Sequence record: PX309103.1
Direction: 5' to 3' (one strand)
From: a phage
Length of the DNA: 39,129 bases
In this document: piece by piece, positions 1 through 39,129 of the stretch
Layout: each line of letters begins with the position of its first letter
Position numbering within the stretch: position 1 is the first letter of the stretch
Program-made: the position numbers and the translations under genes
The notes under the pieces: model-generated
The model's input: the letters and a program-made list of their open reading frames with translations, nothing else
The model's database searches: none
Told to the model about the DNA's origin: nothing

Positions 1-180
1 TCTCACAGTTCAAGAACCTCAAGTCTCCCCATAGGCCCTCTTTAAGTCCAGACCAAAGGCCCTACCCCCAGTCTATCATAAGGTTGGACCGATGGTCAAG
101 ACTTCAGGTCGACGATAGGTCTAGGCTATGGCTGGAGGTTAGACGATAGGTAGGGGCTATAGGTCTGTCTCTGTGTCTCT
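1..180. repeat. Left direct terminal repeat (180 bp), identical to 38950-39129
   Basis: Read directly: bases 1-180 are identical to the last 180 bases of the window; T7-like genomes carry such terminal redundancy. Confidence 0.95.
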
Positions 181-216
181 ATCTGTATAGTGTTATAGTA
201 TAACATTACGTCCACA

Positions 217-306
217 CCTACAGTCTCACTACCTACAGTCATTGACTCCTGCTGTACCTACAGCCTCAACCATAAGACACCAACGCCTACAGTCAGAGAC
301 CTACAG
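217..306. repeat. Array of 5 CCTACAG heptamers just inside the left terminal repeat
   Basis: CCTACAG at 217, 232, 257, 286 and 300; resembles the short repeat arrays flanking T7 terminal repeats. Confidence 0.7.
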
Positions 307-556
307 TTAATAGACACACAGCTATAGACTTAAGGTCAAAGACATGTTAGTCAAAGACTATCCTCTTACACCATGAGGCCGACGATAGCTTAATCGATAT
401 TATTTAAATAACATATTGACTATAGGTCCAGACTATGGCCTAATAGCTTCCGTCAACACGACACGGCAACAACCGGATAGTGAAGACGCCGGGTCATCCC
501 GGTTAAGTAGACAGCCTGATAAGTCATACGAACAACAGGCAGATGACAGAAAGTAG

Positions 557-586
557 TTGACAAGATGTAACGATAAGATGTAAGCT
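557..586 (+). promoter_or_regulatory. Candidate host sigma70 early promoter (TTGACA-N18-TAAGCT)
   Basis: TTGACA at 557-562 and TAAGCT at 581-586; position matches T7 A-promoters. A second weaker candidate has TTGACT at 416-421 after an AT-rich stretch. Pattern match only. Confidence 0.3.
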
Positions 587-775
587 GTACCACATCGAAA
601 CAACGGTGATGACCAACACTGAAATGGTCTACCTGAAGTCCTCTGACTGAAGGGAATGCTCTTTAACAATCTGGATAAACTCTTAATGTGCGCCGATAGC
701 GACTAACTACAGGGTCTTTGAGTCTACATCTGAAGGCCCTGACTGATAGTCACTAACAACTGAGAGGATATAACT

Positions 776-1285
776 ATGGAACGTAACGCTAACGCATACT
801 ATGAGCTGCTGGCTGCAACCGTTGAGCTGTTCAATGAGCGTATTCAGTACGACGAAATAGCTGAAGGCGATGACTACAGCGATGCGCTGCATGAGGTCGT
901 AGACGGTCAGGTCCCGCACTATTACCACGAGATTTTCACGGTGATGGCTGCTGATGGCATAGACCACGAGTTTGAGGACTCTGGGCTGATGCCTGAGACC
1001 AAGAACGTAACGCGTATACTACAAGCTCGCATCTATGAGGCACTTTATAACGATGTGTCTAATAGCTCTGAGGTGGTCTGGTTTGAGGCTGAAGAGAGCG
1101 ACGAAGAGGATGAATATTGGGTAGTTGACACTAGAACAGGCGAGATAATTGAGCAAGCTGTATCACTTTACGAGGCTACTGCATGTGCAAAAGAACTCTA
1201 TGAGGAAGGTTTTCACATGCAGGTCGAAGACATCAACGATAACGTAGTGTTCGACCCTGCGGCTGCTGAGGAGGATTGCGAGTGA
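776..1285 (+). CDS. ocr: Ocr-like anti-restriction DNA-mimic protein (T7 gp0.3 family) with C-terminal extension
   Basis: 169 aa, very acidic; the segment VPHYYHEIFTVMAADGIDHEFEDSGLMPETKNVTRILQARIYEAL matches recalled T7 Ocr; GAGGA RBS; first gene after the early promoter region. Confidence 0.85.
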   Translation: MERNANAYYELLAATVELFNERIQYDEIAEGDDYSDALHEVVDGQVPHYYHEIFTVMAADGIDHEFEDSGLMPETKNVTRILQARIYEALYNDVSNSSEVVWFEAEESDEEDEYWVVDTRTGEIIEQAVSLYEATACAKELYEEGFHMQVEDINDNVVFDPAAAEEDCE

Positions 1286-1442
1286 TAGTAACTTATGGTC
1301 TCTGCCAGCACCACGTCACCATAAGCCGGGCGTTGGTCAAAACCGGGCAGTTAAACCACGAGGAGGCCATGCGTCTCTTGAAAGTGGTCTACAGGAGACG
1401 CAAGCGCATGCACGATAGTTTACACACTGAGGACAAGTAAAC

Positions 1443-1574
1443 ATGTATCAGATAACTTATAGCAGTGAACAGGCATTCTACGAGGGGTGCTACGAGCTGA
1501 TGAAGCGTGGGGCTTGCTGGTGGGCTGACTGTAAGCAAGATGACCACTGTATCGGTGGAAGTGTAACCGTGTAA
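1443..1574 (+). CDS. Small Cys-rich early protein (43 aa), hypothetical
   Basis: ORF MYQITYSSEQAFYEGCYELMKRGACWWADCKQDDHCIGGSVTV with GAGGA upstream; below the ORF-track size cutoff. Confidence 0.4.
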   Translation: MYQITYSSEQAFYEGCYELMKRGACWWADCKQDDHCIGGSVTV

Positions 1575-1655
1575 GGCCTAGCTGAGTGATAGACGAGAGG
1601 TCATCGACTGATAGGTGGCCTCAAAGATTACCACTTAAATTGATAGGAGTTAACT

Positions 1656-1823
1656 ATGAAATTTACAGGCATAGCACTTTACGTAACGATTATTATGGCG
1701 TGGCTGACTGCGGTATTCACTGATGGGAACGCATTACGACTAGGCTGGATGGCAGTGGATATTATCTTCTCTCCGGTAGGGGTCGTGCGGGGCATCTTGA
1801 TGTGGTTTGGATTGGCGGGATAA
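1656..1823 (+). CDS. Small hydrophobic early protein (55 aa), hypothetical
   Basis: ORF MKFTGIALYVTIIMAWLTAVFTDGNALRLGWMAVDIIFSPVGVVRGILMWFGLAG with TAGGAG RBS; predicted transmembrane character. Confidence 0.45.
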   Translation: MKFTGIALYVTIIMAWLTAVFTDGNALRLGWMAVDIIFSPVGVVRGILMWFGLAG

Positions 1824-1912
1824 ACTATGAGTGTGGGATATTTGGTATGCCTGTCTCCGGTCATCTTTCTGATAGCTTGGGGGATATACGATTGTATTAA
1901 ACGGAAATCACT

Positions 1913-2110
1913 ATGAGTATCGCACTATTGATAGCCATAGGCTATGGACTTATCGCCTACGTGCTGGTGAGAGACATCAACAAAGCGCGTAAAGTCTACA
2001 AATTAAACTATGTACGTCTGGGTCGCTGGACTGTACGTCAACCTAACGGACGATTCCTGCGCAATTTAGCGAACGTCTGGGATATAGCAACTCTTGGGAG
2101 CAAACTGTAA
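1913..2110 (+). CDS. Hypothetical early membrane protein (65 aa)
   Basis: ORF with hydrophobic N-terminus; + strand, packed between early genes. Confidence 0.5.
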   Translation: MSIALLIAIGYGLIAYVLVRDINKARKVYKLNYVRLGRWTVRQPNGRFLRNLANVWDIATLGSKL

Positions 2111-2436
2111 TGAACAAGTCATACGGGATTAATCTGGTACACTCTATGGACGCAGAAATGAACATGTTAAGCCTACTGGCTACCGGGTATCGTCACGGAA
2201 CGTCAAGTCACACCGCACGTCAACAGCAGGAGCGGGACCGTGTACTACAGGCGCGACTCCGGGCAGAGGGCCATAAGTCCGAACTGATGTGTCTGGCGTA
2301 TGGCGGACGACCGATCACTGACGATGGTAAACTTTTAGTCTCAGGCTGGAAGGCGATAGACCAACGGTCAACCATCAAGCACACGACTCACGGTGACTTC
2401 AGCCATCTCCACGCTAACCCACTGATATGCAAGTAA
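2110..2436 (+). CDS. Hypothetical early protein (108 aa) at the T7 0.6/0.7 position
   Basis: ORF start overlaps the preceding stop (TAATG); I recognise no known domain. Confidence 0.5.
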   Translation: MNKSYGINLVHSMDAEMNMLSLLATGYRHGTSSHTARQQQERDRVLQARLRAEGHKSELMCLAYGGRPITDDGKLLVSGWKAIDQRSTIKHTTHGDFSHLHANPLICK

Positions 2437-2441
2437 TTCTG

Positions 2442-2464
2442 ACTTAACTATCACTATAGGACTC
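2442..2464 (+). promoter_or_regulatory. Phage RNAP promoter upstream of gene 1 (TTAACTATCACTATAGGACT)
   Basis: Matches the in-genome consensus TAAACTATCACTATAGG found 11 times. Confidence 0.7.
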
Positions 2465-2533
2465 AAGGTCTAAGACTCCAAGTGAAAGACCAAAGAGACT
2501 CTAAGTGAAAGACTAATAACAAGGACTTTAAGT

Positions 2534-5215
2534 ATGAGCGTCATCTCTATTGACAAACACGACTTCTCTGATGTGTCAAACGCCATTGAGCCGTTTAACC
2601 TGCTGGCTGACCACTACGGGCAAGACCTTGCAGTCAAACAGCTTCAGCTTGAGCATGAGGCATACACTGAAGGCGAGCGACGTTTCATCAAAAACCTTGA
2701 GCGACAGACTGAGCGCGGGGAACTGGCAGACAATCAGGTCGCCAAGCCTTTGATGCAGACTCTGGTCCCTAAGATTGCGCAAGCAGTCAAGGAGTGGCAC
2801 GAAGGTCCAGACGGGAAGCTGTCAACCTCTCGTCCTAGCGTAGCGTTCACCATGTTGAGCACTGAAGAGAAGGCCGTCAAGGACCGCTCTATGCGCATCT
2901 CCTGTGAGTCCGCTGCGGTTATCATACTGAAGGTAATACTCTCCAAGCTGGTCAAGCCCGAAGGGATACCGATTACACCTATGGCCTCCGCGATAGGTCG
3001 CACACTTGAGGACGAAATCCGCTTCGGTCGCATCCGTGACAAAGAGAAAGAGCACTTCAAGAAGGCGATAGCTGATAACCTGAATAAGCGTGCCGGGGCA
3101 TCCTACAAGAAAGCCTACATGCAAGCGGTAGAGGCATCCATGCTGGAGCAAGGCCAACTGGAAGATGCGTGGGGGACTTGGAGTCCTACAGAGGCTGTCC
3201 ACGTTGGCATTAAGATGCTCGAGATTGTCATCCAGTCAACACAACTTGTCGAGCTTAAGCGTTACGGTGCTGGCAATGCAGCGACTGACGTAGAGATGGT
3301 CCACCTGTCAGACTTCTGGGTCAAGAAGATGGCACAACGAGGATTCAGCCTTGCGGGTATCGCTCCTGTCTACCAGCCTTGCGTCGTTCCACCAAAGCCG
3401 TGGACTGGTGTCGTAGGCGGTGGGTATTGGGCCAAAGGTCGAAGACCATTGCCACTGATTCGCTTAGGGTCTAAGTCTGCGGTAGCACGTTACGAAGACG
3501 TGTACATGCCTGAAGTCTATGACGCTGTGAATATCATCCAGAATACACCTTGGAAAGTGAACAAGAAGGTATTGGACGTGGTGAACATGGTCGAGAAGCT
3601 GAACAACACGCCTATTGATGACATCCCTCAGATGGAGCCGCTGAAGCCTGAGGACTATGCTGGTGAGACCGAAGAAGAACTCAAGGCATGGAAGAAGGCT
3701 GCTGCTGGTATCTACCGCCGAGAGAAGGCCCGGCAGTCACGTAGATTGTCACTGAGCTTTATCGTTAACCAAGCGAACAAGTTCTCTCAGTTCAAGGCCA
3801 TCTGGTTTCCGTACAACATGGACTGGCGCGGTCGCGTCTACGCTGTGCCGATGTTCAACCCTCAAGGCAACGACATGCAGAAGGGTCTCCTGACTCTGGC
3901 AGTCGGCAAGCCTATTGGTGCTGACGGTTTCAAATGGCTGAAGGTCCACGGTGCAAACTGCGCGGGTGTCGATAAAGTCACCTTCGAGGAGCGCATCAAG
4001 TGGGTGGAAGACAACCACGAAAACATCATGGCTGCTGCTAAGGCACCGATGGATAGTATTGAGTGGTGGGGCAAGTTAGACTCTCCGTTCTGTTTCCTCG
4101 CGTTCTGCTTCGAGTATGCTGGCGTAATGCACCACGGCCTGTCTTACTCCTGCTCGCTGCCGATAGCGTTCGATGGGTCCTGCTCTGGTATTCAGCACTT
4201 CAGTGCGATGCTTCGTGACCACATCGGTGGACATGCAGTAAACCTGACGCCATCCGGTATGGTACAAGACATCTACCGCATTGTGTCTGACCGCATTGAG
4301 GAGGAGCTTAAAGTCCTGCTGATTAACGGTACTGACAACGAGATGGTCACTCACGAGGACAAGAAAACTGGTGAGATTACCGAACGTATCAAGCTGGGGA
4401 CACGAGAGCTGGCCCGTCAGTGGCTGACCTACGGGATGTCACGTAAGGTCACTAAGCGTTCAGTCATGACTCTGGCATACGGGTCGAAAGAGTACGGCTT
4501 CGCAGACCAAGTTTACGAGGACATCGTGATGCCAGCGATTGACTCAGGGTCTGGCGCTATGTTCACCGAGCCGAGCCAAGCGTCTCGCTTCATGGCTAAG
4601 ATGATTTGGGAAGCTGTGAGTGTGACTGTAGTTGCTGCGGTTGACGCGATGAAGTGGCTTCAAGGTGCTGCCAAGCTGCTGGCTGCTGAGGTGAAGGACA
4701 AGAAGACTGGAGAAATCCTGAAGCCTTGCCTTCCGGTACACTGGGTAACACCTGATGGTTTCCCGGTCTGGCAGGAATACCGCAAGAAGGATACCACTCG
4801 TCTGAACCTGATGTTCTTAGGGTCATTCAACCTTCAGCCTACCGTCAACAGAGGTACGAAGAAAGAGCTGGACAAACACAAGCAGGAGTCAGGAATTAGC
4901 CCGAACTTCGTCCACTCACAAGATGGTAGCCACCTCCGCAAGACTGTAGTCCACACGCACCGCAAGTATGGCGTGATGTCATTCGCAGTGATTCACGATA
5001 GCTTCGGGACCATCCCGGCTGACGCTGAGTATCTGTTCCGTGGCGTCCGTGAGACGATGGTCGAGACCTACCGCGACAACGATGTGCTGCTTGACTTCTA
5101 CGAGCAGTTTGAATACCAGCTTCATGAGAGCCAGCGCGACAAGTTACCTGAGCTACCGAAGAAAGGTAAACTGAATATCGAGGACATCTTGTCTTCAGAC
5201 TTTGCATTCGCTTAA
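2534..5215 (+). CDS. Single-subunit DNA-dependent RNA polymerase (T7 gp1 family)
   Basis: 893 aa; motifs DGSCSGIQHFSAM, HDSFGT and C-terminal ...DFAFA match T7 RNAP. Confidence 0.97.
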   Translation: MSVISIDKHDFSDVSNAIEPFNLLADHYGQDLAVKQLQLEHEAYTEGERRFIKNLERQTERGELADNQVAKPLMQTLVPKIAQAVKEWHEGPDGKLSTSRPSVAFTMLSTEEKAVKDRSMRISCESAAVIILKVILSKLVKPEGIPITPMASAIGRTLEDEIRFGRIRDKEKEHFKKAIADNLNKRAGASYKKAYMQAVEASMLEQGQLEDAWGTWSPTEAVHVGIKMLEIVIQSTQLVELKRYGAGNAATDVEMVHLSDFWVKKMAQRGFSLAGIAPVYQPCVVPPKPWTGVVGGGYWAKGRRPLPLIRLGSKSAVARYEDVYMPEVYDAVNIIQNTPWKVNKKVLDVVNMVEKLNNTPIDDIPQMEPLKPEDYAGETEEELKAWKKAAAGIYRREKARQSRRLSLSFIVNQANKFSQFKAIWFPYNMDWRGRVYAVPMFNPQGNDMQKGLLTLAVGKPIGADGFKWLKVHGANCAGVDKVTFEERIKWVEDNHENIMAAAKAPMDSIEWWGKLDSPFCFLAFCFEYAGVMHHGLSYSCSLPIAFDGSCSGIQHFSAMLRDHIGGHAVNLTPSGMVQDIYRIVSDRIEEELKVLLINGTDNEMVTHEDKKTGEITERIKLGTRELARQWLTYGMSRKVTKRSVMTLAYGSKEYGFADQVYEDIVMPAIDSGSGAMFTEPSQASRFMAKMIWEAVSVTVVAAVDAMKWLQGAAKLLAAEVKDKKTGEILKPCLPVHWVTPDGFPVWQEYRKKDTTRLNLMFLGSFNLQPTVNRGTKKELDKHKQESGISPNFVHSQDGSHLRKTVVHTHRKYGVMSFAVIHDSFGTIPADAEYLFRGVRETMVETYRDNDVLLDFYEQFEYQLHESQRDKLPELPKKGKLNIEDILSSDFAFA

Positions 5216-5227
5216 CAGGAGAGAGTT

Positions 5228-5443
5228 ATGAAATTTGCACACAAGCAGGCTGGCGTTAAGGGCGGGACTCAAATCGTGACCGTAACAGAACACAACGGCA
5301 AGGGTCTGGTGAAGACCACGGTCATTCCTACCGAGATGTCAAAGCAGCTTAACGTCCCATTCAAGACCCTAGTCTGTCTTGTGGAATCTAGCCACGAGAA
5401 ATACCTGAAAGACGCAGTGTCCAAGCTGGAGCAGACCAAATGA
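5228..5443 (+). CDS. Hypothetical protein (71 aa) between RNAP gene and the phi1.1-type promoter
   Basis: ORF with AGGAGA RBS; T7 has no gene at this position as far as I recall. Confidence 0.5.
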   Translation: MKFAHKQAGVKGGTQIVTVTEHNGKGLVKTTVIPTEMSKQLNVPFKTLVCLVESSHEKYLKDAVSKLEQTK

Positions 5444-5516
5444 CAGACTTACAGTTACTGGCCTTGTGGTTGGGAGCACTAGCAGTATTCACTTTAATCC
5501 AACGCAGAAGAGGTTA

Positions 5517-5541
5517 ACCCTAAACTATCACTATAGGATTA
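5517..5541 (+). promoter_or_regulatory. Phage RNAP promoter (phi1.1-like)
   Basis: TAAACTATCACTATAGGATT. Confidence 0.8.
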
Positions 5542-5546
5542 GACTC

Positions 5547-5573
5547 AAGGTCATGACTCAAAGTCGTGGCCTT
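5547..5573 (+). promoter_or_regulatory. Conserved hairpin, RNase III-site-like (R1.1 position)
   Basis: AAGGUCAUGAC / GUCGUGGCCUU 11-bp stem with G-U pairs and UCAAA loop; one of 3 copies of the same element. Confidence 0.6.
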
Positions 5574-5611
5574 CATGATTAACCCTAACTCATTCAATCA
5601 GGAGCTACACC

Positions 5612-5791
5612 ATGTATCAGAACACTATCAACTTCGAGCGCATCCGTGAACGTCAGCAGACTGAAGATTATATTCCGAAGGGACGCAAGCTGAACAAGAC
5701 CAAGCGTGGCGGTGGTGTAAAGGGTGCTTTCCGTAACGCTGAAGGAAAAGACTCTATGGTCAACCAAGAGAAGTATTTCGTAGGAGCATAA
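5612..5791 (+). CDS. gp1.1-like small basic protein (59 aa)
   Basis: Contains KGRKLNKTKR, matching recalled T7 gp1.1; AGGAG RBS. Confidence 0.7.
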   Translation: MYQNTINFERIRERQQTEDYIPKGRKLNKTKRGGGVKGAFRNAEGKDSMVNQEKYFVGA

Positions 5792-5795
5792 CGCT

Positions 5796-6059
5796 ATGGG
5801 CCGACTTTATAGTGGCAACCTAAACGCTTTCAAAGCAGCGTGTAACAGGCTCTATCAGTTAGACTTCGCTGTCATATCTCAGGAGTTTCAAGACCTTACG
5901 TCACGCCAAGAGTGTATGAGACTCAGGGTAGAGGACCGGGCGGGTAACATATTCGCTCTTGAGTCCTTCGCACACTACGATGAAGACGTACTGTACAACA
6001 CTGCAACAGAATTCCTCAATGGTCTCGCTGACCAACTCGACACATGGAGCAAATCATAA
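5796..6059 (+). CDS. gp1.2-like protein (inhibitor of host dGTP triphosphohydrolase family)
   Basis: N-terminus MGRLYSGNLNAFKAA... matches recalled T7 gp1.2. Confidence 0.8.
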   Translation: MGRLYSGNLNAFKAACNRLYQLDFAVISQEFQDLTSRQECMRLRVEDRAGNIFALESFAHYDEDVLYNTATEFLNGLADQLDTWSKS

Positions 6060-7162
6060 TGACAACGACTATCAAAACTAACCCGCACCGCGCTGTAGAT
6101 TACTCTGAGTCTGGCGTTAAGAAAGCACTGGAAGCAGCCGGGTCTCTGGAAGCTGAAGTGAAGTACGATGGTGTGCGCCTGAATCTCCCGGTCTTCCCTA
6201 CTGGTGAGACTCAATGGTTGAGCCGTGAGTCTAAACCTCTCCCAGCGCTTCAGCATCTGAAGTCAGAACATGGTAGTCCTACCGAATTAACAAACTGTGG
6301 AGACTGGCGCTGGTTCCTGAAGCAAGCAGGACATGAGGTCTCTGGCCTAATGATTGATGGCGAGGTGATGGTCAAAGGCGTGGACTTCAACACGTCTTCC
6401 GGTCTTATCCGCACCATGTGGTCTGACCGCAAGAACTACAAGTGGAACATGAACCCTAAGGCAGATATGGAGACCAAGAAGTCTAACAAGGTTCCCTTCC
6501 AGATTAGCCCTGAGTCCCTACGAGTGGTCGTCTACGGGGTCATCGACCTTAACGTCATCAACGACCCAAAAGCCGAAGGTCCTATTCATAGCGTCACACG
6601 CCTGAAGGCCGAAGCTATCGTCCCTCTCCTCCAGAAATACTTCCCGGAAATCGACTGGGTTCTGTCTGAGTCACACACGGTCTATGACCTTGAGTCGCTC
6701 AGCTCCCTGTACGAAGAGAAGCGTCTGGAAGGACACGAGGGTCTGGTAGTCAAGGACCCGCTTGGTAAATACAAGCGTGGCAAGAAGTCTGGCATGTGGA
6801 AAATGAAGCCTGAGGAGACCATAGACGGGACAGTGTGTGGCCTCGTGTGGGGGACTCAGGGTAAGGCGAACGAAGGTAAGGTCATCGGCTTCGAGGTGCT
6901 ACTTGAGGACGGCATGGTGGTTAACACCTGTGGCCTGACTGAAGAACAGAAGGACGAATTCACAGCTAAAGTCGCTGAATCTAGTGGCTATACCTTGGCT
7001 GGTGGCCCTGTGGTTATTCAGGATGGGACCGAGAAGACCAACCCATACGAAGGCTGGCAGTGTGAAGTCCTCTTCATGGAGCGGTTCCCAGATGGCTCAC
7101 TTCGTCACCCTAGCTTCAAGTGCTGGCGTGGAACTGAAGACAATCCGACCATTAAGAGCTAA
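6059..7162 (+). CDS. ATP-dependent DNA ligase (T7 gp1.3 family)
   Basis: Adenylation motif KYDGVR (EVKYDGVRLNL); start placed at ATG 6059 (GGAG 9 nt upstream, TAATG overlap with previous stop) rather than the ORF-track start 6044. Confidence 0.9.
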   Translation: MTTTIKTNPHRAVDYSESGVKKALEAAGSLEAEVKYDGVRLNLPVFPTGETQWLSRESKPLPALQHLKSEHGSPTELTNCGDWRWFLKQAGHEVSGLMIDGEVMVKGVDFNTSSGLIRTMWSDRKNYKWNMNPKADMETKKSNKVPFQISPESLRVVVYGVIDLNVINDPKAEGPIHSVTRLKAEAIVPLLQKYFPEIDWVLSESHTVYDLESLSSLYEEKRLEGHEGLVVKDPLGKYKRGKKSGMWKMKPEETIDGTVCGLVWGTQGKANEGKVIGFEVLLEDGMVVNTCGLTEEQKDEFTAKVAESSGYTLAGGPVVIQDGTEKTNPYEGWQCEVLFMERFPDGSLRHPSFKCWRGTEDNPTIKS

Positions 7163-7171
7163 CTAAATGTC

Positions 7172-7210
7172 AACCCAGTGGTCTTAGGACTGCTGGGTTT
7201 CTTTGCTTTG
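7172..7210 (+). terminator. Intrinsic terminator after ligase (T7 TE-like)
   Basis: Stem CCCAGUGGUC/GACUGCUGGG with UUAG loop followed by UUUCUUUGCUUUG. Confidence 0.65.
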
Positions 7211-7245
7211 TGCTAGCAAGCTATCGTTTGGGGGAACCAGCCTGA

Positions 7246-7270
7246 CCCTAAGCTATCACTATAGGACAAC
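7246..7270 (+). promoter_or_regulatory. Phage RNAP promoter
   Basis: TAAGCTATCACTATAGGACA. Confidence 0.75.
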
Positions 7271-7293
7271 CATCAACAACCTAAGGAGACTCT

Positions 7294-7554
7294 ATGTCTA
7301 AGAACTTAATGTTCAACCGTTATACCGATACCTTCCACCTGTCCAACAACCCGTTCGCTTGCATTAAGCGCAACGAGAAGCTGGGCTACTTCGGGAAGGC
7401 CGTTAAGTTATCACCTACAGTATTCGCTCTGATTACTCCGAGCAAAGCGGAGGAGGCTCGCCAGAAGCGTGAGACCAACGTACCTGTGGTCTACACTAAG
7501 TGGCCTCGCGTTCGCCTGTTCGTTGAGTTCGTGAAGGAGGTATTCAATGACTAA
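7294..7554 (+). CDS. Hypothetical protein (86 aa), gp1.6-position
   Basis: ORF with AAGGAG RBS directly downstream of a phage promoter. Confidence 0.55.
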   Translation: MSKNLMFNRYTDTFHLSNNPFACIKRNEKLGYFGKAVKLSPTVFALITPSKAEEARQKRETNVPVVYTKWPRVRLFVEFVKEVFND

Positions 7555-7858
7555 GCATGCTCCCGGCTGTACGATATGGAACGGGGCTGAAGTATGTAGC
7601 TGTAGCAACCCGCCTAATACAGACGATGGTGTACGCAAGCCGTCCCACTATCAGGTCTTTGACGGTGTGGAATCCATTGAGATTATCGCCCGGTCCATGA
7701 CTGTCAGTGAGTTCCGTGGTTTCTGCATGGGTAACGTCCTGAAGTATCGACTCCGGGCTGGTAAGAAGTCCGAGCTGGCTACTATGGAGAAGGACCTGAA
7801 CAAAGCCGCCTTCTATCAGGAGCTGTTCGACCAACATAAAGGTAAGTGTCATGCTTAA
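7547..7858 (+). CDS. DUF3310-like protein (possibly related to gp1.7 C-terminal region)
   Basis: Motif ...GNVLKYRLRAGKK...DLNKAAFY resembles the DUF3310 signature from memory; GGAGG RBS. Confidence 0.5.
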   Translation: MTKHAPGCTIWNGAEVCSCSNPPNTDDGVRKPSHYQVFDGVESIEIIARSMTVSEFRGFCMGNVLKYRLRAGKKSELATMEKDLNKAAFYQELFDQHKGKCHA

Positions 7859-7955
7859 TGATATTCTGTACTTCGGATTAATCTGTGCAGGAGTAGGTGC
7901 ATTATTGCGTTTAATGTATTGGGCGATAGAGGCGGAATATGGTAAAACCAAGTGA
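7851..7955 (+). CDS. Small hydrophobic protein (34 aa), hypothetical
   Basis: ORF MLNDILYFGLICAGVGALLRLMYWAIEAEYGKTK; start overlaps previous gene end. Confidence 0.3.
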   Translation: MLNDILYFGLICAGVGALLRLMYWAIEAEYGKTK

Positions 7956-8033
7956 GTGGTGCCGGGAGATGTATGAGAAGACTCTCAACCCGGACTACAT
8001 CACGTTATACAACCAATGGAAGGAGCGCGGTTT

Positions 8034-8192
8034 ATGACTGACGTAGAGAAGAAGTACATCGTGGAGCTTGAGGGTCACATTCAGTCCTTCGAGGTTCCGG
8101 TGTACGCAAAGTCTCTTGAAGAGGCTACCCTGAAGTCCCAAGAGTATGAGGACGCTGGGTTTGTGGTCGGACGGATTCGTCCTGAGACCTAA
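8034..8192 (+). CDS. Gp2-like inhibitor of host RNA polymerase (52 aa)
   Basis: [17 protein letters not shown]...[10 protein letters not shown] matches recalled T7 Gp2. Confidence 0.8.
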
Positions 8193-8210
8193 ACTATCAC
8201 TGTAGGACAG
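8188..8210 (+). promoter_or_regulatory. Phage RNAP promoter variant (phi2.5-like)
   Basis: TAAACTATCACTGTAGGACA; one mismatch in the TATA core. Confidence 0.55.
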
Positions 8211-8250
8211 ACGTCCAGTTCGTAACTTTTAAATTAGGAGATTTACACCA

Positions 8251-8949
8251 ATGGCTAAAGAGCAACTGAAGACTTTCACCACTCCGGTAGCTGGTATCGT
8301 TGAGCCTTACGCATGGCTTAACAAAGCAGACACCAAGTTCAACGAGCGTGGTGAACACAAAGTCAACCTGACATTCGACCTGAGCAACCCGAAGGTCCGT
8401 AAGATGATTGATGTCTTACAGAAGATTCACGACGATGCGTATGCGAAAGCACTTGCAGACCACGAGAAGAACCCGCCTCAGGTTCAGCGTGGCAAGAAGC
8501 CTATTGAACCACGAGAAGGCGACATGCCGTGGATTGAGAATGGTGATGGTACTGTTACCCTGAAGTTTAAATGCTTCGCGTCTTACCTGAAGGATGGTAA
8601 GTCAGAGCCTATCATATTACGGTTCTACGACACCGATGCTAAGTTAATCCGTGACGTCCCGAATATTGGCGCTGGCTCAAAGCTGAAGGTCAAGTTTAAA
8701 GTCCTGCCGTTCAAGTGGAACGCTGCGACTGGTGCAAGCGTTAAGCTCCAGCTTGAGTCCTGCCTTCTGGTAGAACTGAAGGAGTGGAAAGGCGATGGTG
8801 CAGGTGGCGATGGTGGTTGGGGTGATGATGAAGACCTCGGTACCGGCTACAAAGCGTCAACCGATGGTGACTTCGGGTCTGATGACTTCGGTGACGATGG
8901 TTCCGAAGGTGGTTCCGAGTCCAACTCTGGTGGCGATTACGACTTCTAA
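8251..8949 (+). CDS. Single-stranded DNA-binding protein (gp2.5 family)
   Basis: 232 aa; conserved blocks GKKPIEPREGDMPW, SVKLQLES; acidic C-terminal tail ending DYDF. Confidence 0.93.
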   Translation: MAKEQLKTFTTPVAGIVEPYAWLNKADTKFNERGEHKVNLTFDLSNPKVRKMIDVLQKIHDDAYAKALADHEKNPPQVQRGKKPIEPREGDMPWIENGDGTVTLKFKCFASYLKDGKSEPIILRFYDTDAKLIRDVPNIGAGSKLKVKFKVLPFKWNAATGASVKLQLESCLLVELKEWKGDGAGGDGGWGDDEDLGTGYKASTDGDFGSDDFGDDGSEGGSESNSGGDYDF

Positions 8950-9401
8950 TGGCCCAATGGTCTGCAAAACGGGGGCACTCTGTGGGTGCCTACCGCTCTG
9001 GACTTGAAGCCAAGAACCAGCAGTGGCTGGAACAGAACGGCGTCAAAGCGGAGTACGAAAGCCATTATATCAACTATGTGATTCCGGCTTCCGACCACAA
9101 GTACACACCAGATTTTATTCTTCCTAACGGTATCATCGTGGAGACCAAAGGTATCTTCGATAGTGATGACCGTAAGAAGCACCTTCTGGTACGAGAACAG
9201 CACCCAGAGTTAGACATCCGGTTCGTGTTCTCAAGTTCCCGCTCCAAGCTATACAAAGGGTCTCCGACCACGTATGGTGCATGGTGCGAAAAGAACGGCT
9301 ATAAGTATGCCGATAAGTTCATCCCGGTTGAGTGGCTACGAGAGGAGACTGTACGTCTGCCTTCAGGTATCCTCATCCCCAAGAAGAAAGGAGTTAAGTG
9401 A
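8949..9401 (+). CDS. Endonuclease I, Holliday-junction resolvase (gp3 family)
   Basis: 150 aa; YTPDFILPNGIIVETKG...DDRKKHLLVREQHPELDIRFVFSSSRSKLYKGSPT matches T7 gp3. Confidence 0.93.
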   Translation: MAQWSAKRGHSVGAYRSGLEAKNQQWLEQNGVKAEYESHYINYVIPASDHKYTPDFILPNGIIVETKGIFDSDDRKKHLLVREQHPELDIRFVFSSSRSKLYKGSPTTYGAWCEKNGYKYADKFIPVEWLREETVRLPSGILIPKKKGVK

Positions 9402-9871
9402 TGACTCAGAAATATAGACTTAAGGTTGACCGCCACGGGTGGCCTAAAGGTGCTATCGTTACGAAATGTGCGAAAGACCCTGTACCATCATCTGGACTTG
9501 TTCTGGTGGAATCCACTGAGCGTGGCACCTACAAACACGGAGCAGCAGGTCATAACACTCAGCCTGACGGTATGTGGGGGGCGTGGGTTTTAAAAGAAAA
9601 TCTTGAGGAAATTGTAGAGGATAAACCTCAAGTCCTGCCAGCCTCAAGTGTCCCTCCTGTCACCGTTAAACGTGAAGTCCTGACCATCGACAAGATTGGT
9701 GTAGGCCAGACGTTCATCGTCCACGGAAAGCCTGAAGAAGTTTACGTGAAGATTAGCAACTCACACGTCTTCAACCATAAGCGTCTCCAGATGCACACCA
9801 CGGACGCACAGCGCTTCACCCAGCACCTGAATCTAGTGGTCGTAGAATTGGTGGTGTACAATGGTAAGTAA
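9398..9871 (+). CDS. Hypothetical protein (157 aa) inserted between endonuclease I and lysozyme
   Basis: ORF overlaps both neighbours (ATGA at start); I recognise no motif. Confidence 0.55.
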   Translation: MMTQKYRLKVDRHGWPKGAIVTKCAKDPVPSSGLVLVESTERGTYKHGAAGHNTQPDGMWGAWVLKENLEEIVEDKPQVLPASSVPPVTVKREVLTIDKIGVGQTFIVHGKPEEVYVKISNSHVFNHKRLQMHTTDAQRFTQHLNLVVVELVVYNGK

Positions 9872-10319
9872 GGTACAGTTCAACCCACGGTCCCGGACTG
9901 ACGCTATCTTCGTTCACTGTTCGGCTACCAAGCCAGATATGGACATCGGGGTAGAGACCATCCGTATGTGGCACAAGCAGCAAGGCTGGCTGGACGTAGG
10001 CTACCACTTTATCATCAAACGTGATGGCACTGTGGAAGAGGGTCGCCCGGTCAATGTCGTAGGGTCACACGTTAAGGACTGGAACTCACGGTCTGTAGGC
10101 GTCTGCCTTGTAGGCGGAATCAACGCTAAGGGTCAGTTTGAAGCTAACTTCACTCCAGCCCAGATGAACTCCCTGCGCAACAAGCTGGCTGACCTGAAGG
10201 TCCTGTATCCTCAGGCAGAAATCAAAGCACACCATGACGTAGCACCTAAGGCGTGTCCAAGTTTCGACTTGCAACGCTGGCTGTCTACCAATGAACTGGT
10301 CACTTCCGACCGTGGTTAA
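9861..10319 (+). CDS. Lysozyme / N-acetylmuramoyl-L-alanine amidase (gp3.5 family)
   Basis: 152 aa; TDAIFVHCSATKP, GYHFIIKRDGTVEEGR, APKACPSFDL, ELVTSDRG match T7 lysozyme. Confidence 0.95.
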   Translation: MVSKVQFNPRSRTDAIFVHCSATKPDMDIGVETIRMWHKQQGWLDVGYHFIIKRDGTVEEGRPVNVVGSHVKDWNSRSVGVCLVGGINAKGQFEANFTPAQMNSLRNKLADLKVLYPQAEIKAHHDVAPKACPSFDLQRWLSTNELVTSDRG

Positions 10320-10343
10320 TAAACTCTAAAGGAGAATAACTCA

Positions 10344-10559
10344 ATGATTAAACTTATTGAATTTCTTGGTCGTCTGGTGGTGCGTGGTTATCGTCGTGCT
10401 GCGGTACTGGAACGAAAGGTAGAAAAGAAGACTGCTGACAGTGCGGCTGATGCTGCTGCTCTGGCTGACAAGCTAACAATAGCGTCACTGGAAGCTGGCA
10501 TGAAGGCACGTCAAGCTGACACCAAAGCTGACCAGTTGGCTCAGTTCTTCAAAGCCTAA
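10344..10559 (+). CDS. Hypothetical Ala-rich protein (71 aa)
   Basis: ORF with strong RBS AAAGGAGA. Confidence 0.5.
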   Translation: MIKLIEFLGRLVVRGYRRAAVLERKVEKKTADSAADAAALADKLTIASLEAGMKARQADTKADQLAQFFKA

Positions 10560-10577
10560 ACTATCACCTTAGGGATG
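10555..10577 (+). promoter_or_regulatory. Phage RNAP promoter variant upstream of gene 4
   Basis: TAAACTATCACCTTAGGGAT; two mismatches to the consensus core. Confidence 0.45.
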
Positions 10578-10624
10578 GGACCATGAGTCCTGTCCCTTTG
10601 TCCGCATTATTGACTAAGGAGTGA

Positions 10625-12328
<1,704 letters not shown>

Positions 12329-12339
12329 GGAGGAGTACA

Positions 12340-12504
12340 TTGCTAAGAAAACTTAAAGCTCGCTACCATCGGTTCATGTACAAATGGTGGAGCGATGAAG
12401 CAACCTGCCTGTCAAGCATTATAGGAGAACAGAGGTTCGACTCTAAGGCATGGAAGAAAGCTAACCGGAAGTTTATGTATCACTTCTTGCGTACAGACTT
12501 CTAG
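12340..12504 (+). CDS. Hypothetical small basic protein (54 aa), TTG start
   Basis: AGGAGG 6 nt upstream of TTG at 12340; the ORF-track 12307 start lies inside gene 4. Confidence 0.4.
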
Positions 12505-12514
12505 GTCTAGACTC

Positions 12515-12539
12515 AAGGTCATTCACATCGAGTGGCCTT
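12515..12539 (+). promoter_or_regulatory. Conserved hairpin, RNase III-site-like (R4.7 position)
   Basis: AAGGUCAUUC / GAGUGGCCUU stem; same flanks (AGACTCAAGGTC ... TTTATGATTAGAC) as the 5547 and 35956 copies. Confidence 0.6.
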
Positions 12540-12567
12540 TATGATTAGACTAAACGGAGGATTAACC

Positions 12568-14739
12568 ATGTTTGACCTTAAGAGTATCTGGGGTTCTGAC
12601 ATAGAGACCAACGGTCTCCTTGATACAGTCTCCCAGTTTCACTGTGGGGTCCTGATTAACGCCGAGTCGAATGAGACCCTTAAGTATGGGGTAGCTCCGA
12701 TGGTCGGTATCGTCGGTGGCTTCAAAGAGTATGTACAGAAGGTGGAAGAGATTGCCGCATCACCTGATGGTATGCTGGTATTCCACAACGGTATCAACTA
12801 TGACGTCCCGGCTATTGACAAGCTGAAGCGTCTGTACTTTGGGAAACGCTTTAACTTCCCGAAACACAAGATGATTGATACCTTGGTGCTGGGACGCTTG
12901 ATGTATCCAAACATTAAGTTCTCAGACATGGGCGCAGTGAAAGCTGGTCGTCTGCCACCTAAGATGATGGGACGCCAGTCTCTTGAGGCTTGGGGTTATC
13001 GTCTCGGTGAGATGAAAGGTGAGTACAAACACGATTACGTTGCCAAGTGCAAGGCTGAAGGTATCGAATATAAGGCTGGGGACGAATGGTTGTTCCCGTC
13101 TCAGGAGATGCTGGACTATAACGTTCAAGACGTTGTGGTCACACTGTCGTTGTTCAAGAAGTTCCTGACTGACAAGTATTACTTCCAGTCTGAACAGTTC
13201 GCTTTCGACCAGATTTATGCGTTGCGTCTGGAACATGATGCTGCGTGGACCTGTGCGAAGATGGAGCGTAACGGCTATCCGATGAACACCGAGATGGTCG
13301 AAGGCTTATATCGTGAACTAACCGTCAAACGTGCAGAGCTGTTGGACAAGCTGCGTTCGACTTTTGGTAGCTGGTATGCACCGAAGGGAGGCAAGGAGTT
13401 CTTCAGGCACCCACGGACAGGAAAGGACCTCCCGAAGTATCCACGAGTCGTGTATCCTAAGGTCGGTGGCATCTTTAAGAAGCCGAAGAACAAAGCTCAA
13501 CGCTTAGGTCTGGAGCCTTGCGAGTTCGACTCACGAGACACGATGGAGGGAGCGCCGTTCACACCCATCACTTACGTTGAGTTTAATCCGGGAAGCGGGG
13601 ACCACTTAGCGAAAGTTCTGATGGAGCGTGGCTGGGAGCCTGTGGACTTCACTGACACCGGGAAACCTGTAGTCGATGACGAGACGTTAGAACACGTTAA
13701 GTTACCGGACGCAGAGGCTCAGGCTTGCGTAGAGCTGGTCCGTGAGTATCTGGTAGTCCAGAAGCGCATAGGTCAGGCTGCTGAAGGTAAGAACGCATGG
13801 TTGAAACTTGTAGGTCCAGACGGACGTATGCACGGTTCAATCAACCCATGCGGGGCAGTAACTGGACGTGCTACTCACAGTTCACCAAACATGGCTCAGG
13901 TCCCTGCTAACGGTGCTCCGTATGGTGAGATTTGCCGTGGTGCTTTCGGTGCAGCTTGGAACAAGACGGATGGTAAGCCAGACCCTTGGATTCAAGTAGG
14001 TGTGGATGCTTCAGGTCTTGAGCTTCGTTGTCTGGGGAACCGAGCGGCTCCGTTTGATGGCGGTGCCTATGCGAAGACTGTGGTAGAAGGTGACATCCAC
14101 TGGGCCAACGCAGTAAACGCTGGGTTAGCACCTAACGTCCCACGCGATAAGTCGAACCACGACCATGATGCTTTCCGTAACAACGCTAAGACGTTCATCT
14201 ATGCGTTCCTGTATGGTGCAGGGGCCGCTAAGATTGGACTGATAGTAGGCGGTGGGAAGAAGGAAGGTTCAGCTCTCATGAAGAAATTCATTGAGGGTAC
14301 ACCAGCCATCAAAGACCTCAGGGAAGCTGTGAGTAGTACGTTAATCTCAGACTCTAAGTGGGTGGACGGAGAGAATATCGTCAAGTGGAAACGCCGTTGG
14401 TTGCGTGGACTTGATGGTCGCCGTATCCACATCCGGTCTCCACACTCAGCACTGAACGCCTTACTTCAGGGTGACGGTGCGGTAGTCTGTAAGCACTGGA
14501 TTGTCGAGACTGAACGTATGCTTGAAGAGGCAGGGTATGTTCACGGATGGGAAGGTGACTTTGCGTACATGGCTTGGGTGCATGATGAATTGCAGATTGC
14601 GTGTCGTACTCAGGAGATTGCCGAAGAAGTCGTCAAGATTGCGCAACTTGCTATGCGTAAGGTGGGTGAGTTCTATAACTTTAAATGTGTCCTTGATACC
14701 GAAGGTAAGATTGGACCAACGTGGAAGGAGTGTCACTAA
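12568..14739 (+). CDS. DNA polymerase (gp5 family, Pol I-like with 3'-5' exonuclease)
   Basis: Strong T7 gp5 similarity (SDIETNGLL exo motif, KYPRVVYPKVGGIFKKPKNKAQR, AVTGRATHS, DASGLELRCL, YMAWVHDELQ); start at ATG 12568 with GGAGG RBS. Confidence 0.96.
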   Translation: MFDLKSIWGSDIETNGLLDTVSQFHCGVLINAESNETLKYGVAPMVGIVGGFKEYVQKVEEIAASPDGMLVFHNGINYDVPAIDKLKRLYFGKRFNFPKHKMIDTLVLGRLMYPNIKFSDMGAVKAGRLPPKMMGRQSLEAWGYRLGEMKGEYKHDYVAKCKAEGIEYKAGDEWLFPSQEMLDYNVQDVVVTLSLFKKFLTDKYYFQSEQFAFDQIYALRLEHDAAWTCAKMERNGYPMNTEMVEGLYRELTVKRAELLDKLRSTFGSWYAPKGGKEFFRHPRTGKDLPKYPRVVYPKVGGIFKKPKNKAQRLGLEPCEFDSRDTMEGAPFTPITYVEFNPGSGDHLAKVLMERGWEPVDFTDTGKPVVDDETLEHVKLPDAEAQACVELVREYLVVQKRIGQAAEGKNAWLKLVGPDGRMHGSINPCGAVTGRATHSSPNMAQVPANGAPYGEICRGAFGAAWNKTDGKPDPWIQVGVDASGLELRCLGNRAAPFDGGAYAKTVVEGDIHWANAVNAGLAPNVPRDKSNHDHDAFRNNAKTFIYAFLYGAGAAKIGLIVGGGKKEGSALMKKFIEGTPAIKDLREAVSSTLISDSKWVDGENIVKWKRRWLRGLDGRRIHIRSPHSALNALLQGDGAVVCKHWIVETERMLEEAGYVHGWEGDFAYMAWVHDELQIACRTQEIAEEVVKIAQLAMRKVGEFYNFKCVLDTEGKIGPTWKECH

Positions 14740-14897
14740 TGGCTAAAACTTATAGCGAGCAGGAGGTCAAAGACCTGATGCGGTCAGCTTGGTGGTGTGG
14801 ACACGAGGAGTCTCGTTATAGTCCAAACCTCAGTGGACAGTGCAGTAGAGACATTCGTGAAATTCTGAAAGAACATAACGAAGAAGGAGAAGACTAA
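14739..14897 (+). CDS. Hypothetical small protein (52 aa)
   Basis: ORF coupled at both ends by TAATG overlaps. Confidence 0.4.
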   Translation: MAKTYSEQEVKDLMRSAWWCGHEESRYSPNLSGQCSRDIREILKEHNEEGED

Positions 14898-15181
14898 TGG
14901 CTATTACTAAACGTATTCGTGTAAGTTTCGACCTGAAGATGGTTGTCAGCTCAAAGGAAGAAGATACCATGTGTCGCCAACTGGCTGAGAGGACTAAAGC
15001 CTACGCTGAGGGCGAGAAGCTGGATGGACTTCAGTTGGCTCTGGTCAAAGCAGCAATCGAATCAGGCCCTGAGTCTGCCATTGAAATTGTCGCCAAGAAG
15101 ATCATCAAGGAGGAGCTGGTAGAGGCCTTTGGTGAGGGTCAGTTAGGTGTGTCCAACCTGCGATTCGAGGTCAAGCAATGA
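14897..15181 (+). CDS. gp5.5-like protein (possible H-NS-binding family)
   Basis: 94 aa; N-terminus MAITKRIRVSFDL resembles recalled T7 gp5.5; assignment tentative. Confidence 0.5.
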   Translation: MAITKRIRVSFDLKMVVSSKEEDTMCRQLAERTKAYAEGEKLDGLQLALVKAAIESGPESAIEIVAKKIIKEELVEAFGEGQLGVSNLRFEVKQ

Positions 15182-15387
15182 GTGAATACTTACGGGTCCT
15201 AGCGGCCCTTAAGTCCTGCCCGAAGACCTTCCAGTCCAACTATGTGCGCAATAACGCTGCACTTGTGGCTGAGGCTGCGAGTCGTGGACATCTAAGCTGC
15301 CTGTCTATGGATGGGCGTAACAACGGTGCGTGGGAGATTACCGCTGCTGGCACCAAGTTCCTGAACCAACATGGAGGCTGTTTATGA
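15178..15387 (+). CDS. gp5.7-like protein
   Basis: LKSCPKTFQSNYVRNNAALVAEAASRGHLSC matches recalled T7 gp5.7. Confidence 0.8.
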   Translation: MSEYLRVLAALKSCPKTFQSNYVRNNAALVAEAASRGHLSCLSMDGRNNGAWEITAAGTKFLNQHGGCL

Positions 15388-15602
15388 GTCAAGACGTATC
15401 AGGCAGAGAACTTAAGGTAGGTCAAAAAGTTGCTTTCTGCCTAGCTGGTAAGTCATACGCTATGTGTATAGGCAAAGTCGTCCGGGTAATGCCAAAGACG
15501 GTAGCCATCAAACACGAGACGTATGACCGCTGGAAGGGAATGACCGAGGAAGTCGAAACGGTACGTGCCTTCTCTTCAGTTTGCATCGTTGAGGAGGCAT
15601 AA
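15384..15602 (+). CDS. Hypothetical protein (72 aa) at the gp5.9 position
   Basis: Start ATG 15384 with GGAGG RBS; not acidic and unlike recalled T7 gp5.9. Confidence 0.5.
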   Translation: MSQDVSGRELKVGQKVAFCLAGKSYAMCIGKVVRVMPKTVAIKHETYDRWKGMTEEVETVRAFSSVCIVEEA

Positions 15603-16468
15603 TGTCAGAGAAGAAAATAGCTCTGGTTCTGGATGGTGACTATCTGGTCTTCTCTTCTATGGCTGCTGCCGAGGACGAGACAGACTGGGGCGATGACATC
15701 TGGACCCTTATCTGCGATCATGCAAAGGCTCGTCGTATCCTTGAGAACACCATCGCTGAAATCGTTAAGAAGCGCAAGGCGTGGAAAGACGCTAAGATTG
15801 TTATGTGCTTTACTGACGATAACAACTGGCGCAAGGACGTACTTCCTACCTATAAGGCTAACCGTAAGGGTTCTCGCAAGCCTGTAGGTTACAAGAAGTT
15901 CGTAGCCGAAGTGATGGCTGACCCACGGTTCAACAGCTTCCTACGTCCCACGCTTGAGGGTGATGACTGTATGGGTATCATCGGGACCAGACCTCAGATT
16001 GTCGGATGTGACCATGCGGTTCTGGTGTCCTGTGATAAGGACTTCAAGACCATCCCGAACTGTGAGTTCTTCTGGTTAACCACTGGTGAAATCCTAAGTC
16101 ATACGACTGCTGAGGCAGACTACTGGCACATGGAGCAGACCATCAAGGGTGATACTACAGATGGCTACGGTGGCATTCCTGGAATGGGTGAGGACACCAC
16201 TCGTGTATTCCTTGACGAGCCGTACTACTTCGTGCAGGAGAGCCGTGAGCTTAAGACTGGCAAGAACAAAGGCCAGATTAAGACTGAGTGGAAGAAGTAT
16301 CCGAAGCGTGAAGACATGACGCTGTGGGACTGCATGGTTACACTGGCTGCTAAGGCTGGAATGACCGAGGAGGAACTTCTGGTCCAAGCTCAGGTCGCTC
16401 GTATTTGTCGAGCCTCCGACTATGACCCTAAGTCCAAGGAGGTCATCCTGTGGACACCATCCATGTAA
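15602..16468 (+). CDS. 5'-3' exonuclease (gp6 family)
   Basis: 288 aa; DHAKARRILE, YKANRKG, CDKDFKTIPNCEFFW, TIKGDTTDGY, LWDC match T7 gp6. Confidence 0.93.
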   Translation: MSEKKIALVLDGDYLVFSSMAAAEDETDWGDDIWTLICDHAKARRILENTIAEIVKKRKAWKDAKIVMCFTDDNNWRKDVLPTYKANRKGSRKPVGYKKFVAEVMADPRFNSFLRPTLEGDDCMGIIGTRPQIVGCDHAVLVSCDKDFKTIPNCEFFWLTTGEILSHTTAEADYWHMEQTIKGDTTDGYGGIPGMGEDTTRVFLDEPYYFVQESRELKTGKNKGQIKTEWKKYPKREDMTLWDCMVTLAAKAGMTEEELLVQAQVARICRASDYDPKSKEVILWTPSM

Positions 16469-16595
16469 TATACTGGGCCGGACTTCTGGCCCTTTACTGC
16501 ATGTACAAGTGGTTCGGGTCGAACAACCGGCCTAAACACTGAGTCTAACCGATAGTCATATCCTATCAATCCAACAGTCATCCATAGGTGAAACA

Positions 16596-16618
16596 CTAAA
16601 CTATCACTATAGGGACTT
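16596..16618 (+). promoter_or_regulatory. Phage RNAP promoter (phi6.5-like)
   Basis: TAAACTATCACTATAGGGACT. Confidence 0.85.
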
Positions 16619-16678
16619 TAGGACCTAAGATATGACTATAAGATAGACTTTAGTCTTAACTTAAAGAGGAGATTCAAG

Positions 16679-16951
16679 ATGGCTATTAATGCTATTGAAA
16701 ACGTTGTTAAGCAGTTACAGGAAGAAAGACTTGATGTCCCGAACATCTCACAGTCTGCTATCCAGTTCCTGCACGTATTGTTCAACGCAAGCTACGCTGA
16801 GAAGATGGGAGCTATTAGTCTCCTCAAGCAGCAGGGCTACAGCGATGCGTTCATTGCCGGATTCATCAAGGGTCTCCAGTATTGCTCTGACACTCTCGAC
16901 TCTGCGATTGCTATGCGTCGTGAGCTGAAAGATACCGTTCAGTTTGATTAA
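16679..16951 (+). CDS. gp6.5-position hypothetical protein (90 aa)
   Basis: ORF with GAGGAG RBS. Confidence 0.55.
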   Translation: MAINAIENVVKQLQEERLDVPNISQSAIQFLHVLFNASYAEKMGAISLLKQQGYSDAFIAGFIKGLQYCSDTLDSAIAMRRELKDTVQFD

Positions 16952-16965
16952 CTGTAGGAGGGACT

Positions 16966-17190
16966 ATGTGTTTCAGTCCGAAGATTAGCACTCCGAAGCC
17001 TTCGGTCCAAGCACCTGAACCAGCACCTCTGAGTGAGGAAGTTGCGTCAGTTGACATCGGGGCTGAATCGGATGTGGACACCAACGAGACCAAAGGTATC
17101 AAAGACCTGAAGGTCAAGAAGGAGTCTGCACCTAAAGATAAATCGTCAGTGAGCCGCGCTATGCGAGCCTCTGGCGTAAACATGGGGTAA
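16966..17190 (+). CDS. gp6.7-like virion protein
   Basis: N-terminus MCFSPKISTPK matches recalled T7 gp6.7. Confidence 0.75.
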   Translation: MCFSPKISTPKPSVQAPEPAPLSEEVASVDIGAESDVDTNETKGIKDLKVKKESAPKDKSSVSRAMRASGVNMG

Positions 17191-17194
17191 GACA

Positions 17195-17599
17195 ATGCTA
17201 CCATATCTCAACTCACGCGAAGGTCGCCACATGTGCGCTTGTCGCCTCTGGGAAGACGGGCAGTCTAACTTCAAGTCATTTGAGGACTTCAAGGCTCATA
17301 CTTACCGTATGGCTGACGAGTTCGATGGTGAAGAGTACACAATCTACGATGTCTCAGGTCAACCAGTAGCGTATCTCTACATGCTGGCTACCGCATCTTG
17401 GCACCGACCAACTCCCGGTCTTGACCTTTCAATCGTCGCTATTCGTCGTGACTCGCAGTCCTCCCGCAAGGTTCTTGAGACTGTCAGGCACATCATAGAC
17501 GAAGAGTGCAAGCGTTGGGGTCTTGGCTGGTATTCTCGTGTCAAGCATGTTTCCGGGTCGGTAGACATCGTAACAACTAAGGAGATTAACCGTGGGTAA
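17195..17599 (+). CDS. gp7-position protein (134 aa), hypothetical
   Basis: ORF in synteny with T7 gene 7. Confidence 0.55.
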   Translation: MLPYLNSREGRHMCACRLWEDGQSNFKSFEDFKAHTYRMADEFDGEEYTIYDVSGQPVAYLYMLATASWHRPTPGLDLSIVAIRRDSQSSRKVLETVRHIIDEECKRWGLGWYSRVKHVSGSVDIVTTKEINRG

Positions 17600-17846
17600 A
17601 TCAATCAGTAAAGCTTTCAAGAAAGTAGTAAAAGGTACGTTAGGGGCAGTTGGTCTTGGAGCTGATGATGCACCTAAAGTTGTTGAGGCTCAGACCCCAG
17701 CACCAGCAGCACCAGTGGAAGTACCGAACGACAAAGTGGAGGATGTGGATACTGAAGCTACTGCATCTGACGAGAAGAAAGTGAAGCGTTCCGGTAAGCG
17801 TAGCCTTCAGGTCTCTCGCACCTCTGGTGGCGGTATTTCTATTTAA
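17592..17846 (+). CDS. gp7.3-like tail/ejection protein, GTG start
   Basis: MGKSISKAFKK... and C-terminal SGGGISI match T7 gp7.3; AAGGAG RBS. Confidence 0.75.
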   Translation: MGKSISKAFKKVVKGTLGAVGLGADDAPKVVEAQTPAPAAPVEVPNDKVEDVDTEATASDEKKVKRSGKRSLQVSRTSGGGISI

Positions 17847-17857
17847 GGAGGTGACGA

Positions 17858-19426
17858 ATGGCTGAACGTGAAGGGTTCGCTGCTGAAGGGGCCAAAGCGG
17901 TCTATGACCGACTGAAGAACGGTAGACAGCCATATGAGACACGCGCTCAGAACTGTGCTGCTGTCACTATCCCGTCACTGTTTCCTAAGGAGTCCGACAA
18001 CTCGTCTACTGAGTACACAACTCCGTGGCAAGCTGTAGGTGCTCGCTGTTTGAACAACTTGGCTGCAAAGCTGATGTTGGCATTATTCCCTCAGTCACCG
18101 TGGATGCGACTGACAGTCTCCGAATATGAGGCCAAGACCTTGAGTCAGGACTCAGAGGCTGCTGCTCGTGTTGACGAAGGGCTTGCTATGGTCGAGCGTG
18201 TGTTGATGGCCTACATGGAGACTAACAGTTTCCGTGTGCCATTGTTCGAAGCTCTGAAGCAGCTTATAGTCTCCGGTAACTGTCTGCTCTACATTCCAGA
18301 GCCTGAACAGGGTACTTACAGTCCTATGCGAATGTACCGCTTAGTGTCCTACGTTGTTCAACGTGATGCTTTCGGTAATATCTTGCAGATTGTGACTCTC
18401 GACAAGGTAGCGTTTAGTGCTCTACCGGAAGACGTGAAGTCTCAACTCAACGCAGACGACTATGAGCCTGACACAGAGCTGGAAGTATATACGCACATCT
18501 ACCGTCAAGACGACGAGTATCTGCGCTACGAGGAAGTGGAAGGCATTGAGGTGACAGGGACCGATGGTTCCTACCCGCTGACTGCATGTCCATATATCCC
18601 GGTACGAATGGTTCGACTGGATGGTGAAGACTATGGTCGTTCTTACTGCGAGGAGTATCTGGGAGACCTGAACTCGCTGGAGACGATTACAGAAGCTATC
18701 ACCAAAATGGCTAAGGTAGCCTCCAAGGTGATTGGCCTCGTTAACCCGAACGGCATCACGCAACCTCGACGTCTGAACAAGGCGGCTACAGGTGAGTTCG
18801 TGGCTGGTCGCGTTGATGACATCAGCTTCCTGCAACTGACGAAAGGTCAGGACTTTACGATTGCTAAGTCGGTGGCTGACGCTATCGAGCAACGTTTAGG
18901 TTGGGCCTTCCTTCTTAATAGTGCTGTTCAGCGTAATGCCGAGCGTGTCACTGCTGAAGAGATTCGTTATGTTGCTGGCGAACTGGAGGCGACCTTAGGT
19001 GGCGTGTACTCAGTACAGTCACAAGAGCTTCAGTTACCTATCGTCCGTGTGCTGATGAACCAGCTTCAGTCTGCTGGCATGATTCCTGACCTTCCGAAAG
19101 AAGCGGTAGAGCCTACTGTCTCCACTGGTCTGGAAGCGTTAGGTCGTGGTCAGGACTTGGAGAAGCTAACTCAGGCGGTTAACATGATGACTGGTCTTCA
19201 GCCGCTATCTCAGGACCCGGACATCAACTTGCCGACCCTTAAGCTACGACTCCTGAACGCTCTGGGTATCGACACCGCTGGCCTACTCCTGACGCAAGAC
19301 GAGAAGATTCAGCGCATGGCTGAGCAGTCGTCTCAACAGGCAGTTGTCCAAGGTGCTGGCGCTGCTGGTGCTAACATGGGCGCTGCTGTAGGTCAGGAAG
19401 CTGGTGAGGACATGGCTCAAGCCTAA
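17858..19426 (+). CDS. Head-to-tail connector (portal) protein (gp8 family)
   Basis: 522 aa; extensive T7 gp8 similarity (PYETRAQNCA, YRLVSYVVQRDAFGN, RMVRLDGEDYGRSY). Confidence 0.96.
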   Translation: MAEREGFAAEGAKAVYDRLKNGRQPYETRAQNCAAVTIPSLFPKESDNSSTEYTTPWQAVGARCLNNLAAKLMLALFPQSPWMRLTVSEYEAKTLSQDSEAAARVDEGLAMVERVLMAYMETNSFRVPLFEALKQLIVSGNCLLYIPEPEQGTYSPMRMYRLVSYVVQRDAFGNILQIVTLDKVAFSALPEDVKSQLNADDYEPDTELEVYTHIYRQDDEYLRYEEVEGIEVTGTDGSYPLTACPYIPVRMVRLDGEDYGRSYCEEYLGDLNSLETITEAITKMAKVASKVIGLVNPNGITQPRRLNKAATGEFVAGRVDDISFLQLTKGQDFTIAKSVADAIEQRLGWAFLLNSAVQRNAERVTAEEIRYVAGELEATLGGVYSVQSQELQLPIVRVLMNQLQSAGMIPDLPKEAVEPTVSTGLEALGRGQDLEKLTQAVNMMTGLQPLSQDPDINLPTLKLRLLNALGIDTAGLLLTQDEKIQRMAEQSSQQAVVQGAGAAGANMGAAVGQEAGEDMAQA

Positions 19427-19445
19427 ACTATCACTATAGGAACAA
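19423..19445 (+). promoter_or_regulatory. Phage RNAP promoter (phi9-like)
   Basis: TAAACTATCACTATAGGAACA. Confidence 0.85.
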
Positions 19446-19523
19446 CACCGTAAGTCCAACTCTAGGGGAGTAAACTAGACGAGGCAGGTGTTGCCTATTA
19501 ACGACTTAAAGGAGAATGACTCA

Positions 19524-20408
19524 ATGTCTCAATCAGTTTATGCCGAGTTCGGCGTTAGCTCTAATGCAATCACTGGTTCCGTTGAGGACCTGAACGAACA
19601 CCAGAAGTCTATGCTTGAACAGGACGTAGCTGTTCGTGATGGCGATGACGCTATTACCTTCAAGCAACTGGAAGCCGAAAACGAAGAGGCGACCGAAGAA
19701 GACGAGAACGTCGAAGAGGCTGAAGGTGAAGAAGACCACGAGTCCGATGACGAAGAGTCTGAGACCGATGGTGAGCAGCCTGAGTTCATCGAACTTGGTG
19801 ATGCACCAAAAGAGCTGACCGAAAGTGTCACCTATCTGGATGAAAACGAAGCTGCATTTGACGACATGGTGTCTTCTGCTGTAGAAGCTGGCAAGGTCAC
19901 TGCTGATGAAATTACCGCTATCAAGGCTGAATACGCCAAGGACGGTAAGCTGTCTGACGCATCCTACGCTAAGTTGCAGGAAGCAGGTTACACCAAGCGT
20001 TTCGTAGATTCGTTTGTCCGTGGTCAGGAAGCTCTGGCTGAACAGTATGCTGCTGGTGTGGTTCGCTACGCTGGTGGTGCTGAACAGTTTAATCGCATCC
20101 TGTCACACCTTGAGTCCAACGACCCGTCAACTCGTGAAGCACTGGAAGCTGCTATCATTCGTAAGGACATTGCGACTACCAAAGCTCTGCTGAATCTGGC
20201 TGGCAAGACTCTGGGTAAAGCTGTGGGTGTTAAACCTCAGCGTACCATCACCACTCAGGCTAAACCTGTGGTCGCACCTAAGGCTCCTCAGACCGAAGCA
20301 TTCAGCTCCAAGGCTGACATGATTAAGGCTATGAGTGACCCGCGATACCTGCGTGACGCTAAGTACACGATGGAAGTTCGCGCTAAGGTAGCTGCCTCAA
20401 GCCTGTAG
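19524..20408 (+). CDS. Capsid assembly (scaffolding) protein (gp9 family)
   Basis: Acidic protein; AKLQEAGYTKRFVDSFVRGQEAL and MIKAMSDPRY match T7 gp9; start ATG 19524 with AAGGAGA RBS. Confidence 0.9.
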   Translation: MSQSVYAEFGVSSNAITGSVEDLNEHQKSMLEQDVAVRDGDDAITFKQLEAENEEATEEDENVEEAEGEEDHESDDEESETDGEQPEFIELGDAPKELTESVTYLDENEAAFDDMVSSAVEAGKVTADEITAIKAEYAKDGKLSDASYAKLQEAGYTKRFVDSFVRGQEALAEQYAAGVVRYAGGAEQFNRILSHLESNDPSTREALEAAIIRKDIATTKALLNLAGKTLGKAVGVKPQRTITTQAKPVVAPKAPQTEAFSSKADMIKAMSDPRYLRDAKYTMEVRAKVAASSL

Positions 20409-20410
20409 GA

Positions 20411-20433
20411 CTAAACTATCACTATAGGGAGAC
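20411..20433 (+). promoter_or_regulatory. Phage RNAP promoter (phi10-like)
   Basis: TAAACTATCACTATAGGGAGACC, followed by a GGGAGACC...GGUUCCC 5' stem-loop. Confidence 0.9.
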
Positions 20434-20533
20434 CAAGAGAAAGACTCAAGGTTCCCTATTACTTCAGTCCATACGGATTGGGCGTACAGTAAGTAATAAA
20501 CTTTATCCTTCAATTGAATAGGAGAATTATCAT

Positions 20534-21577
20534 ATGGCAAACGTTCCGGGTCAGAAAGTAGGTACAGACCAAGGCAAAGGCAAATCTGGTTCCGACGCTC
20601 TGGCGTTGTTCCTGAAGGTATTTGCTGGTGAAGTACTGACCGCATTCACTCGTCGCTCTGTAACTGCTGACAAGCATATTGTCCGTACCATTCAGAACGG
20701 TAAGTCTGCTCAGTTCCCGGTCATGGGTCGCACCTCTGGTGTGTATCTGGCTCCTGGTGAGCGACTGTCCGATAAGCGTAAAAGTATCAAACATACCGAG
20801 AAAATTATTACCATTGATGGTCTGCTGACTGCCGATGTGATGATTTTCGACATTGAAGACGCGATGAACCACTACGACGTGGCTGGCGAGTATTCCAACC
20901 AGTTGGGCGAAGCTCTGGCTATCGCTGCCGATGGTGCTGTTCTGGCTGAAATGGCCACCCTGTGTAACCTCCCGGCTGCATCCAACGAGAACATTGCTGG
21001 TCTGGGCACTGCGTCCGTACTTGAAGTTGGTAAGGAAGCTGACCTCAACACCCCGGCTAAACTGGGCGAAGCAATCATCGGTCAACTGACCATTGCTCGT
21101 GCGAAGCTGACCTCCAACTACGTTCCTGCTGGCGACCGTTACTTCTACACCACGCCGGACAACTACTCTGCAATCCTCGCGGCTCTGATGCCGAACGCTG
21201 CTAACTATGCTGCGCTGATTGACCCAGAGACTGGTAACATCCGTAACGTAATGGGCTTCGTGGTTGTTGAAGTTCCACACTTGACTCAGGGTGGTGCTGG
21301 TGAAACTCGTGGTGACGATGGTATCACTATTGCGACTGGTCAGAAGCACGCCTTCCCAGCTACTGCTACTGGTAATGTTAAAGTTGCTCTGAACAACGTT
21401 GTGGGCCTGTTCTCTCACCGTTCTGCTGTGGGTACTGTGAAGCTGCGCGACTTGGCGCTGGAACGTGACCGTGACGTCGATGCTCAGGGCGACCTGATTG
21501 TTGGTAAATACGCTATGGGTCACGGCGGTCTGCGTCCTGAAGCGGCTGGCGCACTGGTTTTCAGCCCAGCGGCGTAA
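20534..21577 (+). CDS. Major capsid protein 10A
   Basis: 347 aa; strong T7 gp10A similarity (LALFLKVF, KSAQFPV, AILAALMPNAANYAALIDPE, HRSAVGTVKLRDLALER). Confidence 0.97.
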   Translation: MANVPGQKVGTDQGKGKSGSDALALFLKVFAGEVLTAFTRRSVTADKHIVRTIQNGKSAQFPVMGRTSGVYLAPGERLSDKRKSIKHTEKIITIDGLLTADVMIFDIEDAMNHYDVAGEYSNQLGEALAIAADGAVLAEMATLCNLPAASNENIAGLGTASVLEVGKEADLNTPAKLGEAIIGQLTIARAKLTSNYVPAGDRYFYTTPDNYSAILAALMPNAANYAALIDPETGNIRNVMGFVVVEVPHLTQGGAGETRGDDGITIATGQKHAFPATATGNVKVALNNVVGLFSHRSAVGTVKLRDLALERDRDVDAQGDLIVGKYAMGHGGLRPEAAGALVFSPAA

Positions 21578-21708
21578 GCACCTTTAGCCAACCTAACGTC
21601 GCTACAGTAGCGGCTGCACCTGAAGAGGAGACTCTAACTCCTCAGCAGAAAGCTGCGCGTACTCGTGCTGCGAACAGGGCCGCTAAACTGGCTGAGTCCA
21701 ACAACTAA
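20534..21708 (+). CDS. Minor capsid protein 10B, predicted -1 frameshift product
   Basis: Slippery heptamer G GTT TTC at 21556-21562, 4 codons before the 10A stop; the -1 frame stays open to TAA at 21706-21708. Confidence 0.65.
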
Positions 21709-21711
21709 TTG

Positions 21712-21750
21712 AAACCCCTTGGGTGCCTTCGGGTGCTTGAGGGGTTTTTG
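21712..21750 (+). terminator. Intrinsic terminator after capsid gene (T-phi-like)
   Basis: GC-rich hairpin CCCCUUGGGUGCC-UUCG-GGUGCUUGAGGGG followed by UUUUU. Confidence 0.85.
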
Positions 21751-21768
21751 CTTAAAGTGAGGATGATT

Positions 21769-21858
21769 ATGTTTTACTTACTTACAGCCTTGGGACTATT
21801 TGTTAGTTTCTGGGCGATTATATTATTAACCGGACCATGCAGTCCTTACGACAGATAG
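21769..21858 (+). CDS. Small hydrophobic ORF (29 aa) between terminator and gene 11
   Basis: MFYLLTALGLFVSFWAIILLTGPCSPYDR; GAGG 6 nt upstream. Confidence 0.3.
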   Translation: MFYLLTALGLFVSFWAIILLTGPCSPYDR

Positions 21859-21866
21859 GAGGGAGT

Positions 21867-22433
21867 ATGGCTCAATACATTCCACTGAATGCTAACGATG
21901 ACTTAGACGCTATCAACGATATGCTAGCTGCTATCGGTGAACCGGCAGTCCTACAGCTTGACGAGGGGAACGCTGACGTCTCGAACGCCCAACGTATCCT
22001 GCATCGTGTCAATCGTCAGGTCCAAGCTAAAGGCTGGAACTTTAACATCAATGAAGCTGCTGTCCTGACACCTGATGTCCAAGACAATAGGATTCGATTC
22101 TTGCCGTCATACCTTCGTGTAATGACCGCTGGGGCCACCAGCTACTACAGCAACATGGGTGGATACCTGTACGACCTGTCCACTCAGTCGACCACTTTCA
22201 CCGACCCTATCACGGTAGAGCTTGTGGAGATGAAGCCATTCTCCGAGATGCCTGTGGTCTTCAGGGACTACATCGTCACTAAAGCTAGCCGTGAGTTCAA
22301 CGCTAAGTTCTTCGGTAGCCCAGAGTCTGAACTGTACCTTCGTGAGCAGGAAGCAGATCTCTATCAGCAGGTCATGGAATACGAGATGGATACTGGTCGC
22401 TACAACATGATGTCTGACATCGGGAGAGACTAA
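21867..22433 (+). CDS. Tail tubular protein A (gp11 family)
   Basis: T7 gp11 similarity (AINDMLAAIGEP, GWNFNINEA, YIVTKASREFNAKFFG); start ATG 21867 with GGAGGGAG RBS. Confidence 0.93.
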   Translation: MAQYIPLNANDDLDAINDMLAAIGEPAVLQLDEGNADVSNAQRILHRVNRQVQAKGWNFNINEAAVLTPDVQDNRIRFLPSYLRVMTAGATSYYSNMGGYLYDLSTQSTTFTDPITVELVEMKPFSEMPVVFRDYIVTKASREFNAKFFGSPESELYLREQEADLYQQVMEYEMDTGRYNMMSDIGRD

Positions 22434-24790
22434 TGCCGCTTATTACGCAAAGCATAAAAAATCTTAAGGGTGGCATTAGCCAACAGCCTGACATACTGAG
22501 GTTCTCAGACCAAGGCGAGTCACAGGTTAACTGCTGGTCATCCGAGAGTGATGGCCTCCAGAAGCGCCCACCTACAGTCTTCAAGCGACGTCTTAACATC
22601 GACGTTGGGAGCAACCCTAAGTTCCACCTGATTAACCGTGACGAGCATGAGCAGTATTACATCGTGTTCAATGGGTCCAACATTCAGGTAGTTGACTTGA
22701 GTGGTAATCAATACTCAGTGTCAGGTGCGGTAGACTACGTTAAGTCCTCCAACCCACGAGATGACATCCGTGTCGTTACCGTGGCAGACTATACGTTCGT
22801 CGTTAACCGTAAGGTTGTCGTCAAAGGTGGAAGCGAGAAGTCACACTCTGGTTATAACCGCAAAGCACGAGCTTTAATTAACCTGCGTGGTGGACAGTAT
22901 GGTCGAACCCTTAAGGTGGGAATCAACGGTGGCGTTAAGGTCTCGCATAAGCTACCAGCAGGTAATGATGCCGAGAATGACCCGCCTAAGGTGGACGCTC
23001 AGGCCATTGGTGCAGCTCTGAGAGACCTTCTTGTTGCTTCCTATCCTACCTTCACGTTTGACCTTGGGTCTGGCTTCCTGCTAATCACAGCTCCTTCAGG
23101 GACCGACATTAACTCAGTGGAGACGGAGGATGGCTACGCTAACCAGCTAATAAGTCCAGTCCTAGACACTGTGCAGACAATCTCTAAACTACCTCTTGCC
23201 GCTCCTAATGGGTATATCATTAAGATTCAAGGTGAAACAAACAGTAGCGCCGATGAATACTACGTGATGTATGACTCCAACACTAAGACGTGGAAGGAGA
23301 CAGTGGAGCCGGGAGTTGTCACTGGGTTCGATAGCACCACAATGCCACACGCTCTGGTACGACAATCTGATGGCTCCTTTGAGTTCAAGACTCTGGATTG
23401 GTCCAAGCGTGGTTCTGGTAACGATGACACAAACCCTATGCCTAGCTTCGTGGATGCTGCGATTAATGATGTGTTCTTCTACAGGAACAGGCTTGGGTTC
23501 TTGTCGGGTGAGAACGTAATCATGAGCCGTTCAGCCAGCTACTTTTCGTTCTTCCCTAAGAGTGTGGCGACACTGAGTGATGATGATCCTATTGATGTAG
23601 CTGTAAGCCACCCTCGAATCTCAATCCTTAAGTATGCCGTTCCGTTTAGCGAGCAGCTACTACTTTGGTCGGATGAGGTTCAGTTCGTGATGACAAGCTC
23701 TGGGGTCCTTACCTCGAAGTCTATCCAGCTTGATGTAGGCTCAGAGTTTGCCTTAGGCGACAATGCCAGACCGTTCGCTGTAGGACGCTCAGTCTTCTTC
23801 TCAGCTCCTCGTGGGTCATTCACCAGCATTAAGCGATACTTCGCTGTAGCTGATGTGTCTGATGTGAAGGATGCTGATGATACAACCGGTCACGTATTGT
23901 CCTACATCCCTAACGGGGTGTTTGATATTCAAGGTACAGGGACTGAGAACTACATCTGCGTCAACTCTACAGGTGCATACAACAGTATCTACATCTACAA
24001 GTTCTTGTTTAAGGACGGCGTACAGCTTCAAGCCTCTTGGTCACACTGGGAGTTCCCTAAAGATGATAAGATTCTGGCGTCTGCTTCTATTGGCTCTACC
24101 ATGTTCATCGTTCGGCAGCATCAAGGAGGGGTAGACATTGAGCACCTTAAGTTCATCAAGGAGGCAACTGACTTCCCGTCAGAGCCATATAGACTACACA
24201 TTGACTCCAAGGTGTCTATGGTAATTCCAATTGGCTCATATAATGCTGACACCTATAAGACTACGGTTGACATTGGTGCTGCTTATGGTGGCAACGCTCC
24301 GTCTCCCGGTCGGTACTATCTGATTGACAGTCAGGGTGCTTATGTGGACCTTGGGGACTTGACCAGTATCTCTACTGTGATTACCCTCAACGGCGATTGG
24401 TCAGGACGTACAGTGTTCATCGGACGGCCCTATCTGATGTCCTACAAGTTCTCACGGTTCCTGATTAAGATTGAAGATGATAGTGGCACTCAGTCTGAAG
24501 ACACTGGTCGTCTACAGCTTCGTCGGGCTTGGGTCAACTACAAGGACACTGGCGCTCTGAGACTCATTGTCAGAAACGGTGAGCGGGAGTTCGTGAATAC
24601 CTTCAACGGGTACACCCTTGGTCAGCAAACCATCGGTACTACAAACATTGGTGACGGGCAGTATCGATTCGCTATGAATGGTAACGCATTAACCACGAGT
24701 CTAACCTTAGAGTCCGACTATCCTACCCCAGTGTCCATCGTTGGGTGTGGCTGGGAGGCATCATACGCTAAGAAAGCTCGTTCAGTCTAA
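22433..24790 (+). CDS. Tail tubular protein B (gp12 family)
   Basis: 785 aa, in synteny with T7 gene 12. Confidence 0.9.
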   Translation: MPLITQSIKNLKGGISQQPDILRFSDQGESQVNCWSSESDGLQKRPPTVFKRRLNIDVGSNPKFHLINRDEHEQYYIVFNGSNIQVVDLSGNQYSVSGAVDYVKSSNPRDDIRVVTVADYTFVVNRKVVVKGGSEKSHSGYNRKARALINLRGGQYGRTLKVGINGGVKVSHKLPAGNDAENDPPKVDAQAIGAALRDLLVASYPTFTFDLGSGFLLITAPSGTDINSVETEDGYANQLISPVLDTVQTISKLPLAAPNGYIIKIQGETNSSADEYYVMYDSNTKTWKETVEPGVVTGFDSTTMPHALVRQSDGSFEFKTLDWSKRGSGNDDTNPMPSFVDAAINDVFFYRNRLGFLSGENVIMSRSASYFSFFPKSVATLSDDDPIDVAVSHPRISILKYAVPFSEQLLLWSDEVQFVMTSSGVLTSKSIQLDVGSEFALGDNARPFAVGRSVFFSAPRGSFTSIKRYFAVADVSDVKDADDTTGHVLSYIPNGVFDIQGTGTENYICVNSTGAYNSIYIYKFLFKDGVQLQASWSHWEFPKDDKILASASIGSTMFIVRQHQGGVDIEHLKFIKEATDFPSEPYRLHIDSKVSMVIPIGSYNADTYKTTVDIGAAYGGNAPSPGRYYLIDSQGAYVDLGDLTSISTVITLNGDWSGRTVFIGRPYLMSYKFSRFLIKIEDDSGTQSEDTGRLQLRRAWVNYKDTGALRLIVRNGEREFVNTFNGYTLGQQTIGTTNIGDGQYRFAMNGNALTTSLTLESDYPTPVSIVGCGWEASYAKKARSV

Positions 24791-24824
24791 CTTATTGAAG
24801 GGCCTATAGATTTACCTTAACTAT

Positions 24825-24847
24825 CACTATAGGGACTATAGGCCCTT
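24825..24847 (+). promoter_or_regulatory. Phage RNAP promoter (phi13-like)
   Basis: TTAACTATCACTATAGGGACT, flanked by inverted repeat AGGGCCTATAG / CTATAGGCCCT. Confidence 0.85.
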
Positions 24848-24866
24848 AAGGTTATAAGGAGACTTT

Positions 24867-25349
24867 ATGTATATTCGCAAGGCTACGGAACCGGATGTCC
24901 ACTACTTTCTGTGGCATCTTTCAGCAGATGATGTTAATGAGTGCAAAGCAAACTATGGGTCAACCGTTGGTCTCTCTGAAAGACTGCTTAAGCACCTATC
25001 TCCGTCATCTGTGGTTTTAACGAACGGTGTAGGCGAAGTGTTTGCCTATGGTGGAAACCAAGGGGATAACGTATGGTTCTTGACTTCCGGTCTGGTCTAT
25101 AAGCTGAGACCTAAAGAGAAGCGAGAGTTCATAAAGCGTATCTCTGAGTACAGGGACTTAATGTTAGACCAATACGGGACCATCTGGAACTACGTGTGGT
25201 CAGGCAATAAGTCTCACATTAAATTCTTGAAGTCGCTTGGGGCTAAGTTCCATGATGATTGGACTATCAGCCCGGTAACTGGTGAGCGTTTTCAATTATT
25301 CACTATCTCTAAGGAGGACGTATGTGTGAACCAGTATCCATCGGCCTAG
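24867..25349 (+). CDS. gp13-position protein (internal virion protein A-like by synteny)
   Basis: 160 aa ORF with AAGGAG RBS; assigned by position only. Confidence 0.5.
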   Translation: MYIRKATEPDVHYFLWHLSADDVNECKANYGSTVGLSERLLKHLSPSSVVLTNGVGEVFAYGGNQGDNVWFLTSGLVYKLRPKEKREFIKRISEYRDLMLDQYGTIWNYVWSGNKSHIKFLKSLGAKFHDDWTISPVTGERFQLFTISKEDVCVNQYPSA

Positions 25350-25909
25350 GAGTCATGTCTGTAGCCGGGGCCACTATGTCCGCATCCCAGCAGGCCAAGG
25401 CCGAAGGTGCAGCAATTGACGCTCAGAACCGACAGGCTCAGGAAATGGTTAAGCAGATGAACTACTCTGACGCCAACCTGAAGATGCAGGAGCGAGACCT
25501 GAAGGAGCAGCAGATGGCTGAACTGACAGAGACCACGCTCAACGGTATCCGCAATCAGGGTATGGTCCGAGCTGCGGTGGCTGAGTCGGGTCTGGAAGGT
25601 AACTCTATGGACAGGATTGAACGTCAGGTCGAAGGAGATACAGTCAAGGAGCGAGCAGGGATTACCGAAAGTTACAACCGCGACTATGCGGCTATCTTCG
25701 GGAACCGTATCGCCAACATTGAGAACACCAAGTCTGCTATCCGTGGTCAAGGTAAAATCATCAAGACCAGTCCACTGACCCATGCACTTAATGTTGCTAA
25801 CGCCGGGATGCAAGGTTACGCCGCTGGTAAGTCAATCTCTGGAGCGTCAAGCTCTGGTGATGCTGCACCAATTAGTGCTGCTAAAGGCACACCTACAGGT
25901 CATAGCTAA
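25322..25909 (+). CDS. Internal virion protein B (gp14 family)
   Basis: N-terminus MCEPVSIGLG... and GNSMDRIERQVEGD resemble T7 gp14. Confidence 0.85.
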   Translation: MCEPVSIGLGVMSVAGATMSASQQAKAEGAAIDAQNRQAQEMVKQMNYSDANLKMQERDLKEQQMAELTETTLNGIRNQGMVRAAVAESGLEGNSMDRIERQVEGDTVKERAGITESYNRDYAAIFGNRIANIENTKSAIRGQGKIIKTSPLTHALNVANAGMQGYAAGKSISGASSSGDAAPISAAKGTPTGHS

Positions 25910-25920
25910 GAGGAGGACTA

Positions 25921-28203
25921 ATGGCTAGTAATATTGAATCAGCTCTGGCTAATCGGACTATGGGTCGCGGCAGAGCGCCGGGTAAAACTATCGCCGTCAA
26001 CTATCAAGCAGCCAACGTTCAGGCTCCGACTGGGGACTCCGGTCTGGCTCGTGCGTTAACCAACTTCGTTGAGTCTGGGACTGGATTGTACAAGCAGTTC
26101 AAGGACGAGGAGAAGACCAGAGCTGACGAGCGGTCTAACGAGATTATCCGTAAGCTGACACCTCAGCAAAGACGTGAGGCTATCCAGAACGGTACACTGC
26201 TGTATCAGGACGACCCTTACGCTATGGAAGCACTTCGAGTCAAGACAGGTCGTAACGCTGCCTTTGCGGTGGATGACGAGATTAACGTTAAGATTCAGAA
26301 CGGTGAGTTCCGTACACGTCAGGACATGGAAGAGTATCGCCACCAGCGACTTCAGGACGCCGCTAAGTCCTATGCTGAAGAGGCTGGTATCAACCCTACC
26401 GACGAGTTCTTCCAGCGTGGGTTCAACGATAACATCACAGACCGCAACATCGCTATCTATGGGTCTTTCAATAAGTATTTCAGCAAGCAGTCTGAAGAGA
26501 CAGCAATGTTGAACACTCGTATTGAGATGAACTCATTCCTGAACGATGGCGACCTGATGCGTTCACCCGAGTCTGGCAAGACATTCATGGCCTACCTTCG
26601 TGATGGACTGACTACTGCTGCTATCCCCTCGGACCAGCGAGCGCGGGAGGTCATTACCCAGACGGTCCGTGACGCAATCCAGAAGTCAGGCGGCTCAACC
26701 TTCCTACAGCAAGTACGAGGCGAGCGAATCACCCTTAACGGCGTTGATGCTACAGTCGAAGAGATTGTAGGACCTGATGTCTTCAACGCTGCTATTGTCG
26801 AGGCACAAGGAACTGAGTACAAGCTGGTGGCTAAGTATCAGGAAGACTTAGCGTTAGGCGTTCAGTCTGCGATTCTTCAGGACGACCCCACCATCGGCCT
26901 TGCCCAGATTCAGAAACTCAAGGAGCAGAACAACCTGCTTCAGCCGGGTGAAGAACTAACGCCTCAGCGTCAGATGCTTATTAATGCCGAAGCCAGCTTG
27001 CTGGAAGCGGTCAAGCGTAAGTCCGCTGAACAGGCTAAGGAGAACACTAAGTTAATCCAGACCCAGAACAAGCAACTTGTCATCGACCAAGTGTATCAGC
27101 GACGTCTGGCTGGGGACAACGTGTCCACCAGCTATGAGGACCTTCCGGTCTCTGAAGCTACAGGAGAGTTCAAGCGTTCAGACATGAACAACTATGCGTC
27201 TGCTAAGCTACAGCAGATTGACCAGATGGACATCCCTGAGGCTTCTAAGGACGCCCAGAAGGTTGCATTGTTAAGGGCTGACACTAACAACGGTCCGTTC
27301 CGTAATGCCTTCCAGACTCTTACTCAGGACGCTGCTGGTGAGTGGCAAGCTGCGGTCATCCGTGGGCAGTACGACCCAGACAAGATGCAACGCTTCGAAT
27401 CTCTTCGTCGTGCCTACACTCAGGACCCTTCAAGTTTTGCTGCTCTGTATCCTGACCAAGCTCAGTTGTTCTCTACGTTCGACCAGATGGACAAGATAGG
27501 TCTGGACCCTCAGACGATGATTGAAGCTGATAAGCAAGCTGCAAGTCAAAGCCGTGAGATGCGCATGGAGTCAGACAAGGCGTGGCAGGAGTTGAAGAAC
27601 GACTCTCGGAATAAGGACCTTTCGCGTCTTCCTACGTCTCTGGACGCAAGTGCTCGTAAGGTCTGGGACTCATGGTACTATCGTACAGGTAACGCTGACG
27701 CTGCAACTCAGCAGACTCAACGCTGGCTGAATGAGAACACCGTAACGTTCCAGTCTGAAGGTTCTGATGGTAAGTCAATCGGCATGGTGTCCAAGCACCA
27801 GCTTATGGTCGGGGATAACCCAGAGTCGTGGCAGGTTGGTCGAGACATTATCGACACCGCTCGTAAGCAGCTCATTAAGGCCAACCCTTGGGTAGTGAAC
27901 TCTCAGTTGTCCGTTGTTGAACAGAACGGCTCTATCTTCCTCCAAGACGCTACAGGGACTATTCGTATTCGCTACGATAAAGAACTTGTAGGTAAACTCT
28001 ACCGCGAACAACAGCAGAAGGCACAAGATGCCGCATACGCTCAGGCAGAACGTGACGCTAACAAGCGAGCGCGTATCGTCGGGACTAAAGCTGCTGGTGA
28101 CAAACGTCGAGCTGACCGAGAGGCCAACATCGAGAAGCGCGGTGGGATGTACAATGACGTCTCACTGGAGGGTATCGCAAACGTACTAATTGGTAAGGAG
28201 TAA
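25921..28203 (+). CDS. Internal virion (core) protein C (gp15 family)
   Basis: 760 aa, in synteny with T7 gene 15. Confidence 0.85.
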   Translation: MASNIESALANRTMGRGRAPGKTIAVNYQAANVQAPTGDSGLARALTNFVESGTGLYKQFKDEEKTRADERSNEIIRKLTPQQRREAIQNGTLLYQDDPYAMEALRVKTGRNAAFAVDDEINVKIQNGEFRTRQDMEEYRHQRLQDAAKSYAEEAGINPTDEFFQRGFNDNITDRNIAIYGSFNKYFSKQSEETAMLNTRIEMNSFLNDGDLMRSPESGKTFMAYLRDGLTTAAIPSDQRAREVITQTVRDAIQKSGGSTFLQQVRGERITLNGVDATVEEIVGPDVFNAAIVEAQGTEYKLVAKYQEDLALGVQSAILQDDPTIGLAQIQKLKEQNNLLQPGEELTPQRQMLINAEASLLEAVKRKSAEQAKENTKLIQTQNKQLVIDQVYQRRLAGDNVSTSYEDLPVSEATGEFKRSDMNNYASAKLQQIDQMDIPEASKDAQKVALLRADTNNGPFRNAFQTLTQDAAGEWQAAVIRGQYDPDKMQRFESLRRAYTQDPSSFAALYPDQAQLFSTFDQMDKIGLDPQTMIEADKQAASQSREMRMESDKAWQELKNDSRNKDLSRLPTSLDASARKVWDSWYYRTGNADAATQQTQRWLNENTVTFQSEGSDGKSIGMVSKHQLMVGDNPESWQVGRDIIDTARKQLIKANPWVVNSQLSVVEQNGSIFLQDATGTIRIRYDKELVGKLYREQQQKAQDAAYAQAERDANKRARIVGTKAAGDKRRADREANIEKRGGMYNDVSLEGIANVLIGKE

Positions 28204-28207
28204 CATA

Positions 28208-31200
28208 ATGGCGACTCGTGGTATTCGCAATAACAATCCGGGTAACATCCGGGTAAGTAAGGACCAATGGGAAGGAATGACTGGAGATGATGGCGCATTC
28301 GTCACCTTCGATAGTCCAGAGTCTGGCGTCCGAGCTTTAGGTAAAAACCTGCTGTCCTACGGTCGCCAAGGTTATGACTCCATCGAGAAGATTATCAACC
28401 GATGGGCACCTCCTAACGAGAACGAAACTAAGGCTTATATCGACTCAGTGGTGGCTGCAACTGGTATTCCAGCTACCCAGAGTCTCGACCTATCGAACCC
28501 GGACACCCTGTCTGCTCTGGCGCAAGCTATTAGCTTCCATGAGACAGGCTCCCGGTACAATCCAGAAGTCTATCAGAAGGGAGTCGCAAGAGCACTCAAT
28601 GGTATCAGCCCAAAGACTCCACCAGTAAGCGCTAACGTATTTGACGCACTCACGGAAGGACTCAAGGCTAAACCTAAAGTAGCTCTGGGCGAGAACCTTC
28701 CGACCGCTGCTGGTCTAAACATTGAGGGTCAAGCACCTGAAGCTCCCAACGAATCGTTCGGTGAGATGTTCTATAAGTCTACTGGCGAGACCATGCAGGA
28801 ACGAGAGGATCGCTCTACGTGGTTCGGTTTCGGCTCGGCTACAGAAGCTGAAGTGAAGAACTCTATGGTCGGCGTGGCTATCCGCGCTGGTCAGACCGAG
28901 GACTCGCTTGATGTCATTGGCGATGTGTTCAACCCTACCCGCTGGAACAACCATAAGTGGTCTCGTGAGGAGCTGGACCAGATTCGTAACGCTGGAGTTC
29001 TCCCTCAGTATTACGGTGTCATTACTGGTGGCTCCCCTCAGAACCTGACCGAGCTTATTAACTTAGCGCTTGAGAACCAGAAGTTGGACCAAGAGAAGGC
29101 CAAGGCTGGGACTGGTGCTCAGTTAGCTGCTGGTGTTATTGGCGCTGGTGTGGACCCTCTGACCTACGTTCCTATCGCTGGACAGATTGGTAAAGGTGGC
29201 AAGCTGGTCAACAAGATGTTCACCGTGGCTGCTCAATCTGGAGCACTTGCTGGTGTATCAGAGGCGGCCCGTACCTCAGTGGCTGGTGGTGATGCTCATG
29301 TGGCTGAGGCTATCCTTGGTGGTGCTCTCTTCGGCGGAGGTATGACTGCTATCGCTGATGGTTTAGGCAGAGCCTTAGGTCGCAACACTAATGAGTTTGC
29401 TGGTCCAGCTACACGTCTGGAAGCTCGTGAGACCGCTCGTAACGTTGATGGTCAGGACCTGTCTCGTCTCCCTATTCAGGAAGGTGAGCCGACCTTTAGT
29501 CATCAAGGCGTTAAGTTCGCTGACGTTCCGAATGAGCCGGGTAGTGTGCGGCTGGAGGATGGTTCAATCCTGATTGGTGAGAACCCTTTGAATCCTAAGA
29601 CACGTAAAGTCTTTGACGAAGTGATTGAGCCTGAACGTGCCGCTGCTGGTGTGAACCTTGGTGGACTTACCGAGATTGGCCTGAAGCTGCTTCGGTCTGA
29701 GAACCCAGAGATTCGTGGAGTCGCTGCTGACTTAGTGCGTTCACCAACCGGTATGCAGTCAGGGGCCTCAGGTAAAATCGGGACCACTGCGTCAGACGTA
29801 TTCGAGAGACTTCGTGCTGTGGACCATCGGTTCTACAACGACATCGACGATGCGGTTACTGAGGCACTAAAGGACCCATACTTCCAGACAGCATTCTGGC
29901 GAGACTCTGGCGCATTCCGTCAGGACATCTACCAGCGTGTGTCTATGGCTATTGAAGACGGAAGTGGGATCCTGAAGGCTGAACTGACTCCGGGAGAACT
30001 GAAAGTCTATGACCTACTGAAGAACCAGTTTGACGCCAAGCGTGAGATGATGGAGAACCCGGCGATGTTTGGTCGTCCAGACGCTCAGTCTATCTTTCCG
30101 GGTAGCCGCTTCAAGGGAACCTACGTCCCTCATGTGTATAGCAAACAGATGAAGGAGCTGTACACCAAGGAGCTTGGGAGTCCAGAGGCGTTGCAGGAGG
30201 CCATCAAGAAGTCATGGTTGACCAGCTATGCGTCTCGACCTGAAGTCAAGAAACGCGTGGACGAGGCACTCTTAGAGTCTGACCCTACGTTGACTCCAGA
30301 GGGACTTGCTGCTGCGGTCGATAAGTACGCCAACGATAAGGCTTACGGTATCTCCCACACCGAGCAGTTCGAACGTTCATCCGTAATGGAAGAGAACATC
30401 AACGGTCTGGTTGGTCTGGAGAACAACAGCTTCCTTGAGGCTCGTAACCTGTTCGATAGCGATATGTCAATCGTCCTACCTAACGGTCAGACCTTCAGTG
30501 TCAACAACCTGCGTGAGTGGGACATGGACAAGATTGTCCCGGCCTACAACCGTCGAGTTAATGGCGATATTGCTATCATGGCTGGTACAGGCAAAACCAC
30601 GAAGGACATGAAGGACTTGGTTGAGACCATGATGAACAAGGCTGGGGATGACGGTAAGTTGAAAGGTGAAGTATCTACCTTACGTGACACCTTGAAGATT
30701 CTAACTGGTCGTTCTCGACGTGATGGTGCTGATGATGCAGCCTTCGCTACCGTGATGCGCACAATGACAGACCTATCGTTCTTCGCTAAGAATGCCTACA
30801 TGGGTGTTCAGAACTTAACGGAGATTGGTGGTATGCTGGCTCGTGGCAACGTTCGTGCAATGCTGCATGGAGTCCCGATTTTCCGTGACCTAGCCTTCCG
30901 TAACAAGAAGGTTGGGGCCTCAGAGATTAAGGACCTGCACAATGTTATCTTCGGTAAGGAACTGGATGACTCAATCCGTCCGTCTAAACAGGATGTCATT
31001 GACCGTCTGCGATCTTACAGTGACCTCGGTCGTGGTACAGCTACAGCTCTGGGGACTGCCAAGTATTACACTGGCGAACTTGCAGTACGCTCTCCGTTCA
31101 CTAAAGTCCTCAACGGTACGACCAACTACCTGTTAGATGCTGGACGTCAAGGCTTCCTGTCTGACATCGTGGAGCATAGCCTGACTGGTAGTAAGCGTAA

Positions 31201-32095
31201 GTTCGATGACCGCTGGCTTAAGACCGCTGGTATCTCTGACGAGCAGTGGAAGGGCATTAAGTCCCTCATCCGTGAGTCAGTGACTCGTGGTCCAGACGGG
31301 AAGTACACCATCAAGGATAAGAAGGCGTTCAGTCAGGACCCAAGGGCTATGGACCTGTGGCGTATGGGTGACACCATCGCTGATGAAACGTTACTCCGTC
31401 CTCATAAGCTGTCCAACATGGACGCCAAGGCTTATGGTCCTATCGCTAAGACTGTCCTTCAGTTTAAGAACTTCGTCATCAAGTCCATCAATGGGCGAAC
31501 CATGCGTACCTTCTATAACGCCACGAAGAACAACCGAGCGATGGACGCTGCCCTGTCCACTGTGATGTCTATGGGTCTTGCTGGTATCTACTACATGGCT
31601 CAGGTTCATATCAAGGCTTACGCTATGCAGGATGGTCGAGACCGTGACTACCTCAAGCAAGCTCTAGACCCGACGATGATTGGATATGCAGCTCTATCAC
31701 GTAGTTCACACCTTGGTGGACCACTTGGGGTAGCTAACATTCTAGGTGGCATCGCTGGATATGAGGACACTAAGATGCTCCGTTCGTCTATCCTACCTCG
31801 TTCGCCCACAGAGAAGCCTGAACGTGCCATCGCGTATGGTGCAGCTACAAGTGACCCTGTGATGAATGTTGTTGGTAACTTCTTGGAGCAGGTTCCAGCT
31901 TTCGGATATGCTGCTAACGTTGGTGCTTCGGCTTATAACTTGGCTGGCTACCTGAAGGCCGACACTCGTGTCAACGAGCGTGACTACATAACCGGGATGT
32001 ATAACACCTTCCGTGAACTGGTACCGAACGACCCGATTACTCAGAAGTTGTTACTGGGAACGTTTGAGGAGCAAGGTATCCACATCAAGGACTAA
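28208..32095 (+). CDS. Internal virion (core) protein D (gp16 family) with divergent N-terminal domain
   Basis: About 1295 aa; from about residue 200 onward similar to T7 gp16 (GAGVDPLTYVP, RLEARETARN, PHVYS); start ATG 28208 with AAGGAG RBS. Confidence 0.9.
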   Translation: MATRGIRNNNPGNIRVSKDQWEGMTGDDGAFVTFDSPESGVRALGKNLLSYGRQGYDSIEKIINRWAPPNENETKAYIDSVVAATGIPATQSLDLSNPDTLSALAQAISFHETGSRYNPEVYQKGVARALNGISPKTPPVSANVFDALTEGLKAKPKVALGENLPTAAGLNIEGQAPEAPNESFGEMFYKSTGETMQEREDRSTWFGFGSATEAEVKNSMVGVAIRAGQTEDSLDVIGDVFNPTRWNNHKWSREELDQIRNAGVLPQYYGVITGGSPQNLTELINLALENQKLDQEKAKAGTGAQLAAGVIGAGVDPLTYVPIAGQIGKGGKLVNKMFTVAAQSGALAGVSEAARTSVAGGDAHVAEAILGGALFGGGMTAIADGLGRALGRNTNEFAGPATRLEARETARNVDGQDLSRLPIQEGEPTFSHQGVKFADVPNEPGSVRLEDGSILIGENPLNPKTRKVFDEVIEPERAAAGVNLGGLTEIGLKLLRSENPEIRGVAADLVRSPTGMQSGASGKIGTTASDVFERLRAVDHRFYNDIDDAVTEALKDPYFQTAFWRDSGAFRQDIYQRVSMAIEDGSGILKAELTPGELKVYDLLKNQFDAKREMMENPAMFGRPDAQSIFPGSRFKGTYVPHVYSKQMKELYTKELGSPEALQEAIKKSWLTSYASRPEVKKRVDEALLESDPTLTPEGLAAAVDKYANDKAYGISHTEQFERSSVMEENINGLVGLENNSFLEARNLFDSDMSIVLPNGQTFSVNNLREWDMDKIVPAYNRRVNGDIAIMAGTGKTTKDMKDLVETMMNKAGDDGKLKGEVSTLRDTLKILTGRSRRDGADDAAFATVMRTMTDLSFFAKNAYMGVQNLTEIGGMLARGNVRAMLHGVPIFRDLAFRNKKVGASEIKDLHNVIFGKELDDSIRPSKQDVIDRLRSYSDLGRGTATALGTAKYYTGELAVRSPFTKVLNGTTNYLLDAGRQGFLSDIVEHSLTGSKRKFDDRWLKTAGISDEQWKGIKSLIRESVTRGPDGKYTIKDKKAFSQDPRAMDLWRMGDTIADETLLRPHKLSNMDAKAYGPIAKTVLQFKNFVIKSINGRTMRTFYNATKNNRAMDAALSTVMSMGLAGIYYMAQVHIKAYAMQDGRDRDYLKQALDPTMIGYAALSRSSHLGGPLGVANILGGIAGYEDTKMLRSSILPRSPTEKPERAIAYGAATSDPVMNVVGNFLEQVPAFGYAANVGASAYNLAGYLKADTRVNERDYITGMYNTFRELVPNDPITQKLLLGTFEEQGIHIKD

Positions 32096-32114
32096 ACTAT
32101 CACTATAGGAAACT
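32092..32114 (+). promoter_or_regulatory. Phage RNAP promoter (phi17-like)
   Basis: TAAACTATCACTATAGGAAAC. Confidence 0.85.
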
Positions 32115-32159
32115 GGAGGCGCTACCATAGGTCTCCGTTTAAATAACAAAGGAGGCATA

Positions 32160-35100
32160 ATGTCCACGATTACACAATTCCCTTCAGGAAACACTCAGTA
32201 CAGGATTGAGTTCGACTACCTAGCCAGAACGTTTGTTGTTGTTACGCTGGTGAATAGCTCTAACCCTACCCTGAACCGTGTACTGGAAGTTGGTCGAGAT
32301 TACCGATTCCTTAATCCAACGATGATTGAGATGTTGGTTGACCAATCAGGTTTCGACATCGTTCGTATTCACCGTCAGACTGGAACTGACTTAGTGGTAG
32401 ACTTCAGGAATGGCTCAGTGTTGACAGCTAGTGACCTGACCAATTCAGAGCTTCAGGCTATCCATATTGCAGAAGAAGGTCGAGACCAAACGGTTGACTT
32501 AGCGAAGGAATATGCCGATGCTGCTAGTAGCTCTGCTGGCAACGCTAAGGATAGCGAGGACGAAGCACGACGAATCGCTGAGAGTATCAGGGAAGCTGGT
32601 CTAATTGGCTATATTACCCGTCGCTCCTTCGAGAAAGGCTACAACGTTACAACATGGAGCGAGGTCCTGCTATGGGAAGAGGATGGTGATTATTACCGCT
32701 GGGATGGTACGCTTCCAAAGAACGTTCCTGCTGGTTCAACTCCTGAAACTTCCGGTGGGATTGGATTAGGTGCGTGGGTTAGTGTTGGTGATGCTGCTTT
32801 AAGAAGTCAGATTTCAAACCCGGAAGGGGCAATACTCTACCCTGAATTACATAGAGCACGCTGGCTTGATGAAAAAGATGTCCGTGGTTGGGGTGCTAAA
32901 GGGGATGGTGTCACTGATGATACAGCAGCGTTAACGAGCGCATTAAACGACACACCGGTTGGACAAAGGCTTAATGGCAATGGGAAGACATATAAGGTCA
33001 CATCCCTGCCTGACATTAGTCGCTTCATCAACACTCGTTTCGTTTATGAGCGCATTCCCGGACAACCTCTTTATTATGTCTCTGAAGAATTTGTTCAGGG
33101 TGAGCTGTTCAAGATAACGGACACCCCTTATTACAATGCGTGGCCTCAGGATAAAGCGTTCGTATATGAGAATGTGATATATGCACCTTACATGGGTAGC
33201 GATCGTCATGGTGTTAGCCGTCTTCACGTATCATGGGTTAAGTCTGGTGATGATGGTCAAACATGGTCTACTCCAGAGTGGTTAACTGATCTGCATCCAG
33301 ATTACCCTACAGTGAACTATCATTGTATGAGTATGGGTGTATGTCGCAACCGTCTGTTTGCCATGATTGAAACACGTACTTTAGCCAAGAACGCATTAAC
33401 CAATTGTGCATTGTGGGATCGCCCCATGTCTCGTAGCCTGCATCTCACTGGTGGTATTACGAAGGCAGCAAATCAGCGATATGCAACAATCCATGTACCT
33501 GATCACGGGCTGTTCGTGGGTGACTTTGTTAACTTCTCTAACTCTGCGGTAACAGGTGTGTCAGGTGATATGAAGGTTGCAACGGTAATAGATAAGGACA
33601 GCTTCACGGTTCTTACACCTAACCAGCAGGACTCAGATTTGAATAACGCTGGAAAGAACTGGCATATGGGTACTTCATTCCATAAATCGCCATGGCGTAA
33701 GACAGATCTTGGCTTAATTCCTCGTGTGACTGAAGTTCATAGCTTTTCTGCTATTGATAACAATGGCTTTGTTATGGGTTATCACCAAGGTGATGTAGCT
33801 CCACGCGAAGTTGGACTATTCTACTTCCCTAACGCTTTCGATAATCCGGCTAACTATGTTCGTCGTCAGATACCTTCAGAGTATGAGCCAGATGCCTCAG
33901 AACCCTGCATCAAGTATTACGATGGTGTATTGTACCTCATCACCCGTGGCACTAGGAGCGATAGACTAGGTAGCTCTTTGCATCGTAGTAGAGACATAGG
34001 TCAGACTTGGGAGTCACTGAGATTTCCACATAATGTTCATCATACTACATTGCCTTTTGCTAAAGTAGGGGATGACCTTATTATGTTTGGTTCAGAACGT
34101 GCAGAAAATGAATGGGAAGCAGGTGCACCAGATGATCGTTACAAGGCATCTTATCCTCGCACCTTCTATGCACGCTTGAATGTAAACAATTGGAATGCAG
34201 ATGGTATTGAATGGGTTAACATCACTGACCAGATTTATCAGGGCGGAATAGTTAACTCAGGTGTAGGTGTTGGTTCGGTAGTTGTGAAGGATAGTTACAT
34301 CTACTACATGTTTGGTGGAGAGGACCATTTTAACCCATGGACATATGGAGATAACTCAGCGAGGGATCCATTCAAATCAGACGGTCATCCCTCAGATTTG
34401 TATTGCTACAAAATGAAGATTGGCCCAGACAATCGTGTTTCAAGGGATTTCAGGTATGGTGCTGTACCTAACAGAGCTGTTCCCGTGTTTTTTGATACGA
34501 ATGGGATTCGCACTGTTCCTGCGCCAATGGAATTTACAGGGGATTTGGGTTTAGGTCATGTGACCATTAGAGCCAGCACCAGTAGTAACATTCGCTCTGA
34601 AGTTTTAATGGAAGGTGAATATGGGTTTATCGGAAAATCTATACCGACTGATAACCCGGCAGGGCAGCGCATCATGTTTTGCGGGGGTGAAGGCACCAGT
34701 GCAACGACTGGCGCACAGATTACGCTTTATGGTGCAAATAACACCGACTCAAGGCGAATAGTTTACAACGGAGATGAGCATCTATTTCAGAGTGCTGATG
34801 TTAAGCCTTATAACGATAACGTCACTGCGCTTGGTGGGCCTAGAAACCGTTTCACCACTGCATACCTCGGAAGTAACCCTATTGTTACTTCTAACGGGGA
34901 GAGGAAAACAGAGCCGGTAGTTTTTGATGATGCTTTCCTTGATGCCTGGAGTGACGTTCACTACATCATGTACCAGTGGTTAGATGCTGTTCAACTGAAA
35001 GGCAATGATGCTCGTATTCACTTCGGGGTTATTGCTCAGCAAATTCGTGATGTATTCATTGCACATGGGCTGATGGACGAAAACAGTACGAATTGTCGTT

Positions 35101-35354
35101 ATGCTGTTCTGTGCTATGACAAGTATCCACGGATGACCGATACGGTATTTTCGCACAATGAAATCATTGAACACACTGACGAGGAGGGTAATGTCACCAC
35201 TACGGAAGAACCTGTATACACCGAGGTGGTTATTCACGAAGAGGGTGAGGAGTGGGGTGTTCGGCCTGACGGAATTTTCTTTGCTGAAGCCGCTTATCAG
35301 AGAAGAAAACTGGAAAGAATCGAAGCCAGACTTTCTGCTCTTGAACAGAAGTAA
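32160..35354 (+). CDS. Tailspike endosialidase (endo-N-acetylneuraminidase) with gp17-like N-terminal adaptor and C-terminal intramolecular chaperone domain
   Basis: 1064 aa; N-terminus FDYLARTFVVVTL resembles T7 gp17 N-domain; central region with GDGVTDDT; C-terminal domain typical of auto-cleaving chaperone domains; recalled resemblance to phage K1F endoNF. Confidence 0.9.
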   Translation: MSTITQFPSGNTQYRIEFDYLARTFVVVTLVNSSNPTLNRVLEVGRDYRFLNPTMIEMLVDQSGFDIVRIHRQTGTDLVVDFRNGSVLTASDLTNSELQAIHIAEEGRDQTVDLAKEYADAASSSAGNAKDSEDEARRIAESIREAGLIGYITRRSFEKGYNVTTWSEVLLWEEDGDYYRWDGTLPKNVPAGSTPETSGGIGLGAWVSVGDAALRSQISNPEGAILYPELHRARWLDEKDVRGWGAKGDGVTDDTAALTSALNDTPVGQRLNGNGKTYKVTSLPDISRFINTRFVYERIPGQPLYYVSEEFVQGELFKITDTPYYNAWPQDKAFVYENVIYAPYMGSDRHGVSRLHVSWVKSGDDGQTWSTPEWLTDLHPDYPTVNYHCMSMGVCRNRLFAMIETRTLAKNALTNCALWDRPMSRSLHLTGGITKAANQRYATIHVPDHGLFVGDFVNFSNSAVTGVSGDMKVATVIDKDSFTVLTPNQQDSDLNNAGKNWHMGTSFHKSPWRKTDLGLIPRVTEVHSFSAIDNNGFVMGYHQGDVAPREVGLFYFPNAFDNPANYVRRQIPSEYEPDASEPCIKYYDGVLYLITRGTRSDRLGSSLHRSRDIGQTWESLRFPHNVHHTTLPFAKVGDDLIMFGSERAENEWEAGAPDDRYKASYPRTFYARLNVNNWNADGIEWVNITDQIYQGGIVNSGVGVGSVVVKDSYIYYMFGGEDHFNPWTYGDNSARDPFKSDGHPSDLYCYKMKIGPDNRVSRDFRYGAVPNRAVPVFFDTNGIRTVPAPMEFTGDLGLGHVTIRASTSSNIRSEVLMEGEYGFIGKSIPTDNPAGQRIMFCGGEGTSATTGAQITLYGANNTDSRRIVYNGDEHLFQSADVKPYNDNVTALGGPRNRFTTAYLGSNPIVTSNGERKTEPVVFDDAFLDAWSDVHYIMYQWLDAVQLKGNDARIHFGVIAQQIRDVFIAHGLMDENSTNCRYAVLCYDKYPRMTDTVFSHNEIIEHTDEEGNVTTTEEPVYTEVVIHEEGEEWGVRPDGIFFAEAAYQRRKLERIEARLSALEQK

Positions 35355-35489
35355 TAAACAAAACCATTTTGCCATTAAGTTGGTGGGGGGTAGATGTTAG
35401 AAAGTTGCGGAGGTAGAGGCTAACTACACGCTAACCAACGTATGTAACAACTTTGGGTCACGGACGACCCGCTTTAAACTGGAGGTTTT

Positions 35490-35684
35490 ATGATTGAGTT
35501 AGACTTCAAGAATGAGGTCCTTAAAGCCTCTCCTATCGTCGGGACCGCTGCGGCTGATGGTGCCAGTCGGTTCTTCTTTGGACTTACACTGAACGAATGG
35601 TTCTACGTTGCAGCTATCGCGTACACCGTTGTCCAGATTGGTGTGCTAGTCTACAAAACGATTAAAGGAGGTGGTAAAACATGA
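35490..35684 (+). CDS. Holin (gp17.5 family)
   Basis: 64 aa; FFGLTLNEWFYVAAIAYTVVQIG matches T7 gp17.5. Confidence 0.88.
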   Translation: MIELDFKNEVLKASPIVGTAAADGASRFFFGLTLNEWFYVAAIAYTVVQIGVLVYKTIKGGGKT

Positions 35685-35944
35685 CGCAGATGGACTTAGA
35701 GAAGTTCCTCTTGATGCTTGATACTGAGCGTGCTCGACTTATGCTGCAAGACTTGCGGGATGACACTAAGCGTTCACCTCAGCTCTATAACGCCATTGAG
35801 AAGCTGCTTGCTCGTCACAACTTTGTGTTAAGTAAGGTGTCTATGGACGAGAAGACGCTGGCTGATATGGAGGCCCTGAACGCAGAGTACGATAAGGTGC
35901 TTTCAGCGACTGAGGATAATGACACAGGGTATGGTGTTCAATAA
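35681..35944 (+). CDS. Terminase small subunit / DNA maturation protein A (gp18 family)
   Basis: RSPQLYNAIEKLLARH matches T7 gp18. Confidence 0.88.
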   Translation: MTQMDLEKFLLMLDTERARLMLQDLRDDTKRSPQLYNAIEKLLARHNFVLSKVSMDEKTLADMEALNAEYDKVLSATEDNDTGYGVQ

Positions 35945-35955
35945 GTGTTAGACTC

Positions 35956-35982
35956 AAGGTCATTACTATATGTAGTGGCCTT
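35956..35982 (+). promoter_or_regulatory. Conserved hairpin, RNase III-site-like (R18.5 position)
   Basis: AAGGUCAUUAC / GUAGUGGCCUU stem with UAUAU loop; third copy of the conserved element. Confidence 0.6.
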
Positions 35983-36045
35983 TATGGTTAACACTAACTA
36001 GTGGAGGCGACTCTACGTGAAATCTGATAAACCGGGAGGGCAACT

Positions 36046-36495
36046 ATGCTCGAATTTTTAAAGAGAGCGGCTCCGTGGTTACTTGCAGCAGTGATGTTTG
36101 CTGGTGGCTACCACACCGCTAACAATAAGTGGGAGGCTAAGGTCAATGCAGAATACACCTCGAATCTTAAGGCATCGGAGGATACAAGGCTTGCTGTCCA
36201 AGCTGAAGTCAACAAAGTGTCCAAACGGTTCCAAGACGAAATGTCCTCGCTGGAAGGCAGCACTGATAGGATTATTGCTGACCTTCAGTCTGACAATAAG
36301 CGGCTGCTCATCCGAGTCAAACCTACGAGTGGAACCACGCAAAATGACGGTCGATGCTTCATTGATGGCTACGCCGAACTTGACGAACGAGATGCTAAAC
36401 GTCTTATCGCCATCGGAGTGAAAGGAGACAAGTGGATTAAGGCCCTTCAAGACACTGTGAGAGCCTTACAGCAAGAGAAGGAGGTGACGCATTGA
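36046..36495 (+). CDS. i-spanin (Rz-like, gp18.5 family)
   Basis: 149 aa; N-terminal TM segment; [21 protein letters not shown] and [10 protein letters not shown] match T7 gp18.5. Confidence 0.88.
36146..36421 (+). CDS. o-spanin (Rz1-like lipoprotein, gp18.7 family), embedded in the +1 frame of the i-spanin gene
   Basis: Signal peptide plus lipobox ([19 protein letters not shown]); GGGAGG RBS 9 nt upstream of ATG 36146; exact start uncertain. Confidence 0.65.
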   Translation: MQNTPRILRHRRIQGLLSKLKSTKCPNGSKTKCPRWKAALIGLLLTFSLTISGCSSESNLRVEPRKMTVDASLMATPNLTNEMLNVLSPSE

Positions 36496-38255
36496 GTAAA
36501 GACTTAGTGGCGCGTCAGGCGCTAATGACTGCCCGTATGAAGGCAGACTTCGTGTTCTTCCTGTTCGTCCTGTGGAAAGCTCTGTCACTCCCGGTCCCGA
36601 CTCGATGTCAGATTGACATGGCGAAGAAACTATCGGCTGGGGACAACAGGCGTTTCATCCTACAGGCGTTCCGTGGTATCGGGAAGTCCTTCATTACGTG
36701 TGCATTCGTGGTCTGGAAACTATGGAATAACCCAGACTTGAAGTTCATGATTGTGTCGGCCTCAAAGGAACGAGCCGATGCGAACTCCATCTTCATCAAG
36801 CGAATCATCGACCTCATGCCTCAGCTTCAGGAACTCAAACCTAAGCAGGGTCAGCGAGATGCGGTTATCAGCTTCGACGTTGGACCAGCCAAGCCAGACC
36901 ACTCACCTTCGGTTAAGTCCGTTGGTATCACTGGTCAGTTGACTGGTAGTCGTGCTGACCTCCTGATTGCCGATGACGTGGAGGTTCCAAACAACTCAGC
37001 GACTCAGGCTGCACGAGACCGTCTGTCAGAGCTTGTAAAAGAGTTCGACGCTATCCTGAAGCCGGGAGGTACAATCATCTATCTGGGTACTCCTCAGAAC
37101 GAGATGACCTTGTATCGTGAGCTGGAAGGCCGTGGATACACCACTACCATCTGGCCCGCTCGCTACCCACGCGATAAGAAGGACTGGCAGTCTTACGGCG
37201 ACCGTCTGGCACCGATGCTTCAGGCAGAGCTTGAAGAGGACCCTGAGTCCTTCTACTGGCGTCCGACCGATGAAGTACGATTCGATGATACGGACCTGAA
37301 GGAACGTGAGCTGTCCTATGGTAAAGCTGGCTTCGCTCTACAGTTCATGCTTAACCCTAACCTGAGTGATGCTGAGAAGTACCCTCTGAAGCTCCGTGAC
37401 CTTATCGTAGCCGACTTGGACCCAGCGTCTAGCCCAATGGTATACCAATGGCTTCCTAACCCTCAGAACAAGCGTGAGGACGTTCCTAACGTTGGACTCA
37501 TGGGTGACTCATACCACACGTATCAGACTGTAGGTTCTGCCTTCAGTTCGTACACCCAGAAGATTCTAGTCATTGACCCTAGTGGTCGTGGTAAGGATGA
37601 AACTGGTTATGCGGTACTGTACCAGCTAAACGGCTACATCTTCGCTATGGAAGTTGGCGGTATGCGAGGTGGCTATGAAGACTCTACGCTGGAAGCCTTG
37701 GCTAAGATTGGTCGTAAGTGGAAGGTCAACGAATACGTCATTGAGGGTAACTTCGGTGATGGTATGTACCTTGAGCTATTCAAGCCTGTAGCTTCCCGTA
37801 TTCATCCTGCTGCTGTAACTGAAGTGAAGAGTAAGGGTCAGAAGGAACTCCGCATCTGTGACGTTCTGGAGCCTATCATGGGGTCTCACCGACTTATCGT
37901 TAACGCTGCTGCTATCGTCCAAGATTACCAGTCTGCCTCTGATAAGGATGGTGTTCGTAACCCTATCTACTCTCTCTTCTACCAGATGACACGTATCTCT
38001 CGTGAACGTGGAGCATTGGCACACGATGACCGACTTGATGCGCTGGCTATCGGTGTACAGTTCTTCGTTGAGTCTATGGCGAAGGATGCCAACAAAGGCG
38101 AACGTGAAGTCACTGAGGAGTGGCTGGAAGAACAGATGGAGAACCCACGGAAAGGATTCGAGTCCATCCACACGGAGTTCTGGGACAATGGGGTCCGGGT
38201 AACTCACAATACGGACGACGAGCTAGGACTAGGGTCATACGTTACGTTTCACTAG
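36492..38255 (+). CDS. Terminase large subunit / DNA maturation protein B (gp19 family), TTG start
   Basis: 587 aa; very strong T7 gp19 similarity ([62 protein letters not shown]); the only in-frame start is TTG with AAGGAGG 8 nt upstream. Confidence 0.95.
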
Positions 38256-38350
38256 CTGAATGAATAACTATAGGCGAAAACTGAATTAATAAGCAGTTAG
38301 TAACCTATAGTTACTACCAGTCTAACCTACTGTTTTATAAGGGGTTTGGA

Positions 38351-38373
38351 CTTAACTATCACTATAGGGAAGA
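38351..38373 (+). promoter_or_regulatory. Phage RNAP promoter near right end (phiOR-like)
   Basis: TTAACTATCACTATAGGGAAG. Confidence 0.85.
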
Positions 38374-38551
38374 CCCCCGGTTACTTATAGTATTACTGTA
38401 GTGAATATACATATGCAGACTTTATGCAAGACCTTAGGAGGCAGACTCCGAGTTCTTACCTAAGGCTTGCACCGATGGACGGAGGGTGATATTAATCATA
38501 ATCCCTCCAATACAGATAGTAAAGACCATAGATACAGGAGGTATGTAGCAT

Positions 38552-38710
38552 ATGGCAAAGACCAAAGCTGTACTTAAAGCTCTGGCGACCAATCGAGCTA
38601 CATACAGGTTTCTTGCTTCTGTTCTACTTGCTGCTGGCGTTACTGCTGGAAGTCAGTGGGTCGGGTGGGTCGAGACTCTCGTATGTTCTCTGGTGTCTCA
38701 GTGTAATTAA
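38552..38710 (+). CDS. gp19.5-position small membrane protein (52 aa)
   Basis: ORF MAKTKAVLKALATNRATYRFLASVLLAAGV... with AGGAGG RBS. Confidence 0.55.
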   Translation: MAKTKAVLKALATNRATYRFLASVLLAAGVTAGSQWVGWVETLVCSLVSQCN

Positions 38711-38743
38711 CGCAATCATGGTAACGATTCATGAGAGGAAGAC

Positions 38744-38786
38744 CTAAGGTCAGTACGTGGATAAAGACTCACTGTACTGACCTTAG
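38744..38786 (+). promoter_or_regulatory. Perfect 13-bp inverted repeat hairpin downstream of gene 19.5
   Basis: CTAAGGTCAGTAC (38744-38756), 17-nt loop, GTACTGACCTTAG (38774-38786); shares the AAGGUCA 5' arm with the other hairpins. Confidence 0.6.
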
Positions 38787-38871
38787 CTACTGTAGTCAAG
38801 GACTTTAGGTAACACCTTAATAGAAGCTCACTTAGGGTCATCCTACTTATTGGTCCATCCTAGTGTCGCCT

Positions 38872-38910
38872 GACCTACGGTCCTTGACCTACAGTGGCTG
38901 TGACCTACAG
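38872..38910. repeat. Array of 3 GACCTAC(A/G)G repeats just inside the right terminal repeat
   Basis: Copies at 38872, 38886 and 38902; counterpart of the left-end CCTACAG array. Confidence 0.6.
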
Positions 38911-38949
38911 TAGTGACGATGAGTTTTGGACCAAAAGTTTGAGACCACA

Positions 38950-39129
38950 TCTCACAGTTCAAGAACCTCAAGTCTCCCCATAGGCCCTCTTTAAGTCCAG
39001 ACCAAAGGCCCTACCCCCAGTCTATCATAAGGTTGGACCGATGGTCAAGACTTCAGGTCGACGATAGGTCTAGGCTATGGCTGGAGGTTAGACGATAGGT
39101 AGGGGCTATAGGTCTGTCTCTGTGTCTCT
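38950..39129. repeat. Right direct terminal repeat (180 bp), identical to 1-180
   Basis: Read directly from sequence. Confidence 0.95.

Follow-up and report, generated by a model that had tools for sequence, protein, structure and literature searches.

Two promoters of the T7-like coliphage genome analysed here, those preceding genes 2.5 and 4, carry substitutions in the element that is melted at initiation, and from comparison with relatives and by analogy with T7 we judge that both are likely to be functional class II promoters of the phage's own RNA polymerase, tuned down and serving DNA-metabolism genes. The feature is in itself ordinary and already known, being the class II arrangement of T7-like phages. 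The window, by which we mean the whole stretch of 39,129 nt that was analysed, is a complete genome of the genus Kayfunavirus (K1F-like); over the searched regions it is approximately 93–97% identical to its best-matching records (including K1F, Mt1B1_P3, BUCT788 and phiYIO1-1) and represents a distinct isolate.

The gene order of T7 is kept. Gene 1 (2534–5215, + strand) encodes a single-subunit RNA polymerase sharing 63% identity with T7 RNA polymerase (PF00940, PF14700). It is followed on the same strand by gene 2, encoding the host RNA polymerase inhibitor (8016–8192; PF16857, E 4.5e-20), gene 2.5, a member of the T7 single-stranded DNA-binding protein family (8251–8949; PF21265, E 2.5e-72), a gene 3.5 amidase/lysozyme homologue (9861–10319; PF01510), a gene 3.7-like open reading frame (ORF; 10344–10559) upstream of the gene 4 promoter, and gene 4, a T7-type primase/helicase recognized by its Pfam match (10628–12328). 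The Pfam matches confirm that the genes downstream of the two variant promoters are gp2.5 and gene 4, as the original prediction had named them. After the ligase gene, a TE-like early terminator (7172–7199, + strand), consisting of a 12-pair hairpin and a T run, occupies a place equivalent to that of the TE annotated in EcoDS1 and T7, and is the point beyond which only the phage polymerase reads the genome. An Rfam scan of the whole window returned no matches.

Two variant copies among eleven promoters

The window contains exactly 11 phage-RNA-polymerase promoters, compared with 17 in T7. The core CACTATAGG was found exactly nine times, always on the + strand (0.26 expected by chance), and a search with the 19-mer CTAAACTATCACTATAGGA allowing up to 3 mismatches recovered 11 sites against 0.00 expected from 100 shuffles. 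Using a scoring matrix built from only the nine consensus-core copies, these copies scored 33.4–37.7 bits, the gene 2.5 copy 29.2 bits and the gene 4 copy 24.7 bits; since the next-best score on either strand was 14.8 bits, the set comprises 11 copies and no more. The consensus core is carried by the promoter before gene 1 (2442–2464), phi1.1 (5519–5541), phi1.6 (7247–7269), the late promoters phi6.5 (16595–16617), phi9 (19422–19444), phi10 (20410–20432, with the start region GGGAGA as in T7), phi13 (24815–24837) and phi17 (32091–32113), and phiOR (38350–38372). We considered the 14.8-bit site (CCTAAGATATGACTATAAGATAG, 16624–16646) as a missed promoter and rejected it: relatives keep it, but it does not change with promoter specificity, and, lying 29 nt downstream of phi6.5, it is probably phi6.5 leader RNA. 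Exact-match repeat searches undercount promoters in Kayfunavirus-type phages; one recent Kayfunavirus paper gives only eight exact promoter copies (PMC13298934).

Numbered as in T7 (the first G that follows TATA is +1), the phi2.5 promoter (−17 to +6, CCTAAACTATCACTGTAGGACAG; 8188–8210, + strand) carries A-to-G at −3 (8202) ahead of a predicted start at G 8205, while the gene 4 promoter (−17 to +6, CCTAAACTATCACCTTAGGGATG; 10555–10577, + strand) carries T-to-C at −4 (10568) and A-to-T at −3 (10569), giving the core CACCTTAGG ahead of a predicted start at G 10572. These readings bear out the earlier claims that two copies have a substituted core and that the other nine share one; its description as normally invariant is right within this genome and fails genus-wide, where middle promoters vary at −3. 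In a T7 promoter, positions −17 to −5 form the element bound as duplex DNA and −4 to −1 the element that is melted. Both variant copies match the consensus CCTAAACTATCAC at all 13 positions of the binding half (−17 to −5), and −2 to +2 are likewise intact in both.

The two copies are intergenic, co-oriented with the genes (+ strand) and located downstream of the TE-like terminator and ahead of DNA-metabolism genes. Their predicted starts are GGA (gene 2.5) and GGG (gene 4), and the leaders that would follow measure 46 nt and 56 nt, respectively, each with AGGAG and then ATG. The TAA stop of gene 2 (8190–8192) coincides with positions −15 to −13 of the phi2.5 promoter, as does that of the gene 3.7-like ORF (10557–10559) with the same positions of the gene 4 promoter. 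We rejected a coding constraint as the reason for the variant bases, the overlap being confined to these upstream stop codons and −4 and −3 lying outside both flanking genes.

Both sites are syntenic with T7 promoters of the same 23-bp, two-domain type: phi2.5 of T7 (NC_001604; Dunn & Studier 1983 map) also lies between genes 2 and 2.5, directly behind the former, and phi3.8 sits, like the gene 4 copy, after gene 3.5 and upstream of gene 4. Class II promoters of T7 deviate within −5 to −1 and its six late promoters are identical; the late copies of the window are also consensus. The deviations themselves differ. T7 phi2.5 reads CACTATT/A, with T at −1 and an A start, whereas its counterpart here has G at −3, keeps the binding half perfect and starts with G; T7 phi3.8 reads CACTAAA (A at −2) and has three changes in its binding half, whereas the gene 4 copy has C at −4 and T at −3 and likewise starts with G behind a perfect binding half.

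Closer to the window, EcoDS1 (EU734172) has annotated promoters ahead of gene 2.5 ('promoter phi2.5') and of gene 4 whose 23-mers are identical to the window's, both being predictions and not mapped starts. CR44b (HG818823) has the same 11 sites annotated as predicted promoters, again not mapped starts; its gene 2.5 23-mer, labelled 'predicted promoter', matches the window's at every position, and the gene 4 copy of CR44b has the same CACCTTAGG core and differs at two positions, −17 and +6. In a Citrobacter phage CR8-like contig (L025 3880) of a sister genus, with the promoter TAAGGAAGGTACACTATAGG, both phi2.5 and the promoter of the gene 4 region are consensus, and it is the site preceding phi2.5 (equivalent to phi1.6 by order only) that carries G at −3. 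The two phages would on this reading share a tuning position at different promoters, which means that the identity of the weakened promoter is not universal.

The promoter at 2442–2464 lies directly 5′ of the polymerase gene, at a place where T7 has no promoter and where CR44b annotates the same site. Its position implies positive autoregulation.

Conservation of the cores among relatives

Homologous regions were taken from Kayfunavirus contigs in IMG/VR and promoters were assigned to orthologous sites by their flanks; the counts that follow are over distinct 260-nt contexts, which, because close relatives share descent, amount to approximately 3 clearly independent sequence types per site. 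At phi2.5, positions −4 to −1 read TGTA in 18 and TTTA in 7 of 25 contexts, with no TATA; at the gene 4 promoter (23 contexts) they read CTTA in 18, TAAA in 3, CTAA in 1 and TTAA in 1, again with no TATA. By comparison, TATA is found in 24/24 orthologues of phi1.1 and in 112/112 of the late promoters (phi6.5, 9, 10, 13, 17 and OR). Both variant sites recur at equivalent positions in each of the relatives examined, including those whose flanks are as little as 75–78% identical to the window. The non-consensus state is thus class-specific, and neither site reads TATA in any of these relatives.

GenBank phages, among which approximately 260–340 related genomes were identified, agree. The phi2.5 context is present in 170 phage records, 20 of which contain the native 65-mer exactly; a version with A at −3 was found in none of the 170 at ≥99% identity. 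The gene 4 context is present in 177 records, with 34 exact matches, and the query with TATA restored reached a best identity of 96.7% among them.

A third middle promoter adds to the pattern. Relatives have a full promoter before gene 5 (for example CTAAGCTATCACTGTAGGATAGAC) whose −4 to −1 read TGTA in 9 and TTTA in 2 contexts, with no TATA, so that genus-wide the middle promoters vary at −3 or −4 and are never consensus at genes 2.5, 4 and 5. In the window, approximately 11 nt of the core have been deleted from this promoter, leaving GACTTCTAGGTCTAGAC (12496–12512, + strand) in place of the relatives' GACTACTAAGCTATCACTGTAGGATAGAC; the deletion is common to the window, K1F and several close relatives, and the downstream hairpin is retained. 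The window scan gave no promoter-like matrix score at 12496–12512, which we read as the true promoter relic of this genome.

This remnant bears on the suggestion in the original prediction that the two variant copies might themselves be non-functional relics, that is, former promoters decaying by mutation. They are indeed the two lowest-scoring of the 11, and the remnant before gene 5 makes plain that promoter loss occurs in this lineage. Decay, however, should strike all 23 positions, and yet 21–22 of 23 are kept and the odd base is confined to a single spot; no relative examined has lost the sites, although the flanks have diverged; the relic before gene 5 looks different, its core being deleted; and a conserved hairpin begins exactly at the +1 of gene 4. 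With the 13-position binding half intact as well, the suggestion does not hold up, and we give it almost no weight.

A sub-clade of relatives also bears on the binding half. In six IMG/VR contigs (L018, L020, L024, L051, L102 and L103), AAACCCTCAC, which is T3-like at −11 to −9, replaces AAACTATCAC at all promoters, a switch of promoter specificity inside an otherwise closely related group. At the variant sites the upstream half changes along with the genome's other promoters, which is not expected of decaying relics. The core differences between class II and class III promoters survive the switch, and phi2.5 keeps its G at −3 in that clade.

More serious is the possibility that the two promoters are of essentially normal strength, the K1F-type polymerase being indifferent at −3 and −4 and neutral variation having been fixed by descent. 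Some relatives fit this: phi1.6, which has the consensus core in the window, reads TGTA in 4/24 distinct relatives, and phi1.6 and the gene 1 promoter both vary among relatives between TATA and TGTA or TAAA, with no obvious consequence. But TATA in every one of the late and phi1.1 orthologues indicates a polymerase that selects TATA where output matters, and phi2.5, phi4 and phi5 shift among non-consensus bases (G or T at −3; CTTA, TAAA, CTAA or TTAA) without arriving at TATA. Data from T7, taken up in the next section, add to both sides; on balance we regard normal strength as unlikely.

The same pattern also admits a reading that goes further than ours, in which the base at −3 (and −4) is a selected, site-specific setting, TATA being excluded at genes 2.5, 4 and 5 for the sake of differential regulation and not mere weakness. 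We hold this to be rather doubtful, although, if true, it would make of one or two base pairs a timing switch, for example as the sole targets of lysozyme–polymerase shut-off or through a response to GTP or supercoiling. With the variant promoters one could readily test whether selection acts on weakness as such at replication genes.

Expected strength of the variant promoters by analogy with T7

The consensus of the window is identical to that of T7 at −8 to +2, which makes T7 data a reasonable proxy for the effect of changes at −4 and −3. Reviews of T7 describe changes at −4 to −1 as acting on initiation to a greater extent than on binding, and class II promoters as the weaker ones (PMC11617373). 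Among the graded T7 variants of Komura et al. 2018 (PMC5937735), the S2 File includes the exact CACCTTAGG core, and substitutions at −3 and −4 lower activity; these are synthetic variants assayed with T7 polymerase in vitro, with bases at −12 to −9 that differ from the window's. Because each value in that barcoded screen comes from one template, the following figures are rough guides only. Against a wild-type range of 141–188, the CACCTTAGG core in T7 context (TAATACGACTCACCTTAGG) gave 3.63, approximately 2% of wild type. Changes at single positions of interest were available as double mutants, which we compared with matched single-mutant controls: T at −3 with the neutral −13T gave 29 against 192 for −13T alone (approximately 15%), C at −4 with −13T gave 10.9 (approximately 6%), and G at −3 with −10T gave 3.9 against 31 for −10T alone (approximately 13%).

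These values speak to both sides of the question whether the promoters are of normal strength. The core identical to that of the gene 4 copy falls to approximately 2% of wild type, which argues against it. On the other hand, A at −2, the commonest natural class II change in T7, retains approximately 80–95% activity in the same screen (PMC5937735), so that a class II promoter need not be much weaker in vitro, and a natural variant that is nearly wild type fits normal strength. Papers on T7-like promoter specificity (NAR 2025) and on PRSeq cover −12 to −7 only and contain nothing on −4 or −3.

The polymerase itself adds a caution. Gene 1 encodes Ala at the position aligned with T7 Val237 in the intercalating hairpin (residues ~240–252). 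We take Val237 to be the residue of T7 polymerase that intercalates at the −5/−4 melting boundary, and its replacement means that tolerance at −4 and −3 could differ from that of T7, a point in favour of normal strength. In the specificity loop (residues ~756–770), Asn replaces T7 Arg756 and Ser replaces T7 Gln754, changes that, as we read the published T7 work, presumably fit the window's different promoter bases at −12 to −9.

Returning to tuned-down class II promoters as the preferred reading, the mechanism may be pictured as follows. With −17 to −5 perfect and bound as duplex DNA, recognition by the polymerase would be normal. What is altered is the stretch of four base pairs to be melted (−4 to −1, normally TATA), where each change would either add a G:C pair or alter template bases held in the open complex, so that open-complex formation may be slowed or destabilized and the frequency of initiation lowered. 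By analogy with T7, the reduction would bring the gene 2.5 copy to about a tenth and the gene 4 copy to a few per cent. Of the original suggestion that these are deliberately weak promoters for DNA-metabolism genes, the class-specific non-TATA state and the T7 activities of approximately 2–15% thus support the main part, with strength itself carried over from T7.

Genes 2.5 and 4 would in addition be reached by read-through transcription starting at phi1.1 and phi1.6, since we detected no terminator for the phage polymerase in the window upstream of gene 10, 3′ of which a Tphi-like hairpin lies at 21726–21743. Given this supply, the weak promoters would add a modest increment. The lysozyme of T7 (gene 3.5), which binds the phage polymerase, drives the switch from class II to class III promoters (PMC6938266). 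The window encodes a gene 3.5 homologue, so it is plausible that the two weak promoters are preferentially shut off late in infection: by the same analogy, lysozyme binding at that stage would silence both first.

For practical purposes the two sites should be annotated as middle promoters, and they have little importance beyond correct annotation. Users of K1F-specificity polymerases in synthetic circuits may find in them and their orthologues a natural series of graded K1F-type promoters.

Leader hairpins and other conserved elements

Transcripts of T7-type phages typically start with structure anchored at +1, T7 phi10 RNA being an example. The predicted gene 4 transcript conforms: a 10-pair hairpin, GGGAUGGGAC-CAUGA-GUCCUGUCCC (10572–10596, + strand), begins at the predicted +1, with a folding energy of −16.6 kcal/mol over the first 32 nt and z = −3.0 over the 45-nt leader. 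A hairpin from +1 is present in 24/24 distinct gene 4 orthologues (−13.7 to −17.1 kcal/mol). Among them, one type changes a G:C pair to A:U and in another the inner stem is replaced (GGGAUGACC...GGUUGUCCC), changes that appear to be compensatory, with relatives maintaining the structure; we judged this by folding each sequence, because the MAFFT alignment of these hairpins is not structure-aware and misaligns the third stem type. That the hairpin starts exactly at the predicted +1 provides a second line of support for promoter function. At the predicted 5′ end of the gene 2.5 transcript, a small 4-pair hairpin, GGAC-AGAC-GUCC (8205–8216, + strand), is found in the K1F-type clade only.

Such structures raise a further alternative, in which the two sites are conserved mainly for a role of the read-through RNA or of the DNA (a processing or stability hairpin, or replication priming) and their likeness to promoters is secondary. 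The gene 4 site does adjoin a strongly conserved hairpin, other promoters of the window sit in conserved inverted repeats or in hairpins like processing sites, and some T7 promoters double as replication origins. Positions −17 to −1, however, lie outside the hairpin, which leaves conservation of the promoter itself unaccounted for; at the gene 2.5 site, conserved structure is confined to one clade; and in the AAACCCTCAC clade the upstream half follows the clade's other promoters, as expected only if a polymerase reads it. We consider this alternative highly improbable and retain weak promoter function as the likely explanation for both sites.

Several other elements were noted along the genome. 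Similar conserved hairpin leaders (AGACTCAAGGTCAT...TGGCCTT.ATGATT) occur at 5541–5580, after phi1.1, and at 12508–12552, after the deleted gene 5 promoter, and the gene 1 promoter is followed by a related GACTCAAGGTC start. The phi1.1 leader folds at −16.3 kcal/mol (z = −3.6), and the phi1.1 and gene 5 leaders resemble T7 RNase III processing sites. The phi13 promoter lies between the arms of a 10-bp inverted repeat (GGGCCTATAG ... CTATAGGCCC) at 24799–24847; the stretch 24791–24860 folds at −22.9 kcal/mol, and read-through RNA would place the phi13 sequence into a hairpin. A 9-bp core of this repeat (GGCCTATAG ... CTATAGGCC) is kept in all relatives examined, including the clade of different specificity, and the repeat may be a processing site. 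Lastly, gene 17 (32160–35354) encodes a 1064-amino-acid tail spike, and matches to its locus include annotated endo-N-acetylneuraminidase, as in K1F, which suggests K1 capsule specificity.

What the first reader, a model, noticed from the sequence alone, without database searches (positions are those of the whole stretch)
9398..9871. Unknown 157-aa gene inserted between endonuclease I and lysozyme
In T7, gene 3 is followed directly by gene 3.5. Here a 157-aa ORF is wedged between them, overlapping both neighbours, which suggests it is co-translated in the class II operon. I recognise no motif in it, so it is a candidate accessory protein.
Basis: inference. Interest (0 to 1): 0.6.

Follow-up and report, generated by a model that had tools for sequence, protein, structure and literature searches.

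The report
K1F gp3.2 orthologue, modular accessory protein
The ORF is a real, conserved gene (the orthologue of phage K1F gene 3.2, function unknown) that K1F-like phages carry between their endonuclease and lysozyme genes; it joins a near-invariant 70-residue core to an exchangeable, fast-evolving SH3-like front domain, which suggests a host-interaction adaptor but not a housekeeping protein.

Summary
An ORF at 9398/9401-9871 lies between endonuclease I (gene 3) and the amidase (gene 3.5) and overlaps both. It sits in one phage-promoter unit (promoters at 8186 and 10553). T7, T3, K11 and gh-1 have nothing in this position.

It is not new. It is the orthologue of K1F gp3.2 (CR44b 3.01; phrog_16385), annotated since 2005-06 and never characterised. 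The conserved start is ATG 9401, giving 156 aa.

The family is tiny: 16 clusters at 50% identity among 1.84 billion proteins. It is confined to K1F-like T7 relatives and always lies in this slot.

The protein has two parts:
- **C-terminal core** (aa 87-156): almost invariant, dN/dS 0.13. It exists alone as a 74-aa protein in many phages.

No Pfam, NCBIfam, PDB or literature link to any function was found.

My best reading, which is inferred, is a dispensable middle-gene adaptor: a constant core plus a swappable recognition domain aimed at variable host factors. Interest is moderate.

The parts
9401..9871 (+). gene 3.2 CDS (156 aa plus TAA stop), orthologue of K1F gp3.2
   Evidence: ORF listing. 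The ATG start is conserved in all 27 loci compared, including those without the upstream GTG. phrog_16385 matches at E 7e-94 over residues 1-156. The closest records are 92-94% identical in nucleotides.
9387..9393 (+). Shine-Dalgarno AAAGGAG, 7 nt upstream of the ATG, inside the end of gene 3
   Evidence: Sequence. AAAGGAG is conserved at the same spacing in all relatives.
9401..9616 (+). N-terminal module 'type A' (aa 1-72): predicted SH3-like five-stranded barrel with hypervariable loops
9407..9625 (+). Exchangeable cassette: the stretch with no DNA similarity to Vec13 or SHAK9454, although both flanks are 95-98% identical
   Evidence: Pairwise blastn shows homology ending at codon 2 and resuming at nucleotide 220-226 of the gene. 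Megablast partial hits cover query 223/229-474 only.
9617..9658 (+). Pro/Ser-rich linker (EDKPQVLPASSVPP), the right-hand recombination junction of the cassette
   Evidence: Low pLDDT. It is conserved in all long forms and absent from the 74-aa forms.
9659..9868 (+). Conserved C-terminal core (aa 87-156), equal to phrog_15211; invariant motif Y..(x3)SNSH.F(x5)QMH.T(x3)RF; basic (pI 9.5)
   Evidence: phrog_15211 matches at E 5e-40. Invariant columns include the 44-46%-identical Providencia-type relatives. dN/dS is 0.13. pI. The structure model is low confidence and beta-rich.
8949..9401 (+). gene 3, endonuclease I (upstream neighbour); its stop shares one base with the gene 3.2 ATG
   Evidence: Annotated as endonuclease I in the homologous records. 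Pfam Phage_endo_I lies upstream of the distant relative P0144.
9861..10319 (+). gene 3.5, N-acetylmuramoyl-L-alanine amidase (downstream neighbour); its start lies 11 nt inside gene 3.2
   Evidence: Annotations. Amidase_2 lies downstream of P0144.
8186..8207 (+). Phage RNA polymerase promoter (phi2.5 equivalent) that opens the 2.5-3-3.2-3.5-3.7 unit
   Evidence: One member of an 11-copy repeat family, CTAAACTATCACTATAGGR.
10553..10574 (+). Next phage promoter, upstream of gene 4; closes the unit
   Evidence: There is no terminator-like site between 8000 and 11000.

Best explanation
The ORF is the orthologue of K1F gene 3.2. It is a genuine, translationally coupled middle (class II) gene found only in K1F-like T7 relatives. 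Its product is a small soluble protein with two parts. The first is a near-invariant, basic, beta-rich 70-residue C-terminal core, which is the ancestral and sufficient unit. The second is an optional N-terminal SH3-like module joined to the core by a Pro/Ser linker. I propose that it works as an adaptor. The constant core would dock onto, or act on, a conserved partner, either a phage DNA-metabolism or lysis protein or a conserved host protein. The exchangeable N module, with its hypervariable loops, would recognise a variable host factor such as a strain-specific defence or takeover target. On this view the gene is dispensable for basic growth but modulates fitness on particular hosts. SHOWN: the gene is real and under selection; the synteny; the two-part architecture; in-frame cassette exchange; the SH3-like fold of the N module; the uneven selection along the protein. 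INFERRED: that it binds proteins, that the target is a host factor, and that it is non-essential.
Against: There is no experimental or homology-based link to any partner or activity. The C-terminal core, which must carry the essential function, could not be modelled with confidence (pLDDT 35-60). The SH3-like fold is generic, the Foldseek E-values are not significant (0.1-0.3), and no SH3 sequence family matches. Formal positive selection was not demonstrated: whole-loop pN/pS is 0.49. The value near 1 comes from sites chosen partly by their variability, so it is circular. Relaxed constraint on a dispensable appendage explains the same data. Module type does not track capsule specificity: K1 phages carry type A (K1F and this window) or type C (PhiNW-B1). 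Expression was not measured.
Confidence: 0.4

Rival explanations
1. DNA-metabolism accessory factor. gp3.2 would be a small basic nucleic-acid-binding protein made of SH3-like or Sso7d-like barrels. It would work with its operon neighbours (gp2.5 SSB, gp3 junction resolvase, gp4 primase-helicase) in replication, recombination or host DNA breakdown.
Against: N modules range from net charge -6.5 to +1.8, which is hard to reconcile with a common DNA-binding role. T7, T3, K11 and gh-1 replicate without the gene. No DNA-binding family matches. The core fold is unknown.
Confidence: 0.15
2. Lysis or lysozyme partner. gp3.2 would modulate the amidase gp3.5 encoded immediately downstream. It could act as a separate SH3b/GW-like cell-wall-binding subunit, or as a regulator of gp3.5's second role, inhibition of the phage RNA polymerase.
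Against: The conserved part is the core, not the SH3-like module, and many phages lack the module entirely. No SH3b or GW Pfam family matches. PH1061 has an HNH gene, and PSTCR2 two extra ORFs, between gene 3.2 and the amidase. T7-type amidases act without a binding subunit (established knowledge). Adjacency may simply be inherited.
Confidence: 0.12
3. The constant core is the only functional part. On this view the N-terminal modules are selectively near-neutral passengers, junk appendages picked up by illegitimate recombination at a hot spot, with no recognition role.
For: Short forms and internal deletions are common. Overall N-module dN/dS is 0.5 and approaches 1 for some pairs. Frameshifted and truncated variants occur in metagenomes: P0133, P0138 and P0141-P0143. 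The slot also accepts HNH genes and other ORFs.
Against: The framework of the type A module is conserved: strand pN/pS is 0.26, with invariant GWP.GT.VT.C, LVE and QP.GMWGA motifs across 105 distinct sequences. The module folds with pLDDT >90. The modules always stay in frame and can be stacked. These points indicate that a folded domain is being maintained.
Confidence: 0.2
4. Spurious ORF, or an ORF kept only as a translational-coupling spacer that delivers ribosomes to gene 3.5.
For: It has a tight overlap at both ends and no known domain.
Against: The core amino-acid sequence is nearly invariant while synonymous sites vary freely (dN/dS 0.13 at dS 0.94). There is a full-length PHROG match. 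The strong RBS is conserved. T7 couples gene 3 directly to gene 3.5 without a spacer.
Confidence: 0.02

Closest known systems
Escherichia phage K1F gp3.2 (CAJ29361.1; 'unknown' ORF in DQ111067), Citrobacter phage CR44b 3.01, EcoDS1 gp3.2; PHROG phrog_16385
   Same: Same position between genes 3 and 3.5, same length class (156-163 aa) and same two-part architecture. Overall amino-acid identity is 75-78%, and the closest records are 92% identical.
   Different: The N-terminal module is only 59% identical to that of K1F, whereas the core is almost identical. None of these proteins has an assigned function, so membership names the gene but does not explain it.
Short gp3.2 of Cronobacter phage Dev2 and Citrobacter phages SH3-SH5 (74 aa; phrog_15211)
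   Same: Homologous to residues 87-156 of the window protein (about 80% identity). The position is the same, with the same overlap onto the amidase start.
   Different: These forms lack the N-terminal SH3-like module and the linker altogether.
SH3 / SH3-like small beta-barrel domains (eukaryotic SH3, PsaE, KOW, KorB-C)
   Different: There is no sequence-family membership and the distal loop is long, at 20 residues. The canonical proline-peptide pocket residues were not established. The similarity is at fold level only and does not specify a function.
Small host-directed class I/II proteins of T7 (gp0.3 Ocr, gp2, gp4.5, gp5.5, gp5.7, gp5.9)
   Same: It shares the genomic lifestyle: a small, non-structural, lineage-variable early or middle protein embedded among DNA-metabolism genes. 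This rests on established knowledge of T7 and is an analogy only.
   Different: There is no sequence or fold relationship. T7 has no counterpart at this position. No target is known.

Membership tests
Kayfunavirus gp3.2 family (phrog_16385 / phrog_15211) | Full-length profile match | tested here: met
   phrog_16385 matches at E 7e-94 over residues 1-156 of 157 profile positions. phrog_15211 matches at E 5e-40 over residues 87-156.
Kayfunavirus gp3.2 family (phrog_16385 / phrog_15211) | Position between endonuclease I (gene 3) and amidase (gene 3.5), overlapping the amidase start | tested here: met
   Window. The arrangement is the same in all 26 related loci and in the annotated records.
Kayfunavirus gp3.2 family (phrog_16385 / phrog_15211) | Invariant core motif SNSH.F ... 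QMH.T ... RF | tested here: met
   Window residues 119-139 carry every invariant column of alignment A3, which includes 44-64% identical relatives.
SH3-like barrel fold (N-terminal module) | Five-stranded small beta-barrel superposable on SH3 domains | tested here: met
SH3 domain sequence families (Pfam SH3_1/2/9, bacterial SH3_3/4/5, GW) | Significant profile match | tested here: not met
   There are no Pfam families even at E<=10, no NCBIfam hit and no PDB sequence hit.
SH3 domain (functional sense) | Ligand (Pro-rich peptide or cell-wall) binding pocket | not testable with these tools
   This needs binding assays or a complex structure. Only the location of the variable loops is known.
   T7, T3, K11 and gh-1 have no gene at this site. 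An exhaustive phmmer search finds only this family. There is no paralogue in the window.
Homing / HNH / 'endonuclease VII' (label seen on one database record) | Nuclease domain match | tested here: not met
   There is no Pfam hit. The 'endonuclease VII' label in OR594184 belongs to a feature table whose coordinates are offset from the sequence. At that place the DNA encodes endonuclease I, gp3.2 and the amidase in the normal order.

The most novel reading that the evidence does not exclude
gp3.2 may be a phage-encoded 'binder on a scaffold' system. An invariant effector or anchor domain would be fused to a cassette-exchangeable SH3-like recognition domain whose loops diversify like those of an immune receptor. 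A population of K1F-like phages could then retarget one conserved activity to rapidly changing host immunity or takeover targets. This would be a new class of modular counter-defence adaptor.
Probability: 0.15. Interest if true: 0.7.

Novelty: new member of a known kind. Interest (0 to 1): 0.38.

Why it matters
As a gene, it is ordinary: one more copy of an already catalogued hypothetical protein of K1F-like phages. Three features make it worth a modest follow-up:
- It is one of the few lineage-specific genes in an otherwise T7-like DNA-metabolism block.
- Its architecture, a constant core plus an in-frame exchangeable and hypervariable SH3-like module, is the pattern expected of a protein in conflict with variable host factors.
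- K1F-like phages are being developed against K1 E. coli.

If the N module sets strain-specific fitness, it would be a host-range determinant that acts after adsorption, and a natural scaffold for engineering.

Tried and rejected
- **Sequence and structure searches on the full protein.** Pfam, NCBIfam and PDB sequence searches found nothing, nor did a PDB search with a core profile.
- **Other N modules.** Pfam and PHROG scans of the other N modules and of the Providencia-type relatives gave only the two gp3.2 PHROGs.
- **Distant relatives.** An exhaustive phmmer search of 1.84e9 representatives found only 16 clusters, all of this family. A profile search with divergent cores added only P0144, which has the same synteny.
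- **C-terminal core structure.** Two AlphaFold runs, on the full protein and on the core with the most diverse alignment available, both gave pLDDT below 60 for the core. No fold search was attempted on it.
- **Foldseek.** Searches against PDB and BFVD gave nothing significant, with best E-values of 0.1-0.3.
- **Internal duplication.** hhalign of the N-module profile against the core profile showed no relationship (probability 0.1%).
- **Paralogues in the window.** None was found.
- **'Endonuclease VII' lead from record OR594184.** Rejected as an artefact of offset annotation.
- **Overlapping RNA element.** No Rfam family or tRNA was found. Free synonymous variation also argues against one.
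- **Fusion to gp3.5 by frameshifting.** A -1 shift cannot produce it, because gene 3.5 is in the +1 frame relative to gene 3.2. No slippery site was examined further.
- **Literature.** No paper discusses the function of gp3.2. The K1F genome paper is not in the library.
- **Link to K1 specificity.** Rejected. K1 phages carry different modules, and the family occurs in phages of many genera.

Full report
**What the window is.**
The 39,129-base window is a complete genome of a K1F-like T7 relative (genus Kayfunavirus, Studiervirinae).
- It has 180-bp direct terminal repeats (1-180 and 38950-39129) and eleven copies of a phage-type promoter, CTAAACTATCACTATAGGR.
- It is about 95-96% identical to Escherichia phages pO2 and phiYIO1-1 over the first 25 kb.
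- Its 1064-aa tail spike is an endosialidase.

**Checking the observation.**
- The ORF is there: 9398..9871 on the + strand, 157 codons from GTG.
- In all 27 homologous loci an ATG sits one codon further in. Several of them have AAGAAATG upstream with no GTG. The conserved start is therefore ATG 9401, giving 156 aa.
- A strong Shine-Dalgarno sequence, AAAGGAG, lies at 9387-9393, 7 nt upstream.
- The endonuclease I stop (TGA 9399-9401) shares one base with this ATG. The amidase ATG (9861) lies 11 nt inside the end of the ORF.
- The nearest phage promoters are at 8186 and 10553. No promoter or terminator-like site lies between them. Genes 2.5, 3, 3.2, 3.5 and 3.7 therefore form one class II unit.
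- In T7, gene 3 ends and gene 3.5 starts at the same base. T3, Klebsiella phage K11 and Pseudomonas phage gh-1 also have nothing between the two genes.

**Identity.**
- The ORF is not new. It is annotated as gp3.2 in K1F (AM084414), as 'unknown' in the other K1F record, as 3.01 in Citrobacter phage CR44b and as gp3.2 in EcoDS1.
- It matches phrog_16385 from end to end (E 7e-94). Its C-terminal 70 residues match phrog_15211 (E 5e-40). Both PHROGs are of unknown function.
- The closest records are 94% identical in DNA and 92% in protein.
- Pfam, NCBIfam and PDB sequence searches return nothing, even at permissive thresholds.
- The only paper in the library that mentions phage gp3.2 merely lists a 74-aa Dev2 homologue in a table.

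**How wide the family is.**
- An exhaustive phmmer scan of 1.84 billion cluster representatives found 16 clusters. All belong to this family.
- tblastn finds the family in 221 of 50,697 phage records. All are roughly 39-41 kb T7-like genomes, from phages of Escherichia, Salmonella, Enterobacter, Citrobacter, Klebsiella, Cronobacter and others.
- The most distant relatives are 44-46% identical in the core: Providencia phage PSTCR2 and the metagenomic protein P0144. They still lie directly after Phage_endo_I and before Amidase_2.

**Anatomy.**
Alignments show two very different halves.
- **C-terminal core.** Residues 87-156 are almost invariant, with the motif Y...SNSH.F.....QMH.T...RF conserved even in the distant relatives. 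This core exists on its own as a 74-76-aa protein in many phages, including Dev2, SH3-SH5, GA2A and many Salmonella phages.
- **Linker and N-terminal module.** In other phages a Pro/Ser-rich linker (PQVLPASSVPP) joins the core to an N-terminal module.
- **Module types.** I found at least six mutually unrelated types:
  - type A, in the window, K1F and CR44b;
  - type B, in SHAK9454 and phiYIO1-1;
  - type C, in Vec13 and PhiNW-B1;
  - other types in P0136, CR8/P0137, P0140 and PSTCR2.
- **Other arrangements.** There are 226-aa forms with two stacked modules (P0109, P0131). Internal deletions remove most of the module in P0121, P0124 and P0125.
- **Cassette exchange.** Between the window and Vec13, the DNA is 97.6% identical up to codon 2 of gene 3.2 and 95.1% identical from nucleotide 226 onwards. 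It is unalignable in between. This is a clean in-frame cassette replacement at window positions 9407-9625.
- **Recency of the exchange.** The closest whole-genome relative, phiYIO1-1, carries type B rather than type A.
- **Modules elsewhere.** Modules A, B and C (56, 10 and 27 records) occur nowhere else in the phage collection.
- **Internal relationships.** The N and C halves show no profile similarity to each other. The window has no paralogue of either.

**Structure.**
- With a 53-sequence alignment, AlphaFold2 predicts residues 1-72 with pLDDT 88-95 as a five-stranded barrel.
- Foldseek agrees in kind, but not significantly.
- The core stayed below pLDDT 60 in two attempts. It is beta-rich with one short helix. 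Its fold is unknown.

**Selection.**
- In the core, dN/dS is 0.13 with dS near 0.9 across 26 distinct sequences. This is a protein under strong constraint. It is neither a spacer ORF nor an overlapping nucleotide signal.
- The type A module has an overall dN/dS of 0.52, ranging from 0.36 to 1.03 between pairs.
- Sequence entropy is concentrated at residues 9-12, 28-33, 43, 51 and 64-67, which lie in loops between the predicted strands. The framework (GWP.GT.VT.C, LVE, YKHG, QP.GMWGAW) is fixed across 105 distinct sequences.
- Using strand and loop classes defined only from the model, pN/pS is 0.26 in strands and 0.49 in loops.
- The value of about 1.0 for the hypervariable subset is partly circular, because those sites were chosen with knowledge of their variability.
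- The data therefore show a maintained scaffold with very fast loops. They do not formally prove positive selection.
- N modules differ widely in charge, from net -6.5 to +1.8. The core is basic, with pI 9.5.

**Interpretation.**
- What is shown: this is a real, lineage-restricted, middle-operon gene. Its essential unit is a small conserved core, and its N-terminal SH3-like domain is optional, exchangeable and fast-evolving.
- What I infer (confidence about 0.4): it works as an adaptor. The core would bind or act on a conserved partner. The module would recognise a variable, probably host-encoded, factor. The gene would then be dispensable in general but important on particular strains, in the manner of other small T7 early and middle proteins that target host functions.
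- Rival 1: a basic DNA-metabolism accessory factor acting with gp2.5, gp3 and gp4 (0.15).
- Rival 2: a partner of the adjacent amidase, either as a separate wall-binding subunit or as a modulator of its RNA-polymerase-inhibiting role (0.12).
- Rival 3: a functional core with near-neutral passenger modules (0.2).
- Rival 4: a spurious or purely coupling ORF (0.02). The selection data effectively exclude this one.
- Module type does not follow capsule specificity. K1 phages carry type A (K1F and this window, which are only 59% identical in the module) or type C (PhiNW-B1).

**Comparison with what is known, and novelty.**
- The ORF is a member of the gp3.2 family by every test applied: profile match, synteny and motif.
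- Its N module has an SH3-like fold but belongs to no SH3 sequence family. Ligand binding could not be tested.
- An 'endonuclease VII' label on one record proved to be a feature table offset from its sequence.
- I rate it a new member of a known, uncharacterised kind.
- The cassette architecture does not appear in the searched literature. It is the only element that raises interest above routine.

**Verdict.**
Interest is 0.38. The most novel reading still open is a constant effector fused to a diversifying, swappable SH3-scaffold binder used against variable host defences. I give it about 0.15 probability, and it would merit about 0.7 interest if true.

Noticed in passing
window 1-180 and 38950-39129: There are exact 180-bp direct terminal repeats, so the window is a complete linear T7-like genome.
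   Followed up: partly
window 2440, 5517, 7245, 8186, 10553, 16593, 19420, 20408, 24813, 32089, 38348 (22-nt sites, + strand): There are eleven copies of a phage RNA-polymerase promoter-like sequence, CTAAACTATCACTATAGGR. The copy at 10553 is the most divergent (…CACCTTAGGG).
   Followed up: partly
window 5534-5590, 12502-12547, 35943-35999: A conserved repeat of about 50 nt (TTAGACTCAAGGTCAT…GTGGCCTTTATGATTAAC) occurs at three sites. Each copy folds into a hairpin with an internal loop (z about -3.3 against shuffles). They look like T7-type RNase III processing sites lying after gene 1, within the gene 4-5 region and before gene 18/19. No Rfam family matches them.
   Followed up: partly
L001 (OR594184.1, phage vB_EcoM_SHAK9454) 1-3252: The feature table of this UNVERIFIED record is offset from its sequence. 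'Primase/helicase', 'endonuclease VII' and 'DNA polymerase I' labels lie over DNA that actually encodes endonuclease I, gp3.2 and the amidase. Such labels could mislead automated annotation transfer.
   Followed up: yes
L029 (OQ680138.1, phage PH1061) 1793-2164; L028 (MW057854.1, Providencia phage PSTCR2) 1705-2278: The slot between gene 3.2 and the amidase accepts further insertions: an HNH endonuclease gene in PH1061, and two extra small ORFs (117 and 79 aa) in PSTCR2. The gene 3 to gene 3.5 junction therefore looks like a hot spot for accessory DNA.
   Followed up: partly
proteins P0133, P0138, P0141-P0143 (metagenomic relatives): These are frameshifted or truncated versions of the type A gene. 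Some are N-module-only fragments with out-of-frame tails, and one has a scrambled N-terminus that rejoins the frame at residue 59. They may be sequencing errors or pseudogenisation, which would fit a dispensable N module.
   Followed up: no
window 8795-9007 (+): A 70-codon ORF in another frame overlaps the acidic tail of gp2.5 and the start of gene 3. K1F annotates an equivalent 'gp2.55' at the same place (L003 772-987). Whether it is expressed was not examined.
   Followed up: no
type A loci WIN, L003-L008, L036, L038-L041: For the same genome pairs, synonymous divergence is higher in the N module (pS 0.5-0.6) than in the C-terminal core (pS 0.33). Either the N-module alleles are older than their genomic backbone, or the core is homogenised by recombination.
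   Followed up: no
window 32160-35354 (+): The 1064-aa tail spike has the full endosialidase domain set (End_N_terminal, End_beta_propel, End_beta_barrel, End_tail_spike, Peptidase_S74). The phage is therefore predicted to be specific for the K1 capsule, like K1F.
   Followed up: yes

Follow-up and report, generated by a model that had tools for sequence, protein, structure and literature searches.

The gene at the position of T7 gene 5.9 in the phage genome PX309103.1 encodes a protein that is evolutionarily unrelated to gp5.9. T7 gp5.9 is a DNA mimic that inhibits both RecBCD and MukBEF. The 72-aa protein found in its place is a member of PHROG 2251, a family that is uncharacterised and restricted to phages, and is predicted from a structural model to be a five-stranded SH3-like barrel of the Tudor/KOW type. 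We consider it rather probable, taking the proposal as a whole, that the gene is an optional non-gp5.9 barrel cassette serving as an accessory binding module, in a phage that meets RecBCD without a dedicated inhibitor of the gp5.9 type. The situation of this gene is one of ordinary phage mosaicism together with one candidate host-interaction gene. The window, by which we mean the whole stretch of 39,129 nucleotides that was analysed, is the complete genome of a K1F-like phage (Kayfunavirus) of the T7 family; it is about 95% identical to Kayfunavirus isolates, and its 180-nt terminal repeats indicate completeness.

The coupled genes between DNA polymerase and exonuclease

The four small genes between DNA polymerase and exonuclease are real and translationally coupled (Table 1). 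They had been described as tightly coupled in an earlier note on this DNA, and they lie at the coordinates given there, on the plus strand. The polymerase gene ends and the 52-aa gene begins within TAATG (14737-14741), and the same motif joins that gene to the gp5.5-like gene (14895-14899) and the 72-aa gene to gene 6 (15600-15604), while ATGA forms the junctions on either side of gp5.7 (15178-15181 and 15384-15387). Every start codon has a Shine-Dalgarno sequence 6-10 nt 5' of it (GGAAGGAG, AAGGAG, GAGGT, GGAGG, GAGGAGG). The next copy of the phage-RNAP promoter lies at 16593-16614, 3' of gene 6, and no phage promoter was found between 10553 and 16593; genes 4 and 5, the four small genes and gene 6 thus constitute a single transcription unit. 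Each of the four ORFs matched a phage protein family in PHROG, and an NCBIfam search with the four proteins returned zero matches. The family matches, the dN/dS values of the 72-aa and 52-aa proteins given below and the common transcription unit argue that the ORFs are genes and not products of chance.

Table 1. Features of the cluster, its flanking genes and the nearest promoter copy 5' of it (positions in the window)
Feature	Position	Strand	Basis or remark
Phage-RNAP promoter copy, nearest 5' of the cluster	10553..10574	+	One of 11 copies of CTAAACTATCACTATAGG(A/G)
DNA polymerase (gene 5), upstream anchor	12532..14739	+	735-aa ORF; close relatives all have it annotated as DNA polymerase
52-aa acidic protein, PHROG 20928	14739..14897	+	PHROG match
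gp5.5-like protein, 94 aa	14897..15181	+	PHROG 1452 match
gp5.7, 69 aa	15178..15387	+	T7 gp5.7 homology
72-aa protein, predicted SH3-like (Tudor/KOW-type) beta-barrel, PHROG 2251	15384..15602	+	T7 gene 5.9 slot
Exonuclease (gene 6), downstream anchor	15602..16468	+	T7 gp6: 51% identity over 285 aa, E 2e-107

The gp5.5-like protein and gp5.7 form the conserved host-takeover pair of this interval. The former, for which a gp5.5-like nature had been suspected, matched PHROG 1452 ('Gp5.5-like host HNS inhibition') over its full length (E 5.9e-26) and T7 gp5.5, an H-NS antagonist, at 23% identity (E 1e-5); nothing was matched in Pfam at E<=1, which makes it a distant gp5.5 member. By nucleotide homology the gp5.5-like gene falls into two allelic types among the relatives, and K1F carries the other type. 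The gp5.7 protein, rightly taken to be conserved, is 77% identical to T7 gp5.7 across 69/69 residues (E 5.6e-41) and matches PHROG 1334 (E 7e-39), and by this homology it would be expected to inhibit sigma-S RNA polymerase. A 5.5-5.7 fusion product is annotated in T7, and the frame of 5.7 relative to 5.5 is identical in this phage.

The gene for the 52-aa protein, an optional cassette, sits at the junction of pol and 5.5. PHROG 20928 was the sole family matched (E 1.7e-33) and carries no functional annotation, in keeping with the earlier description of an ORF of unknown function. Gene 1.5 of K1E is a homologue, as are genes of unrelated phages, and dN/dS against diverged homologues was 0.25; PDB sequences yielded no match in a profile search. 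The protein has 52 aa, as has T7 gp5.9, it is acidic (pI 4.9, net charge -5.3), its C-terminal tail included, and it is predicted to be helical, all of which would suit a small helical DNA mimic that blocks RecBCD and is the true gp5.9 equivalent in place of the 72-aa protein. We regard this as very improbable. Comparison with the gp5.9 family by hhalign gave a probability of 0.9%, and Pfam, including the gp5.9 model PF25708, gave nothing at E<=1. The family conserves an AWWxGHExSRYxPN motif but not its cysteines, and the conserved positions are aromatic or polar (W18, G21, H22, S25, Y27, P29) and not the acidic ones; in distant homologues the acidic tails are shorter or absent. The AF2 model, which is of low confidence (pLDDT 66), is a helix-loop-helix and not one long coiled-coil helix. 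The gene also lies at the opposite end of the cluster, and it is present in 8 of the 79 related loci and missing from the other 71.

A basic, predicted barrel protein in the slot of gene 5.9

The earlier note held that the 72-aa protein is not acidic and does not resemble gp5.9, a view to which a divergent homology between the two would have been fatal. Such homology was looked for by sequence comparison, with negative outcome, and both observations hold. BLAST detected no similarity to T7 gp5.9, and PF25708 (Phage_T7_Gp5_9) gave nothing at E<=1 for the protein itself and nothing at E<=10 for its close homologues, whereas the positive controls scored 27.7 bits (T7-type) and 55.8 bits (slot family C4). 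The two families aligned with an hhalign probability of 0.05%. When the window was searched in all six frames with local gp5.9 HMMs, the best E was 0.16, and a gp5.9-like ORF was found nowhere in the genome. The charges are opposite, with a pI of 8.5 and a net charge of +1.6 here and a pI of 4.1 and a charge of -8.5 in T7 gp5.9. Since the median pI of the 72-aa family is 8.9 and its median charge +2, the family is probably not one of DNA mimics. The barrel model also disagrees with solved gp5.9, a parallel coiled-coil dimer with an N-terminal beta-strand brace (PMC9836394). That the protein is a highly diverged true gp5.9 homologue is suggested by its position between 5.7 and 6 and by nothing else, and the chance of it is negligible.

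The AF2 model of the 72-aa protein (pLDDT 92.9) is all-beta, with five strands arranged as an SH3-like barrel, and the best Foldseek matches were the barrels of eL21, eL14 and eL27. This fold is generic and does not point to a particular ligand. Among PDB sequences, searched both by profile and by sequence, the matches were all insignificant, neither KOW nor Tudor was matched in Pfam at E<=1, and the conserved aromatic cage of the Tudor type is absent from the family, F18 being the sole aromatic residue shared by 60% or more of 30 members. A barrel of this type could be a decoy of the Tudor/KOW modules (the NusG C-terminal domain; the Tudor-like domains of Mfd, UvrD and RapA) that would bind RNA polymerase, Rho or S10 and so shut off host transcription beside gp5.5 and gp5.7. 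This is unlikely in our opinion, given the lack of a Pfam KOW match, weak Pfam matches that stayed below threshold and an hhalign probability of 0.5% for the family against E. coli NusG. The adjacency to gp5.5 and gp5.7, moreover, follows from the location of the slot, and other phages do not conserve it.

Residues 2-71 of the protein align with positions 2-71 of the 74 in the PHROG 2251 profile (E 7.7e-22), a family whose members include PAK_P100165c of PAK_P1 and PJG4_034 of JG004, both from Pseudomonas phages, and QNJ49148 of Escherichia phage Mt1B1_P3. Identity reaches 97% with a protein of Escherichia phage P762; it is 34-49% among full-length homologues, and 42-49% over the full length with Pakpunavirus proteins. 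The family was found in 207 phage records, of which 172 are Pseudomonas phages (about 170 of them myophages), and its carriers are K1F-like and Klebsiella T7-like phages, Pseudomonas Pakpunavirus myophages and one Warsawvirus. A search of 1.84 billion representatives gave 29 matches, mostly proteins of ~63-84 aa, the exceptions being a few longer proteins that bear extra domains, some low-complexity repeat proteins and one Tudor-like repeat protein from a eukaryote. With dN/dS values of 0.10-0.11 against diverged homologues, the family is under purifying selection. Every database name for it is 'hypothetical' or 'uncharacterised'. A precomputed Pfam label, PF23835, is attached to close homologues; it was matched by neither the protein nor these homologues in our Pfam search, and it is not mentioned in the literature searched. 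Literature searches likewise turned up no work on the family, nor any on how K1F-like phages might evade RecBCD. The homologues in Pakpunavirus and Warsawvirus lie in unrelated genomic contexts, and no conserved partner gene accompanies those in JG004 and Warsawvirus 3MF5.

Mosaicism of the gp5.7/gene 6 junction

The junction between gp5.7 and gene 6 is a recombination hot spot at which at least six unrelated families of small genes alternate or stack. Among 82 related loci the slot held the barrel family in 23, family C1 in 16, family C3 in eight, an acidic DGDWTD family in eight and the gp5.9 family in seven, and it was empty in about 28. In K1F-like and Klebsiella T7-like phages the barrel family fills the slot more often than any other, and four other small families occur besides it and the gp5.9 family. 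In this census the barrel and acidic families were told apart by family HMM, as single-linkage BLAST clustering joins them on account of a common junction module. This conserved module bears the ribosome binding site and start codon of gene 6 and encodes the C-terminal tails (..GGLDDGF) of the slot proteins, for which reason we rejected the idea that these tails imitate those of gp2.5 and gp4, which are acidic and end in Phe. At the nucleotide level, homology to relatives is interrupted at 14745 and at about 14885, 15165, 15390 and 15606, and the genes for the 52-aa and 72-aa proteins are optional single-gene cassettes placed exactly at gene junctions. The same slot is filled by true gp5.9-family genes in sister phages, Cronobacter phage GW1 for one. 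The slot being common to both, the 72-aa protein may act on the same host hub through a different mechanism.

The earlier note spoke of gp5.9 as apparently replaced, which is true of the position only: the slot is variable, it is empty in K1F and seldom holds the gp5.9 family, and in contig L068 a barrel gene and a gp5.9-family gene stand in tandem, so that the two are not simple alternatives. For the option, also raised there, that RecBCD is countered by another gene, no support was found: nothing links the 52-aa or the 72-aa protein to RecBCD. T7 can dispense with gp5.9 (PMC7617805), and a phage lacking it need not, for that reason, carry another counter-measure against RecBCD. Dedicated inhibition of the gp5.9 type is most likely absent from this phage, as it is from K1F.

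A functional analogue of gp5.9, binding RecBCD or another target such as MukBEF directly and without mimicry, would fit the position of the 72-aa gene, with overlapping stop and start codons exactly as in T7 gene 5.9, and the presence of true gp5.9-family genes in the same slot of other loci. Modulators of RecBCD that are not mimics are known as well, Abc2 being an example (PMC9836394). We nevertheless hold such an analogue to be quite improbable in view of the basic, all-beta nature of the protein, the stacking of both genes in L068, the unrelated contexts of the Pakpunavirus and Warsawvirus homologues and the dispensability of gp5.9 itself. Occupation by four other unrelated families and frequent vacancy, as in K1F, also mean that position in the slot carries little functional information. 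On the account that we favour, that of an accessory binding module, the 72-aa protein would be made in middle expression alongside the replication genes and would take a host protein or a nucleic acid as its docking partner, an action without DNA mimicry that may serve host takeover or counter-defence. A bolder version, which we find doubtful, is that the family constitutes a new class of small phage inhibitors that dock, again without mimicry, on a hub of host DNA-end processing or transcription (RecBCD, a defence guarding RecBCD, RNAP, NusG or Rho), the barrel being traded by phages of Enterobacteria and Pseudomonas via accessory slots, where it would replace or supplement gp5.9.

These findings correct an expectation in annotation, as K1F-like phages need no gp5.9 homologue and a gene at the gp5.9 position should not be named a RecBCD inhibitor from synteny. 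Correct labelling bears on the prediction of phage host range, since abortive defences, retron Ec48 among them, are set off by gp5.9 (PMC9836394). The slot is easily surveyed, and of its at least six families gp5.9 alone is characterised; should the barrel family prove to inhibit a host factor, T7-like phages would offer, in the gp5.7/gene 6 junction, a compact hunting ground for counter-defence genes.

Comparison with K1F, T7 and known barrels

K1F, the type Kayfunavirus, has the order pol, 5.5, 5.7 and 6 in common with this phage, and the two gp5.7 genes have 95% nucleotide identity. K1F differs in lacking both cassettes, so that pol is immediately followed by 5.5 and the 5.7 stop lies in an overlap with gene 6, and in an HNH-containing insertion in pol. 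Known SH3-like barrels (the Tudor domains of Sgf29 and SMN, the KOW domains of Spt5 and NusG, and eL21, eL14 and eL27) have a sequence identity of 9-21% to the 72-aa protein, and whereas Tudor/KOW barrels are domains within larger factors, the phage protein is free-standing. Like T7 gp5.9 it is small and encoded between 5.7 and 6 with overlapping junctions, and it too would have the status of a non-essential accessory protein. It is, however, basic where T7 gp5.9 is very acidic, and modelled as an all-beta barrel where T7 gp5.9 is a parallel coiled-coil dimer.

The gene cluster between DNA polymerase and exonuclease

The window carries exact direct terminal repeats of 180 nt and is therefore a complete linear T7-type genome, whose closest isolates, at about 95% identity, are Escherichia Kayfunavirus (K1F-like) phages such as pO2 and phiYIO1-1. 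The four tightly coupled small genes that the earlier note had read between DNA polymerase and exonuclease, here named by protein length (w52, w94, w69 and w72), were borne out: all five gene junctions overlap by 1 or 4 nt (TAATG or ATGA); a Shine-Dalgarno sequence precedes every start. Its call of a conserved gp5.7 holds for w69, with 77% identity to the T7 protein, and its suggestion of a gp5.5-like gene is supported for w94 by PHROG 1452 (E 5.9e-26), the match to T7 gp5.5 itself being weak (23% identity). The relative reading frames of these two genes are those of T7, whose annotation includes a 5.5-5.7 fusion product, and the 170-aa fusion family PHROG 17900 is matched by both the gp5.5-like and the gp5.7 halves. 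For w52, as had been noted, no known function emerged. Against diverged homologues, dN/dS was 0.10–0.11 for w72 and 0.25 for w52, which identifies both as real genes.

The phage RNA-polymerase promoter occurs in 11 copies in the window, none of them between 10553 and 16593, and the small-gene cluster is thus co-transcribed with genes 4, 5 and 6; w72 would be made together with the replication genes. A conserved element of about 50 nt (TAGnnTTAGACTCAAGGTCAT ... GTGGCCTTyATGrTTA) is present three times, once just upstream of the polymerase gene, and these elements are possible candidates for mRNA processing by RNase III, as at the sites of T7.

Features of the window
Feature	Position	Strand	Remark
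Terminal repeats	1-180, 38950-39129		direct
ocr-like gene	776-1285		169 aa
Promoter copies	2440, 5517, 7245, 8186, 10553, 16593, 19420, 20408, 24813, 32089, 38348		22 nt each; CTAAACTATCACTATAGG(A/G)
Conserved elements	5534-5590, 12502-12547, 35943-35999		second copy upstream of polymerase
DNA polymerase	12532-14739	+	upstream flank of cluster
w52	14739-14897	+	52 aa; sole match PHROG 20928, no assigned function
w94	14897-15181	+	94 aa; PHROG 1452, gp5.5-like
w69	15178-15387	+	69 aa; gp5.7
w72	15384-15602	+	72 aa; slot between 5.7 and gene 6
Exonuclease	15602-16468	+	downstream flank of cluster

An unrelated protein at the gp5.9 position

The position of gp5.9, the acidic DNA mimic that inhibits RecBCD in T7, is held by a protein unrelated to it. 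As the earlier note had stated, w72 is neither acidic (pI 8.5 vs 4.1 for T7 gp5.9) nor gp5.9-like: BLAST gave no similarity between the two, and the Pfam gp5.9 model PF25708, which scored 27.7 bits with a T7-type gp5.9 and 55.8 bits with a related slot protein as controls, matched neither w72, its close homologues nor w52. Profile-profile comparison of the w72 family (30 sequences) with the gp5.9 family (13 sequences), which might have revealed a divergent homologue, returned a probability of 0.05%, and a diverged gp5.9 is ruled out by these results. T7-type and C4-type gp5.9 HMMs found nothing in the six frames of the window (1093 ORFs, best E 0.16), so that a recognisable gp5.9 is absent from the whole phage. 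Ten more small proteins, scanned against PHROG, included ocr-like, gp1.2-like dGTPase inhibitor and gp2-like RNAP inhibitor proteins and no other known RecBCD inhibitor. A phage without gp5.9 is plausible, and perhaps even at an advantage, since gp5.9 is dispensable for T7 (PMC7617805) and its presence triggers retron Ec48 (PMC9836394).

It is very improbable that w52 serves as a gp5.9-type mimic in its place: w52 is acidic and of the same length as gp5.9, but the two families are non-homologous (profile-profile probability 0.9%), the conserved w52 motif, AWWxGHExSRYxPN, is of aromatic and polar character, and the model, though uncertain, is a helix-loop-helix. Homologues of w52 include K1E gene 1.5, near the K1E ocr-like gene, and occur also in unrelated phages. 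The pol-to-5.5 junction is a second slot, less used than that between 5.7 and 6, with w52 in 8 of 79 loci, nothing in 59 and HNH endonucleases or a gp5.3-like gene in some others.

The 5.7-to-6 junction as a swap site

Nucleotide homology to the window ends exactly at gene junctions (14745, ~14885, ~15165, ~15390 and ~15606), and every small gene is thus an independent mosaic module. The gp5.9 position is a swap site. Among 82 loci (80 from IMG/VR fetched via gp5.7, K1F and the window) the slot was empty in about 28 and held the w72 barrel family in 23, the basic C1 family (54–58 aa) in 16, the acidic C3 (68–149 aa) and 'DGDWTD' families in 8 each, true gp5.9-family genes in 7 and a 42-aa Cys-rich ORF in one, several families being stacked in some loci. 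One of the gp5.9-family genes recurs with 100% identity in Cronobacter phage GW1; among its homologues are phiYeO3-12 gp5.9 and genes with a RecBCD-inhibitor annotation. In locus L068 (IMGVR_UViG_2974612379_000001, 2007-2546), a 68-aa w72-family barrel, a 54-aa basic C1 protein and a 55-aa gp5.9-family protein are encoded in tandem. The earlier note's "replaced" therefore stands as regards an unrelated protein in this position and is unlikely to hold as regards a like-for-like functional swap, against which speak the co-occurrence of barrel and gp5.9 families, the empty slot of K1F and many relatives, the use of the slot by several other families and the unrelated contexts of barrel homologues in Pseudomonas phages.

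The barrel family was counted by its HMM; BLAST clusters alone falsely merge it with a second family because unrelated slot proteins (L003, L005, L017, L018, L021 and others) share C-terminal tails (..MAKGGLDDGF/C, ..KLLAATVPAMSKAKAVSDE) whose coding sequence, the final ~45 nt ahead of gene 6, is a conserved junction module that also supplies the gene 6 RBS and start codon. The stretch LMSHLNxEDNxMAxEF of C3 proteins (charge to -16; L003, L005, L018, L019, L021, L033, L040, L065 and L069) is similar to the N-terminal portion of longer slot proteins of the gp5.9 family (HMM E 3e-6 to 3e-4), and C3 proteins may be fused or extended gp5.9 relatives. The uncharacterised 'DGDWTD' family (94–121 aa, pI ~4.6; L008, L011, L057, L062, L064, L079, L080 and L081), marked by DGDWTD..HKSE.K.DIVKH...RTGDHWQGYETEF as its motif, may be a candidate for DNA mimicry.

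Fold, family and putative role of w72

The AlphaFold2 model of w72, built on the family alignment, is a five-stranded beta-barrel (pLDDT 92.9), for which Foldseek ranked the ribosomal barrels eL21, eL14 and eL27 highest, with no match at E<=0.001; significant matches in a viral structure library were unnamed or labelled 'uncharacterized'. No Pfam KOW or Tudor match was obtained, hhalign of the family against NusG gave a probability of 0.5%, and F18 alone among the aromatic positions is conserved in 60% or more of the members; an SH3-like fold is thus shared, while KOW/Tudor membership is not demonstrable. The family is mildly basic (median pI 8.9), which excludes DNA mimicry; RecBCD inhibition by other means is quite improbable, and a RecBCD-inhibitor label by synteny should be avoided.

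When 1.84 billion representatives were searched exhaustively with HMMER, only 29 relatives came up, most of 63–84 aa, the remainder being a few longer proteins with an additional domain, a Tudor-like repeat protein from a eukaryote and low-complexity repeat proteins. By tblastn the family is found in 207 phage records, 172 of them from Pseudomonas phages, mostly Pakpunavirus with 42–49% identity to w72, and the others from T7-like enterobacterial phages. The homologue adjoins dCMP deaminase and DNA ligase in JG004 and is flanked by ligase and dNMP kinase in Warsawvirus 3MF5, with no conserved partner gene between these. Source names are 'hypothetical' throughout. At 96–97% identity to deposited, unnamed phage proteins, w72 is a member of a pre-existing, uncharacterised family.

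We hold the structural and evolutionary parts of this reading with high confidence. Its functional part, that w72 is a stand-alone module predicted to dock on a host protein or nucleic acid, stands at about even chances. The most specific version, in which w72 would serve as a KOW/Tudor decoy for host transcription machinery beside gp5.5 and gp5.7, is suggested only by fold similarity and that adjacency and is improbable.

Mosaic accessory slots are familiar in T7-like phages, and the 5.7-to-6 slot offers a handy shortlist of candidate host-interaction genes. The ocr-like anti-restriction protein of the window (PHROG 2568, E 4e-56; net charge -38, pI 4.1) is longer than T7 Ocr. K1F is without w52 and w72, its gene 6 overlapping the 5.7 stop, and its DNA polymerase (L002, NC_007456, 12921-15690) is annotated as a two-piece join with an HNH endonuclease ORF between the pieces, whereas the polymerase of the window is uninterrupted.

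Follow-up and report, generated by a model that had tools for sequence, protein, structure and literature searches.

A probable −1 frameshift site of the T7 10A/10B type at the capsid gene's end in a K1F-like phage

The window considered here is the whole 39,129 nt stretch of phage DNA in sequence record PX309103.1. Its capsid region is matched by 335 phage records, and its nucleotide identity to the capsid genes of K1F-like coliphages (Kayfunavirus, Studiervirinae) is 94-98%. By these matches, the window is a K1F-like relative of T7 that belongs to the genus Kayfunavirus. The product of its capsid gene matches the Pfam family Gp10A-like (PF21703, E 1e-105) over residues 60-342, and shows 71% amino-acid identity to T7 10A. 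The following features at and around the end of this gene are referred to throughout.

20410-20432, + strand: phi10-type promoter-like sequence actaaactatcactatagggaga, 5′ of gene 10 (fits the K1F promoter consensus)
20534-21577, + strand: gene 10A, major capsid protein, 347 amino acids, C-terminus ...GALVFSPAA followed by the stop (ORF and Pfam match)
21541-21577, + strand: overlap zone, the sole stretch where a −1 shift enters the open −1 frame (TGA at 21538-21540 upstream)
21556-21562, + strand: slippery heptamer G GTT TTC, zero frame CTG GTT TTC (direct reading; identical in T7 and K1F)
21562-21708, + strand: predicted 10B-specific −1 region, 48 codons (QPSGV...AESNN) plus TAA (translation, homology, selection)
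21634-21684, + strand: most conserved extension block LTPQQKAARTRAANRAA, predicted alpha-helix (alignment, codon variation, model)
21711-21749, + strand: Tphi-type intrinsic terminator, hairpin plus U-run (fold, conservation)

The sequence upstream of gene 10 matches the K1F promoter consensus that the record of phage ASO2B quotes for the homologous position, and we infer from this fit that it serves as a promoter for the phage RNA polymerase. At the other end of the gene, the stem of the Tphi hairpin (21711-21748) comprises 17 bp, with a dG of −25.2 kcal/mol and a z score of −3.85, and its 5′ arm contains the sequence CCCC (21715-21718). This terminator is kept in 12 relatives, whose consensus fold carries compensatory changes at two of its pairs.

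Between the terminator and gene 11 lies a small hydrophobic ORF, MIMFYLLTALGLFVSFWAIILLTGPCSPYDR (21764-21858, + strand), which the ORF list stretches upstream to a TTG at 21709 and which is annotated in phage Pipis as a hypothetical single-transmembrane protein. K1F lacks this ORF, and its gene 11 ribosome-binding site lies directly 3′ of the terminator. The mechanical start of the gene 11 ORF in the window is ATG 21837 (+ strand), a codon that overlaps the 3′ end of the small transmembrane ORF. Annotations of homologues start at the equivalent of ATG 21867 (MAQYIPLN...).

Reading onward from the heptamer in the zero frame gives AGC CCA GCG GCG and then TAA (21575-21577), which agrees with the original prediction that the site lies four codons ahead of the 10A stop. 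That prediction had also described a −1 frame open for about 50 codons up to a TAA immediately before the terminator. Translation of 21556-21708 indeed yields 50 sense codons (GFQPSGVSTFSQPNVATVAAAPEEETLTPQQKAARTRAANRAAKLAESNN) ending in TAA at 21706-21708, and the terminator hairpin begins 2 nt past this stop. Because the TGA at 21538-21540 closes the −1 frame, a productive shift is confined to an 11-codon stretch ahead of the 10A stop, in which the −1 frame opens with SGWRTGFQ... and G GTT TTC is the sole slippery motif.

The statistics of this single sequence do not set the site apart. GGTTTTC occurs twice in the window versus 3.9 times expected, which is no enrichment, and the second copy, at 1208, is in the wrong register (GGT TTT C). 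Likewise, the open −1 frame is not significant alone, given that 19% of mononucleotide shuffles of the 48 codons are free of stops. Since neither result is significant, we set single-sequence statistics aside as evidence, and the significance of the site rests on comparison with relatives. Both counts would nonetheless suit a reading in which the heptamer and the open −1 frame are a coincidence or an inactive relic, with 10A the only product and 21578-21708 an untranslated 3′ region.

Comparison of the extension itself with its homologues argues against that reading. An alignment with the T7 10B tail and junction gives 61% identity, and an alignment of the extensions from the window, T7, Kvp1-like phages and others contains 19 invariant columns, including those of LTPxQxAARTRAAN. 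Over the 17-codon conserved block, the window and T7 retain only ~65% nucleotide identity, with 13 of 17 amino acids the same and 9 codons that differ only synonymously. Among 24 distinct sequences of this block, variation occurs at all 17 third positions, at 7 of the 17 first positions and at 5 of the 17 second positions. Across the same 24 sequences, pN/pS is 0.16 in the −1 frame versus 3.8 and 2.1 in the other frames, an apparent constraint that is inflated because the loci were partly chosen by peptide motif. Judged from this pattern of codon variation, purifying selection acts on the extension at the level of the protein, in the −1 frame. Substitutions of the protein type, in a peptide that is kept from K1F-like phages to T7 at ~65% nucleotide identity, speak against a coincidence or relic.

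Within the K1F-like group the extension varies little, and its codon positions differ less sharply (pi of 0.0175 for positions 1 and 2 versus 0.038 for position 3). As a possible sign of further constraint at the RNA level, the third-position diversity of 0.038 compares with 0.115 in 10A, but it falls inside the 0.019-0.094 spanned by 90-nt windows along this mosaic gene. A Pfam scan of the window extension returned no family. In a single-sequence AlphaFold model, residues 1-26 of the extension have no regular structure and residues 27-47 form a helix (pLDDT about 85-92), and this predicted helix coincides with the conserved block.

A second line of evidence concerns the association between the heptamer and the extension, which was examined in two sets of loci. 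One set comprises 44 loci recovered via the extension peptide, and here the extension follows GGTTTTC and occupies the −1 frame with respect to 10A, with the exceptions of one CGTTTTC and two disrupted variants. The other comprises 78 loci picked by 10A homology alone. Each of the 31 distinct capsid homologues with the T-run site keeps GTT TTY unchanged, and in 30 of these 31 GTTTTY sequences the −1 extension is 39 codons or longer. Where the sequence carries neither GTTTTY nor an A AAG site, an extension of that length is present in 3 of 28 cases, and in 3 more the frame merely runs into gene 11. The co-occurrence of GTTTTY with a −1 extension supports the earlier description of the site as conserved.

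In relatives that lack an extension, the valine codon of the heptamer (before TTC) is GTC, GTA or GTG. Only in the sequences with neither slip motif is this codon free to vary synonymously. A position that is synonymous for 10A is thus fixed precisely in those sequences that have a −1 extension, which again is difficult to reconcile with coincidence or a relic. The link between GTT and an extension spans at least four unrelated modules: the T7-type helix, a module of ~87 amino acids without a Pfam match, Big_2, and Big_2 with a long tail. The Big_2 domain is present in the extensions of loci L029 and L039 (Pfam).

Several of these loci deserve description in their own right. A group of Kayfunavirus loci with a 10A 93-96% identical to that of the window (L011, L015-L024, L075 and L076) has the same G GTT TTC followed by an unrelated −1 extension of ~87 amino acids, which includes ...TTFKALSTEGPTLETYSSTVGTSLKVDFPELSDVTDWSLL...GYDGSPVRSFNVSFTN and has no Pfam match. 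From these sequences, extension modules appear to have been swapped behind a fixed slip site. In locus L010, a deletion shortens the 87-amino-acid type of extension, so that the −1 frame now continues into the small transmembrane ORF (...TTPEWFFLLKVRMIMFYLLTALGLFVSFWAIILLTGPCSPYDR followed by the stop), an ORF that in the window lies 3′ of the terminator. In two metagenomic T7-like contigs (L039 and L054), where the heptamer reads G GTT TTT A, at least 399 codons of the −1 frame are free of stops. Their extension begins with a Big_2 domain (E 9e-12), and the region after it, with GDSL and DGTHSN motifs, resembles an SGNH hydrolase by eye but gave no Pfam hit at E < 0.1. The extension may be a capsid-displayed enzyme reached via frameshifting.

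Other loci carry broken versions of the T7-type extension. A 1-nt deletion (TAAGCACC to TAGCACC) moves it to the +1 frame in L012 and L091, and a change of GAG to TAG cuts it short in L123. These disruptions imply either that 10B can be lost or that the assemblies are erroneous. If these are natural 10B-null phages, they would fit with a dispensable 10B in T7; the alternative is assembly error.

The −1 programmed ribosomal frameshift of T7 genes 10A and 10B was reportedly described by Condron, Atkins and Gesteland in 1991, and the parallel with this system that the original prediction had drawn is borne out in several respects. The T7 heptamer is the identical G GTT TTC, located at the homologous Val-Phe codons (T7 reads gtg gtt ttc aaa gtg gag taa), and the RefSeq record NC_001604 (T7p44/T7p45) gives 10B as a two-piece join. 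The T7 extension is homologous, with the invariant LTPxQxAARTRAAN helix, and its −1 stop also lies just ahead of a Tphi terminator that has CCCC in its 5′ arm. The two phages differ in that the T7 extension has 53 residues versus 48 in the window, with a first half that is unrelated or unalignable, and in that the site and terminator of T7 are more than 200 nt apart versus ~150 nt in the window. In addition, T7 carries a GGGGG run past the site that the window lacks.

Closer relatives share more of these features. The g10b of K1F is orthologous and shares the heptamer, and its extension has 98% nucleotide identity to that of the window; the two phages show only point differences here, such as GCG GAG TAA in K1F in place of GCG GCG TAA, and a D in the K1F helix where the window has A. 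Frameshifting in the −1 direction has been reported for K1F, where a fusion of gfp to the g10b end gave stable fluorescent virions (PMC6277420). The orthologous 10B is entered as a −1 frameshift join in Kayfunavirus phage CR44b, and for EcoDS1, of the same genus, the record mentions a slippery sequence along with a 'region of similarity to gp10B'. The Kluyvera phage Kvp1 has the heptamer in the context G GTT TTC A and an extension of the same family (the Kvp1-like locus L117 reads ...ELTPQQKAARTRAANKARKEAE), but its linker is different and its capsid is only about 75% identical. Peptides specific to 10B have been detected for Kvp1 by mass spectrometry (PMC2579914).

T3 and phiYeO3-12 offer a more distant comparison. 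These phages also shift by −1 near the end of gene 10 to make a minor capsid protein with a C-terminal extension, which stops ahead of Tphi, but their shift site is C CCA AAG, at a lysine codon (PMC5009743), and their extension is an unrelated Ig-like Big_2 domain of ~85 amino acids. No A AAG was found in the 10A tail of the window, and its extension has no Pfam match to a Big_2 or Ig-like domain; a helix is predicted instead. Nor does the site resemble a cassette of the dnaX or insertion-sequence type. The heptamer is not of the A AAA AAG kind, no Shine-Dalgarno-like element was seen by eye upstream of it, and neither a stable local stem-loop of the sort that such cassettes have 5-9 nt downstream (z +0.33 to +0.37) nor an Rfam family was found.

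Taken with the display of a −1-frame GFP fusion on K1F virions, the selection on the peptide and the fixation of the GTT codon make it very improbable that the site is a coincidence or an inactive relic. Besides the unremarkable statistics of the single sequence, such a reading can draw on the broken extension in two relatives, on the majority of GenBank records for the genus that annotate nothing in the extension, and on the failure to find a significant local RNA stimulator.

The sequence and its comparisons point instead, with high confidence, to a gene 10 that yields both 10A and a minor 10B from one mRNA via −1 ribosomal slippage on G GUU UUC. Under this mechanism, most ribosomes would read CTG GTT TTC AGC CCA GCG GCG TAA and release the 347-amino-acid 10A protein. 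A minority would move one nucleotide back on the heptamer, where the A-site tRNA-Phe would exchange UUC for UUU and the P-site tRNA-Val would leave GUU and re-pair imperfectly with GGU. The G_GU of T7 gene 10 is listed in a review as an accepted departure from X_XX (PMC5009743). The shifted ribosomes would then read CAG CCC AGC..., add 48 residues and terminate at the TAA ahead of Tphi, giving a minor capsid protein 10B predicted to have 391 amino acids (343 + 48). Its extension would consist of a poorly ordered linker followed by the conserved basic, alanine-rich helix, and should be exposed on the capsid surface. The predicted tryptic peptide across the junction, YAMGHGGLRPEAAGALVFQPSGVSTFSQPNVATVAAAPEEETLTPQQK, has 47 residues, and the helix yields very short tryptic pieces.

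Further properties of the proposed shift can be carried over from T7, Kvp1 and K1F. By analogy with the experiments on these phages, the shift would be ribosomal and roughly 10% efficient, and 10B would be built into virions and is probably dispensable. In T7, 10B makes up ~10% (PMC1635266) and is not essential (PMC5592923), and the T7 basis for efficiency, virion incorporation and dispensability is given by these two reports together with PMC8067280.

The same two products could arise if the phage RNA polymerase slipped on the run of four T, deleting one U from some mRNAs. The run does lie exactly at the shift point, and sequence alone does not separate an RNA-level event from one at the level of the ribosome. 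Appreciable polymerase slippage is, however, known on homopolymer runs far longer than four T. Moreover, conservation covers the full heptamer, with the G that precedes GTT, and holds it in one codon register. Such dependence on register would be expected if tRNAs re-pair, but not if the polymerase slips. Given also that the field treats T7 gene 10 as a case of ribosomal frameshifting (PMC5009743), transcriptional slippage is a highly unlikely source of the extended protein. Least plausible of all, and with no support found, are read-through of the stop codon, a shift at another point of the overlap, or a small gene with its own start: beyond the 10A stop the zero frame runs into TAG in no more than 11 codons and the +1 frame stays open for just 3, the 11-codon overlap has no other slippery motif, and no ORF initiated by ATG, GTG or TTG was found in the −1 extension frame.

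If the ribosome slips at the heptamer, as we prefer, an RNA structure downstream could serve as a stimulator. The 70-78 nt 3′ of the window heptamer fold no better than shuffled sequences (z +0.33 to +0.37), and a classical local stimulator is thus not evident in the window. The same test on 70 nt gives z −2.15 for T7 versus +0.33 for the window, and z −2.2 to −3.9 for L024, L027, L015, L029 and L112, which carry other modules. In these other-module lineages, hairpins begin 5-25 nt 3′ of the heptamer. The K1F-like sequences with a T7-type extension have no such significant local folding, and stimulatory structures may, from these folds, travel together with the extension module. An Rfam scan of 21400-21900 gave no match, and in the consensus fold of 12 diverse relatives compensatory changes were found only in the terminator.

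One candidate in the window is an 8-bp stem formed by AGCGGCGU (21568-21575) and ACGUCGCU (21596-21603), 5 nt past the heptamer. It appears only in a 211-nt fold and in the minimum-energy fold of L041, and K1F-like sequences differ in its 5′ arm by two changes that keep the pairing and by one that breaks it, the last in K1F itself, a mix that speaks neither for nor against the stem.

Two long-range pairings were considered and rejected. The consensus fold of the 12 relatives pairs the heptamer with CAGAARGC (Q-K-A codons, ~100 nt downstream), probably by chance: both sides are fixed by coding, and we estimate that roughly 40% of 150-nt stretches would contain a chance complement of a 7-mer once G-U pairs are allowed. 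Moreover, a heptamer that is base-paired cannot stimulate while the ribosome decodes it. A pairing between CCCC and GGGG was discarded as well, the GGGGG of T7 being absent from the window and not kept in close relatives of T7.

For T7 gene 10, the CCCC of the terminator has been implicated in frameshift stimulation (PMC5009743). In the relatives compared here, CCCC and the hairpin are equally conserved where there is no frameshift (terminator-derived sequence being present in the −1 translations), and a search for a conserved partner of the CCCC or the terminator near the shift site found none. We offer only as a tentative and rather unlikely proposal that the K1F-like shift dispenses with local downstream structure and relies on the bare heptamer together with a long-range effect of Tphi, only ~150 nt away. 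A still weaker variant would make the 8-bp stem (21568-21575 with 21596-21603) the true stimulator. If the proposal of a Tphi effect is true, the K1F-like layout, being compact, would offer a convenient natural model of the long-range stimulator, as yet unexplained, that acts on frameshifting in T7 gene 10.

By homology, the feature described here is the orthologue of T7 10A/10B and of K1F g10b. It is already known in the genus and adds no new biology. About 80 deposited Kayfunavirus genomes carry the extension at 95% nucleotide identity or more, nearly all without a 10B annotation; several of these records call the 347-amino-acid ORF "minor capsid protein", and the RefSeq record of K1F also leaves the extension unannotated. 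The value of the finding is mainly one of annotation, in that entering 10B as a join at 21561/21562 gives the true set of virion proteins. The join also marks an exposed C-terminus for capsid display, which has already been exploited in T7 and K1F.

Follow-up and report, generated by a model that had tools for sequence, protein, structure and literature searches.

The locus examined here raises the question of which enzyme, if any, the gene 16 protein (gp16) carries at its N-terminus in the place where T7 gp16 has a lytic transglycosylase, and how far the difference from T7 extends into the protein. The window, i.e. the whole stretch of 39,129 nucleotides of phage DNA that was analysed, was 95.7% identical to coliphage K1F between positions 27000 and 33000, where identity to other Kayfunavirus isolates reached 98.1%; by this measure the source phage is a K1F-like Kayfunavirus of the T7 group. 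K1F-like phages are used in therapy and diagnostics work on K1 E. coli. The gene order was gp12-13-14-15-16-17. Upstream of gene 16 lie gp13 and gp14 (Pfam matches Phage_T7_Gp13 and T7_gp14) and a 760-aa ORF of gp15 size, so that gene 16 sits within the 13-14-15-16-17 cluster of a T7-type ejectosome, and a 1064-aa ORF downstream holds, by annotation, the position of the K1F endo-N-acetylneuraminidase tailspike. Judged from the K1F-like DNA, the ORF in the tailspike position and the gp13, gp14 and gp15 neighbours, the findings therefore concern gene 16 of a K1F-like phage of the T7 group. The gene and its translation signal are as follows.

28195-28200, plus strand: Shine-Dalgarno sequence AAGGAG of gene 16, within the final codons of gene 15 (read from the sequence).
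28208-32095, plus strand: gene 16, encoding internal virion protein D, a DNA-ejectosome component of 1295 aa (ORF list; PHROG 342, E=0; identity to T7; PDB 9vvp_L).

The listed ORF opens upstream at TTG 28190, but the true start of gp16 is ATG 28208, which lies 7 nt past AAGGAG and 5 nt past the gp15 stop codon TAA (28201-28203). Both length and start are supported by PDB entry 9vvp, which contains four chains of a near-identical protein: chain L ('Gp29') has 1295 aa, also starts with MATRG and was colinear with gp16 over residues 1-1295 in phmmer (2850 bits). A literature search found no paper describing this entry. The gp16 proteins of K1F and other Kayfunavirus phages, as well as 9vvp chain L, are essentially the same protein as the one studied here and showed no substantive difference.

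The ORF and the N-terminal sequence quoted in the initial annotation were present at gp16. There, alignment with T7 gp16 had been placed from about residue 200 onwards and the first ~200 residues had been regarded as replaced. The homology itself was confirmed, with 53% identity over 1182 aligned columns in BLASTP, but it started at gp16 residue 125 (T7 residue 152), and phmmer against the PDB chains of T7 gp16 broke at the same place. In a tblastn survey of breakpoints, using the first 500 residues of gp16 against 50,697 phage records, ~225 records were colinear from the protein start (residues 1-17), i.e. they share the complete architecture of head and body. Matches to T7, Przondovirus, Berlinvirus, Yersinia phages and other T7-like phages began at gp16 residues 123-125, and those to Pseudomonas relatives at residues 132-134. 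When gp16 residues 125-200 were compared with T7 residues 152-228 in a Smith-Waterman shuffle test, z was 11.1 and none of 1000 shuffles scored as high. Since homology with T7 runs from residue 125, the replaced segment is 28208-28579 (with the folded domain reaching to ~28597) and not 28208-28800. Thus an N-terminal replacement has indeed taken place, but it covers ~125 residues instead of ~200. The T7 stretch corresponding to residues 125-200 contains the gp15-binding 'molecular tape' (PMC8954989) and is kept in gp16, so the enzymatic head alone was exchanged. The retained tape segment starts at a conserved GI[ST]PK motif, and the low pLDDT over it is consistent with an extended conformation. 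The retained parts are listed here.

28580-28825, plus strand: linker and homologue of the T7 molecular tape (T7 157-228), about residues 125-206, retained (BLASTP; shuffle z=11.1; low pLDDT).
28826-32092, plus strand: gp16 body, residues 207-1295, in T7 the membrane-inserting and cytoplasmic parts (residues 201-1295 are 55% identical to T7 and 51.5% identical to MmP1).

For residues 1-124 (28208-28579) homology to T7 was not detectable, and the proposal that the head is unlike the T7 lytic transglycosylase was confirmed by BLASTP, a shuffle test, hhalign, Pfam and a local SLT model. BLASTP of residues 1-200 of gp16 against residues 1-200 of T7 gave E=1.2 only. The Smith-Waterman score of gp16 1-124 against T7 1-151 was 28, while shuffled sequences averaged 28.2 (z=-0.05; 486 of 1000 shuffles as high), and hhalign of the Enc34-type alignment, to which the head belongs as described below, against an alignment of T7-type heads returned a probability of 0.34%. 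T7 gp16 matched the Pfam SLT family PF01464 at residues 15-127 (E=1.7e-31); this family had no match in gp16 (Pfam, E≤1), nor did a local SLT HMM at E≤10. When Enc34-type and SLT HMMs built from the respective alignments were run at E≤10 on 11 representative gp16 proteins, they were mutually exclusive: only the window phage, IMM-002 and MmP1 matched the Enc34-type HMM, and only T7, Przondovirus, Berlinvirus, Yersinia WW1, Poynor, Pf-10, MA1A and SRT7 matched the SLT HMM. In K1E and K1-5 the SLT domain is found on the gp15 homologue. Relocation of SLT to another place in the genome was ruled out here by a six-frame search of the window with the SLT HMM, which produced noise only (best E=0.57).

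These data also bear on whether any exchange has to be assumed, as the head might be a highly divergent descendant, in place, of a T7-type SLT (GH23) domain. Cernooka et al. argue, from a shared catalytic Glu and shared aromatic residues, that Enc34-type, GH73 and GH23 enzymes go back to one ancient ancestor (PMC8943055), and a forced global alignment of the two heads yielded 26 identities in 94 aligned positions. Against this stand the local alignment score, which equals the shuffle mean, the 0.34% hhalign probability and the mutual exclusion of the two HMMs in all 11 gp16 proteins even at E≤10. Furthermore, identity to T7 is 30-55% in the adjoining tape and body but falls to noise in the head at a sharp breakpoint, and domains of unrelated phage proteins match the head at 34-58% identity. 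The catalytic Glu of T7 gp16 is E37, at position 37 of ~150 near the N-terminus (PMC8954989), whereas the sole invariant Glu of the gp16 head is E112, at position 112 of ~130 near the C-terminal end of the domain; the N-terminal E-S motif order of T7 was not found in gp16. Because of these different positions the cores of the two heads are not colinear, and the position of E112 fits the circularly permuted core of Enc34 relative to GH23/GH73 (PMC8943055). An alignment that would make the head a divergent but homologous transglycosylase was sought, and neither sequence nor profile similarity yielded one. Divergence in place is effectively refuted by the shuffle, hhalign, HMM and breakpoint evidence, and we regard it as extremely improbable. 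Any ancestry that the two heads have in common would go back to the lysozyme superfamily, not to gene 16.

Neither Pfam nor NCBIfam gave a match for gp16 or its head, so the head was identified via PHROGs, a PDB sequence search and a fold search. In phmmer, residues 3-124 matched PDB 7q47_A, the endolysin catalytic domain from Hafnia phage Enc34, with E=8.1e-14, and tblastn found 34% identity to 'lysis protein A' of Salmonella phage BSPM4 (E=2e-11). The domain is as follows.

28208-28597, plus strand: Enc34-type (PHA02564 / 'V virion protein') muralytic domain, residues 1-130, in place of the T7 SLT domain.

Structure prediction of residues 1-200, named in the initial annotation as a check, gave a confident model of the head with the Enc34 fold. 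A single-sequence AlphaFold run over these residues was unusable (mean pLDDT 36) and was replaced by an alignment-based run; the resulting AF2 model, from an alignment of 119 homologues, reached pLDDT >90 at most positions from 11 to 130 and dropped to low values in residues 131-200. The sole significant Foldseek match of the head model was 7q47, and a GH23 fold was not recovered by the structure search. The predicted fold is mostly helical, resembles the alpha-lobe of lysozyme and is superposable on 7Q47. The head structure is a prediction; the PDB matches returned by Foldseek (library to April 2026) did not include the 9vvp chain. The Pfam family Glucosaminidase of GH73 (PF01832) had no significant sequence match in gp16, and the GH73 N-acetylglucosaminidases FlgJ, T. 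maritima TM0633 and C. difficile Ecd09610 likewise showed no significant sequence match to it; compared with GH73, the Enc34 type is without the beta-lobe and has a permuted order of helices (PMC8943055). Altogether, gp16 is very probably a standard T7-type ejection protein in which an Enc34-type head of ~130 residues is joined at GI[ST]PK to the retained tape and body. The suggestion of a swap to a different cell-wall-degrading module is thereby supported, with the function predicted from the match to the Enc34 endolysin catalytic domain.

In Enc34, Glu131 has been proposed as the catalytic residue, and Trp79 and Tyr95 are conserved and catalytically important (PMC8943055). Conservation was counted in the alignment of 119 head homologues, through which these residues were also mapped onto gp16.

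28229-28252, plus strand: NNNPGNIR signature, residues 8-15, nearly invariant (119-sequence alignment).
28403-28405, plus strand: W66, corresponding to Enc34 Trp79, a substrate-positioning aromatic residue (of 119 sequences, 106 have W and 13 have Y).
28436-28438, plus strand: Y77, corresponding to Enc34 Tyr95 (invariant, 119/119).
28541-28543, plus strand: E112, corresponding to the proposed catalytic Glu131 of Enc34, in the motif H-E-[NT]-G (invariant, 119/119).

Within the signature N8, N13 and R15 were invariant and the other five positions at least 96% conserved; the positions W21, G23, G40, R42, A67-P68 and N72 were also retained in the gp16 head. Within Kayfunavirus the dN/dS of the head was 0.10-0.12 (against PRF-SP3 and SFP20), values that are approximate because dS is near saturation (~1.2), and the head is under purifying selection in this genus.

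An Enc34-type head could nevertheless be catalytically inert and do no more than form a structural 'wing' on the periplasmic tunnel or anchor the protein by binding murein. Position 113, next to the proposed catalytic residue, is T in gp16 where 110 of the 119 relatives carry N, and the searched literature contained no activity assay of an Enc34-type gp16, nor, for K1F-like virions, zymogram or muropeptide data. Yet the retention of E112, Y77, W66, the signature and the six further positions, together with a dN/dS of ~0.1, argues against loss of activity, and close members of the family are demonstrably muralytic (PMC8943055, PMC7143992). An inert head is therefore considered unlikely.

The muralytic nature of the Enc34 domain family (NCBI CDD PHA02564) was described by Cernooka et al. 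in 2022, and the catalytic domain of Enc34 ORF39 lyses outer-membrane-permeabilised E. coli, Pseudomonas and Hafnia (PMC8943055). Bai et al. reported in 2020 that the homologous domain of M4Lys, from phage BSPM4, degrades purified murein, with MS indicating release of GlcNAc; as to specificity, the text of that study infers a glucosaminidase plus endopeptidase, whereas a figure legend gives muramidase (PMC7143992). Within the family, activity has been shown for Enc34 ORF39deltaC and M4LysdeltaTMD only (PMC8943055, PMC7143992). In the gp16 head, E112 would act as the catalytic (general) acid, and a groove lined by Y77 and W66 would position the glycan. The bond cleaved would probably be the GlcNAc-MurNAc linkage, which would make the head a GH73-like N-acetylglucosaminidase and not a lytic transglycosylase; with such a cleavage the products are expected to differ from the 1,6-anhydro-muropeptides of T7 gp16.

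T7 gp16 (PDB 7K5C, 7EYB, 6YT5) is the closest known system, with the same gene position and length class and with 53-55% identity from residue 125 to the C-terminus. The two proteins differ in the head, which in T7 is a GH23 SLT domain (PF01464, E37) and in K1F-like phages an Enc34-type domain without detectable similarity to it, and accordingly in the expected chemistry: lytic transglycosylase in T7, hydrolytic glycosidase (predicted) in the K1F-like head. In the DNA ejectosome the two proteins presumably do the same job. T7 gp16 is carried in the core and leaves the particle on infection; a local opening in the murein is made by its head, after which the tape stitches hexameric gp15 into a periplasmic tunnel (PMC8954989). 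By analogy, gp16 of the window phage would be packaged into the core of the capsid and leave through the tail upon infection, and its head would cut a local opening in the murein ahead of assembly of the gp15/gp16 periplasmic tunnel. For packaging, the four near-identical chains in 9vvp and the MS detection of internal virion protein D in Citrobacter phage virions, described below, are indirect evidence. Local cutting of peptidoglycan during DNA ejection is thus the likely function of the head on the T7 model. Since the enzymatic head of T7 is required only where murein is highly cross-linked (PMC8954989), the contribution of the Enc34-type head to entry may likewise be conditional.

The characterised members of the family are employed differently. 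Enc34 ORF39 and M4Lys are lysis endolysins, in which a C-terminal transmembrane domain is attached to the domain and it acts from inside, whereas in K1F-like gp16 it is the N-terminal head of a capsid-packaged ejection protein of 1295 aa and would act from outside at entry. It could be asked whether unassembled gp16 serves as a second endolysin late in infection instead of acting at entry, given that Chivirus, Enc34 and Seuratvirus phages use this domain family as their bona fide endolysin. Here, however, the domain is fused to 1165 residues of an ejection protein, the gp16 N-terminus has no signal or transmembrane export device, and the phage retains its own lysis genes, a T7-type amidase (9861-10319) and an Rz-family, spanin-like gene. 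Moreover, internal virion protein D (gp16) of Citrobacter phages SH3 and SH4, which has 1299 aa and is 99% identical to gp16 of Cronobacter phage Dev2, was detected in virions by MS (PMC4925675). A late endolysin in place of an entry enzyme is accordingly very improbable. Under the favoured assignment as an entry enzyme, the Enc34-type module would serve as a virion-associated entry lysin besides its use as an endolysin, and the clean junction in gp16 offers a natural design for probing what the head contributes to the ejectosome.

The head is not confined to gp16. Because the protein homologue search gave short proteins only (106-226 aa for the Enc34 type, and 10 SLT fragments), architectures were surveyed by tblastn, in which the head matched 752 phage records. 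These include gp16 of Kayfunavirus and of Morganella phage MmP1 and its relatives, 'structural proteins' of phiV10-type and D3112/DMS3-type phages, endolysins of Chivirus and Seuratvirus phages, tape measure proteins of Aeromonas and Bordetella phages, and small (~10 kb) Vibrio phages. Residues 2-176 also matched segments of phrog_873, phrog_992 'head protein', phrog_2276 tape measure, phrog_7182 'tail injection transglycosylase' and phrog_1044, and such matches inside several virion families are, at the sequence level, the signature of a mobile module. BFVD contained multi-domain 'virion proteins' of 523-1292 aa with the head module, and a metagenomic search returned hundreds of stand-alone Enc34-type forms of 106-226 aa.

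Besides Kayfunavirus, an Enc34-type head occupies the same position in gp16 of Morganella phage MmP1 (Minipunavirus; head 44%, body 51.5% identity) and of Providencia phage PSTCR2 (head 43%, body 28%). In NJ trees of the gp16 body, with limited sampling and moderate support, the carriers of this head made up no single clade. Pf-10, MA1A and SRT7, which bear SLT, branched deeper than Kayfunavirus, the MmP1 body joined the SLT-bearing T7/Przondovirus/Berlinvirus clade (bootstrap 64% with 1049 columns and 89% with 598 columns), and PSTCR2 had the most distant body. As the bodies of MmP1 and PSTCR2 stand apart from Kayfunavirus, more than one exchange event is indicated, and within the limited sampling these sequences imply a minimum of two to three exchanges at the same gp16 junction. 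Replacement of SLT in the Kayfunavirus lineage is tentatively favoured because SLT is the majority state and occurs on several deep branches. No compositional trace of recent transfer was seen, the GC content being 0.50-0.52 over the head and 0.50-0.55 around it, so the exchange event was not recent.

A further-reaching proposal is that SLT and Enc34-type heads are interchangeable cassettes of differing chemistry, repeatedly exchanged at a single fixed site just upstream of GI[ST]PK, and that the head type is a trait of host adaptation and not neutral; this we consider rather doubtful. If it were true, the Enc34-type entry enzyme would be a hydrolytic N-acetylglucosaminidase, possibly with the endopeptidase activity claimed for M4Lys, and its chemistry could matter for hosts or growth states that are poorly served by a lytic transglycosylase. 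Candidates for such cases are modified or highly cross-linked murein and hosts with periplasmic inhibitors of lysozyme or transglycosylase.

The exchange is real yet ordinary. Exchange of muralytic domains among the ejection proteins of podoviruses is an established theme (PMC8954989; PMC5380687), and this general picture of mosaicism is unchanged. The K1F-type gp16 protein is already known and the Enc34 domain family has been characterised; an explicit link between the two was not found in the searched literature, although the difference may already be mentioned in the K1F genome paper of 2005. The value of the present result is therefore incremental and consists in a corrected annotation, by which a structurally characterised and experimentally muralytic domain family is now assigned to the predicted entry enzyme of K1F-like phages. 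Many GenBank entries for Kayfunavirus gp16 bear the name 'peptidoglycan lytic exotransglycosylase', a widespread error transferred from T7. A survey from 2025 gave the 1295-aa type of gp16 without a recognised domain (PMC12031403), and a paper from 2017 ascribed an SLT motif to the gp16 homologue of an MmP1 relative (PMC5384007). In contrast to the latter statement, gp16 of MmP1 itself matched the Enc34-type model only.

Within Kayfunavirus, the gp16 head (the N-terminal Enc34-type domain; 28208-28579 in the window) has diverged further than the adjoining body (28808-29182), and this holds for synonymous sites as well: in the Kayfunavirus comparison loci L004 and L005, dS was ~1.2 for the head and 0.5-0.7 for the adjacent body. 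Head identity was bimodal across records, with values of at least 95% in 130 records and of 60-90% in 87. The higher dS of the head, together with these bimodal identities, hints that head alleles have been exchanged inside the genus.

Enc34-type heads were also found on the gp16 of two further T7-like lineages, Morganella phage MmP1 (locus L002, 4956-8894) and Providencia phage PSTCR2 (L003, from ~3965), the gp16 bodies of which fell apart from Kayfunavirus in NJ trees. In the PSTCR2 head, a Leu occupies the position equivalent to Trp79 of the Enc34 endolysin (TRLSPP). The family is, moreover, abundant as stand-alone proteins of 129-226 aa, as seen in alignment A1, which comprises 119 stand-alone homologues drawn from metagenomes and bacterial genomes. 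NCBI names such members ‘structural protein’, and Pfam is without a model for them. Weak matches to Pfam Glucosaminidase (PF01832) were obtained for three members of A1, which fits a distant GH73 kinship of the Enc34-type family.

In many GenBank records, Kayfunavirus gp16 (28208-32095 in the window) is named ‘peptidoglycan lytic exotransglycosylase’ or ‘peptidoglycan transglycosylase’. No SLT domain was detectable in the Kayfunavirus gp16 proteins bearing these names, which appear to have been carried over from T7. PMC5384007 likewise ascribes the SLT motif to the gp16 of an MmP1-like phage, a homologue with 70% identity to its MmP1 counterpart, whereas MmP1's own gp16 matched the Enc34-type model only.

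The structure of a gp16 nearly identical to that of the window has been solved and deposited as PDB 9vvp (chain L, ‘Gp29’; four chains, 1295 aa). The literature search found no associated paper, and the chain was absent from the Foldseek PDB matches of the head model.

Two other ORFs of the window were noted:

9398-9871, + strand, ORF of 157 aa, initiated by GTG and flanked by endonuclease I (8949-9401) and a gp3.5-type amidase (9861-10319)
32160-35354, + strand, tailspike ORF of 1064 aa with T7-gp17-like N-terminus

The 157-aa ORF had no match in Pfam. The tailspike ORF sits where matching records annotate the K1F endo-N-acetylneuraminidase, which implies that the phage is K1-capsule-specific.

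Kayfunavirus gp16 sequences, 96-100% identical to the window gp16, were also present in PV615262.1 (‘Acinetobacter phage vB_Aba_01KA’) and OR786095.1 (‘Staphylococcus phage MBBL139’). Neither named host seems plausible for a genome of coliphage type, and contamination or mislabelling is possible.

Follow-up and report, generated by a model that had tools for sequence, protein, structure and literature searches.

Gene 17 of a K1F-like phage genome encodes a probable orthologue of the endosialidase F tailspike

The tailspike of phage K1F, gp17 or endosialidase F (endoNF), is a well-characterised depolymerase of 1064 residues, represented by several solved structures (PDB 1V0E/1V0F, 3GVJ-L, 3JU4 and 3GW6). 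Its chain is cut directly N-terminal of Ser911, as has been explicitly stated (PMC3828593), and the functions of the Ser911/Lys916 dyad, of the stalk Arg897 and of the other self-processing residues have been described (PMC8326128, PMC3828593). The functional importance of the catalytic-head residues is known from the structure and from deep mutational scanning (DMS) of K1F, in which N565 is a tolerant, adaptive loop position (PMC12632334). The same work identified the barrel loops as hotspots of host discrimination, and found that stalk mutations weakening the contacts with polysialic acid (polySia) raise fitness, the stalk acting as a “tuning knob” with which processivity and the discrimination of hosts are adjusted (PMC12632334 / PMC13564897).

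The C-terminal chaperone domain has a wider distribution. T5 pb1, a homologue, is cut at Thr1263-Ser1264, and the serine leaves on the chaperone (PMC4690869). T5 pb1, GA-1 gp12 (3GUD), the K5 lyase and eukaryotic MYRF/MrfA (CIMCD / ICA, Peptidase S74 carriers) share with the protein described here the fold family, the Ser-Lys dyad and a cut just before the serine; their sequence similarity to it is only distant (E 1e-14 to 3GUD), and their cargo domains are different.

Gene 17 and its genomic setting

The DNA analysed here, referred to as the window, is a stretch of 39,129 nucleotides (sequence record PX309103.1), which corresponds to a complete T7-like linear genome whose ends are exact direct repeats of 180 bp. 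Identity to K1F-like phages lies at 94-99% across the window: its right-hand 14 kb shows 95.7% identity to K1F at 100% coverage, while for the first 25 kb it is not K1F itself but several other K1F-like phages that match, covering 92-96% at identities of 93-96%. The phage is a Kayfunavirus (K1F-like Autographiviridae). The closest genome overall is that of BUCT788, with 97-99% identity along most of it; BUCT788 differs in having two additional endonuclease genes and a strongly different part of gp16.

Gene 17 is the sole tailspike gene of the complete genome and lies, as in K1F, between gp16 and the holin, which is followed by the small terminase. The tail protein of 1064 aa that had been placed at 32160-35354 in the preliminary description is indeed found there, as an intact ORF of 1064 codons running exactly from ATG to TAA, without stops or frameshifts. 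The gene and its putative expression signals are as follows.

32097..32109, plus strand: presumed promoter core for the phage RNA polymerase, CTATCACTATAGG, 51 nt ahead of the gene 17 ATG
32150..32155, plus strand: Shine-Dalgarno sequence AGGAGG, 4 nt ahead of the start codon, read from the sequence
32160..35354, plus strand: gene 17, endosialidase tailspike precursor, 1064 aa, 119.3 kDa, assigned by ORF and homology

The CTATCACTATAGG motif is present in 11 copies in the window (nine exact and two with 1-2 mismatches), all on the plus strand, against a chance expectation of 0.86; we take it to be a promoter from what is known of the T7 group. An intrinsic terminator was sought 3′ of gene 17 (35355-35489), where the fold does not surpass that of shuffled sequence (z = -0.05) and the scan remained at chance level. 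Antisense ORFs within gene 17 (up to 131 aa, 34980-35375) were also considered and are read as chance ORFs, because all matches in related T7-like genomes are co-linear with the plus strand and because K1F, BUCT788, Pipis and phiYIO1-1 carry no overlapping annotated feature.

Domain architecture, conserved residues and self-cleavage

The Pfam profile search of the gene 17 protein returned six non-overlapping domains and a beta-barrel nested in the propeller; PF03906, PF13884 and all four endosialidase domains exceed the curated cutoffs. Together with the structure matches, they define four regions.

32160..32894, plus strand: N-terminal particle-binding region, aa 1-245 (PF03906 and PF18668, T7 gp17 structures)
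32895..34421, plus strand: catalytic head, aa 246-754 (PF12218, PF12217, PF12195; 1V0E and 3GVL at E = 0)
34428..34889, plus strand: stalk, or triple beta-helix, aa 757-910 (PF12219), ending at Thr910, the predicted last residue of the mature spike
34890..35351, plus strand: C-terminal intramolecular chaperone domain, aa 911-1064, 154 aa, 17.9 kDa (PF13884, 3GW6, AM084414)

The adaptor resembling T7 gp17, already proposed for the N-terminus, is recognised both by PF03906 (Phage_T7_tail N-terminal domain, aa 10-120, E 1e-15, 58.1 bits against a cutoff of 25.2) and by the T7 gp17 N-terminal structures 7BOZ, 8DSP and 8E4G, which match at E 1e-16 to 2e-15, the first two of them over aa 6-115. It is accompanied by a second module, PF18668 (Tail_spike_N, aa 156-211, E 4e-19), absent from the preliminary description. 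The tail spike 9VVR gives an almost perfect match over aa 1-265 (E 4.5e-181); the adaptor is common to both proteins and their chaperone domains are related, whereas the bodies differ.

The catalytic head consists of an N-terminal extension (PF12218 End_N_terminal, aa 246-312, 128 bits), a six-bladed beta-propeller (PF12217 End_beta_propel, aa 313-754, E 2e-219, 728 bits against a cutoff of 24) and the inserted beta-barrel (PF12195 End_beta_barrel, aa 424-506, 158 bits), which is nested inside PF12217; the stalk follows as PF12219 (End_tail_spike, aa 757-910, E 5e-79, 264 bits). Structures of the catalytic fragment of K1F endoNF (1V0E, 3GVJ-L) match aa 246-910 at E = 0, and 3GW6, an uncleaved S911A construct of stalk and chaperone, matches aa 790-1064 end to end (275 residues, E 1e-186), with six differing positions, one of which is the engineered S911A of 3GW6 itself. 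Altogether, solved structures match residues 1-265 and 246-1064, and they are near-identical from residue 246. The C-terminal domain of the intramolecular-chaperone type, also suggested earlier, is confirmed by the 3GW6 match and by PF13884 (Peptidase_S74, “chaperone of endosialidase”, aa 916-971, E 6e-9, 36.6 bits against a cutoff of 22).

In an alignment of 11 endosialidases from four groups of phages (Kayfunavirus, Shuimuvirus, N4-like Gamaleyavirus and an Ackermannviridae phage), the catalytic and substrate residues to which structure and DMS point (PMC12632334), namely Q330, D331, H350, H527, S528, R549, E581, K585, R596, R647 and N699, are invariant in all sequences, and the same holds for the stalk residues R812, Y821, R837 and Q853 and for the self-processing residues R897, T910, S911, N912 and K916, together with the R866-D994 pair. 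The catalytic and substrate-binding residues H350, R549, E581, R596 and R647 are identities with K1F. The codons of the principal residues are located at the following positions.

33207-33209, plus strand: H350, catalytic head
33804-33806, plus strand: R549, catalytic head
33900-33902, plus strand: E581, catalytic head
33945-33947, plus strand: R596, catalytic head
34098-34100, plus strand: R647, catalytic head
34848-34850, plus strand: R897, stalk (role from PMC8326128)
34890-34892 (TCT), plus strand: Ser911, serine of the dyad
34905-34907, plus strand: Lys916, lysine of the dyad

The motif VTSNGER spans residues 909-915. Its serine had been correctly assigned to codon 34890-34892, residue 911; the proposal that cleavage follows this serine was wrong, and the position was settled from three sources: the statement in PMC3828593, the annotation of the K1F record AM084414, in which gp17* comprises aa 2-910 and the C-terminal domain aa 911-1064, and the ends of the PDB chains, crystallised mature endoNF terminating at Thr910. 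The cut of T5 pb1, just before its serine, agrees with this position. Since endoNF is cut between Thr910 and Ser911, the scissile bond corresponds to 34889|34890, and the released fragment would start with Ser911. The predicted fragment comprises residues 911-1064 (154 aa), begins with SNGERK and has a calculated mass of 17.9 kDa, in agreement with the value of about 17 kDa given previously; the mature spike would have a mass of about 101.3-101.4 kDa. Autoproteolytic release of the C-terminal domain is predicted by homology.

By close homology, the gene 17 protein would be a homotrimer, in which residues 1-245 would anchor the spike to the tail and residues 246-910, forming beta-propeller, beta-barrel and stalk, would attach to alpha-2,8-polysialic acid in the capsule of K1 E. 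coli and cleave it; digestion of the capsule would give the phage access to the cell surface. The role of residues 911-1064 would be that of an intramolecular chaperone driving stalk trimerisation, and, when the triple beta-helix is correctly formed and R897 is positioned, the bond between Thr910 and Ser911 would be severed by the Ser911/Lys916 dyad, releasing the 17.9-kDa fragment and leaving a mature spike of about 101 kDa (scheme based on PMC3828593, PMC8326128, PMC4690869 and PMC12632334). Enzymatic activity, cleavage, trimerisation and dependence on a K1 host are thus all predicted properties of this protein.

Relatives and probable host

Length and domain order are the same in the gene 17 protein and K1F gp17, and the two have in common the catalytic residues and the Ser911/Lys916/Arg897 self-cleavage set; identity amounts to 97.2% at the amino acid level and to 96.4% at the nucleotide level, with 30 substitutions and no indels. 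Six of the substitutions fall in the N-terminal region, 18 in the catalytic head, four in the stalk and two in the chaperone domain. The dN/dS ratio of gene 17 versus K1F is 0.11, which indicates that the gene is under purifying selection; dS is uneven, reaching 0.23 in the catalytic head against 0.03-0.07 in the rest of the gene, which suggests past recombination within it.

The most similar spike is the BUCT788 tail protein XTB81135.1 (PV540240), whose gene is 99.7% identical to that of the window at the nucleotide level. The two proteins share I271L, T472K, T491D, A530S, T531A, I839M, S848A and G931S, and they differ at five residues, S481, P577, T728, R735 and R895 in the window being N, S, A, K and S, respectively, in BUCT788. 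The S895R change versus K1F sits two residues from R897 and is also present in Pipis and phiYIO1-1. The idea that the tailspike allele is an outlier, recently acquired by horizontal transfer from BUCT788, was rejected: an identity of 99.7% in gene 17 is unexceptional, because identity to BUCT788 stands at 97-99% over most of the genome.

More distant endosialidases are found in IME207 (Shuimuvirus), UE-S5a (Gamaleyavirus, N4-like), YX22 (Ackermannviridae) and phi92 (endoN92, PDB 4HIZ). Their heads, stalks and chaperone domains are 74-89% identical overall to those of the window, with invariant key residues, whereas their N-terminal attachment modules are unrelated, each fitting its own tail. 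Sliding identity shows that homology with the spikes from outside Kayfunavirus begins at about aa 240-270, upstream of which lies the phage-specific attachment module; this boundary is that of the known cassette-like, modular transfer of endosialidases among phages.

A K1 E. coli host is highly likely, judging from homology and from the recorded K1 hosts of the relatives. Phages carrying the gene at 94-96% nucleotide identity are recorded on O18ac:K1:H7, “K1 LU_100”, UTI89 (Pipis) and DSM 30083 (phiYIO1-1), UTI89 and DSM 30083 being K1 strains as well. The gene of YX22 is more distant (81% at the nucleotide level), and the recorded host of this phage is APEC IMT5155, likewise a K1 strain. Two further records, in which the gene is 95-96% identical, name hosts other than K1: LNA3, on K-12 MG1655 (an UNVERIFIED record), and one “Acinetobacter” phage. 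These host names may be errors of labelling, or they may indicate that infection does not absolutely depend on the capsule; publications clarifying the hosts of LNA3, the “Acinetobacter” phage or BUCT788 were sought, with nothing informative found.

Alternative readings and significance

The best explanation as a whole is that the gene 17 protein is almost certainly an orthologue of endoNF, the endosialidase of a K1F-like podophage of the genus Kayfunavirus, and no sequence feature argues against this reading. The identification as an endosialidase, already present in the preliminary description, is upheld by the Pfam domains, the solved endoNF structures, the identity to K1F gp17 and the retention of the key residues. 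A decayed or non-catalytic copy, which would bind polySia without cutting it or would have lost self-processing, is hardly credible: catalytically inactive endosialidase mutants have been made in the laboratory, but no support for this condition was found in the sequence of gene 17, which is free of stops and frameshifts, has intact catalytic residues, S911, K916 and R897, evolves at the low dN/dS reported above and is the only tailspike gene of the genome. It is also very improbable that specificity has shifted or broadened from plain alpha-2,8 polySia (for example towards O-acetylated K1 or K92-type alpha-2,8/2,9 polymers), or that the capsule is no longer needed. Half of the substitutions versus K1F (15 of 30) do lie in the propeller/barrel region, including T472K, N481S and T491D in the barrel, whose loops are the DMS hotspots of host discrimination, and the loop cluster 558-564 (D558N, N561D, S562N and S564A), which adjoins N565 and is common to phage Pipis; moreover, two near-identical genes belong to records labelled with non-K1 hosts. 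Nevertheless, the protein keeps 97% identity to endoNF and all the catalytic and examined binding residues, most of the substitutions recur in phages of K1 strains, such as Pipis on UTI89 and phiYIO1-1 on DSM 30083, and, of the two records with odd host labels, one is unverified and the other implausible.

A different possibility concerns the properties of the enzyme rather than its identity. Among seven K1F-like spikes, nine substitutions are confined to the window and BUCT788: G123S, I271L, T472K, T491D, A530S, T531A, I839M, S848A and G931S. The two in the stalk, S848A and I839M, are exclusive to this pair also among the 11 endosialidases, position 848 being otherwise invariant, and S848 is reported to be a stalk residue that binds polySia along with R837 and Q853 (Stummeyer 2005; Schwarzer 2009). 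The spike might accordingly be an endoNF orthologue with a naturally weakened stalk site, having looser binding and altered processivity and being adapted to particular K1 hosts, for instance hosts differing in O-antigen or capsule density. The link between weaker stalk contacts and higher fitness in K1F (PMC12632334 / PMC13564897) speaks in favour of it; on the other side, R837, Q853, R812 and Y821 are unchanged, and the replacements of Ser by Ala and of Ile by Met are both conservative and may reflect neutral drift. Neither the text nor the supplement of the K1F DMS paper gave a score for S848A or I839M. We regard this possibility as doubtful, and somewhat more doubtful still is the wider proposal that the lineage of the window and BUCT788 represents a natural variant of both the endoNF stalk (S848A, I839M) and the beta-barrel (T472K, T491D), in which polySia binding would be weakened or retuned.

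As an orthologue of endoNF, the gene 17 tailspike is already known, being a close counterpart of a depolymerase that ranks among the best characterised in phages, with a near-identical gene deposited; it brings no biological novelty, the enzyme itself, its structure, the self-cleaving chaperone and the modular spread being all established. Its recognition marks the phage as a Kayfunavirus that would target the K1 capsule with a standard depolymerase of the endoNF type, which is useful for annotation and host prediction, and it provides one more natural allele for work on polySia depolymerases and on phage therapy against K1 E. coli (neonatal meningitis, UPEC, APEC). If the stalk/barrel variant were true, it would show in the wild a “tuning knob” of processivity and host discrimination that is known so far from the K1F DMS alone.

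Genome ends, promoters and the gp16 start

An exact direct terminal repeat of 180 bp (positions 1-180 are identical to 38950-39129) lies at the ends of the window, which is therefore a complete T7-like linear genome and not a fragment. The core of the phage RNA-polymerase promoter, CTATCACTATAGG, occurs 11 times, against 0.86 copies expected by chance; all 11 copies in the whole window lie on the + strand, and two of them carry 1-2 mismatches.

Promoter core CTATCACTATAGG in the window, by motif match
2448, 5525, 7253, 8194, 10561, 16601 (+)
19428, 20416, 24821, 32097, 38356 (+)

The mechanically called open reading frame of gp16, the internal virion protein D, spans 28190-32095, starting from TTG and coding for 1301 aa, whereas gp16 of phage K1F has 1295 aa; for this reason, translation probably begins at the ATG of codon 7 (MATRG...).

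Endosialidase genes in other phage records

Intact endosialidase genes, with 95-96% identity to gene 17, are present in two records with unexpected hosts: MZ311862 (phage LNA3), an UNVERIFIED record with the host label "E. coli K12 MG1655", and PV615262, named "Acinetobacter phage vB_Aba_01KA". The latter nearly equals Escherichia phage vB_Eco_1RS in length, and its matches to the window are near-identical. Both host labels probably reflect labelling or contamination problems.

In the N4-like Escherichia phage UE-S5a (L009 1332-7479), a gene annotated as a K5 lyase comes directly after an endosialidase gene; the pair makes up a two-spike arrangement for K1 and K5, the K5 part by annotation, on a phage backbone unlike that of the window.

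Gene content and mosaic ancestry

The closest genome, Escherichia phage BUCT788, has two endonuclease genes that are absent from the window: one for an HNH endonuclease, located after that for DNA polymerase, and one for a homing endonuclease, located between those for the small terminase and the spanin; the difference looks like a clean presence/absence of mobile endonuclease genes.

Endonuclease genes of BUCT788 and their sites in the window
L011 (BUCT788 sequence) 4748-5348 and 26601-27006; window counterparts 14583/14584 and 35997-36057

Identity to BUCT788 is 97-99%, except for a gp16 patch at 29500-30500 (77-82%) and the start of the large terminase at 36500-37000 (90%); such low-identity patches within an otherwise closely matching genome indicate, from sequence comparison, that the genes for internal virion protein D and the terminase have undergone mosaic recombination. 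Gene 17 also diverges unevenly from K1F: the synonymous divergence of its catalytic head (32895-34421) is 0.23, against 0.03-0.07 for the N-terminal region, the stalk and the chaperone domain, which suggests that the centre of the gene has an ancestry different from that of both ends.

Follow-up and report, generated by a model that had tools for sequence, protein, structure and literature searches.

The window, by which we mean the whole 39,129-nucleotide phage sequence that was analysed (PX309103.1), is a K1F-like Kayfunavirus genome of the T7-like type, linear and with direct terminal repeats. Because its first 180 bases recur exactly at the end of the window (bases 1-180 at 38950-39129, i.e., 180-bp direct terminal repeats), we regard this as a complete linear T7-like genome. 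In a megablast search with positions 35400-38300 as the query, 213 GenBank phage records covered at least 80% of the query, and the best matches were the Escherichia phages vB_EcoP_F (97.9%) and K1F (96.9% identical in DNA over 2.9 kb; NC_007636/AM084414 and NC_007456/DQ111067), which belong to Kayfunavirus in the Autographiviridae. Upstream of the junction studied here lie three genes:

32160-35354, endosialidase tailspike
35490-35684, class II holin
35681-35944, small terminase

The tailspike, the holin, the small terminase, the Rz-like gene, and the large terminase are each backed by Pfam, PHROG, or NCBIfam matches, and the order holin, small terminase, Rz-like gene, large terminase is the same as in vB_EcoP_F and K1F. 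The holin gene ends, and the small-terminase gene begins, within a shared ATGA (35681-35684), a four-nucleotide overlap similar in style to the TTGA at 36492-36495. Between genes 18 and 18.5, positions 35945-35994 form a stable hairpin; the folded 106-nt stretch 35945-36050 has a minimum free energy (MFE) of -33.6 kcal/mol (z=-3.1). T7 has a homologous hairpin at the equivalent place, the position of its RNase III site R18.5. A hairpin of this type is annotated as a rho-independent terminator in GenBank MZ726794, and an Rfam scan of 35000-39129 at E<=1 matched no family, the hairpin included.

The junction itself comprises three overlapping or abutting genes with their initiation signals:

36034-36040, + strand, GGGAGGG, the i-spanin Shine-Dalgarno (SD) sequence, 5 nt before ATG 36046
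36046-36495, + strand, gene 18.5, Rz-like i-spanin of 149 aa, an ATG open reading frame (ORF) matching PHROG 1327 and annotated in K1F, T7, and others
36131-36136, + strand, GGGAGG, 9 nt before ATG 36146 and a candidate SD for the longer o-spanin precursor
36146-36421, + strand, gene 18.7, Rz1-like lipoprotein (o-spanin), a 91-aa precursor if translated from ATG 36146, supported by Pfam, PHROG, and recoding
36191-36193, + strand, alternative o-spanin start TTG giving a 76-aa precursor, with GGAGGA upstream at 36177-36182
36257-36307, + strand, hydrophobic core of the signal peptide and lipobox I-S-G-C, placed by translation and by the hydropathy maximum at residues 38-52
36305-36418, + strand, mature o-spanin of 38 aa, corresponding to the 38-aa K1F entry in SpaninDB
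36478-36487, + strand, SD AAGGAGGTGA of gene 19, inside the last codons of 18.5 and conserved in relatives
36492-36495, + strand, TTGA junction, in which the start TTG (36492-36494) lies over the i-spanin stop TGA (36493-36495)
36492-38255, + strand, gene 19, large terminase subunit of 587 aa, matching NF033889, PF22530, and PDB 8dgc_E

The product of gene 18.5 matched PHROG 1327 ('Rz-like spanin') over residues 1-146 (E=1e-59). Its Pfam Phage_lysis score, 21 bits, fell under the cut-off of 25.4, so that similarity in sequence to lambda Rz/Rz1 is only marginal, and an NCBIfam search returned no model matching either the i-spanin or the o-spanin. The GGGAGGG ahead of the gene is the same motif that the SpaninDB supplement records for K1F 18.5 (PMC6139136). 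By hydropathy, the protein has a single N-terminal hydrophobic segment (maximum at residues 8-22, nt 36067-36111), a candidate transmembrane segment that would leave the remainder, including one Cys, in the periplasm, as in the inner-membrane partner of an embedded spanin pair. In related database records, this protein is still often named 'endopeptidase'.

The sequence-only reading had placed an Rz1-like ORF at 36146-36421, wholly embedded in the +1 frame of the Rz-like gene, and the coordinates agree: (36146-36046) mod 3 = 1, and whether the gene is taken to begin at 36146 or at 36191, it runs to 36421 inside 36046-36495 at an offset of +1. Its product matched Pfam PF17531 (O_Spanin_T7, described as 'Spanin, outer lipoprotein subunit T7-like virus') with 86.3 bits against a cut-off of 25 (E=1.4e-24), over precursor residues 30-88, and matched PHROG 4306 with E=2.8e-35. 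The lipobox I-S-G-C is encoded at 36296-36307, and the predicted lipidated residue, Cys54 (36305-36307), is followed by Ser (CSSE...) rather than Asp. Lipoproteins sorted to the outer membrane by the Lol pathway are those without Asp at +2. Because of the Ser at +2, the o-spanin would carry no inner-membrane retention signal, and its predicted destination is the outer membrane. The ISGC motif fits the lipobox consensus [LVI][ASTVI][GAS]C (PMC6139136). The SpaninDB entry for the mature K1F o-spanin is equal in length at 38 aa, has a TISG lipobox (PMC6139136), and differs from that of the window by three substitutions.

A nested frame such as this could also be a chance open frame without expression. 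Overlapping ORFs do arise by chance, and the gene goes unlisted in most database annotations: among nine related GenBank/RefSeq records inspected, an o-spanin is annotated in only two and is missing from seven. However, such gaps have been put down to a bias of gene callers against overlapping genes (Kongari et al. 2018, PMC6139136), and the two records that do list the gene, under the name 18.7 in K1F NC_007636 and o-spanin in ZG49, have it at homologous coordinates. The PF17531 and PHROG 4306 matches argue strongly against chance, as do the lipobox and the hydrophobic core, which stay conserved in relatives with identities as low as 34%. We also generated 20,000 recodings that kept the Rz protein but resampled its synonymous codons; an ATG ORF of at least 91 codons in the +1 frame appeared in 0.06% of them (P=0.0006) and a stop-free +1-frame run of at least 108 codons in 0.4%. 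Because recodings rarely give such length, the nested open frame does not simply follow from the Rz sequence. Finally, we compared 15 distinct haplotypes of the junction, obtained by a pattern scan of IMG/VR plus fetched loci, at the third codon positions of Rz, which are the second positions of the nested frame. Diversity at these synonymous sites is 0.29-0.31 outside the overlap and is suppressed to 0.17 over the core, the lipobox, and the mature o-spanin; judged from sequence variation, this drop is a signature of double coding. The chance reading is effectively refuted, and we leave it a negligible probability. The embedded Rz/Rz1-type spanin pair, first proposed from the letters of the sequence, is borne out by the family matches (PF17531, PHROG 1327, and PHROG 4306) and by the relatives.

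The start of the o-spanin is ambiguous, as GenBank annotates K1F from the ATG equivalent to 36146 and SpaninDB from the codon equivalent to TTG 36191; between the two, we lean toward the ATG. The mature 38-aa protein is identical under either start. If translation begins at the TTG, to which we assign somewhat less than an even chance, the first 15 codons of the reported ORF fall outside the gene. SpaninDB, whose K1F family members are near-identical to the window proteins, flagged the K1F o-spanin as having a 'Too long signal sequence', and its curators shifted the start from the ATG to the TTG-equivalent codon for a good LipoP hit (PMC6139136). In the window, moreover, GGAGG lies 9 nt upstream of this TTG, that very codon is ATG in a related locus (L023), and an ATG is found nearby in T7 and 13a. 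Yet K1F and most relatives have a degraded SD, GGAAG, before it, K11 lacks a start codon there, and the signal peptide would still be 38 residues long. In every relative examined, including T7 and K11, an ATG at 36146 or an adjacent codon is accompanied by a GGAGG-type SD: the GGGAGG at 36131-36136 is identical in nine relatives, T7, K11, and 13a have AGGAGGT in its place, and SpaninDB calls the SD before the upstream ATG of K11 'perfect'. The +1 frame is also open from ATG 36146 in all relatives, though stops occur 0-2 codons upstream in several. Third-position diversity of Rz is 0.32 in the segment between the ATG and the TTG, as high as outside the overlap, and is slightly reduced (0.25) from the TTG to the core. 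The high value speaks for the TTG, since it gives no sign of amino-acid constraint on the +1 frame. However, because signal-peptide n-regions are not sequence-specific, such an absence of constraint is expected whether the segment is translated or not, and the diversity pattern is compatible with either start. There is no further ATG, GTG, or TTG between 36191 and the hydrophobic core.

With either start, the stretch ahead of the lipidated Cys is unusually long: 53 residues from the ATG or 38 from the TTG, with an n-region of 37 or 22 residues, respectively. The N-terminal extension of the precursor (36146-36256) is very basic and contains two extra Cys (C25 and C33) ahead of the core, and the T7 and K11 o-spanins have extensions alike in kind.

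Downstream, the product of gene 19 matched the NCBIfam equivalog NF033889 (termin_lrg_T7) with 679 bits against a cut-off of 150, as well as Pfam PF22530 (Terminase-T7 RNaseH-like, the nuclease domain; 130 bits, E=5e-38), and residues 1-580 align to residues 1-580 of PDB 8dgc_E, 'Terminase, large subunit' (822 bits). TTG 36492 is the first ATG, GTG, or TTG after the upstream in-frame stop, and the GGAGG core of AAGGAGGTGA is 7 nt from it. This 10-mer is fully complementary to the 3' end of 16S rRNA, and it occurs only twice in the genome versus an expectation of 0.13. The TTG is invariant in the 15 haplotypes and in nine database records, of which eight, K1F among them, annotate it as the start. 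The last Rz codon, which overlaps it, varies among the haplotypes (CAT, CCT, or CGT) while the TTG stays constant. We considered whether the overlap with the Rz stop forces the TTG and ruled this out: ATGA or GTGA would preserve the stop, and haplotypes that end Rz with CCT or CGT could carry A at the shared base without changing the Rz residue, thereby gaining an ATG, yet they keep the T. Among more distant relatives, the homologous codon is ATG in L005, L006, and L011 and GTG in L025, L016, and T7 (e.g., 'ATG AGC AAG GAT' in L011 and 'ATG TCT AAG' in L005 and L006). Several of the resulting N-termini resemble MSKD of the window, with MSKD in L011, MNKD in L025, and MSK in L005, L006, and L016 (T7 has MSTQ), and these starts are preceded by AAGGAGG or a slightly shorter core (GGAGG or AAGGAG).

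The family matches, the perfect SD at its ideal spacing, and the relatives, which supply the strongest argument, all uphold the earlier proposal that the terminase starts at TTG 36492, overlapping the spanin stop. The reason originally offered for it, that no in-frame ATG lies near the N-terminus, is wrong as worded, since the frame contains ATGs at codon 12 (36525) and codon 16 (36537) as well as a GTG at 36507. Thus, we accept the TTG because of the SD and the conserved position of the start codon, not because of an absence of ATG. The two ATGs raise the possibility that translation starts at one of them and that the TTG goes unused, and ZG49 in GenBank is indeed annotated from the codon-16 ATG, the only such record of the nine. 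Distant homologues align only from terminase residues 12-19 on, and the strongly conserved block begins at about residue 17; because codons 2-11 are variable and the distant alignments begin at 12-19, a downstream ATG start would cost no conserved sequence. Across the haplotypes, codons 2-11 have no indels and no stops, and some replacements are silent (CGT to AGA keeps Arg, and TTA to CTA keeps Leu), but variable sites number 6, 3, and 5 at codon positions 1, 2, and 3, which is not a clean coding signature. What suggests translation of codons 2-11 is therefore limited to individual synonymous replacements, the overall codon-position pattern being not decisive. Several other observations count against a downstream start. 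Neither ATG has an SD, nor does GTG 36507, whereas the 10-nt SD before the TTG would be purposeless. The codon-12 ATG is GTG in ZG49 itself. The start position and an S/N-K-D N-terminus recur in relatives that use ATG or GTG, T7 gene 19 is annotated from the homologous GTG, and the PDB construct 8dgc_E aligns from residue 1. We regard a downstream start as quite improbable. Searching the literature for mention of the start codon of the K1F terminase returned nothing relevant, the K1F genome paper (PMC1317022) being outside the coverage of that search.

Altogether, these comparisons make it very probable, in our judgment, that the region is the 18.5/18.7/19 junction of a K1F-like phage of the T7 family, with embedded spanins and with gene 19 translated from TTG 36492. 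Gene 18.5 would encode an inner-membrane i-spanin anchored via its N-terminal transmembrane segment, and gene 18.7, read in the +1 frame within it, would encode a small lipoprotein precursor, whose signal peptide would be cut at ISG/C to leave a 38-residue o-spanin in the outer membrane. Homology with T7 18.5/18.7 and lambda Rz/Rz1 suggests that these spanins bridge the periplasm and disrupt the outer membrane at the last step of lysis. At the end of 18.5, the perfect 10-nt SD would recruit ribosomes to the weak start codon TTG 36492 and drive initiation there. Given the TTGA overlap with the 18.5 stop, ribosomes that finish 18.5 may re-initiate at the TTG as well. A weak start codon combined with a strong SD could plausibly keep the output of this catalytic packaging enzyme modest.

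Folding of the RNA that surrounds the terminase start (36440-36545) does not reach significance (z=-1.1), so there is no structural support for obligatory coupling. We likewise rejected coupling based on RNA structure, given this z score and a small hairpin containing the TTG that is not conserved in L023. Folding around the o-spanin starts (36105-36235) is not significant either (z=-0.1).

The arrangement is closely matched in known systems. In K1F, the 18.5 ORF is equal in length, 18.7 is annotated at the homologous ATG, and gene 19 has the same TTG start, the same SD, and the same 4-nt overlap; the differences are a few amino-acid substitutions and the GGAAG in place of GGAGG before the alternative o-spanin TTG. 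The catalogue of Kongari et al. 2018 (PMC6139136) includes K1F 18.5/18.7 among its two-component spanins of 'embedded' architecture and assigns the i-spanin to family T7 and the o-spanin to family K11. In T7, the o-spanin is likewise nested in the +1 frame of 18.5 and has a TISGC lipobox and a long basic N-terminal extension, and gene 19 has a non-ATG start behind AAGGAGG. That start is GTG rather than TTG and lies 22 nt past the 18.5 stop, without overlap; T7 Rz has 143 aa versus 149 in the window, and the terminases are about 68% identical. As an arrangement, the junction differs from T7 only in the 4-nt overlap and in TTG in place of GTG. The prototype embedded spanin is lambda Rz/Rz1, in which the gene for a type-II inner-membrane protein harbours the lipoprotein gene in its +1 frame (PMC6139136). 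A lambda-type disulfide pattern is excluded here because the single periplasmic Cys of the T7-type pair is in the i-spanin, the o-spanin having none.

The finding is thus already known: K1F records dating from 2005-2006 annotate it, SpaninDB includes it, and T7 has a parallel arrangement. The unusualness implied by the sequence-only reading, dense overlapping coding with a non-canonical start on an essential gene, does not hold up, given that T7 gene 19 uses GTG, that K1F and seven relatives annotate TTG, and that the spanin pair is in a catalogue. As a textbook arrangement of the T7 family, the junction has little discovery value. Its value is as an annotation check: the o-spanin is missing from seven of nine records, the terminase is truncated in one, and GenBank and the spanin specialists disagree on where the o-spanin starts. 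For the engineering of K1F-like therapeutic phages, it matters that these 450 bp encode two proteins and also contain the ribosome-binding site and start codon of another gene.

Two more ambitious readings may be taken jointly: that the invariant AAGGAGGTGA-N4-TTGA module is a selected device for dosage and coupling and that the basic o-spanin extension of 22-37 residues has a function of its own. We give the pair only a slim chance. If they were true, the weak start, the perfect SD, and the overlap with any ORF that happens to lie upstream, kept even in L014 behind a different small ORF, would make terminase synthesis depend on translation of the gene before it, and the extension, which is common to T7, K11, and K1F, might, for example, slow or time the export of the lipoprotein. 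Alternatively, the o-spanin extension would be a by-product of the overlap.

Some related loci carry additional ORFs between the spanin genes and gene 19. In L014, a 53-codon ORF (1343-1504) lies between 18.5 and 19 and overlaps 18.5 by ATGA; the whole AAGGAGGTGA-N4-TTGA junction is retained, with the terminase TTG now over the stop of the 53-codon ORF. In L005 (1062-1499) and also in L006, both close relatives (terminase 97% identical), an HNH-type endonuclease ORF occupies this place. Here the terminase gene opens with ATG (MSKKTP...), and each of the two spanins ends in a different variant of its C-terminal part. Within the terminase gene of the window, an alternative-frame ORF at 37117-37299 is the counterpart of gp19.2 as annotated in K1F (37632-37799), and T7 also lists 19.2 and 19.3 inside gene 19.
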